Notes under the pieces: generated by a model
Told to the model about the DNA's origin: nothing
The model's database searches: none
The model's input: the letters and a program-made list of their open reading frames with translations, nothing else
In this document: in pieces, positions 1-33,176 of the stretch
Numbering within the stretch: the stretch's first letter is position 1
How the letters are laid out: each line of letters opens with the position of its first letter
Translations under genes and position numbers: made by a program
Source of the DNA: a virus
Taxonomy: Duplodnaviria > Caudoviricetes
IMG/VR virus record: IMGVR_UViG_3300010011_000078
Location: 1-33,176 of that record
Strand: one strand, 5' to 3'
Length of the DNA: 33,176 bases

Positions 1-396
1 TTATTTGTTTTGCTTTTCTTTCAATTCATTAGCGAAAACAAGCACTTTTGCCTGATTCATAGCATTAAGTTCAGCAAATATGTTCAAGAGTTCTATTTCA
101 TTAGCGGTCAAAAATCTTTCTGACCCGTTGATAATAGTTACCGGCGCATGAGCGTGTCCAATAATTCCGTTATTTGTATGAACATTACCCGTCACAACTT
201 CCTGTCCTCCAGCAAGATAGTCAACTGACACCCCTATTATTTCAGCCGCTTTAATCAGGTTAGGTCCTTTAGGATCGGTTTTCCCGTTCGCCCAATCTGA
301 AACTGTCGACGCAGAAACCCCCAGTTTTTTAGCTAATTCCTTCTGACTTATCCCTTTTTGTTTTGCCACCAAAACAAGTCTTTCTCCTGGTTTCAC
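1..396 (-). CDS. cI-like phage repressor, XRE/Cro-C1 HTH
   Basis: N-terminal HTH (GISQKELAKKLGVSASTVSDWANGKTDP...IGVSVDYL); divergent from the early operon. GTG at 396 chosen over 408 because AGGTGG lies 8 nt upstream. No S24 peptidase motif evident. Confidence 0.9.
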   Translation of the reverse strand: MKPGERLVLVAKQKGISQKELAKKLGVSASTVSDWANGKTDPKGPNLIKAAEIIGVSVDYLAGGQEVVTGNVHTNNGIIGHAHAPVTIINGSERFLTANEIELLNIFAELNAMNQAKVLVFANELKEKQNK

Positions 397-420
397 TAAA
401 CACACCACCTTAACTAAAAA

Positions 421-585
421 AATTCGGTTAATACTATTGACAATTCAAGTAAACCGAATTATAATAAGGTTAACCCTATGAAATTAGGGCAAACAAAATC
501 AGCCAACAGAAAAGCAAACATCTGTCGGATTCGGTTTAACTTATAAAATAGGTCTTCATCAACTCTATTATATAAGTAAACCGAA
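421..585. promoter_or_regulatory. Four candidate repressor operator half-sites (TAAACCGAA / TTCGGTTWA)
   Basis: AAGTAAACCGAA at 447-458 and 574-585; reverse-orientation TTCGGTTAA at 423-431 and TTCGGTTTA at 530-538. Two of the sites lie inside promoter spacers. Confidence 0.7.
437..465 (+). promoter_or_regulatory. Rightward (lytic) sigma-A promoter
   Basis: TTGACA 437-442, 17-nt spacer, TATAAT 460-465: perfect consensus. Confidence 0.9.
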
Positions 586-595
586 GCAAAGTCAA
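567..595 (-). promoter_or_regulatory. Leftward sigma-A promoter, convergent with the rightward promoter
   Basis: Minus strand TTGACT (595-590), 17-nt spacer, TATAAT (572-567). Confidence 0.8.
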
Positions 596-613
596 CAGAA
601 AGGAGGTTAAAAA

Positions 614-784
614 ATGGAAAAATACCTGACCTGTGAGCAGGTCGCCGAAAGATACGGCGTCAAGGTTATAACCGTTTGGGCCTGGATACGGGAAAAGAAA
701 TTGCCGGCAATCAGGATCGGTAAAGGTTACCGTATCAGACCCAAAGACTTGGAAGCGTTCGAAGCGGCCAGGAAAACGAAATAA
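614..784 (+). CDS. Excisionase/Cro-like HTH protein (HTH_17 type), 56 aa; absent from ORF track
   Basis: AGGAGG RBS at 601-606; MEKYLTCEQVAERYGVKVITVWAWIREKKLPAIRIGKGYRIRPKDLEAFEAARKTK fits the Xis-like wHTH pattern. Confidence 0.88.
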   Translation: MEKYLTCEQVAERYGVKVITVWAWIREKKLPAIRIGKGYRIRPKDLEAFEAARKTK

Positions 785-798
785 AAGGGGGTTTGCAC

Positions 799-975
799 AT
801 GGGACAAGCACGAACGATCAACATTCCGGACCACCAGCTTAACCGCCTGGCCCAGCATTTGATCAATGTAGTTCCTGAATATTTCAAAAATCCGGCCAAT
901 AATAGCCGGTTTAGAGAATGGGAAAGCCAAAAAATTTCTGAAGGGAGGAAAAAACGTGAGGTCAAGCAAGTGTAA
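799..975 (+). CDS. Small phage hypothetical protein
   Basis: AAGGGGG RBS, ATG at 799, tightly packed in the operon. Confidence 0.7.
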   Translation: MGQARTINIPDHQLNRLAQHLINVVPEYFKNPANNSRFREWESQKISEGRKKREVKQV

Positions 976-1438
976 TCGTTGCGGCAGAGCCTTAAAAAAT
1001 CCTGTTTATATCGATCTTGGATATGGCAAAGTCTGTGCCGCAAAAATGGGAATTTCGGTTCCCTCAAAGAAGAGCGCCGGCGACGCAGAAGAACCGGTAA
1101 GAAAACTGGGTTCATTTGTCCCCTTTAAGGGCGACATCATTTGTCGGAGAACCGAACACGGGCCGGAAGTCAATATCCCCCATAGATTTGTTAAACACAG
1201 TCCCGCCGGCCTGGAATGGGGTTATGGTGGTTCTGGCCCTGCCGATCTGGCATTAAACGCCCTGGCAATGTATATCGGGCGAGAAAAGGCGGAAGAAAAC
1301 GGATTTTATCAGGAATTTAAGCGGGAATTTATTGCGACCATGCCAGCCGAAGGCGGCGTTATTAAGCGCGAACAGGTATTATCCTGGCTTAAAGAAAAAG
1401 GTTGTGATCTCAATGAAAAGACTTTGGCAGAAACATAA
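956..1438 (+). CDS. DUF6011-like Zn-finger fused to a DUF6166-like domain
   Basis: N-term CNRCGRALKNP..IDLGYGKVC; C-term HSPAGLEWGYGGSGPADLALNAL; GGGAGG RBS. Confidence 0.75.
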   Translation: MRSSKCNRCGRALKNPVYIDLGYGKVCAAKMGISVPSKKSAGDAEEPVRKLGSFVPFKGDIICRRTEHGPEVNIPHRFVKHSPAGLEWGYGGSGPADLALNALAMYIGREKAEENGFYQEFKREFIATMPAEGGVIKREQVLSWLKEKGCDLNEKTLAET

Positions 1439-1721
1439 AAAGAAAGTCTTCGGTTCTTTCGCCTTCCTTATGTTCTTTCTCGTGTACGGGACTGTTGGAG
1501 CGGTTGAATGTGACACGCTTTCCCTTTTCGAAGGAACTATCAGGTCAATAATCTTCCTGGCCTTGTGGGTCCTCTTTACTTACCTGGCCGGAGGTTTTGA
1601 AAATTATGCGGAAAGGGGGGACAAGCAGTATGAAGTACAAGCCGAAGACGCTTTCACCTGTTCAGGTCGCGCAGGTCGTCAAAGCCCTTCTACTTCTGGG
1701 CGAAGAACATATCACCATTGA
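1413..1721 (+). CDS. Small membrane protein (two hydrophobic helices)
   Basis: ATG 1413 overlaps the upstream gene end; hydrophobic VFGSFAFLMFFLVYG and IIFLALWVLFTYLAG. Confidence 0.6.
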   Translation: MKRLWQKHKKKVFGSFAFLMFFLVYGTVGAVECDTLSLFEGTIRSIIFLALWVLFTYLAGGFENYAERGDKQYEVQAEDAFTCSGRAGRQSPSTSGRRTYHH

Positions 1722-1791
1722 AGCAATAGAAAAGGACCGCTACGCAATCACCACAAAGCGCAACGGTCCTAACCCTAAAGAAAAGAATTAA
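1630..1791 (+). CDS. Small hypothetical protein (53 aa)
   Basis: AAGGGGGG RBS before ATG 1630. Confidence 0.6.
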   Translation: MKYKPKTLSPVQVAQVVKALLLLGEEHITIEAIEKDRYAITTKRNGPNPKEKN

Positions 1792-1801
1792 GTTTTATTT
1801 C

Positions 1802-1830
1802 ATTCTATCGAATTAAAGGAGGTTTTTCAA
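1802..1830 (-). promoter_or_regulatory. Antisense sigma-A-like promoter
   Basis: Minus strand TTGAAA (1830-1825), 17 nt, TAGAAT (1807-1802). Confidence 0.55.
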
Positions 1831-1881
1831 GCGAAGCTTTTAACATTAGAGCCTACAGAAAGGCAGAAAGGAGAGAACACC

Positions 1882-2115
1882 ATGCAAGCAACAGCACAGC
1901 TTATAAGAGATGAAGCGGCCATATTCCTGGGGAGAAGACCGACAGATGAAGAGATGAAATGGGCACTACCAAGGGCGCAGAAAAAACTCGCCTGGATCAT
2001 CGAAAGAGAAGGCGACGCAGGCGGAGTAAGACAGCAGCCCTGGTACCTGGGGAAGCTGGTAGAAGAGGCAATCGTGGAAGAGAAATTCTCACAGTATACC
2101 AGATGCATGTTGTAA
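1882..2115 (+). CDS. Phage hypothetical protein
   Basis: AAGGAG RBS, 77-aa ORF in operon orientation. Confidence 0.75.
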   Translation: MQATAQLIRDEAAIFLGRRPTDEEMKWALPRAQKKLAWIIEREGDAGGVRQQPWYLGKLVEEAIVEEKFSQYTRCML

Positions 2116-2164
2116 AAGAAAGCAAAATGAAAACGGCTTGAAAGCCGCAATAAATACCAACTCC

Positions 2165-2194
2165 ATTATATCACTGGATATGGTGGGGTGTCAA
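2165..2194 (-). promoter_or_regulatory. Antisense sigma-A promoter with extended -10
   Basis: Minus strand TTGACA (2194-2189), 18 nt, TGaTATAAT (2173-2165). Confidence 0.65.
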
Positions 2195-2209
2195 GGGAGG
2201 ATGATTTGA

Positions 2210-2425
2210 ATGGCAGTAAATCTGGATAGATTTGTACAAGGTCTCCCGGACCCGCAAGAAGCTGAGGTAAAAGCATACTGTGATGGTTGCGGAGGCGAAA
2301 TATACGAAGGTGAAGAAGTATATGTTGTTGAGGGAGAGATACTGCATGCCGAGTGGGAATGCTTGGTGCAGTATATAGACCCTGAGGTCAAGACAATAGA
2401 AGAAGCGCTGGGGGTGGAAGCATGA
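2210..2425 (+). CDS. Small Zn-ribbon-like phage protein
   Basis: GGGAGG RBS; CDGCGGEIYEGEEVY...H..EC pattern commonly seen upstream of yqaJ/recT. Confidence 0.8.
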   Translation: MAVNLDRFVQGLPDPQEAEVKAYCDGCGGEIYEGEEVYVVEGEILHAEWECLVQYIDPEVKTIEEALGVEA

Positions 2426-3363
2426 CCGCAGTAGAACTTGCAAAAACTTTGGACATGCCAAGAGAAGAATGGCTTGAGCTCCGCAAAAAGGGCATAGGCG
2501 GCTCCGATGCTGCCGCGATCGTCGGCCTTGACCGCTACCGCTCACCTTTTGATGTGTATGCGGACAAGCTGGGGCTAAAGCCTGAAATCCCTGACAACGA
2601 GGCCATGCGGCAGGGGAGAGACTTGGAGCAATATGTGGCTGAAAGGTTCATGGAAGCTACCGGGAAGAAGGTCCGCCGGCGAAATGCTATGCTCCAGCAC
2701 CCTGAATATCCGTTCATGATTGCGGATATAGACCGCTGGGTGGTTGGCGAGAACGCGGGACTTGAATGCAAAACTACAAGTGTTTTAAATAGGGCCAAGT
2801 TTTCTCAAGGAGAATTCCCTCCGAATTATTATGTTCAATGCATGCACTACATGGCCGTTACCGGTGCAGAACGCTGGTATCTTGCTGTGTTGGTACTAAA
2901 CAAAGCTTTTCATGTTTTCACTATTGAACGAGACGAAGCAGAGATAAATGCACTAATTGAAGCCGAAAAAGACTTTTGGGAAAACCATGTCTTAAAACAA
3001 ATTCCACCGGCTCCGGACGGAAGCGAAGCCACATCAGAAATTATCAAGCAGCTATTCCCTGAGGCCAAAGAAGCCACAGAAACCGCTCTGTTCGGGTACG
3101 AGGGCAAGATTCAGCAGTACCTGGAGCTGGATACCAAAGTGAAGGAGCTTGAATGTGAGCGCGACAAGCTCAAACAGGAGCTTCAACTGGCGATGGCAGA
3201 TGCCGAAATTGGCAGAGCACAGGGATATATCGTTGAGTGGAAAAACCAAGTCCGGCAAACGTTGGACACTCAAAAACTTAAAAAAGAACAGGCAGAGATA
3301 TATCAAAAATATCTCAAGCCGGCTCAAACCGTCAGAATGTTCAAAATCAAGGAGGTATCATAA
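2422..3363 (+). CDS. yqaJ: YqaJ-family (lambda Exo-like) viral recombination exonuclease
   Basis: WLELRKKGIGGSDAAAI, GRDLE, ADIDR, GLECKT, YYVQCMHYMAVTG motifs. Confidence 0.95.
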   Translation: MTAVELAKTLDMPREEWLELRKKGIGGSDAAAIVGLDRYRSPFDVYADKLGLKPEIPDNEAMRQGRDLEQYVAERFMEATGKKVRRRNAMLQHPEYPFMIADIDRWVVGENAGLECKTTSVLNRAKFSQGEFPPNYYVQCMHYMAVTGAERWYLAVLVLNKAFHVFTIERDEAEINALIEAEKDFWENHVLKQIPPAPDGSEATSEIIKQLFPEAKEATETALFGYEGKIQQYLELDTKVKELECERDKLKQELQLAMADAEIGRAQGYIVEWKNQVRQTLDTQKLKKEQAEIYQKYLKPAQTVRMFKIKEVS

Positions 3364-4203
3364 ATGGCTAATCAAAAAGGATTAATTCAGCAGGCTACAA
3401 AGCAGGAAAGCAAGACAACCGCTCTGACAAGGCCTATTGATAAATTAAAGAACATCTTGGCCGCCCAGAGCGTCCAGGAACAATTCCAGTCAGTCCTGAA
3501 AGAGAACGCAGGGGCATTTGTGGCCAGCATTATTGACCTATACAACACCGATAGAACCCTGCAGATGTGTGACCCTAAAAACGTTGTCATGGAGGCACTC
3601 AAGGCCGCCAGCCTAAAACTACCCATCAACAAGCAACTCGGATTTGCCTGGATAGTACCATATCGGGACGGGAGGACCGGGCAGTATATTCCGACGTTCC
3701 AGCTTGGTTACAAGGGATATATCCAGCTCTGCATGAGAACCGGAGCCTACCGGTACATAAATGCTGATGTGGTCTACGAGGGCGAACTGGTCAAATGCGA
3801 CAAGCTGACCGGCGAAATCGAGATCGACCCAACCAAGAGGACCAGTGACAAGAAGATCGGATATTTCGCCTTCATTGAGACTCTGAACGGCTTCCGAAAA
3901 ACGCTTTTCATGACGGTCGAGGAAGTCACCAAACACGCCCAGCAGTACAGCAAGAGCTACGGGAGCAAAAACAGCGTTTGGGCAACAGATTTTGACGCTA
4001 TGGCTTTGAAGACCTGCCTGCGGCTGTTGCTGTCCAAGTACGGTGTCATGAGTGTCGAGATGCAGAGGGCGTATATCGATGACAGCGCTGATACCGTCGC
4101 ACTGGCTGACGAAAGGATTGCTGATGACACCTTTGATGGCGAAGTGATTGAGGCTGAAGCGGTGGAAGTGACTGACATGCCGGAGGAAGCGGCTGAAGAT
4201 TGA
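3364..4203 (+). CDS. recT: RecT-family single-strand annealing recombinase
   Basis: LKLPINKQLGFAWIVPY, FQLGYKGYIQL, VYEGE, W..DFDAMALKT motifs; acidic tail; paired with yqaJ. Confidence 0.95.
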   Translation: MANQKGLIQQATKQESKTTALTRPIDKLKNILAAQSVQEQFQSVLKENAGAFVASIIDLYNTDRTLQMCDPKNVVMEALKAASLKLPINKQLGFAWIVPYRDGRTGQYIPTFQLGYKGYIQLCMRTGAYRYINADVVYEGELVKCDKLTGEIEIDPTKRTSDKKIGYFAFIETLNGFRKTLFMTVEEVTKHAQQYSKSYGSKNSVWATDFDAMALKTCLRLLLSKYGVMSVEMQRAYIDDSADTVALADERIADDTFDGEVIEAEAVEVTDMPEEAAED

Positions 4204-4215
4204 GGCACATAAAAC

Positions 4216-4377
4216 ATGGGCGGCGGGCGTGGTGGGAACACGCAATCCCAGGGATTGAAAATAGGCGTAAAGACGCCGGGAGAAAACCGTATTCACCAAC
4301 ACTTTTCGGTAAAGTGGTCCGCAACGCAGACAAAAAACTAATGTGCAACCGATCCGGTTCAAATCCGGACCGCCCAT
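4216..4377 (+). ncRNA. tRNA-like structured RNA with a large insert replacing the anticodon arm
   Basis: Acceptor stem TGGGCGG 4217-4223 / CCGCCCA 4370-4376; D-like arm GCGTG-GTGGGAA-CACGC 4227-4243; T arm TCCGG-TTCAAAT-CCGGA 4353-4369; 109 nt between D and T arms; no encoded CCA. Confidence 0.75.
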
Positions 4378-4385
4378 TAAATTGA

Positions 4386-4440
4386 ACCCATTGGCCCCGA
4401 ATCGATGAACTTGGGTACCGGTAGGCGGGAGGCCCGGGGC
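4386..4440 (+). ncRNA. Putative structured RNA element (multi-stem or pseudoknot)
   Basis: GCCCCG 4394-4399 / CGGGGC 4435-4440; internal GGC-GGGAG-GCC hairpin; ACCCA 4386-4390 complementary to TGGGT 4412-4416. Confidence 0.45.
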
Positions 4441-4479
4441 GTTATGTATAGATGATGAGAATATATGTGATTTTTAAAA

Positions 4480-4526
4480 CAGCCTGGTCCAGCGGCTTGT
4501 GCCAGCCGGGGCCGCTGGGAAGGCTG
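4480..4526 (+). other. Long GC-rich hairpin abutting the RBS of the next gene
   Basis: CAGCCT/AGGCTG plus CCAGCGGC/GCCGCTGG stems; no U-tract; GGAGG begins at 4526. Confidence 0.55.
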
Positions 4527-4543
4527 GAGGGAGAAAAAGAAAA

Positions 4544-4828
4544 ATGTCTGAGATAGATGCAAGAACAAAAGCTATAGGTATTATTTCTGGCGGAAGAGTA
4601 CAAGCCTTAGAAGATGCCGGATTGATGATTGTAGATAAACAGGAGATAGACAGGCTTAAAGAAAAGCTAAATGCGGTGTTGCAAGATTTTTATCAATATG
4701 TTCAAGGCGATAAAGAAATCTGCGCTTTTTGCTTACACGATTATGAATGTGAACCTGGAGAAACGATATGTGGAGCAACTTATAAAGGCTTTAAATGGAG
4801 AGGTTTAAATGAGAGGGAGGACTTATGA
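4544..4828 (+). CDS. Phage hypothetical protein with Cys-rich C-terminus
   Basis: ATG 4544 after GGAGG; C-term CAFC.H...C......C......FKWRG. Confidence 0.7.
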   Translation: MSEIDARTKAIGIISGGRVQALEDAGLMIVDKQEIDRLKEKLNAVLQDFYQYVQGDKEICAFCLHDYECEPGETICGATYKGFKWRGLNEREDL

Positions 4829-5364
4829 CATTAAAGGAACAATGTGCAAGTTGTAAGGCTAATTGGGATGGCCATTGTATCAATGGGAATGATACATGGA
4901 AATCAATTAATTCTTGCAACGAAGTGATTTGCGAAGATTATGAGAAGGTGGGGGGCAGGATGGCAATGAATAATGATTTAAGAGAAATAGCAATACGAAC
5001 AGATTTGGGCGATGCATGGGAAAATCCGTTCTCGCATGAGGACGTTGCACAAGCAATAAGCACAATAAGATATATCAACAGTAAAGACTTGACAGAAAAT
5101 ACATATGACCTGTTGACCGCATTGGAAGCGCTCCATCGACAACAACCAAAGCCAGTTAAGCTGAAATACAAAGAAGGAGAAGATGCTGCGTTAATAACCT
5201 GTCCTGTTTGTTGGCACTCAACTATTATTAATTTTAAATTGCACAAACAATTTTATCCTGAATGGTACTGCAAACATTGTGGACAACGACTATTCTGGGG
5301 CGATGAACCGGCCAAAGCAGGCCGAGGAAATGGCAAAGCTCTGCTACTCGGAGCGGATGTGTGA
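4825..5364 (+). CDS. Cys-rich hypothetical protein with C-terminal Zn ribbon (possibly two fused genes)
   Basis: GGAGG RBS; CASC...C...C N-terminus; CPVC...YCKHCGQRLFW C-terminus; internal G-rich RBS + ATG near 4960. Confidence 0.65.
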   Translation: MTLKEQCASCKANWDGHCINGNDTWKSINSCNEVICEDYEKVGGRMAMNNDLREIAIRTDLGDAWENPFSHEDVAQAISTIRYINSKDLTENTYDLLTALEALHRQQPKPVKLKYKEGEDAALITCPVCWHSTIINFKLHKQFYPEWYCKHCGQRLFWGDEPAKAGRGNGKALLLGADV

Positions 5365-5391
5365 AGTTGTTAATGTGGAGGCGGGGTCAGA

Positions 5392-6162
5392 ATGCCAAAC
5401 AGAATCATCAAAGAATCAATATGTACAAGCGACACCATAGACCAATTATCTTGGTTTGAGGAAGTGTTTTTCTATCGCCTCCTGGTTAATTGCGATGATT
5501 ATGGGAGGATGGATGCAAGGCCGGCGATTCTGAAGGCGAAGCTGTTTCCTCTTAAAAGTGTTACCGAAAAGCAGATTTCTGATGCTTTAAATAAGTTATC
5601 GACGGTAGGTATTGTAGCCCTATATGAGTATGATGGGAGACCGTACCTGCAATTGGTAACTTGGGAAAAGCATCAGACTGTACGGAATAAAAAAGGTAAA
5701 TATCCTGCGGTTGACGGAAGAGAGGAAACGACTGCTTCAGAAAATGTGCGGTTGATTTCAGTTGAATGCAATTGCAATCAATTGAATGCAATTGCGTCTT
5801 TAATCCAATCCAATCCAATCCAATCCGAATCCAATACGAATCCGAATCCGAATCCAAATCCAAATACAAAGGACTCCGTTGTCGTCCCTGGTGAAATTCT
5901 TTCGGAATGGAACGCTTATGTTGATATGCGGAAAAAAATTAAAAAGCCAATGACTGATAAAGCTGCTTTATTAGCTTTGAAAAAACTAAATGAGCTTGCA
6001 CCTGACGACTATGAGAAACAGAAAGCTATCCTCAACCAGTCGGTATTTAATTCTTGGCAGGGGTTATTTCCTCTGAAAGGTGGTTATGATGAAAAGACTA
6101 ATCGACATGATACCGGAACAATACCGGCAAGCAGCAAACCAAAGTACGGGGATGTCCTATGA
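5392..6162 (+). CDS. Phage replication initiator / replisome organizer
   Basis: MPNRIIKESI...LLVNCDDYGR...LKAKLFP N-terminal wHTH; NP-repeat linker; C-term W..YVDMRKKIKKPMT...QSVFNSWQGLF; directly upstream of a DnaC-like gene. Confidence 0.85.
   Translation: MPNRIIKESICTSDTIDQLSWFEEVFFYRLLVNCDDYGRMDARPAILKAKLFPLKSVTEKQISDALNKLSTVGIVALYEYDGRPYLQLVTWEKHQTVRNKKGKYPAVDGREETTASENVRLISVECNCNQLNAIASLIQSNPIQSESNTNPNPNPNPNTKDSVVVPGEILSEWNAYVDMRKKIKKPMTDKAALLALKKLNELAPDDYEKQKAILNQSVFNSWQGLFPLKGGYDEKTNRHDTGTIPASSKPKYGDVL
5762..5867. repeat. Iteron-like repeats inside the initiator gene (probable phage origin)
   Basis: TTGAATGCAATTGC at 5762-5775 and 5782-5795; (AATCC)x5 at 5802-5826; GAATCC/AAATCC hexamers to ~5867. 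Confidence 0.65.
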
Positions 6163-6916
6163 AGATTATCTAAAAATGATGTGTGATTTTCAAAATCAGA
6201 CTGTAGGGCATTTAACCGGACATGATTGCGACAAATGTAAAAACAAAGGTTTAATTTTTTTCGTCGAGAACGGCGAGGAAAAATGCCGCGAATGCGAATG
6301 TATGACTATTCGCAGAAATTTACAGCGCATTAAGGAAAGCGGGCTGGCTGCTGTAATCGAAAAATATACTTTCGATACATATCAAACGCCGGAGCTGTGG
6401 CAACAGGCTATCAAGCAGAGCGCGCTTGAATTTCTCGACGTTAAAGGCAAGTGGTTTTATATCGGCGGGCAGTACGGATCAGGAAAGACACACATCTGCA
6501 CTGCAATTGTCGGTGAGTTTATCAACCGCGGATTGAACGCCAGATACATGATGTGGCTGGACGATAGCAAGCGGTTAAAAGCCTGTATCAATGATGACGA
6601 AGAATATTACCGCTTAATACACCCGCTCAAAACCACTGATGTGCTATATATCGATGATTTTTTTAAGGCACAGGCAGGTCCGGACGGCAAAATGCTCCCT
6701 CCTACTCCTGCGGATGTAAGCTTGGCATTTGAGATTATCAATTACCGTTACATGCAGCCGGACGCAATCACAATTATATCCAGCCAGTACGATATTGACG
6801 GTCTGCTTGATATTGATGGAGCACTCGGCAGCCGGATATATGAGCGAACAAAAGGGTTTTGCAAAATTATAGGTCCGGACGAGAAAAAGAATTATCGAAT
6901 GAGGGATGTAATATGA
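6086..6916 (+). CDS. DnaC/IstB-like AAA+ helicase loader
   Basis: CDKC...CECM Zn site, Walker A GQYGSGKT, Walker B VLYIDD, IINYRY, SRIYE. Confidence 0.9.
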   Translation: MMKRLIDMIPEQYRQAANQSTGMSYEDYLKMMCDFQNQTVGHLTGHDCDKCKNKGLIFFVENGEEKCRECECMTIRRNLQRIKESGLAAVIEKYTFDTYQTPELWQQAIKQSALEFLDVKGKWFYIGGQYGSGKTHICTAIVGEFINRGLNARYMMWLDDSKRLKACINDDEEYYRLIHPLKTTDVLYIDDFFKAQAGPDGKMLPPTPADVSLAFEIINYRYMQPDAITIISSQYDIDGLLDIDGALGSRIYERTKGFCKIIGPDEKKNYRMRDVI

Positions 6917-7269
6917 CTGAAGCGCAACATCAAGCAGCACTATTCAACTGGGCTTGGTTAGTCCGCAACCGATATCCGGAACTTGCGCTGCTCTATCACA
7001 TCCCGAACGGCGGGAGCAGAAATAAAGCCGAAGCCGCTAATTTGAAACGTCAAGGTGTAAAGCCGGGCGTACCGGATTTGTGCTTACCTGTACCAAGAGG
7101 TCAATATCACGGGCTATACATAGAGCTCAAGACCGAGAAAGGACGGACAAGCACGGCGCAGGATTGGTGGATTCGGGAGTTAAATGCACAGGGTTATTTT
7201 ACTGAGGTGTGCCACGGTTGGCAGTCGGCTGTAAGGGCGATTGAGTGGTATCTGGGGTTGATAAAATGA
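6913..7269 (+). CDS. VRR-NUC domain nuclease (Holliday-junction resolvase-like)
   Basis: HIPNGG, GVKPGVPDL, LYIELKTEKGRTS..Q..W motifs; ATG 6913 overlaps the upstream stop. Confidence 0.92.
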   Translation: MTEAQHQAALFNWAWLVRNRYPELALLYHIPNGGSRNKAEAANLKRQGVKPGVPDLCLPVPRGQYHGLYIELKTEKGRTSTAQDWWIRELNAQGYFTEVCHGWQSAVRAIEWYLGLIK

Positions 7270-7589
7270 AGCAGGAAGAATTCGAACGCCTTGCCGCCAA
7301 ATCCGAACCGCTCCCGGATAACCTTACCCTACCCGAACAATGGCTGTACTTATCCCTGCGGGCGTTATATCGGGAATTTAAAGCTGGTGCAGTATCGAAA
7401 GAACAGGCAGCAAAAGAAAAACGGGCTATATTAGACCAGTACGAACTTGCAAAGCTACATTACTCCGCATACCAGCAAACAACCGAGAGGACGAACAGGT
7501 ACGGGTACTTGTTTGCAGAAGCAGAAAAGAGCGGTTGTGATGTGTGCAGGAAAATTGTGAGGATACTGGATGGGAGGATGTCTTTATGA
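7266..7589 (+). CDS. Phage hypothetical protein
   Basis: ATGA overlap with the upstream gene; 107 aa. Confidence 0.75.
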   Translation: MKQEEFERLAAKSEPLPDNLTLPEQWLYLSLRALYREFKAGAVSKEQAAKEKRAILDQYELAKLHYSAYQQTTERTNRYGYLFAEAEKSGCDVCRKIVRILDGRMSL

Positions 7590-7627
7590 AACTTATCTAC
7601 GTCGCCCACCCTTACGGTGGCAAATGA
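7586..7627 (+). pseudogene. Truncated start of a DUF4406/nucleoside-deoxyribosyltransferase-like gene
   Basis: GGGAGG RBS and ATGA overlap, then MKLIYVAHPYGGK-stop; IYVAHPY is a typical first strand of this family. Confidence 0.5.
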
Positions 7628-7853
7628 GCGCGCTGGCCGCCAGTACGGCGAAGACGGATACGGGGACGATTACCTGGTCCTACTGACAGCAGACACAGTC
7701 CGCGAAATGGCATTTTCGGAATATACCCTTTTGGGAAGCCAGCAGGCTGTGTGACAAGCTAAACAAAGAAGGCAAAGGGAGTCAATATATAGACTTTGCC
7801 ATCAAGACGACTGGAACCAGCAAGTCAGATTTATGTAAGGATGGAGGTAAAAT

Positions 7854-8261
7854 ATGAACCTTGTAATACTTATGGGACGTACAACCAAAGACATCGATTT
7901 GAGATATACTGCGCAATCATACATACCCGTTGCCCGGTTCACCCTTGCGGTGGACAGGCCATATACAAAGCAGGGAGAAGAGAAGAAAACAGACTTCATT
8001 TCATGCGTTGCATTTGGGAGATTAGCTGAAAACCTTGAGAAATATATTAGAAGGGGTAGAAGGATTGTCATAGAAGGACGTATCCAGGTTGACAGTTACG
8101 ACAGGGATGATAGGAGTAAAGGCTACAGCACAAGCGTCATTGTTGAAAGGTTCCATTTTGCAGATAGTAAACCGGGCATACAAGCGCAGGAAGTCAGTCA
8201 GGCAGAGCCAGAAATGGATGGCTTTGAACCTTTAGATTCGGATGATGATCTCCCCTTCTGA
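7854..8261 (+). CDS. ssb: Single-stranded DNA-binding protein
   Basis: MNLVILMGR..KD..LRYT, FTLAVDR, TDFI.CVAFG, acidic DDDLPF tail. Confidence 0.97.
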   Translation: MNLVILMGRTTKDIDLRYTAQSYIPVARFTLAVDRPYTKQGEEKKTDFISCVAFGRLAENLEKYIRRGRRIVIEGRIQVDSYDRDDRSKGYSTSVIVERFHFADSKPGIQAQEVSQAEPEMDGFEPLDSDDDLPF

Positions 8262-8270
8262 GGTGAGAAT

Positions 8271-8396
8271 ATGCAGGCGTATGACGTAAAAAGAAAGCGG
8301 GTGGTTAATATTGAACGCAGCGAAGGCGACGTCATAGTGGCATATTCACTACCGGGAGAGCCGGGAATAAGGATGACAAACAGGTATCTTGCTTAA
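8271..8396 (+). CDS. Short ORF (41 aa), possibly truncated
   Basis: GAGGTGA RBS; MQAYDVKRKRVVNIERSEGDVIVAYSLPGEPGIRMTNRYLA. Confidence 0.4.
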   Translation: MQAYDVKRKRVVNIERSEGDVIVAYSLPGEPGIRMTNRYLA

Positions 8397-8458
8397 CTAT
8401 ACAACGGTTGAAGGGACCGGAGGAAAAGGTGGAGATTGAGCTGGAGGAGGTATCTTAA

Positions 8459-8638
8459 GTGAGGAGTTGTAATTTGTGTAAATACTTTATTCCTGCGTGG
8501 GGAGGCAGTAAAACGAGTATGTCGCAGCCTGCATGGTGTTTTAAAAGAAGTATTTGTCTAACAAACGAATTTATACAAAAAGGATGCAAGGAGTGCGTCG
8601 AGTTTAAGGAGGTAGAAGCAGATGCAACAGGAAACTAA
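8459..8638 (+). CDS. Small Cys-rich protein (59 aa)
   Basis: GGAGGAGG RBS, GTG start; MRSCNLCKYF...WC...C...C..C.EF. Confidence 0.6.
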   Translation: MRSCNLCKYFIPAWGGSKTSMSQPAWCFKRSICLTNEFIQKGCKECVEFKEVEADATGN

Positions 8639-8777
8639 AAAAATACAGACACTTCATGAAAGAGAACTTAAACTGCTAGAGTTTATCCGAAGACTTGGCT
8701 ACGGAGAGATTACAATCAGGGTTCAAGATGGGCTGCCAGTGATAATAGAAAAGGCCACGGAGAAGGTGAAATTATGA
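8622..8777 (+). CDS. DUF2292/YezD-like small protein (51 aa); absent from ORF track
   Basis: AAGGAGGT RBS; LLEFIRRLGYGEITIRVQDGLPVIIEKATEKVKL matches the family pattern (YG.I.I.VQDG..V.IE..EK.KL). Confidence 0.8.
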   Translation: MQQETKKIQTLHERELKLLEFIRRLGYGEITIRVQDGLPVIIEKATEKVKL

Positions 8778-8923
8778 AATACTGTAAAGATTGTAAGTAC
8801 TATATACCAAAGGCCAGGTACCAATTTGAGATGCGAGATGCAAGAATGAGGGAATGCAAGCATTATTCTATTTGCAACCGGATTATAAGGCTGGTAAAAA
8901 AAGAATGTAATTGCGAAGCATGA
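8774..8923 (+). CDS. Small Cys-rich protein (49 aa)
   Basis: ATGA overlap; MKYCKDCKYY...CKH..IC.RI. Confidence 0.55.
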   Translation: MKYCKDCKYYIPKARYQFEMRDARMRECKHYSICNRIIRLVKKECNCEA

Positions 8924-8943
8924 TAGGCAATATTAAACTGTAT

Positions 8944-8996
8944 GCTGACCGGAAAACCGGAGGCACTTCGAGAAATTGGGGTGACTCTTTTACTTT
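8944..8996 (+). promoter_or_regulatory. Overlapping antiterminator/terminator hairpins upstream of the late activator
   Basis: GC-TGA-CCGG-AAAA-CCGG-AG-GC (8944-8964) shares GAGGC with hairpin GAGGCACTTCGA...TTGGGGTGACTC (8960-8987), which is followed by TTTTACTTT. Confidence 0.6.
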
Positions 8997-9011
8997 ATAG
9001 GGGGTGTGAAT

Positions 9012-9434
9012 GTGGGAATCCTAGAAAGACGCATATACAAAAAGATTGAGTACTATTTATACCACTACCACCAAATTCGTAAAGAGATAGAACAAGAAAA
9101 GGAAATTATTATCCAGTCAGGTGGCCGTGACCTCACCGAATGGGGAGGCGGTATCAGCTACCATTCGGATCCGACTGCGAATAAGGCTATTAAACTTACT
9201 AGGCCAGAATTGCTAGAAAAAGAAAAGTGGCTCAAGGTGGTTGAAGGTACTATCCAGCACTTCGAGGGCACAGAAAAAGGGCGGCTCCTCCAGAAAAAGT
9301 ATTTTGACCAGCTGGGAGAGCGACATATATGCAAGGAATTACACATCGAAAGGACAACTTACTATCGATGGCGAGAAGAAATTGTGCTGTATACCGCCTT
9401 ACTAGCGGCGCAATATGGTCTTATAAAGTTTTAA
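9012..9434 (+). CDS. RinA/ArpU-family late transcriptional activator
   Basis: IEYYLYHY, SDPTANKAIKL, C-terminal sigma-4-like HTH (KKYF...ICKELHIERTTYYRWR); last early gene before the packaging module. Start could be 9006. Confidence 0.88.
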   Translation: MGILERRIYKKIEYYLYHYHQIRKEIEQEKEIIIQSGGRDLTEWGGGISYHSDPTANKAIKLTRPELLEKEKWLKVVEGTIQHFEGTEKGRLLQKKYFDQLGERHICKELHIERTTYYRWREEIVLYTALLAAQYGLIKF

Positions 9435-9471
9435 AAAATTCAGAATTTTTGGCCAATGAATGTGTTACAAT
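9434..9471 (+). promoter_or_regulatory. Palindromic site + extended -10, candidate activator-dependent late promoter (copy 1)
   Basis: AAAAATTC-A-GAATTTTT perfect palindrome at 9434-9450; TGtTACAAT at 9463-9471. Confidence 0.55.
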
Positions 9472-9836
9472 GATAGCGGGAATATTATGATATTTGGGTG
9501 TCATAGCAGAACAGATGCAATACAGCATAACTCGGCTGATGAAATATTTGAGGGTTAGATTGATGAGCTGTTGAGGAGTTGCATGGTTCATATATTAGTA
9601 GCCAGGGTAGATGGGGGGTCAGAGAAGTATATTAGTCGTTTGCTTATAAAATGGGATAACAAAGGCAGAATTGAAAGTAGAAAAAATATAGAAGAAGGAG
9701 TGGTTACGTGTATTCTCACCGGTTCTAAGGGGTTCATATGCAGGCTTGATGTGGGAAAAGTATGTTGTTACGTGAACTTAGATGGCGTAGCCTTGTATCT
9801 GATAAATTTTGACATAGATGTATAATTAAGTCAAGC

Positions 9837-9865
9837 TTAAAGTTGTAAGCAAAATATGCTATAAT
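9837..9865 (+). promoter_or_regulatory. Promoter of the methylase/nuclease cassette
   Basis: TGcTATAAT at 9857-9865, weak -35 TTAAAG 17 nt upstream. Confidence 0.55.
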
Positions 9866-9892
9866 AGATTGAGGGAAGAACGAGGTGAGATT

Positions 9893-10735
9893 ATGAAAAG
9901 AAATCCACTTGTTGCTCCTGTGTTGAAGTGGGCAGGAGGGAAGCGGCAATTACTAAAAGACATAAAGAAGCATATACCAGAGAAATTTTCAACTTATTAT
10001 GAGCCCTTTTTAGGTGGTGGGGCTGTTTTATTCGAACTACAACCTAGTAAGGCTGTAGTGAATGATATAAATGAGGAATTGATGAATGTTTATTTAGTAA
10101 TTCGGGATCATGTTGAAGAACTCATTGAAGAATTAAAAAAGCACGAAAGAAAAAATAGTGAAGAATATTATTATGAAATAAGAGAACTAGATAGAGACAA
10201 GAGAAAGTATGAGCAATTAAGTAACATAGAAAAAGCTGCGAGAATAATTTATTTAAACAAAACATGTTATAACGGTTTGTTTCGTGTAAATTCACAAGGT
10301 CAGTTTAATGTTCCTTATGGGAGATATAAAAATCCAGATATTGTGAATGAAGTTACATTAAGAGCAGTAAGTAATTATTTTAATAAAGCTAAAATAACTT
10401 TTAAATGCGGAGATTTTGAAGAAGCAGTTAAGGGGGCAAGAGAGGGTAGTTTTGTGTATTTTGATCCGCCTTATGATCCCGTTAGTGATACAAGCAGTTT
10501 TACAGGTTATGATATAAATGGGTTTTACAAGGAGGAACAGATAAGGCTTAAGGAATTATGTGATAAATTAAATAAAAAAGGTGTAAAGTTTCTACTTTCA
10601 AACTCAGCAACAGATTTTATTTTGGACCTGTATAAAGATTATAATATAACAATAGTCCAAGCTAATAGGGCAATTAATTCAAAAGCGGACAAAAGAGGAA
10701 AAGTTGATGAAGTGCTGGTGAAGAATTATGAGTGA
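9893..10735 (+). CDS. dam: DNA adenine methyltransferase, Dam/DpnM (D12) family
   Basis: KWAGGK, YYEPFLGGGAV, NDIN, NGLFRVNSQGQFNVPYG, catalytic FVYFDPPY, LSNS; GAGGTGA RBS before ATG 9893. Confidence 0.95.
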   Translation: MKRNPLVAPVLKWAGGKRQLLKDIKKHIPEKFSTYYEPFLGGGAVLFELQPSKAVVNDINEELMNVYLVIRDHVEELIEELKKHERKNSEEYYYEIRELDRDKRKYEQLSNIEKAARIIYLNKTCYNGLFRVNSQGQFNVPYGRYKNPDIVNEVTLRAVSNYFNKAKITFKCGDFEEAVKGAREGSFVYFDPPYDPVSDTSSFTGYDINGFYKEEQIRLKELCDKLNKKGVKFLLSNSATDFILDLYKDYNITIVQANRAINSKADKRGKVDEVLVKNYE

Positions 10736-12008
10736 GACAAAGAATGATATTGCATGGGAACGAATTTTTAAGAAATATAGAATATTAGAGAAAATAAAGA
10801 AAAATGGGGCTTTTGAAATAACGTCAGGGCAAATAAATGAGTTTAGAGAAGCAAGGTTAATGACAAAATTTGATCACCGAAAAAATTTACCGAAGATTTT
10901 TGAAGAAAATAATCTTTCTATTCTTCCTATTACTAGAGGTAGTTATTTAATTACGCAGTTTAAGGCTTATCATAGGCTTGAGGAAAAAGAAACAGAAATA
11001 ATCAAGATTCCATTTCCTACTTATATTGAAAGTATTGATTATGAAAACATAACAAGCGAGGCTGCGGCTTTAAACTGTGCGTATGTTTCAGGTATATTGG
11101 CTGATTTTATTGAGGATGAAGAAATAGTTCCAACAGTTACAGGTCGAATGAGTTCTGATGCGTTTTGTTTTTATATTAATACTTATTCGGGGTCTAAGTT
11201 TAAAGTTAATGTTACTAATGCTCAAATTGAGATAGATGGTGGATATGAAGGGCTGGGAACCTTTTCTTTAATTGAAGCGAAAAACTCGTTATCAGATGAT
11301 TTTATAATACGACAAATATATTACCCTTATAGGTTATGGCATGATAAAATTAACAAAAAAGTTAAGCCAATATTTATGACTTACTCTAACGGTATTTTTA
11401 CTTTTTATGAGTATGAGTTTCAAGACCCTGAAGATTATAATTCTCTTACTTTAGTAAAACAAAAAAAATATAGCATAGAGGAAACAGAGATTGGGCTTGA
11501 TGACATAATAGAGATCTACAAAAGGACAAAAATTATAAATGAACCAGAAGTTCCATTTCCACAAGCAGATTCATTTGAAAGGATAATTAATCTTTGCGAG
11601 CTTTTAAATGAATCAGAGTTGACTAGAGATGAAATAACAACAAACTATGATTTTGACTCTAGGCAAACGAATTATTATACAGATGCAGCTAGATACTTGG
11701 GATTAGTACATAAGCGTAAAGAAGGTAGAGAGGTAATATTTTCGTTGACAGAAGAGGGGGAAAAATTATTTAAACTGAAATATAAGCCAAGACAATTAAA
11801 ATTTGTTGAATTAATTTTGTCCCACAAAGTTTTTAGAGAAGTTTTTGAATTGTGTCTGAAAAATGGAAAAATGCCAGATAAACATGAAGTAGTGAAGATT
11901 ATGAGATACAGCAATTTGTATAAAATAGAATCCGAGAAAACATTTTATAGGCGTGCTCAAACTATAATGAGTTGGATTAAATGGATATTAGAATTAACTA
12001 GATTGTAG
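10728..12008 (+). CDS. Putative type II restriction endonuclease (PD-(D/E)xK; DUF6996/DUF6997-like)
   Basis: Overlaps the methylase stop; QIEIDGGYEG...LIEAKN nuclease motif; REARLMTKFD N-terminus; C-terminal wHTH-like region (RQTNYYTDAARYLGLV). Confidence 0.75.
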   Translation: MSETKNDIAWERIFKKYRILEKIKKNGAFEITSGQINEFREARLMTKFDHRKNLPKIFEENNLSILPITRGSYLITQFKAYHRLEEKETEIIKIPFPTYIESIDYENITSEAAALNCAYVSGILADFIEDEEIVPTVTGRMSSDAFCFYINTYSGSKFKVNVTNAQIEIDGGYEGLGTFSLIEAKNSLSDDFIIRQIYYPYRLWHDKINKKVKPIFMTYSNGIFTFYEYEFQDPEDYNSLTLVKQKKYSIEETEIGLDDIIEIYKRTKIINEPEVPFPQADSFERIINLCELLNESELTRDEITTNYDFDSRQTNYYTDAARYLGLVHKRKEGREVIFSLTEEGEKLFKLKYKPRQLKFVELILSHKVFREVFELCLKNGKMPDKHEVVKIMRYSNLYKIESEKTFYRRAQTIMSWIKWILELTRL

Positions 12009-12028
12009 TACATAGCCAAAGATTGTAC

Positions 12029-12068
12029 AAAAGTTCGGTACTTTTTAAACGGATTTATATGGTAGTAT
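12029..12068 (+). promoter_or_regulatory. Near-palindromic site + extended -10, candidate late promoter (copy 2)
   Basis: AAAAGTTC-G-GTACTTTT at 12029-12045 (13/17 identical to 9434-9450); TGgTAGTAT at 12060-12068. Confidence 0.55.
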
Positions 12069-12098
12069 AGTAGTATAGAATTGTATACTTTCCTCTTC

Positions 12099-12123
12099 AG
12101 CCCGGTTGCCCCCGCCGGGCTTT
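12099..12123 (+). other. GC-rich hairpin (weak terminator or leader structure)
   Basis: AGCCCGG 12099-12105 / CCGGGCT 12115-12121, short T run. Confidence 0.5.
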
Positions 12124-12150
12124 GAAAATCTTTCCTGTGTATGCTATAAT
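12122..12150 (+). promoter_or_regulatory. Moron promoter for the ltp-like gene
   Basis: TTGAAA 12122-12127, 17 nt, TGcTATAAT to 12150. Confidence 0.75.
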
Positions 12151-12184
12151 AAAGCAAAAATATTTCAAAAAAGGGGAAAACAAA

Positions 12185-12895
12185 ATGTCGGACAAACAGA
12201 AAAAAACACTTTATAAAAAGTGGTGGTTTTGGCTTATCGTGATTGTATTCATAGTTGCGATTGCTAGTCAGGGGGGCAATGATGGTAAAGAAGAAGTTGC
12301 TAGTGGTAACGTATCTGAACAGATAGAAAACAATGTTGAAAATAATGCTGAGACAGATGAGATAGCAGAAGAAGTTGAAGAGCCTAAAAATGCAGAAAAA
12401 ACTGAAAGGGTAGAGGAACCAACAGAATCAACGATTGTAGACAAAGAAGTAGAGGCAACGAACGAAACCTTATCGCAGAAAAACGCAGTAAGAAAAGCAA
12501 AAGAATATTTGAGCGTTATGGCTTTCTCTAAAGAGGGGTTAATAAAACAATTAGAATTTGAAGGCTTTAGTAATGAAGATGCTACGTATGCTGTAAATCA
12601 AATAGACGTTGACTGGAAAGAACAAGCTGTAAAAAAAGCAAAAGAATATTTAGGCGTTATGGCTTTTTCAAAAAGCGGTTTAATAAAACAACTGGAGTTT
12701 GATGGTTTCAGCAATGAAGAAGCCACATATGCAGCAGAACAAGTGAATGCAGATTGGAAGGAGCAGGCAGTAAAGAAAGCGAAAGAATATTTAAAACTTA
12801 TGGGTTTTTCTAGAAAAAGTTTGATAGAGCAGCTAGAGTTTGACGGGTTCACCGAAGAAGAGGCTACGTATGCTGCAGATCAAGTAGGATTATAA
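12185..12895 (+). CDS. ltp: Ltp-family surface protein (superinfection exclusion), three Ltp repeats
   Basis: KKWWFW + TM anchor, acidic linker, three 47-aa repeats AV.KAKEYL..M.FS...LI.QLEF.GF..E.ATYA; own promoter and terminator. Confidence 0.88.
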   Translation: MSDKQKKTLYKKWWFWLIVIVFIVAIASQGGNDGKEEVASGNVSEQIENNVENNAETDEIAEEVEEPKNAEKTERVEEPTESTIVDKEVEATNETLSQKNAVRKAKEYLSVMAFSKEGLIKQLEFEGFSNEDATYAVNQIDVDWKEQAVKKAKEYLGVMAFSKSGLIKQLEFDGFSNEEATYAAEQVNADWKEQAVKKAKEYLKLMGFSRKSLIEQLEFDGFTEEEATYAADQVGL

Positions 12896-12910
12896 ATAAG
12901 CAAATATATA

Positions 12911-12936
12911 AAGGCATCCGAAAGGATGTCTTTTTT
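12911..12936 (+). terminator. Intrinsic terminator after ltp
   Basis: AAGGCATCC-GAAA-GGATGTCTT then TTTT. Confidence 0.85.
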
Positions 12937-12987
12937 CATGCATAATAACAAAATATAAAATAACCGACTAGGGTAGGTGAGGTGATG

Positions 12988-13485
12988 ATGGCATTAACCG
13001 AAAAACAGAAGAGATTTGTCGAAGAGTATTTAATTGACCTGAACGCAACTCAGGCTGCCATTAGAGCTGGTTATAGCGTGAAAAGGGCATCTGAGATTGG
13101 GTATCAACTACTACAGAAAACTACAGTATCTCATGCCATATCTAAAGCCATGGCTGAGCGCTCTCGTCGGACTGGTATAAGCCAGGATAGAGTGCTTCAG
13201 GAGCTGGCCAAGATTGCATTTGTTAATGCAACGGATGTAATCAATATGGACGAAGCAACTATTCGGGGTGATGCCAACCGTGAAGATACAGCTGCTATTG
13301 CCAGCGTAAAGGTTAAGACTATTCCCACGGAATCTGGAGAGATTGTGGAACGAGAGGTCAAGACATACGACAAAATAAAAGCCCTAGAGCTTCTGGGCAA
13401 GCACTTGGGCATGTTCACTGATAAGCTTAACGTCAACGCCGAAATGGCCGTCAAGATAGTAGATGATATAGATGGCGAAGATTAG
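12988..13485 (+). CDS. terS: Terminase small subunit
   Basis: LTEKQKRFVEEYLIDLNATQAAIRAGYS; DKIKALELLGKHLGMF. Confidence 0.97.
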   Translation: MALTEKQKRFVEEYLIDLNATQAAIRAGYSVKRASEIGYQLLQKTTVSHAISKAMAERSRRTGISQDRVLQELAKIAFVNATDVINMDEATIRGDANREDTAAIASVKVKTIPTESGEIVEREVKTYDKIKALELLGKHLGMFTDKLNVNAEMAVKIVDDIDGED

Positions 13486-14734
13486 GCTGTCAGAACTAAT
13501 TGCGCCATCATTCTACGATGTGCATAAGGAGCTCAAGGCGGAGCTATATGATGAGTACTGGCTTAAAGGCGGCCGCGGATCCACCAAGTCAACTTTTATC
13601 AGCATTGAGATACTACTGGGTATCATAAAAGACCCGGAAGCGAATGCGGTGGTATTTCGCCGGTACCAGAACGAGCTTAGGGACACTGTTTTTGGCCAGT
13701 TTGAGTGGACTGCTTCAAAGATGGGTATAGCCCATCTTTTTAAGTTTCAAGTGTCTCCGATGCAGATTATTTATATACCAACTGGGCAAAGGATTGTATT
13801 CAGGGCTGCAGACAATCCCAGGAAACTCAAGTCAATCAATCTGGGCAGAGGATATGTAAAATATGCCTGGTTTGAAGAAGTGGACCAGTTTGCTAGCATG
13901 GACGAAATCCGGAATATCCTTCAGTCATTATTCCGGGGCGAAGGAAATAAGAAGCGTGTTGTTTTTTTCTCGTACAACCCACCAAAGTCCGGGCGCTTCT
14001 GGGTGAACTGGGAAGTAAAGATACCGAAACCGGGCCGCCGGGTGCATCATTCAACATACCTGGATGTACCGCCTGAATGGCTGGGTGAAAGGTTCCTTGC
14101 TGATGCAGAACATCTCAAAAAGACCAATGAAATGGCATACCGGCATGAGTACCTGGGAGAAGAAGTCGGGACCGGGCTTGAAGTGTTTACGAATGTTGAA
14201 CTCAGGACCATTACCGACAATGAAATTGCAACCTTTGACCGCATCAGGCAGGGGCTAGACTTCGGTTATGCAGTGGATCCGCTTTGCTTTGAACGCATGC
14301 ACTATGACCGTACCCGCCGGCGGCTTTATATATTTGCTGAGATTAGTGGCCTTAACCTATTCAATCGGCAGCTGTGGGAAAAGGCGCAGCAGTATAACGA
14401 TGTTTGGACTATTGCCGACAGCGCCGAGCCAAAGAGCATTGACGAGCTCCGGAGCTTCGGCATGAAAATAAAAGGAGCAAAGAAAGGGCCTGGTTCTGTA
14501 GAATTCGGCATTAAGTTCCTGCAGGACCTGGAGGCCATTATTATTGACCCGGAGCGGTGTCCGCTGGCCGCGAGGGAGTTCATAAACTATTCGCTGGAGA
14601 CAGACCGAAACGGCATAGTAAAAAGCCAGTTCCCAGATAAAGACAACCACAGCATCGACAGCGTCCGCTATGGACTAAGTGAGGATATGGTACAAACTAC
14701 AAGAAGACCTATAGACAAACCACCAGGATGGTAA
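13472..14734 (+). CDS. terL: Terminase large subunit, PBSX family
   Basis: Walker A GGRGSTKS, Walker B WFEE, SYNPP, GLDFGY..DP, ADSAEPKSI, DNHSIDSVRY. Confidence 0.97.
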   Translation: MAKIRLSELIAPSFYDVHKELKAELYDEYWLKGGRGSTKSTFISIEILLGIIKDPEANAVVFRRYQNELRDTVFGQFEWTASKMGIAHLFKFQVSPMQIIYIPTGQRIVFRAADNPRKLKSINLGRGYVKYAWFEEVDQFASMDEIRNILQSLFRGEGNKKRVVFFSYNPPKSGRFWVNWEVKIPKPGRRVHHSTYLDVPPEWLGERFLADAEHLKKTNEMAYRHEYLGEEVGTGLEVFTNVELRTITDNEIATFDRIRQGLDFGYAVDPLCFERMHYDRTRRRLYIFAEISGLNLFNRQLWEKAQQYNDVWTIADSAEPKSIDELRSFGMKIKGAKKGPGSVEFGIKFLQDLEAIIIDPERCPLAAREFINYSLETDRNGIVKSQFPDKDNHSIDSVRYGLSEDMVQTTRRPIDKPPGW

Positions 14735-14748
14735 GGATGGTGATAATA

Positions 14749-16170
14749 TTGCTTACGAGTATAAATTTTCTTTCTCCCGGAAACCCCTGGCCGCCACCTA
14801 CAGAGGCAGAGCGGTTGGAAAGATATGCTCAAAATAGGCTGTTGTTCGAGGGCAAACACGAGCTGGTATATAAAGACTGGATAAGGCTGCTCCGTGAGGA
14901 CCAGCAAGCGACACTTGAAATGGTATTGAATTGGCACAAACGACTGACGTTCCTGTTTGCCGATTTGCTACTGGGTGAACCGCCGCGAATTACGGCCGGT
15001 GACAAGGACAGTCAAGAGCAGGAAGCCGTTGAACGCATTATTGACGATAACGGTCTTTTTAATGTGGTCTACGAGGTAGCGTTGGATGTGTCACGTTACG
15101 GTACAGGCATCTTCAAGGTCCGTTATGACGGCCGAGCCATAATCGAAGGCCAGCAACCGGCGATATGGTTCCCCGTGGTTAAGCCGGACAATATCAAAGA
15201 AACACAAGCCCATGTATTGGCCTGGACATATGAGGAAGATACTCAGGAGCGGGGCAAAACGGTTACAAAGAAGTATCTCCAAACAGAGATACATGAAAAG
15301 GGTAAAATCACAACAGCGAAATACCCGATTGAGAATAACATAATCGGCCCGGCTATAGAATACGCAGAAATAGAAACCGGCGTTGATGAGTTTTTGGTTG
15401 TACCGGTTAATAATGTCCTTACCACCGATAGAGTGACGGGTCTTGACGATTATTCCGACTTGGATAGCATCATCCAGGAACTTGAAACCCGAATAGCGCA
15501 GATAAGCCGAATCCTGGACAAACACGCGGACCCGAATATGTATGGGCCGGATACGGCACTGGAGCACGACCCAGCAACAGGCCAATGGGGATACCGGGGC
15601 GGCGGTAAATACTTCCCCGTTGGCCAGGGCGAACAGCCGCCGGGCTATGTTACCTGGGACGGCCAATTGGAAGCGGCGTTCAAGCAGATTGATTTATTAA
15701 TGGAGCAGCTATATACCCTTTCAGAGACATCAGCAGCGGCATTTGGCCAGCTCAAGGCGGGCCTTGCCGAATCAGGCACAGCATTACGGCGTCTGATGAT
15801 GGCTCCGCTCGCAAAAGTCAATCGCATCCGCATGAGGTTCGATCCAGCGTTGAAAGAAGTCCTCTGGTTGGCATCGCGATTGGAAAAAGCTCAGGGTATG
15901 GCTGGAGCTGTTGTTCTTGAAAACATCCACATTGACTGGAAAGATGGCCTGCCGGATGACGAGCAGGAACTTACACAGAATGAAGTCCAGAGGTATACTG
16001 CCGGGCTGACAAGTCTTGAAAGCTCACTCAGGCGGCTATATGGGCTTGAGGGCGATGCGCTGCAGAAGGAGATTGACCGAATAAAGGCAGAACAGCAGAA
16101 CCAGGTCAATACACAACTGCCGACAATAACCTTGCCGCCAGCAGAGGACGAAGGCGAAGGTGAAGAATAA
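14749..16170 (+). CDS. Portal protein, SPP1 gp6-like
   Basis: Follows terL; ~470 aa; SGTALRR motif, I.W.DGLP.D. Probable TTG start at 14749 (track start 14728). Confidence 0.9.
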   Translation: MLTSINFLSPGNPWPPPTEAERLERYAQNRLLFEGKHELVYKDWIRLLREDQQATLEMVLNWHKRLTFLFADLLLGEPPRITAGDKDSQEQEAVERIIDDNGLFNVVYEVALDVSRYGTGIFKVRYDGRAIIEGQQPAIWFPVVKPDNIKETQAHVLAWTYEEDTQERGKTVTKKYLQTEIHEKGKITTAKYPIENNIIGPAIEYAEIETGVDEFLVVPVNNVLTTDRVTGLDDYSDLDSIIQELETRIAQISRILDKHADPNMYGPDTALEHDPATGQWGYRGGGKYFPVGQGEQPPGYVTWDGQLEAAFKQIDLLMEQLYTLSETSAAAFGQLKAGLAESGTALRRLMMAPLAKVNRIRMRFDPALKEVLWLASRLEKAQGMAGAVVLENIHIDWKDGLPDDEQELTQNEVQRYTAGLTSLESSLRRLYGLEGDALQKEIDRIKAEQQNQVNTQLPTITLPPAEDEGEGEE

Positions 16171-17576
16171 TGGCAGATGTAAGGAGGTTCAGCGACGCCG
16201 AGATAAACCGGCTTGTTAAATTCTACGAACAGGCCGAGCGGGAAATACTTGATCGGCTGAACCGGGCTCTGCTTCGGGGCAATAAGACAGAATACCTTGC
16301 CCAGATGAAGAAGAACATTGAAGCTATCCTGCAGCAGCTCCGAGAGGGAAATAGAACTTGGTGCGAGCAGGCCATACCGAGGGTTTATTCTCAGGGCCTG
16401 TATTCTGCAGATGCTATGCTGAAAGACATCGGAGCAACCGTCAAGACCGGTTTTGGCGCTATCCATCAGCAGGCAGCGCAGGTACTGGCCGAAAACGCAT
16501 TTCAGCGGTTCGAGGACGTCGTACAGGTGATAGGCCGCCAAGTCAACGATATATACCGGGAGCTGGCGTTGGAAAACGTCAGAGGAACAGTAGTAGGCTA
16601 CGATACGTGGAAGCAGACTGCCCGAAGATTCAGGGAACAGCTTGCAGAGCGGGGTGTGACCGGGTTCAAGGACCGCTCCGGTCGGATGTGGAATATGCGG
16701 ACTTATACGGAGATGGTAGCGAGGACAACTACCATGCAGGCGCATCTTGAAGGCACAGCCAACCGGCTGGTAGAGCAGGGACATGACCTGGTGAAGGTTA
16801 GCACTCACCGGGGAGCTTGTGAACTATGCCAGCCGTGGCAAGGAAAGATACTGAGCATCACGGGGAAAACAAAAGGATATCCGACGCTGGAAGAGGCTAA
16901 GGCGGCTGGGCTGTTTCATCCGAACTGCAGACATGCTTATGGCCTGTATATCGACTTGGAAGATGAGGATAAAGGAACTGAAAGAAAACAGGAATTGTCT
17001 CCCGAAGAAGAGAAAAACTACATCGAAATAGAAGGCTTGCCTGAAACTGCTAAAACTGGACTGGCAAAAGTATTAACAGAAGCTCTGCAACATGGGCTGA
17101 AAACTGGGAAAGAATGCTTACTGCATATTGACGCAAAGACAGGAGAAAGTGTATACTCTAAAATAGAAGGAACAGCTAAAGCGGTTGTGTTTCCACAGTC
17201 TTTGGTTGACTTTTTAGACAAGGCTGCACCTAGCAGTATAATATCAATCCATAATCATCCTAGCAGTAGCAGCTTTTCTGGTGCAGATTTAAACGTAATG
17301 TCGAGGTATAAATCTATTAGTTATTTAGTGGTTATAGGACATGATGGAACAAGATATGTAGTCAAGGTAGGGCAAGGATTAAGACCAGCAAGCACAGAGA
17401 TATTAGCTGAATGGAAAGCAGCTCATGACAGACATTTTAATTATTTTAATACAAAGGTTGCCTCAGGAGAACTAAAACCTGAGGACGCATGGAAAGAACA
17501 CACGCATTTAATAATGCAAGAAGTTGCTGAAAAGTTTGGTTGGATCTATAGGAGGGTGATGCCTAATGAAAGATAA
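16170..17576 (+). CDS. Minor capsid protein (head morphogenesis) with C-terminal JAB/MPN-like extension
   Basis: F.DRSGR.W...TY.EMV.RT, VSTH..AC..C.PWQG, GLFHPNCRH core; extension with E...SIHNHPSSSSFSGADL. Confidence 0.85.
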   Translation: MADVRRFSDAEINRLVKFYEQAEREILDRLNRALLRGNKTEYLAQMKKNIEAILQQLREGNRTWCEQAIPRVYSQGLYSADAMLKDIGATVKTGFGAIHQQAAQVLAENAFQRFEDVVQVIGRQVNDIYRELALENVRGTVVGYDTWKQTARRFREQLAERGVTGFKDRSGRMWNMRTYTEMVARTTTMQAHLEGTANRLVEQGHDLVKVSTHRGACELCQPWQGKILSITGKTKGYPTLEEAKAAGLFHPNCRHAYGLYIDLEDEDKGTERKQELSPEEEKNYIEIEGLPETAKTGLAKVLTEALQHGLKTGKECLLHIDAKTGESVYSKIEGTAKAVVFPQSLVDFLDKAAPSSIISIHNHPSSSSFSGADLNVMSRYKSISYLVVIGHDGTRYVVKVGQGLRPASTEILAEWKAAHDRHFNYFNTKVASGELKPEDAWKEHTHLIMQEVAEKFGWIYRRVMPNER

Positions 17577-17721
17577 AAAGGAGATTATTGGTCTGGACTT
17601 GTTGGACTACGTTCCGGATTATACTAAGTCTTTAGAAGAAAACAATAAGATTTATAGGCAAAAGTACTTTGAGGTTTACGGTGAATATCCGCCGGAACTA
17701 AAAGACAGCAAGAAAGATTGA
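17566..17721 (+). CDS. Small protein (51 aa) coupled to the minor-capsid extension; candidate immunity/partner
   Basis: AGGAGG/GGTGA RBS, overlaps the upstream stop; MKDKKEIIGLDLLDYVPDYTKSLEENNKIYRQKYFEVYGEYPPELKDSKKD. Confidence 0.65.
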   Translation: MKDKKEIIGLDLLDYVPDYTKSLEENNKIYRQKYFEVYGEYPPELKDSKKD

Positions 17722-17759
17722 GCACCTTGATCAGAAATTTATCGGGTGCTTTTCTTTTT
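17721..17759 (+). terminator. Intrinsic terminator between convergent genes
   Basis: AGCACC..GAT / ATCGGGTGCT stem followed by TTTCTTTTT. Confidence 0.7.
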
Positions 17760-18081
17760 AGGGATTTTCCGGTTTAGGCTCGCCCTCCACAGCAATGCCG
17801 TAAATGGAAGGATCATTAAACCGCATAGGTATCAGCACCCGGCTTTTGTAGCAATAGCAGCTTTTTTCCGGCGCCCAAATAATATTGCCCATATTGGGCT
17901 TAGTGCCAGGGCGCGGGATATACCAGTGTCCGCACTCTTTCCAAAATAGCCGGGTATGCTTCTTACCGAGCCGAATTAAGGTGGGAATCATCTTCTGTTG
18001 ATAGATTAAGCTGATGCGGTGATTGATGCCAACATGGACGGATAATTCGTCCTGCGGCATGTACCATTGAAATTCACTCAC
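17758..18081 (-). CDS. Antisense moron, hypothetical protein
   Basis: AAGGGTG RBS 6 nt before GTG 18081; minus-strand TATAAT at 18106-18101; no credible competing plus-strand gene. Confidence 0.65.
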   Translation of the reverse strand: MSEFQWYMPQDELSVHVGINHRISLIYQQKMIPTLIRLGKKHTRLFWKECGHWYIPRPGTKPNMGNIIWAPEKSCYCYKSRVLIPMRFNDPSIYGIAVEGEPKPENP

Positions 18082-18139
18082 AAAATACACCCTTGGATAA
18101 ATTATACTCCAGGGGTTTTGTCATGAAAAGGAGGCAATT

Positions 18140-18430
18140 ATGCAGATTCCTGAGAAAATCAAGATAGGCGGCTACATAGTCAGCGTAGAATTTGTTAACA
18201 ACCTGATGACGGACAGACAGCATACAGGGGAATATCATCCGAGGATTCAAACCATAAAAATTGACAAAGATTGTTCAGAACAGGAAAGAGAAGAGGTGTT
18301 CATTCATGAGGTGTTAGAAGCGATAAAAGCAATTTACGATATTCCGTTAGAACACAGAGATTTATCGCTTTTGGCAACTGTACTGCATCAGGTAATCAAA
18401 GACAATCCGGAAGTATTTAAAACAGAATAG
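18140..18430 (+). CDS. Small zincin-like phage protein (HExxE variant)
   Basis: AGGAGG RBS; IPEKIKIGG..V.V...G.Y....I.I......EEVFIHEVLEAI pattern. Confidence 0.75.
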   Translation: MQIPEKIKIGGYIVSVEFVNNLMTDRQHTGEYHPRIQTIKIDKDCSEQEREEVFIHEVLEAIKAIYDIPLEHRDLSLLATVLHQVIKDNPEVFKTE

Positions 18431-18439
18431 CTTGCAAAT

Positions 18440-18464
18440 AAGCGCCTTCGGGCGTTTTTATTTT
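18440..18464 (+). terminator. Intrinsic terminator
   Basis: AAGCGCC-TTCG-GGCGTTT then TTATTTT. Confidence 0.8.
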
Positions 18465-18485
18465 GTCATTTAAGGAGGAGAAGCA

Positions 18486-18683
18486 ATGAAAGGGAGTACA
18501 GGTTATTACAAAATAAGTCTAAGGCCTAAATACTGCGAAGGTGAGCATGTTGAGGTCTATATACAAGCTGACAAAAAAAAGCTTGTGCAGTTTTTAGCTG
18601 ACATCGGAGATTCTTTCTATGTCGTGATACTTGACGTGAACACCGAAGGATACATCTTGACAACCAAAGAACCCAGTAAATAG
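18486..18683 (+). CDS. Small hypothetical protein
   Basis: AAGGAGG RBS, 65 aa, followed by GGCGG..CCGTT + T-tract. Confidence 0.7.
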   Translation: MKGSTGYYKISLRPKYCEGEHVEVYIQADKKKLVQFLADIGDSFYVVILDVNTEGYILTTKEPSK

Positions 18684-18707
18684 GCGGCTGTATGACCGTT
18701 TATTTTT

Positions 18708-18779
18708 TGCTCTGGCTTAGTATTCACGGAGCATAAATGTGAAGACCTGAGAACTGGTACTGACCAGTATAAAAAAGTA
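18708..18779 (+). promoter_or_regulatory. Structured 5' leader of the scaffold gene (tandem pseudoknot candidates)
   Basis: TGCTCT/GGAGCA crossed with TTCAC/GTGAA; ACTGG/CCAGT crossed with TACT/AGTA; each has an ATAAA linker. Confidence 0.5.
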
Positions 18780-18799
18780 ACAGGAAAGGAGATTTATTA

Positions 18800-19423
18800 A
18801 TGGATTGGTTAAAGGAAATCTTGAAAAAAGCCGGAATTGAGGAAGGAAAACTGGACAGCGTGATTGGCGACATCAACAAGGAGCTGCCGAAATACTTTAT
18901 CCCGAAGGATAAGTATAATGAGGTAGCCGAGGCGAAGAAGAAGCTGGAGGCAGATATTGCCGAAAGAGACAAACAGCTTGAGGACTTGAAGAAGGCCGCA
19001 GGCTCAAACGAGGAACTCAAGAAGCAGATTGAGGCCTTGCAAGCCGAGAACAAGAAGGCCGCCGAGGAATGGCAGGCAAAGATGTCACAGATGAAGCTTG
19101 ACTTTGCCATAGAAAGAGCGCTGACAGCTGCCAAGGCCAAGAACCCGAAAGCTGTAAAGGCCTTGCTTGATATGGATAAAGTTAAGCTGGATGGCGACCA
19201 ACTGCTTGGCATAGATGAACAGCTGAAAGCACTCCAGCAGTCAGACCCATACCTTTTCGGCGATTCCGGCAAAGTAGGGGGAGGCACAAACCCGCCAGGT
19301 GTCGGAGACCCCGAAGTAAATCCGTGGAAGCCGGAGACGTTTAATCTTACTCTGCAGGGCAAGATCCTGCGCGAGGACCCGGCTAAAGCGGCACGGATGA
19401 AAGCAGAGGCGGGAGTAAAATAA
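18800..19423 (+). CDS. Capsid scaffolding protein (Phage GP20 family)
   Basis: FIPKDKYNEV, coiled coil, AKAKNPKAVKALLD, EQLKALQQSDPYLF, NPWK.ETFNLT.QG. Confidence 0.93.
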   Translation: MDWLKEILKKAGIEEGKLDSVIGDINKELPKYFIPKDKYNEVAEAKKKLEADIAERDKQLEDLKKAAGSNEELKKQIEALQAENKKAAEEWQAKMSQMKLDFAIERALTAAKAKNPKAVKALLDMDKVKLDGDQLLGIDEQLKALQQSDPYLFGDSGKVGGGTNPPGVGDPEVNPWKPETFNLTLQGKILREDPAKAARMKAEAGVK

Positions 19424-19448
19424 CAACATTAAAGAAAGGTGATGAAAC

Positions 19449-20411
19449 ATGGCAAAAACACTTATTGCTGATGTAATTGTTCCAGAGGTATTTAATCCGT
19501 ATGTTATTCAGCGTACTGCAGAACTTTCCGCCTTTTATCAGAGTGGCATTATTGCCAGAACACCTGAATTAGACAGGCTGGCAAGCTCTGGCGGAAAACT
19601 GCTCAATATGCCCTTCTGGGAGGACCTGACCGGTGATGATGAAGTATTGAGCGACACCGATGCCCTGACCGTCGGTAAAATCACCGCTGCACAGGACGTG
19701 GCAGCACTCTTGACAAGAGGTAGAGCATGGAGCGTGAATGACCTGGCAAAAGCCCTGTCCGGTGATGACCCGATGGCAGCTATCGGTGACCTGGTGGCCG
19801 AATATTGGGCAAGGAGATTCCAGGCTATATTGATTAAGACCCTGGACGGCATCTTTGGAAATACTGCAACCGGAATGGATACAAACAAACATGATATTTC
19901 CTCAGGAGATGGAGATGCAGCTGTAATTGATGCTAAGACTGCCGTCGATGCAATCTACAAACTGGGCGACAATGCAGATAAGTTGACCGGCTTTGCGATG
20001 CACTCCGCTACGGTAGCAAAGCTGACGAAGGATGACCTGATTGAAACCATTCCCCCGTCTGAAGGGAAGCCGGCAATCAGAACTTTCCTTGGCAAGCCTG
20101 TTGTGGTTGATGACAGCCTGCCTAATGATAACGGCGTATACACAACTTATATATTCGGCGCCGGTGCCTTTGGCTGGGGTGAAGGTGGAGCACCTGTGCC
20201 GGTAGAAACCGCACGTGATGCACTGGCTGGTGACGACATACTCGTTCACAGGAGACATTTCATTCTCCATCCGAGAGGAGTAGCCTTCCAGAATGCTTCT
20301 GTTGCAGGCGCAACCCCGAGCAACGACGAGCTGGCAAATTACCAAAACTGGAAGCGTGTGTATGAGCCTAAGAACGTGAGGATCGTGCAGTTTAAGCACA
20401 AACTGGCATAG
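19449..20411 (+). CDS. Major capsid protein
   Basis: T.IADVIVPEVFNPYV, MPFW.DL.G, SGDDPMAAIG, MHSA, FLGK.VVVDD, HPRG, NW.RVYEPKN; follows the scaffold gene. Confidence 0.95.
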   Translation: MAKTLIADVIVPEVFNPYVIQRTAELSAFYQSGIIARTPELDRLASSGGKLLNMPFWEDLTGDDEVLSDTDALTVGKITAAQDVAALLTRGRAWSVNDLAKALSGDDPMAAIGDLVAEYWARRFQAILIKTLDGIFGNTATGMDTNKHDISSGDGDAAVIDAKTAVDAIYKLGDNADKLTGFAMHSATVAKLTKDDLIETIPPSEGKPAIRTFLGKPVVVDDSLPNDNGVYTTYIFGAGAFGWGEGGAPVPVETARDALAGDDILVHRRHFILHPRGVAFQNASVAGATPSNDELANYQNWKRVYEPKNVRIVQFKHKLA

Positions 20412-20422
20412 TCAAACAAAGC

Positions 20423-20444
20423 GAGAGGGCCTTTGCGCCCTCTC
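20423..20444 (+). other. Hairpin after the major capsid gene (mRNA stabiliser or weak terminator)
   Basis: GAGAGGGC / GCCCTCTC, no U-tract. Confidence 0.55.
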
Positions 20445-20466
20445 CCTCATTAATTGAGGTGATATT

Positions 20467-20691
20467 ATGAAATGTGTTGTTTATGATGTAGATTGTTTCA
20501 GACAACAGGAAAAATATTGTTACTGGTTTTTATATCCCTTTTATCGAACAGCGGTCCATATCAGAAATGCAAAATATTGGTTTTACCGCTACCTAAACAG
20601 AAAAGGGATTATGAAAACACCGGAAGGATGCGTTATGTGTATTACTGACATACCATTTGTCAAAAAGGTTGCCGAGAGAATAGCGAGGTGA
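20467..20691 (+). CDS. Hypothetical protein
   Basis: GAGGTGA RBS, 74 aa, AT-rich. Confidence 0.6.
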   Translation: MKCVVYDVDCFRQQEKYCYWFLYPFYRTAVHIRNAKYWFYRYLNRKGIMKTPEGCVMCITDIPFVKKVAERIAR

Positions 20692-20695
20692 TTTT

Positions 20696-20902
20696 ATGGC
20701 AGTTGATATAACTGGATTTAACCGCATGCGCAGACAGCAGGCAGAAAAAGCCAAGAAGGAGGCGGAGGCCAAATGTCAGAAAGCTACTGCACAATCGAAT
20801 ACGCAGACGAATACTTCAAAAACCGCCTCCACGCCGAAAGCTGGAGCGGTGCAGACAGCAGCACCAAAGAAAAAGCCCTCAAGCAAGCAACAAGAGCAAT
20901 AG
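20696..20902 (+). CDS. Small basic post-capsid protein; 3' part overlaps the next gene
   Basis: GAGGTGA RBS; MAVDITGFNRMRR resembles the short F.R.RR starts seen after capsid genes. Confidence 0.45.
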   Translation: MAVDITGFNRMRRQQAEKAKKEAEAKCQKATAQSNTQTNTSKTASTPKAGAVQTAAPKKKPSSKQQEQ

Positions 20903-21195
20903 ACCGGCAGCGATTGAACGGTAACAAAACGGATCCTTCTCAGCCTTTGGCCTTCCCCAGATACCCCGATACTGAAATCCCGGAAGCTGTGAAGGAAGCC
21001 TGTTGCGAGGAAGCCCTTGCACTATTGGAAAGGGGCAACAGTCAGCGGAGGAAATTACAGCAGGAAGGGGTGCAGTCTTTTTCGCTGGGGAATATGAGCG
21101 AGACTTATGCACCGGGGGCCGGGCGTGGACTGTTAAGCCAGGAGGCGAAGGAACTGCTCCGGCCGTGGCTGATAGGTGCGGTGATGATAACATGA
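20773..21195 (+). CDS. Head-tail adaptor (DnaT-like annotated family)
   Basis: SY.T.EYADEYF..R, KEKAL.QATR.ID, Q.LAFPR, IPEAVKEACCE.AL, LLRPW. Confidence 0.85.
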   Translation: MSESYCTIEYADEYFKNRLHAESWSGADSSTKEKALKQATRAIDRQRLNGNKTDPSQPLAFPRYPDTEIPEAVKEACCEEALALLERGNSQRRKLQQEGVQSFSLGNMSETYAPGAGRGLLSQEAKELLRPWLIGAVMIT

Positions 21196-21488
21196 TAAAA
21201 GGATATTTGAATCAAACCGCCACATGGCATTATACCACAGGGCAAATGAACGAATACGGTGAGCCATCAACCAGCAGCAAGACTATAAAAGTCCGCTGGG
21301 AAGGCAAGCGGAGGCTGGTCCGGGATAATCAGGGTCGGGAGGTAGTGTCTGAGGCAAGGGTATTTTGCATTGACCCTGTGAAGCCGGGAGATAGGCTCGA
21401 ATATGGTGGCAGGGAATGGCCGGTGATTGCTGTTTCTACTGTACCCGGACTGGACGGGAAAGAAAATCATAGGGAGTGTGCGGTCTGA
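21192..21488 (+). CDS. Head-closure protein
   Basis: ATGA overlap; NEYGEP, R.E.K.RLVRD..G.EVVS.A. Confidence 0.8.
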   Translation: MIKGYLNQTATWHYTTGQMNEYGEPSTSSKTIKVRWEGKRRLVRDNQGREVVSEARVFCIDPVKPGDRLEYGGREWPVIAVSTVPGLDGKENHRECAV

Positions 21489-21916
21489 TGGCAAATAAGA
21501 AATGGCGCATTAAAGAGGCCGTCAAGATTGCAGAGGAAGCGGCACTGAAGGCATTGCGCACAGGGGCGGAATCAATACTGACAGAAGCAATAGATGAAAC
21601 GCCTGTTGAGACTGGCACACTTCGCCGCAGTGGTACCGTAACTATAGGAGGAATTCCTGACGCGGCAAAAGTTTATGCTGCAGCAGAATCCGGAACTGAA
21701 ATGAAAAACGCTTTTCCACAACCTATTGGCAAAGAAAAGGCGGTATATGTATCATACAATACGCCGTACGCGCGCAGGCAGCATGAAGAATTGGGATATA
21801 ACCATCCCCTGGGCGGCAAGGCAAAGTATTTGGAAACGCCATTCAACCGGAACAAGAAGAAAGTACTCCAATATGCGGAAAAGCAGGTCAAAAAGGCCCT
21901 TGAGAAGGCAAAGTGA
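21488..21916 (+). CDS. Neck protein, HK97 gp10-like
   Basis: PVETGTLRRSG, YNTPYARRQHE, G.AKYLE.P. Confidence 0.88.
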   Translation: MANKKWRIKEAVKIAEEAALKALRTGAESILTEAIDETPVETGTLRRSGTVTIGGIPDAAKVYAAAESGTEMKNAFPQPIGKEKAVYVSYNTPYARRQHEELGYNHPLGGKAKYLETPFNRNKKKVLQYAEKQVKKALEKAK

Positions 21917-21927
21917 GGTGATGCCGG

Positions 21928-22302
21928 ATGCTGAGCGATATAGGCAACTATCTACAGGCCCAGGGAATAGGAACGCTGGGAACAAATATTTTTCTTGGCT
22001 TGATGCCAGATCAACCAGACAACTGCGTTGCCCTGTTTGAGTATGCCGGCAGTCCGCCTGACTTGCACTGGAACGGCGAATATCCCGGTTTACAGGTGAG
22101 GGTCCGGAACAAAAGCTATGCGGCTGCAAGGACAAAGATTGGGGAAGTGGCAAAGAAACTCCATGGGCTGCATGAGCAAACGCTGTCCGGCACTCGGTAC
22201 TTGCTCATCAAAGCCCGGGGCAGCCCTGAGGTGCTGAAACGTGATGCAAATAACAGAGTTGAGTTATTCGTGAATTTTGAAATTATAAAGGAGCGTGATT
22301 AA
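21928..22302 (+). CDS. Tail terminator (minor capsid 3-like)
   Basis: IFLGLMPDQPD, PGLQVRVR, D.NNR....NF; sits before the tail tube gene. Confidence 0.82.
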   Translation: MLSDIGNYLQAQGIGTLGTNIFLGLMPDQPDNCVALFEYAGSPPDLHWNGEYPGLQVRVRNKSYAAARTKIGEVAKKLHGLHEQTLSGTRYLLIKARGSPEVLKRDANNRVELFVNFEIIKERD

Positions 22303-22304
22303 TA

Positions 22305-22706
22305 ATGGCATTGAGTGGTTTTGGCGGCGGTGTATACATTGGAGACGCGCCGAAGAAGGTTGCAGAAATCGCAAACTGGAGTCTTGACATGAGCGCAGAT
22401 GATATTGACATCACCAGCTTTGACTCCGAGGGCTGGAGAGAAAGAATACAGGGCATAAAAGAATGGTCCGGATCTTTTGAGGGCAACTTCAAGCCGGATG
22501 ACACCGATGGACAGGCAGCCCTTATCAATGCCTGGTTGAATGGTCAGAAGGTAAAACTGGAATTACAGGTAAACAGTAATGTTAAATTCTCAGGCGAGGC
22601 GTTGATAACTCCCAGTATCGAGACACCGGTTGACGACAAAGCAAGTTTCAGCTGCGACTTCTCCGGAACCGGTCCGCTGACACCGACCTTAGGCGGCGGT
22701 AGCTGA
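22305..22706 (+). CDS. Major tail tube protein
   Basis: WSLDMSADDIDITSFDSEGWRERIQGIKEWSGSFEG...FSGTGPL. Confidence 0.9.
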   Translation: MALSGFGGGVYIGDAPKKVAEIANWSLDMSADDIDITSFDSEGWRERIQGIKEWSGSFEGNFKPDDTDGQAALINAWLNGQKVKLELQVNSNVKFSGEALITPSIETPVDDKASFSCDFSGTGPLTPTLGGGS

Positions 22707-23068
22707 TGGCTGTCATGGGACTGATAGGGGCGGTTTACGAAAGCGAGACCGCCCCTGTTTCAGAAAATATCGCTTTGCTGTTTGATTGGACCCTTGAAGT
22801 CCAGCAAAGAAAAGAATTCACCTATGGGCCGGAGTTGCACGGCATACCTACTGGTTGGCATGTGGCAGTACAGGCCTACTGGGCAGAAAAGGATCTGCAA
22901 CAGGATAAGGCTTTTATCCGGCTGTTCGTTGGTAAAGGTGAAGATAAGCGTTGTCTGGCAGGACAGGTGGAATTGCCTGTACTGAAAAAGACTGACGGCA
23001 TAAATGCATCGGAAATAAGATTGGAAGGCGTTAGCCTATTAGAGCAGGAGGATGAACATGAGGAATAA
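22706..23068 (+). CDS. Tail protein, possible divergent tube paralog
   Basis: TGATG coupling; MAVMGLIGAVY...IALLFDWTLEV parallels MALSGFGGGVY...VAEIANWSLDM. Confidence 0.6.
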   Translation: MAVMGLIGAVYESETAPVSENIALLFDWTLEVQQRKEFTYGPELHGIPTGWHVAVQAYWAEKDLQQDKAFIRLFVGKGEDKRCLAGQVELPVLKKTDGINASEIRLEGVSLLEQEDEHEE

Positions 23069-23396
23069 AATAGTGAAATTTGCAGACAAGGATATAAATG
23101 TCCAGGAAAAGCGCATCGGTGAACTTGAGATACTGGTGCGCGAACTATTTCCCGCAACAAAAGGTAAGCTCAAAAACCTTGACAAAGCACTGAATGACCT
23201 AGAGCTTGATTGGGATTTGCTTTATAATAAGCTGCCCGTGGTGTTCCCGGACATTACGGAAGAAGATGTCAAAAACGCTTACATGAGCGACTTGGAAAAG
23301 CTGATCGGAGCATTTATTGATGTAAATTTTTTCGCGCTGAAGCAGGTGCTTCCGAAGCTGATGCTTTTGGCTCAGACTGGCTCACAGCGGAAGTAA
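23058..23396 (+). CDS. Tail assembly chaperone (gpG-like)
   Basis: AGGAGG RBS; lies between tube and tape measure genes; slippery site near its 3' end. Confidence 0.8.
   Translation: MRNKIVKFADKDINVQEKRIGELEILVRELFPATKGKLKNLDKALNDLELDWDLLYNKLPVVFPDITEEDVKNAYMSDLEKLIGAFIDVNFFALKQVLPKLMLLAQTGSQRK
23324..23333 (+). other. -1 programmed frameshift site A AAT TTT TTC
   Basis: X XXY YYZ heptamers in the gpG frame; the -1 frame is open from here into ORF 23438-23758. Confidence 0.8.
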
Positions 23397-23758
23397 TCGT
23401 ACTGCTTGCGAGAGAATTCGGCTGGACGCTGGACGAGATGCGAAAGCTGTACCCGAGCGAACTGCAGGCGATTCTAAAAGAGCTACAAAAGCAAAAGCTA
23501 GTAGACGAATATGCAGAACAAAAGAACAAGTGGGCATTCCTGGCGGCGGTTATAGCAAACTGCACTGCTGCGCTATCAAGAGTATTCAGCGGTAAAAAGA
23601 AAAAACCAAAACTTGTGAAGCCAGACGACTTTATAAGCAAAGATTTTGAAAAGCTCATGCAGCAGATATTAGGCACAAAAGAACAAAAGAAAGACAAAAA
23701 GTATGCGAAACACATTCAGGACGCAAAACAAAAAGGTTTAAAGGGACCGTGGAAATAG
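23333..23758 (+). CDS. Frameshift extension (gpT-like part of gpGT chaperone)
   Basis: Open -1 frame RAEAGASEADAFGSDWLTAEVIVLLAREFGWTLDEMRKLYPSEL...; no RBS at ATG 23438. Confidence 0.78.
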   Translation, partial: RAEAGASEADAFGSDWLTAEVIVLLAREFGWTLDEMRKLYPSELQAILKELQKQKLVDEYAEQKNKWAFLAAVIANCTAALSRVFSGKKKKPKLVKPDDFISKDFEKLMQQILGTKEQKKDKKYAKHIQDAKQKGLKGPWK

Positions 23759-23835
23759 TTGAAAAAAGAGGTTGAAACCTCTCTCATTTTTTGGTATTTT
23801 ATAATTAAAGCAAACGAAAGAGAGGTATTTGTTAT

Positions 23836-24822
23836 ATGATTAAAAAAACTGGCAGACTTATTGCTGCTGCGTTGATTCTGGCTTTTGTGTTCACAGCCTG
23901 TGGGAGAGGCGAAACACCTGAGCAAGCGGTAACCAACGCGTTAAATGCTGTCAAGAATTATGAAAAGGAAACAGCACGGAAATACTTTTCATCTGACGAA
24001 TTATTCAGCAGTAATTCGCAGTCTGATGAACTTATAAAGGACGAAGAAAATATCAAACTTATATTTAGCAAATTGGATTTTAAGGTCTTATCTTCTACCA
24101 AAGAAAAAGATACTGCAACGGTGAAGACCGAAATAACAAATATAGACATGACTGAAATTATAGGAGAGTATTTCCGTCAAGCAATGGCGCTTGCTTCTGG
24201 CAATGCATTTGCAGGGGCTAATGCAAAAAGTCAAGAAGAAATCGACAAGGAAGCAGAACAATTGCTAATAGACTTGCTAAAAAAAGAAGATAACAAAAAG
24301 GTTACTTTTACTATTGATATTAAACTGACCAAGCATGAGAATAGCTGGAAAATAGATGCAAATGAAGAATTTCAAAACGCAATAACGGGCAACCTGTATA
24401 ACGCAATAAAAAATATGGAAAGCAGCTTCGGTAATAGCGACACTCCCGAAGGCAAATTAAATGAAATAAACAATTTTGTCATCTCCGATATATGGAATAA
24501 CGGCTTTAGTGATATAGGCTGGTATATTGAGTATGGTACCAGTAGCACGGGAGAAAGTTTAGATATTGATTTTACTTTGGAACGGTTAGCCGAAGCAATG
24601 ACCAAAAAAGCCGAATACGACACTTATATAAACGGTTTGGAAGATGAAAAGTACACGAAAGTAAAACAAATATGGAGCAAACTATCTGCAGAAATCGACA
24701 GACTGTACGGCCAAATTCAAGCTAAAAAACCCACAGCCAATGACAGCAGCTATAACTTTGACACCGGTATTTTTAATCAATATATGGATGCGTTTGCCGA
24801 TGAGGTTGAAAACTTAGATTAA
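23836..24822 (+). CDS. Lipoprotein moron (DUF5105/DUF4878-like N-terminal domain)
   Basis: Signal peptide with lipobox FTAC; TPEQAV, ATVK.EITN.D, WKI motifs; AT-rich; candidate promoter TTGAAA 23772 / TGgTATTTT; own terminator. Confidence 0.8.
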   Translation: MIKKTGRLIAAALILAFVFTACGRGETPEQAVTNALNAVKNYEKETARKYFSSDELFSSNSQSDELIKDEENIKLIFSKLDFKVLSSTKEKDTATVKTEITNIDMTEIIGEYFRQAMALASGNAFAGANAKSQEEIDKEAEQLLIDLLKKEDNKKVTFTIDIKLTKHENSWKIDANEEFQNAITGNLYNAIKNMESSFGNSDTPEGKLNEINNFVISDIWNNGFSDIGWYIEYGTSSTGESLDIDFTLERLAEAMTKKAEYDTYINGLEDEKYTKVKQIWSKLSAEIDRLYGQIQAKKPTANDSSYNFDTGIFNQYMDAFADEVENLD

Positions 24823-24838
24823 AACACAATATATACAC

Positions 24839-24866
24839 AAAAGCCCTTTTTAGGGCTTTTTGTTTT
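24839..24866 (+). terminator. Intrinsic terminator after the lipoprotein moron
   Basis: AAAAGCCCT-TTTT-AGGGCTTTT then TGTTTT. Confidence 0.8.
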
Positions 24867-24890
24867 GCTCAAAAAGGCAGGTGAAACAGT

Positions 24891-27518
24891 ATGACCGTAG
24901 GACAAATATGGGCAAAGCTGGGAGTTGACCAAAAGGAATTTGAGAGCGGACTGCGCAATGCAGAATCGCAAGCCAATAAAGCGGGGTTGAAGATTGGCAA
25001 TATATTTAAAAATGCATTTTCCGTAACCATTGGCATGGGCATGTTTGAAGCGTTGAAAAAAGGTTTTAAGTCCACCGTTGGCGCTGCCGTAGATTTCAAC
25101 TCCATGCTTCAGACTGCGCAGATGGGCTTTACAACCATGCTCGGCAGCGCTGAGAAAGCTCAGGCTTTTCTTGATGATATGGCTGATTTCGCAGCTAAGA
25201 CACCGTTTGAATACCCCGAACTGCTGGAAGCCGCTAAAAAGATGCTTGCCTATGGCTTTTCAGCCGAAAACGTGCTGCCTACACTACGGGCTGTTGGTGA
25301 TGCGGCCGCGGCTCTCGGTATGAGCGGTGAAGGTATCGACAGGATAACTCTTGCCTTGGGCCAGATCTATGCAAAGGGAAAATTATCCGGCGAAGAGATG
25401 AGACAGCTCACAGAAGCCGGTATCCCTGCATGGCACATGCTTGCTGAGGCTATGGGAACAACTGTTCCTGCACTTCAGGATATGGTTTCAAAAGGATTAG
25501 TGCCTGGAGCAAAAGCGGTTGAGATGTTGACTGCAGGCATGAACCAGCGCTTTGGCGGCATGATGGCGAACATGGAAAACACCTGGCAGGGCGTGACATC
25601 AAGCATAAAAGACATTTGGAGGATGACCGTCGGCACACTGACACAAACGCTGTTTGGCGGCCTCAACAACATGCTAATACAGGTCCGCGACTTCATGGCG
25701 GCGTTCTATTCATACCTGCAAGGCATCCTCGGCAAAAAGGCAAAACAATCGACCGACGCCCTTGTCGGCAGCACAAAGGCGCAGGCAGCAGCTATAAACG
25801 AGGTCGGGGACGCATCAGAGAAAGCAGCAAAAAAAGCGAATAAGAACCTGCAGGCGTTTGACGAGGTACATCAGTTGCAAGAGGAAATGAGCGATACGGC
25901 TGCAGGGGGTATACCTACCGCTGATACCGCGGCTGTTGCTCCGCTGGAACTCGAGGACGCCGGCGAGCCAGAAGCATTTTCAAAGTTTCAGGAAGTTCTT
26001 GAGAAGCTCGCTGTCCTGTTCGGTCCTGTTGCTGACGGATTTGATAAGTTGAAAGAAGCAGCCGAACCGATAGTTAAGAATATCGGTGAAGGGTTAAAAT
26101 GGCTCTGGGATAAGGTGCTTGTACCCTTTGGTTCCTGGACCATATCTGAAGCTGTGCCAGCATTTTTCAATTTGCTTACCGGTGCATTTAAAGTGCTGAA
26201 TCCTATCCTTGAGGGTTTTAAACCGTTGGGACAGTGGCTGTGGGATAGTTTCCTTCTGCCGATAGCAAAATGGACTGGCGAGGCATTCGTTGTGACCATA
26301 AACGCAGTAGGCGATGCCCTTAAAGCCATAGGAGATTGGATGTCAGAAAACAAATCTGTGGTTGAAGGAATAGCAATAGCACTTGCCGCATTTTTCGCGG
26401 CATGGAAACTTACTGAACTGATGGCTTTCATTCAGATGTCTGGCGGAATAGTTGCAGCTATACAGGCAATAACTTCGGCGATTTGGAGCAATATAGCGGC
26501 CAAAATTGCCGATAAAGCAGAAACTATCGCCATAATCGCTTTGTATGCGAAAGACTTTATTGTTTCCCTCGCAAAAGGCGTAGCTTCTCTGGCGACCAAT
26601 ACTGCCGCATGGATAGCCAATACAGCTGCTATGGTTGCTGCCAAAGTCGCTCAAATTGCTGTAACAGTCGCCACTACAGCATGGAGCTCGATCAGTGGCA
26701 TTGCTACAGCGGCGACGACTGCCTTAGGTGCTGCTTTCAATTTCCTCATGTCTCCGATAACTCTGATTATTGCTGCTATTGCAGCCGTGATTGCAATAGT
26801 TGTCCTGCTCATTAAACATTGGGATGAAGTTAAAGCTGCAGCAATTGCGTGCTGGGAATGGATAAAACAGACTTGGGAAGTTGTTGCCTCCTGGTTTAAC
26901 AAAAACATAATTCAACCTGTGGCACAATTTTTCAAAGAATTATGGGAAGGTATAAAAGAGGTTTGGAACAAGGCAGCAGGATGGTTTGATAAAAATGTTA
27001 TACAGCCTATAGTCAAAGTGTTTGAAAACCTGAAAAAGTCTATAACTGATATATGGGACGGAATCTGGGCCGGAATTAAGTCAGTTGTAAACAGCATCAT
27101 CAACGGAATAAATACCCTGATAAAGGGTTTAAACAAAATACATTTAGATATACCGGATTGGGTTCCTTTAATTGGCGGGAAATCCTTTGGCATTAATATT
27201 CCTCTCATTCCTAAACTTGACACTGGCACGAACTACGTCCCGCAGGACATGCTTGCATATCTCCACGAAGGTGAAGCTGTCGTGCCTAAGAAATACAATC
27301 CTGTAGCAGCGGGACTAACTGCTGAGACAATAGAGCAGGCAGTATACAGAGCATTTACGAACGCATTAAGAATCATGCAGGCGTCAGCCAAACAGGATGA
27401 CAGGGAACTGGTGCTTAAGATAGATAACACTACCCTTGCAAGGATGCAGCTACCCGCCATAATCCGAGAGGGCCAGCGTCAGGGGCTTAATCTTGTAGTT
27501 CAACCGCAGGGAGTGTAA
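24891..27518 (+). CDS. Tail tape measure protein
   Basis: 875 aa; FAAKTPFE, ALGQI.AKGKL.GEE.RQL.EAGIP tape-measure domain; Trp-periodic repeats; C-term GTNYVP.D.LAYLHEGEAVVP. Confidence 0.95.
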   Translation: MTVGQIWAKLGVDQKEFESGLRNAESQANKAGLKIGNIFKNAFSVTIGMGMFEALKKGFKSTVGAAVDFNSMLQTAQMGFTTMLGSAEKAQAFLDDMADFAAKTPFEYPELLEAAKKMLAYGFSAENVLPTLRAVGDAAAALGMSGEGIDRITLALGQIYAKGKLSGEEMRQLTEAGIPAWHMLAEAMGTTVPALQDMVSKGLVPGAKAVEMLTAGMNQRFGGMMANMENTWQGVTSSIKDIWRMTVGTLTQTLFGGLNNMLIQVRDFMAAFYSYLQGILGKKAKQSTDALVGSTKAQAAAINEVGDASEKAAKKANKNLQAFDEVHQLQEEMSDTAAGGIPTADTAAVAPLELEDAGEPEAFSKFQEVLEKLAVLFGPVADGFDKLKEAAEPIVKNIGEGLKWLWDKVLVPFGSWTISEAVPAFFNLLTGAFKVLNPILEGFKPLGQWLWDSFLLPIAKWTGEAFVVTINAVGDALKAIGDWMSENKSVVEGIAIALAAFFAAWKLTELMAFIQMSGGIVAAIQAITSAIWSNIAAKIADKAETIAIIALYAKDFIVSLAKGVASLATNTAAWIANTAAMVAAKVAQIAVTVATTAWSSISGIATAATTALGAAFNFLMSPITLIIAAIAAVIAIVVLLIKHWDEVKAAAIACWEWIKQTWEVVASWFNKNIIQPVAQFFKELWEGIKEVWNKAAGWFDKNVIQPIVKVFENLKKSITDIWDGIWAGIKSVVNSIINGINTLIKGLNKIHLDIPDWVPLIGGKSFGINIPLIPKLDTGTNYVPQDMLAYLHEGEAVVPKKYNPVAAGLTAETIEQAVYRAFTNALRIMQASAKQDDRELVLKIDNTTLARMQLPAIIREGQRQGLNLVVQPQGV

Positions 27519-27521
27519 ATT

Positions 27522-27866
27522 ATGTTAAAGATTGCAGGAGTAACAGTTAAAACACCTTCGGAGCTTAAAGTCGGGCGGTTTGATATCACAAAGTCAAACC
27601 GCTCTGCATCCGGCAAGATGTTAATGGAACTGATCGCCACAAAGCGCCGGGTGGACGTTGTCTGGAAGATGCTACCCGATAATGAATTGCAAAAAATCAT
27701 TGATACTATAGCGGCTAACAAGCCGTTTTTTACTTTGGAATACCCAGATGCAGGCGGGACAAAGACAATGACCTGCTATGCAGGGGACATTGTAACCAGC
27801 CTTTGGCACACGAAAAACGGTGTCAGGTATTGGGAAGAGGTAAGCATAGGATTTATTGAACAGTAG
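27522..27866 (+). CDS. Distal tail protein-like (DUF6711-like)
   Basis: Follows the tape measure gene; R.ASG.M..E.IA.KR, FF..EYPD, T.TCYAGD, FIEQ ending. Confidence 0.75.
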   Translation: MLKIAGVTVKTPSELKVGRFDITKSNRSASGKMLMELIATKRRVDVVWKMLPDNELQKIIDTIAANKPFFTLEYPDAGGTKTMTCYAGDIVTSLWHTKNGVRYWEEVSIGFIEQ

Positions 27867-27879
27867 TGAGGTGAAAGAA

Positions 27880-28224
27880 ATGGCAAGAACAAGTTTAGCA
27901 AGGCAGCAATTAGCCGATACCGGACTCACTGCAGCCTATTCGCCAGCAGTTGCAGAAGGGCATAGTGTAGAAAACAACGGTAAGGTAATCTTGCATGTGA
28001 AGAACGACAGCGGACAGGACATAACTGTAACGATCCTTTCTGGACATATCCGCGCAGGATTAAAACTCCAAGATAGAGTCGTGACTGTAGGAGCCGGTAA
28101 ATCCGCTTTCATTGGCCCGTTTGACCCTGACATATACAACCAAAGCGACGGCGGAAAAGGACAAATATACATTGACTACAGTGCCGTGGAAGGCGTGACC
28201 GTGGCAGCGTTGTTGTTCCCGTGA
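27880..28224 (+). CDS. Beta-rich virion accessory protein
   Basis: GAGGTGA RBS; N.G..ILHVKN.S....VTI...VTV.AG...IGPF....YNQ. Confidence 0.7.
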   Translation: MARTSLARQQLADTGLTAAYSPAVAEGHSVENNGKVILHVKNDSGQDITVTILSGHIRAGLKLQDRVVTVGAGKSAFIGPFDPDIYNQSDGGKGQIYIDYSAVEGVTVAALLFP

Positions 28225-28237
28225 GGTGGTGGTATAG

Positions 28238-30598
28238 GTGTATCCAGTTACACAAGACTTCATAGACAAGATGAAAGCCGACAGGCGGCAGGTTTTGGCG
28301 CGTGTAGCAATAGACTATACAGACCCTTTTATAGATCAGTCGCTGGAAATCGAGGCCAATGAACAGGCGAATGTATCCTACCCGCAACAGACAGCTGATA
28401 GCGTGGACACGGTGACCCACAAATACGCTTGCCTTGACGGTACTTGGGACTTGACTTCCGGCGAATACCACCTGGCGCCGTCAGAAAACATGTTGTTACA
28501 GGCTCAGATGGGCTGGTGGGGAGCACAGTTTGCCGATCAGGACGGGTATTTCTCGCAGCCGTACCCTACATTGACTGTCCGGCACTTACCCAGGCCAATC
28601 CGTTCCCTGCGAGTTGTGGGCGACACAGCACGAGGCGAATATCCTGTTGACTTCCAAGTCAAGCTCTACGCTCAGGATGATACACTCTTGAAAACCGAAA
28701 CCGTGACCGGAAATGCTCAAATTGCTTGGCAAAAGGACCTTGAACCACAGGTCCTTGACGTTGCAAAACAGGAACTCATTATCACCCGCTGGAGCCTGCC
28801 TGGTACTTGTGCCAAAATCATTGAATTTTTTACGTCTATCCGGGAAGTTTATGAAACCGGCGACTTGGTAAGCCTGCGGCTGCTGGAGGAAAGAGAAGCC
28901 TCCCAGGGCAGCTTGCCGGTGGGAAATATATCAGCGAACGAAGTTACAATTGCCTTGAACAATGAGAGCAAGAAGTTCGACATTGACAACGAGAACTCCC
29001 CGCTCAAGAACCTTTTGAAGCCGAACAGGAGAATCCAGGTGTGGCTGGGGGCGGAGGATGTAATAGGTGAGTGGTATACGGAGATTGAACAATCCTCATA
29101 TTATTATCAAGCGATGTTGTGTGGTGGACGATATGTGGCACAGGGGTTTAAGCCAGTGGGTAGTTTGGTTGGGGCAAGAGAGGTTTGGGCTTATGTTATG
29201 TCATCTTCAACCGGCAAGGAAGGTTCGCCTCCAGATGTGCATTTCCATGTTTATAGCAACAATGAGGGTGTGCCTGGGGAATCAATTAGCACTGATTATG
29301 GAGTGGTGACGGGTGATAATTGGCCTAGTGGCAGGCAATGGGTTGGAACGAAAATTGTTTTAGGCGAACCCCTGCAAGAAGGGCAACAGTATTGGTTGGT
29401 TTTAGCGGGACAGGGTGTTTATGATTATTACGATAATGTTCGTTATGTGTATTCGGATGGGGACGTGTACGCTGATGGTTATAGGTGCACATCTAGCGAT
29501 GGAAAGATATGGCATAAGACACACGACAGGGACTTGACTTTCAGGCTCGATGTCCCTATTTACAAAGACAAATGGGTACCGCTTGGCACGTTCTGGTCGT
29601 TAGACTGGGACAGCCCTGACGACAGCCTCGAGGCAACAGTCACGGCACGGGATAGGATGGAGTTGCTCAGGAAAAGCATATTCCAGACGTCGCAGGTACT
29701 CACAAACAAGAGCCTGTATGAGCTTGCGGAAATAGTGTTGCAGGATGCGGGGCTTACATCGGATGAATACATCATTGACACGGACTTGCAGAATATCATC
29801 ATACCATACGCTTGGTTTAACCCTGTTTCTCATCGTGAAGCGCTGCGGCGCATAGCAGAGGCCGGACTGGCAGCGGCGTTTCAGAATCGGGACGGAAAGA
29901 TACAGATAGAAAGTTGGCTTATTACTGGCGATGAACCGGTATTGGAAATAACGGAGGATGATTATTTCCCGCCGCTCCGGGCTCCGTCACACCAAGACCA
30001 GGTGGCGAATGAGATAATCGTTGACACACAGCCTTTGAGACCTGCAACAACTTCGGAGGAAGTCTACAGGAGCAATGAGCCGGTCATGATTCCTGCCAAC
30101 TCCACACAGACGTTGACAGTATACTACAACAAAACACCGGTCATTGACGCTGTGACCACCCTCGACAGTCCACCGGCGGGCGTGACAATTACCGAAGCGA
30201 CATACTACGGCTGGGGCGCGAGTATCAAAATCGCCAACAGCACCGGCACGGATCAGCAGGTGACGCTGGTCATCACTGGTCGACCGCTGAGTGTCCAGAA
30301 CAAGGAGCGTGCCGTGGCTCGGGACGAGGCATCAATCCTCGAAAATGGCCTGCTGACGTATGAGTTCCCGGCGAATCCGTTGGTGCAGACACTGGCACAG
30401 GCTCAGGCGATAGCAAACACCTTGCTGGCATCCGTCAAGGATCCACGCAGAGACATTGAAGTTGAGTGGCGGGGGAATCCGGCATTGCTTTTGGGCGACA
30501 GGGTGACGGTGAAAGGCAAGGACTATCACATCATCAGACAAGAAATAAACTGGCAGGGTTACCTGTCAGCAAGGCTTACTGGAAGGAGGGCAACATAA
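28238..30598 (+). CDS. Tail tip/baseplate hub protein with an internal inserted domain
   Basis: 786 aa after the Dit-like gene; LPVGNISANE, WVPLGTFW, ARDRM, WRGNPAL.LGD.V; compositionally distinct segment ~29060-29570. Confidence 0.8.
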   Translation: MYPVTQDFIDKMKADRRQVLARVAIDYTDPFIDQSLEIEANEQANVSYPQQTADSVDTVTHKYACLDGTWDLTSGEYHLAPSENMLLQAQMGWWGAQFADQDGYFSQPYPTLTVRHLPRPIRSLRVVGDTARGEYPVDFQVKLYAQDDTLLKTETVTGNAQIAWQKDLEPQVLDVAKQELIITRWSLPGTCAKIIEFFTSIREVYETGDLVSLRLLEEREASQGSLPVGNISANEVTIALNNESKKFDIDNENSPLKNLLKPNRRIQVWLGAEDVIGEWYTEIEQSSYYYQAMLCGGRYVAQGFKPVGSLVGAREVWAYVMSSSTGKEGSPPDVHFHVYSNNEGVPGESISTDYGVVTGDNWPSGRQWVGTKIVLGEPLQEGQQYWLVLAGQGVYDYYDNVRYVYSDGDVYADGYRCTSSDGKIWHKTHDRDLTFRLDVPIYKDKWVPLGTFWSLDWDSPDDSLEATVTARDRMELLRKSIFQTSQVLTNKSLYELAEIVLQDAGLTSDEYIIDTDLQNIIIPYAWFNPVSHREALRRIAEAGLAAAFQNRDGKIQIESWLITGDEPVLEITEDDYFPPLRAPSHQDQVANEIIVDTQPLRPATTSEEVYRSNEPVMIPANSTQTLTVYYNKTPVIDAVTTLDSPPAGVTITEATYYGWGASIKIANSTGTDQQVTLVITGRPLSVQNKERAVARDEASILENGLLTYEFPANPLVQTLAQAQAIANTLLASVKDPRRDIEVEWRGNPALLLGDRVTVKGKDYHIIRQEINWQGYLSARLTGRRAT

Positions 30599-30600
30599 AT

Positions 30601-32412
30601 ATGGCATGGCAAACACCAAAAACAAATTGGGGACAACCAGGACAGACAGTACCTGCAGCTACAGATTTCAACAGGATTGAAGGAAATACACAGTACTTGA
30701 AGGATGAAATTGACTCGCATTTGGCAGATTATGCCCAACACGGCGTAACAATGGGTCGTGAAAACGACCTTTATGTCGCCAAAATTGGGTCGCTTTTTGA
30801 ATTTACTCCTTTAGAAGTGAACTATGGTGGCTCTATACATGCTATGGCAACAGACGATGAATTTGTCTATGTTGGCGGGCGGACAACCCAAACTGTAAGA
30901 AAGTTGAGGAAAAGTGATTTATCACAGGTAGCTGAAAGCGCAGACTACGGCGGGGATATATATGCAATAGCAGTAGACGACAACTATGTATATGTGGGGG
31001 GGTGGGAAACCCAAACTGTGAAGAAACTCAACAAATCCGACCTATCGCAGGTAGCTGAAAGCGCAGACTATGGCGGCTTCATCCGTGCTATAGCTACAGA
31101 CGATGAATTTGTCTATGTTGGCGGGGAAATAACCCGAACTGTAAGAAAGTTGAGGAAAAGTGATTTATCACAAGTAGTTGAAAGCGCAGACTATGGTGGC
31201 ATTATCCTTGCTATGGCTACAGACGATGGATTTGTCTATGTTGGCGGGGATACAACCAGCATAAGAGTCATAGAAAACCGCGATCTAATTAAGATTATAA
31301 GTAGGCTTTCTAGCACACCACAACCTTATAAAATTTATGGTGTAGATATTGACCTTACAAACAGTAACCCTGAAACAGCAGTAACTTATACAGATGATGC
31401 TGTTGGCATGACTGCTGGTTCTTCTGCTTGGGATAGTATGGCAATATTCAAGGATATAAAGCCTTGTGTACTTAAAAATGGAGTTGTTCAATATTATTTA
31501 GATCCCAACGATTTTACAAAAAAGGTTGATGGTAGTGCTGCGGATATAACATCAGGTAATGATGGGGATGTAATGATTGAAATTCCCAAGATAGGATTTT
31601 TAATATCAACTGTCGGAAACATTTTGACTGTAAAGGTAACAAATAACCCAAACAATCCCAATTTCAAATATTATGCACATTCCAGGGCTGCTGAAGGTGA
31701 TAGGTCAAAACTTTACATTGGGGCTTACCTGGGTTGGAATGATGGCAGTAAATTAAGAAGTTTGAGTGGTAAAATACCAACTGCTAACCAAACGATTGGA
31801 ACATTCAGAATACAAGCAAAAGCAAATGGTTCAGGCTATGACTTGGTTTCATTCTATCCTTTAACCCTTTTACAATGCTTATATTTAATTAAGTATAAGA
31901 ACCTTGACTCTCAAACAGCACTTGGTAGAGGTTATGTGGATGGGAACAGTGCTGCAGCTAATACTGGTGGAACTAATCAAAAAGGAATGTTCTTTGGAGA
32001 AACAACAGGCAAGCAACAAATGAAGTTCCTTGGTATTGAAGATTTTTGGGGCAATCTTCGCTGGTGGATTGATGGGTTGTTCAGTGATGCAAGCAGAAAT
32101 ATTAAGACTGCTTTTCAGAACTTTAATGACACAGGAAACGGTTATGTTGATAGAGGTCAAGGGGCAACATCTAATATTGGAAACTACATGAGTAAACCAC
32201 AAGGAACAAGTCAAACGGGATTTATTGCAAAAGAAGTTAGTGGTTCAGCTTCAACTTATTTTTGTGACCATGCTGATTTGTCTGCTTCCCGCTTACCTAC
32301 TTTCGGTGGTGCTTGGAATGGTGCTTCTGCTGCGGGTGCTTTCTGTCTTTTTATTAATGGTCCCTCTTCATATTCGAATTCTAGTTTGGGCGGTCGCTTG
32401 ATGTATTTATAG
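30601..32412 (+). CDS. Tail fibre / receptor-binding protein: anchor + beta-propeller repeats + C-type-lectin-fold DGR-target-like domain
   Basis: MAWQTPKTNW...DFNRIEGN anchor; 41-aa blades; DVMIEIPK, YIGAY.G, GIEDFWGN..WWIDG, GG.W...AGAF.L......S..GGRL terminus. Confidence 0.85.
   Translation: MAWQTPKTNWGQPGQTVPAATDFNRIEGNTQYLKDEIDSHLADYAQHGVTMGRENDLYVAKIGSLFEFTPLEVNYGGSIHAMATDDEFVYVGGRTTQTVRKLRKSDLSQVAESADYGGDIYAIAVDDNYVYVGGWETQTVKKLNKSDLSQVAESADYGGFIRAIATDDEFVYVGGEITRTVRKLRKSDLSQVVESADYGGIILAMATDDGFVYVGGDTTSIRVIENRDLIKIISRLSSTPQPYKIYGVDIDLTNSNPETAVTYTDDAVGMTAGSSAWDSMAIFKDIKPCVLKNGVVQYYLDPNDFTKKVDGSAADITSGNDGDVMIEIPKIGFLISTVGNILTVKVTNNPNNPNFKYYAHSRAAEGDRSKLYIGAYLGWNDGSKLRSLSGKIPTANQTIGTFRIQAKANGSGYDLVSFYPLTLLQCLYLIKYKNLDSQTALGRGYVDGNSAAANTGGTNQKGMFFGETTGKQQMKFLGIEDFWGNLRWWIDGLFSDASRNIKTAFQNFNDTGNGYVDRGQGATSNIGNYMSKPQGTSQTGFIAKEVSGSASTYFCDHADLSASRLPTFGGAWNGASAAGAFCLFINGPSSYSNSSLGGRLMYL
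30823..31265 (+). repeat. 123-bp tandem repeat x ~3.6 encoding beta-propeller blades
   Basis: YGG codons start at 30823, 30946, 31069, 31192; consensus YGGxIxA(M/I)AxDDxxVYVGGxxTxTVRKLxKSDLSQVAESAD. Confidence 0.92.
32257..32412 (+). other. DGR-type variable region (VR) candidate
   Basis: 12 A in 32281-32400 versus 47 A in 32101-32220 (hand count, 120 nt each); many NNT codons at positions between conserved CLec residues. Confidence 0.7.
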
Positions 32413-32435
32413 GGTTAATATATGGGCAATGGTAA

Positions 32436-32516
32436 AGATTGGAATTCATTACCTGCTTAAAAAAATATTTGGATGATTATTACATTACTGAAATTAAAGA
32501 AAGGAAGGTTGCCTGA
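32436..32516 (+). pseudogene. Start-less 26-codon remnant, possibly the 3' end of a deleted reverse transcriptase gene
   Basis: RLEFITCLKKYLDDYYITEIKERKVA-TGA, stop overlapping the next ATG (TGATG); located where TR+RT would normally follow a VR. No RT catalytic motif present. Confidence 0.35.
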
Positions 32517-32761
32517 TGAAAGACATGGGTATTATTCAAGGTTCTGCTGCCCAAGCAGTTCCTTTAATCATTGGAAAAGATACAGTTTATGTCCATACTG
32601 ACATAACCCCTGTTGAGGGTGAAGAAGGTCTATTCCAATATCATGAAGTTCAGTATGAAAAAGATGAATATATCAAAATGTTGGCTGAACAAAATGAAAC
32701 ACTTATGGAAACTTTGGACATCCTCATGTCAGAAGTGCTTCCATCTTTAATGATGTTTTAA
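32516..32761 (+). CDS. Small tail-fibre-associated hypothetical protein
   Basis: AAGGAAGG RBS; DTVYVHTDI...YHEVQYEKDEYI + coiled coil. Confidence 0.75.
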   Translation: MKDMGIIQGSAAQAVPLIIGKDTVYVHTDITPVEGEEGLFQYHEVQYEKDEYIKMLAEQNETLMETLDILMSEVLPSLMMF

Positions 32762-32785
32762 TAATAGAGAAAGGGGGATATTCCA

Positions 32786-32959
32786 ATGAGTAGATTTATT
32801 GCAACAATGATTGAAAGGGCAGCAGATGTTTCACTTGAAAAAGGTCAAGAAAAATATAGGGCTTACTTCATAAAAACACCATTATACACACCATATAAAG
32901 CGGATGCAGATGCCCTGCTGTCAGCAGAAGGCTATGCAGATGTGATTGTTTCTGAATAA
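32786..32959 (+). CDS. Small hypothetical protein (57 aa); absent from ORF track
   Basis: AAGGGGG RBS; MSRFIATMIERAADVSLEKGQEKYRAYFIKTPLYTPYKADADALLSAEGYADVIVSE. Confidence 0.7.
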   Translation: MSRFIATMIERAADVSLEKGQEKYRAYFIKTPLYTPYKADADALLSAEGYADVIVSE

Positions 32960-32985
32960 CTAATACATTTATATAAATAAAAACA

Positions 32986-33034
32986 AAACCCCTTTAGAAG
33001 TTAAAATTATAGCTTCTGAAGGGGTTTATTATTT
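32986..33034. terminator. Probable bidirectional intrinsic terminator
   Basis: AAACCCCTTTAGAAG / CTTCTGAAGGGGTTT stem, A-rich before and T-rich after. Confidence 0.75.
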
Positions 33035-33053
33035 ACGGAAAGAAGTGGCGTAT

Positions 33054-33176
33054 ATGACAATTGAAGTAGCTTTATTAATTTCAGGTGTGTCAGTAGCTTT
33101 TGGTATCTTTGCTGGTATTTCTAATTTAAGAAGAAATCAAAAACTTGATGATAAACGGGATGCAACGGAAATGACC
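33054..33176 (+). CDS. Holin-like / lysis-module membrane protein (5' partial)
   Basis: MTIEVALLISGVSVAFGIFAGISNLRRNQK...: N-terminal TM helix plus basic stretch, after the tail genes; runs off the window. Confidence 0.6.
   Translation, partial: MTIEVALLISGVSVAFGIFAGISNLRRNQKLDDKRDATEMT

Follow-up and report, generated by a model that had tools for sequence, protein, structure and literature searches.

The question that this locus raises is why a temperate tailed phage carries, directly after its recT gene, an RNA element with the elbow of a tRNA and no means of decoding. The window, by which we mean the whole stretch of 33,176 nucleotides that was analysed, encodes a repressor, an excisionase-like protein, RecE, RecT, a replication initiator, a DnaC-like loader, terminase, and head and tail proteins. 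Its host is likely clostridial, to judge by sequence kinship and sampling, because among the 120 RecT relatives listed a single one, that of Thermoclostridium stercorarium (83%), carries an organism name and the runs that contain part of the stretch (20 of the 23 listed) come mostly from digesters. The surroundings of the element are as follows.

2422-3363, + strand: recE-like exonuclease gene (phrog_434, E 2.8e-109)
3364-4203, + strand: recT (phrog_148, E 9.6e-75), with its stop codon 13 nt before the element
4383-4527, + strand: conserved intergenic GC-rich hairpin module, more variable than the element (folding z −1.61)
5392-6162, + strand: replication initiator gene (phrog_5810, E 6e-26), preceded by two small genes

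The module at 4383-4527 has no Rfam match and also occurs without a tRNA shell, directly after recT in L017 and L023. It is present in L004, L013 and other loci as well, with many variant contigs in RNA runs. Elsewhere in the window, 9869-12008 encodes a Dam-type adenine methyltransferase and, after it, a DUF6996/DUF6997/DUF7226 protein of 426 aa, a pair that is possibly a restriction-modification-like moron, and 12122-12895 encodes an Ltp-type superinfection-exclusion lipoprotein with three 141-nt repeats.

The element itself consists of the following parts.

4217-4376, + strand: whole tRNA-shell RNA element, 160 nt, delimited by its sequence, by 83 distinct family members and by close relatives, whose flanks diverge from the first acceptor base
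4217-4223, + strand: 5' strand of the acceptor stem, paired with 4370-4376
4224-4226, + strand: linker (positions 8-9), CGG in the window versus CG in 82 of 83 members
4227-4243, + strand: D arm, a 5-bp stem and a 7-nt loop containing GG
4244-4256, + strand: stunted hairpin at the place of the anticodon arm, with three constant pairs and a 3-nt loop
4257-4352, + strand: cargo in an enlarged variable region, with hairpins at 4264-4277 and 4300-4316
4348-4352, + strand: tail of the cargo, complementary to the loop at 4306-4310; a tail helix is enriched across the family
4352, + strand: A, the near-constant position 48 of the family (the last insert base is A in 79 of 83)
4353-4369, + strand: T arm with a canonical 7-nt loop (TTCRAAT in 75 of 83 members) and a covarying stem
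4370-4376, + strand: 3' strand of the acceptor stem, read from the sequence, with changes on both sides in relatives
4377, + strand: discriminator U, directly 3' of the element, with no CCA

Every stem named in the preliminary description was found where that description had placed it. Its remark that no CCA is encoded was confirmed in the window and extends to the family, in which 0 of 83 members encode one. It had also expected no full match in searches for tRNAs and RNA families, and ARAGORN made no call over the element, nor did Rfam return a match there at the gathering threshold or at E<=10. Two features set the window copy apart: it begins with a U1-A72 pair, and its CGG linker is private, the extra G being missing from the RNA-run contigs in three of four runs.

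Folding of the 162-nt stretch gave a z of −2.78, and 0 of 200 shuffles folded as well. The pair probabilities were 0.76-1.0 for acceptor pairs 1-6, 0.22 for acceptor pair 7 and 0.85-0.98 for the T arm, and were also high for the inner hairpins. The D stem received a probability of 0.01-0.03; it is absent from the predicted minimum-energy fold, and a fold forced to contain it was 4 kcal/mol worse. Because energy folding prefers the alternative, the D-like stem of the preliminary description needed comparative support, which was provided by L238 and L251, relatives found without using the D arm, in which three of the five pairs change on both sides. Acceptor pairs 1 and 2 change on both sides in close relatives, and all seven pairs do so in the wider family. 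The stem AATCC/GGATT could be retained only in part, since three of its pairs are constant and the outer two are broken in 9 of the 13 versions with the window insert. Compensatory changes, whose absence would have spoken against the element, were found in the acceptor, T and D stems of the shell, but the window cargo is without any covarying pair. Its TCGGT/ACCGA pseudoknot and two inner hairpins did not vary in 12 aligned copies, and so are neither supported nor refuted by covariation. A scan anchored on the pseudoknot returned 11 loci, two of them copies of the element and the rest unrelated.

Cargo-based scans gave 38 matches, 29 of them with the D arm and an upstream flank, and yielded 20 distinct versions: 13 with the window cargo and seven with a second cargo, which has one hairpin and the tail in common with the first. 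These 20 versions show 18 flank-cargo-flank combinations, built from 11 upstream and nine downstream flank types; the 13 versions of the window insert are spread over 10 upstream flank types, and both cargoes were found with three upstream and two downstream types. The combinations indicate that exchange of cargo and flanks takes place within the conserved arms. Acceptor mismatches (one or more) are present in nine of the 20 versions, as would in part be expected from crossovers inside the element. In three relatives the element is 97.5-99.4% identical, compared with 77-90% for the adjoining recT DNA, and the conserved cargo includes unpaired A-rich stretches. The hairpins of the second cargo type show paired double changes between L080 and L153, in one comparison read by eye. 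The constancy of the window cargo, in which no pair covaries, could thus be due to a recent spread by recombination.

The entry to the wider family was L019, a recT relative that shares the D arm and has a covarying T arm, but whose 71-nt insert is entirely unlike that of the window. A D-arm scan returned 94 viral and 70 genome loci. The T arm and acceptor stem close in 75 of 96 viral and 21 of 70 genome D-arm matches versus 4 of 3340 shuffled controls, and the genome matches that do not close these stems look like chance pattern hits. This left 83 distinct members, or 72 after shared inserts were collapsed; because the D arm was the search key, its constancy among the 83 is circular. Among the 72, both sides depart from the commonest pair in 256 of 864 stem cells. 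G-U combinations outnumber A-C ones by 29 to 5 in the stems, which points to an RNA on the + strand, in a ratio that is biased because the finder counted G-U as a pair. The T-loop and D-loop residues of the RNA elbow are retained across members, the insert ranges from 14 to 195 nt, the discriminator is mixed (A 47, T 20, C 10, G 6) and there is no fixed acceptor identity.

We conclude that this 83-member tRNA-shell group is a real, uncatalogued family conserved by shape. Whereas the preliminary description took a 109-nt structured domain as the defining feature, it is the shell that defines the family, and that domain is one of many exchangeable cargoes. Rfam searches of the window and relatives, by gathering score and by E-value, returned no family for this D-arm type, with sub-threshold tRNA or tRNA-Sec scores in two members only; the motifs of Weinberg 2017 (PMC5737381) are represented in the same Rfam scan. 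Blastn with the element and two relatives found no full-length match in cultured phages (50,697 phage records for the element), and a variant D arm had 0 matches in viral contigs. No description of the family was found in the literature searched, in which subscription papers are sparsely represented; the alignments of Fremin 2023 (PMC10690425) lie outside that search and may include an unnamed candidate model of the family. Members occur in phages and prophage-like regions of several phyla, and the genome records with closed members are assigned, by labels that can be wrong for MAGs, to Chloroflexota, Geobacteraceae, Desulfarculaceae, Sporomusaceae, Veillonellaceae, Planctomycetota and others; the Chloroflexota include an isolate, Bellilinea caldifistulae GOMI-1, with member L159. 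One complete phage holds two copies with different cargoes, and a repeat check of positions 1-13000 and a T-arm scan of the whole window revealed no second copy in the window.

Several further observations concern the diversity of the family. Fragments of further tRNA-like arms (a second T or D arm) lie within the cargoes of L055, L071, L073 and L087 and point to growth by nesting. Long cargo subfamilies of 120-140 nt share motifs under different acceptor stems (L075/L081/L088/L118; L095/L101/L104/L201; L190/L199/L215). Damaged copies were also seen: L275 (~770-876) has no D arm and its cargo lacks the first half, and L058, L060 and L142 keep the D arm and have lost the T arm to an ORF. In L009, a 140-kb phage contig, positions 2197-2473 give a tmRNA-like match just under the Rfam gathering score.

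It might be proposed that the element is a relic or a DNA-level device, that is, a decayed tRNA or att scar, or a pair of arms serving as crossover points for the neighbouring annealing proteins in the manner of PeSL cassettes. The versions of the close group do show crossovers within the arms. In T4-type phages, PeSL cassettes are described as repeated promoter and terminator units at which modules are shuffled (PMC2839356), and the element resembles them, as far as that account goes, in being a short conserved intergenic cassette at module-shuffling points. The neighbours of the wider family, tested on 130 hand-picked ORFs out of 398 listed at 61 loci, include a recombination or replication gene at 26 loci, a large terminase at five and an integrase at two. 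However, the acceptor and T stems change sequence and keep their pairing, so that homology falls, contrary to the requirements of a crossover site. The residues of the elbow are also kept, and four of the five genomes tested have a single copy of this D arm. The conserved features of the element are those of a tRNA shape and not those of PeSL; in the window there is neither a + strand promoter or terminator at the element nor a second copy, and a terminator-like site on the minus strand (4277-4264) is no more than chance would give (1 found, 0.8 expected). We regard the relic or crossover reading as very improbable.

A function in decoding has also to be considered. The element has a 7-bp acceptor stem on a 5-bp T stem with the T-loop consensus, but a canonical anticodon arm (5 bp, 7-nt loop, U33) is present in 0 of 72 members, and neither ARAGORN nor RF00005 matches anything in the window, so that the preliminary description was right to deny that it is a decoding tRNA. 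ARAGORN with the intron option calls many members as intron-containing tRNAs, which could be spliced to decoding tRNAs. Its anticodons (ARAGORN -i) are scattered, however, and the window gets no call; moreover, there is no Rfam intron match, and no joint that skips the insert was seen in the assembled contigs. A translated ORF at 4200-4385, which had been named as a competing explanation, is frameshifted in L248, a locus that shares the upstream flank of the window; neither it nor the minus-strand ORF 3619-4377 has a family match. Spliced tRNA and translated ORF together are scarcely credible. Identity with tmRNA (RF00023) was rejected, as G3-U70 is found in 0 of 72 members and CCA in 0 of 83, and no Rfam or ARAGORN match to tmRNA was obtained in the window. 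The permuted order of a YrlA Y RNA is not found either, since the element reads acceptor 5', D, insert, T, acceptor 3'. With no anticodon loop (0 of 72), the RNA is also poorly suited to the suggested roles of T-box ligand and decoy for anticodon nucleases.

How, then, is the shell built? It had been thought that the anticodon arm was replaced by a structured domain; this is better put as a lost anticodon arm and an enlarged variable arm. The inserts as a group are weakly stable (mean z −0.63, with 52 of 71 below zero and 5 of 71 below −2). A helix of at least 5 bp ending near the T stem is nevertheless predicted in 46 of the 67 inserts of 40 nt or more, compared with a mean of 18 and a maximum of 26 in shuffles. 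This tail helix mostly leaves 2-3 bases unpaired, and its partner strand starts at insert position 10-20 in 19 cases (3.4 in shuffles). In the window the tail helix is plausibly the proposed pseudoknot, which both cargoes of the close group retain without any variation. The first 20 insert bases show no excess of hairpins (18 of 67 versus 23 for shuffles), and the stunted anticodon hairpin of the window is thus not a general feature.

By analogy, the design may be regarded as a class II tRNA that has lost its anticodon arm and whose variable arm houses the cargo. Class II tRNAs (Leu, Ser and Sec) likewise have a helix that closes 2-3 nt before the T stem; unlike them, the family has no anticodon arm and no fixed discriminator. 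In an inferred numbering, its C8/G14 and A48 also differ from the U8/A14 and pyrimidine 48 usual in tRNAs. An origin from class II tRNAs is supported by a sister family with a Leu-type D arm. A scan for that arm with an over-long insert gave at least 121 loci, with an estimated total of about 360 stretches. Among the matches listed, the stems close in 73 of 93 distinct ones and none overlaps an ARAGORN call; of these 73, 71 keep U48, 58 have A73 and 57 have U at −1, whereas one has CCA and one a canonical anticodon arm. The tail helix is present in 47 of the 73 listed, compared with 19 in shuffles. The sister family is larger than the 83-member family.

Many sister members exceed the Rfam tRNA cut-off despite having no anticodon arm. 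Those in L280-L400 often have an identical acceptor/T shell around unrelated inserts of 55-85 nt, and tandem copies are found in L368 (122-234 and 472-577) and L369 (295-406 and 425-553). A recurrent hairpin, which we take to resemble lambda boxB, lies just upstream of Leu-type shells in L035-L040, L057, L281, L316 and L318, and in L057 the same hairpin lies between two shells whose D arms differ in type. Upstream of recE/recT in gut phages, further elements of tRNA shape were seen that have other D arms (L036 ~790-937, L037, L039, L040; L044-L048 ~1770-1900; L065 2193-2330), two of which are called tRNA-Val by ARAGORN.

Transcription of the element is likely from assembled contigs, with the caution that RNA libraries may hold DNA. 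Eight runs were examined: six RNA runs, each of a different study, and one run of unknown kind have contigs over the element, and run X20 has none. Three contigs continue through the element into flanking sequence. No mature end, added CCA or splice joint was seen in the contigs, which by their nature cannot show ends or strand. Among the best-supported rows, variants within the element are few (4225, 4255, 4256 and 4332) compared with the adjacent 4383-4490. The contigs that run into the flanks would suit an RNA that regulates in cis without being cleaved, for example by antitermination or by docking polymerase, ribosome or a protein, with the tRNA elbow as a rigid frame, and most neighbours are on the same strand as the element (256 of 346 larger ORFs near members). 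However, a 7+5 stack with free ends and G+1 is, by established knowledge, an RNase P substrate, and the varied positions of members, which include the end of the recombination module, the region upstream of terminase and tRNA clusters, suit a portable gene better. An uncleaved regulator is in our opinion improbable.

The element does follow recT in the window, as had been described, but this holds for only one of the 13 loci with a RecT of at least 73% identity, and one other has a family member upstream of recE. The distribution indicates that the element is optional and not tied to recT. Of 19 close relatives for which upstream sequence is available, 17 have a stop codon 3-15 nt ahead of the element, whichever gene precedes: RecT, a metal-dependent hydrolase that follows another RecT, a phrog_10048 gene after a RecE homologue, or an acyl carrier protein gene. 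This arrangement would fit a punctuation mark acting in cis, in which the shell directs RNase P/Z cuts or blocks exonucleases, separates the recombination genes from those downstream and tunes mRNA stability, while the insert is filler; the insert lengths of 14-195 nt and the weak mean folding would be understandable on this view. However, the cargo, with its unpaired A-rich stretches, is better conserved than the adjoining recT DNA, and the tail helix is kept across unrelated cargoes. In the wider family, moreover, an upstream stop within 40 nt is found in only 22 of 59, and 16 of 83 members are near a tRNA call (some of them spurious), where no mRNA needs cutting. We therefore consider the punctuation mark an unlikely explanation, but one to be taken seriously.

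The reading to which we give an even chance is that of a carrier RNA excised by RNase P and RNase Z, with a protein-binding cargo. Excision is suggested because the 7+5 stack, the T loop, the D-loop GG and mostly G+1 are conserved, and the features needed for synthetase or ribosome are absent. RNase P and RNase Z act on tRNA-shaped substrates, and RNase P prefers certain bases around its cleavage site; in the 72 members, G is at +1 in 51, A at −2 in 33 and U at −1 in 28. Among the major determinants of RNase P, PMC4201824 names an acceptor stem of 7 bp. Going by tRNA biology, the element would be co-transcribed with the early operon, RNase P would cut its 5' end and RNase Z its 3' end, with possible addition of CCA, and as a side effect the message would be broken between the recombination genes and the downstream small genes. 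A stable small RNA would then probably be released, and our guess is that its cargo binds and decoys a host protein, most probably a defence protein or an RNA-binding protein. A protein-binding cargo under changing selection would fit the sequences, because the cargo varies less than neighbouring coding DNA within a lineage, is replaced between lineages and has no complement in its own flanks or genome. Against the carrier reading, the cargoes are weakly folded on average, and one member has an insert of only 14 nt, so that the cargo is dispensable in some lineages; the U1-A72 start, the D stem disfavoured by energy folding and the persistence of broken acceptor pairs also speak against it.

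The missing complementarity bears as well on an antisense or guide carrier, in which short loops would pair with phage or host RNA in the manner of P1 C4 or P4 CI RNA. These are antisense immunity RNAs, and a variable cargo in an RNase P-type shell resembles what we would expect of an immunity-specific antisense RNA. However, at 53 loci the cargoes had no excess of matches to their own flanks (8.83 versus 8.86 nt), and six cargoes had no excess of complementarity to their own genomes, the longest for the window being 11 nt versus 11.2 for shuffles. The flanks and own genomes were covered by this test, with split sites of 7-8 nt below its detection. Neither an Rfam match to the C4 or CI immunity RNAs nor a long complement was found in the window, and we hold the antisense reading to be highly improbable. 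Going one step beyond the excised carrier RNA, it is possible, although we put it forward only tentatively, that phages across many bacterial phyla use a plug-in cassette, in which a fixed tRNA shell excised and stabilised by the host presents hundreds of different structured cargoes, which recombination in the shell swaps between phages and which serve as decoys against host defence or RNA-binding proteins. If so, it would be an analogue, made of RNA, of the small and variable anti-defence genes that early operons carry.

The element shares features with several known RNAs. In tmRNA, the tRNA-like domain has its anticodon region replaced by a larger domain, a plan that the element shares; it differs in having a true D stem and inserts of 14-195 nt. 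Engineered tRNA-scaffold cassettes carry foreign RNA in a tRNA shell, which host enzymes process and stabilise. They are man-made and hold the cargo in the anticodon stem, whereas the element is natural and holds it apparently in the variable arm. YrlA RNAs, in the account of them in Chen et al. 2014 (PMC4201824), have D, T and acceptor-like arms without decoding, and one is cut by RNase P and gains CCA; their arms, however, are permuted (T, acceptor hairpin, D) and lie in the middle of the RNA, with GNCGAAN0-1G near the 5' end and Ro60 encoded nearby. The element has the canonical arm order, GNCGAAN0-1G is absent from its 5' end, and no Ro60/TROVE match was found among the window proteins scanned (38 + 24 proteins, part of the ORFs).

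The closest precedent is the RNAC of phage T4 (species 1 RNA, 139 nt), which together with RNAD is listed, in the passages on them, among the phage small RNAs of unknown function (PMC3014915, PMC9697503, PMC12685909). RNAC resembles the element in its canonical T arm, its long insert and the absence of an anticodon arm, and it has no Rfam family. It is without this D arm, however, and by our own reading its ends pair at five of seven positions. It sits in the tRNA cluster and, according to those passages, is late, whereas the window of the element has no tRNA by ARAGORN; the same passages make no mention of a family with exchangeable cargoes. There is also no sequence kinship with RNAC or RNAD, as the element had no blastn match in the 50,697 phage records. 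Anticodon-less, tRNA-shaped phage RNAs such as RNAC have been without a known function for decades and seemed to be isolated oddities. In tRNA searches, members are overlooked or wrongly called (the intron option of ARAGORN assigns them arbitrary anticodons), and the tRNA counts of phages can be distorted as a result. If the cargoes are decoys, they would constitute an unmined library of natural RNA ligands. A comparable set is now available, with 83 members that have one D arm and at least 73 that have a Leu-type D arm, and since shell and cargo are separable, swaps of shell versus cargo would test function directly.
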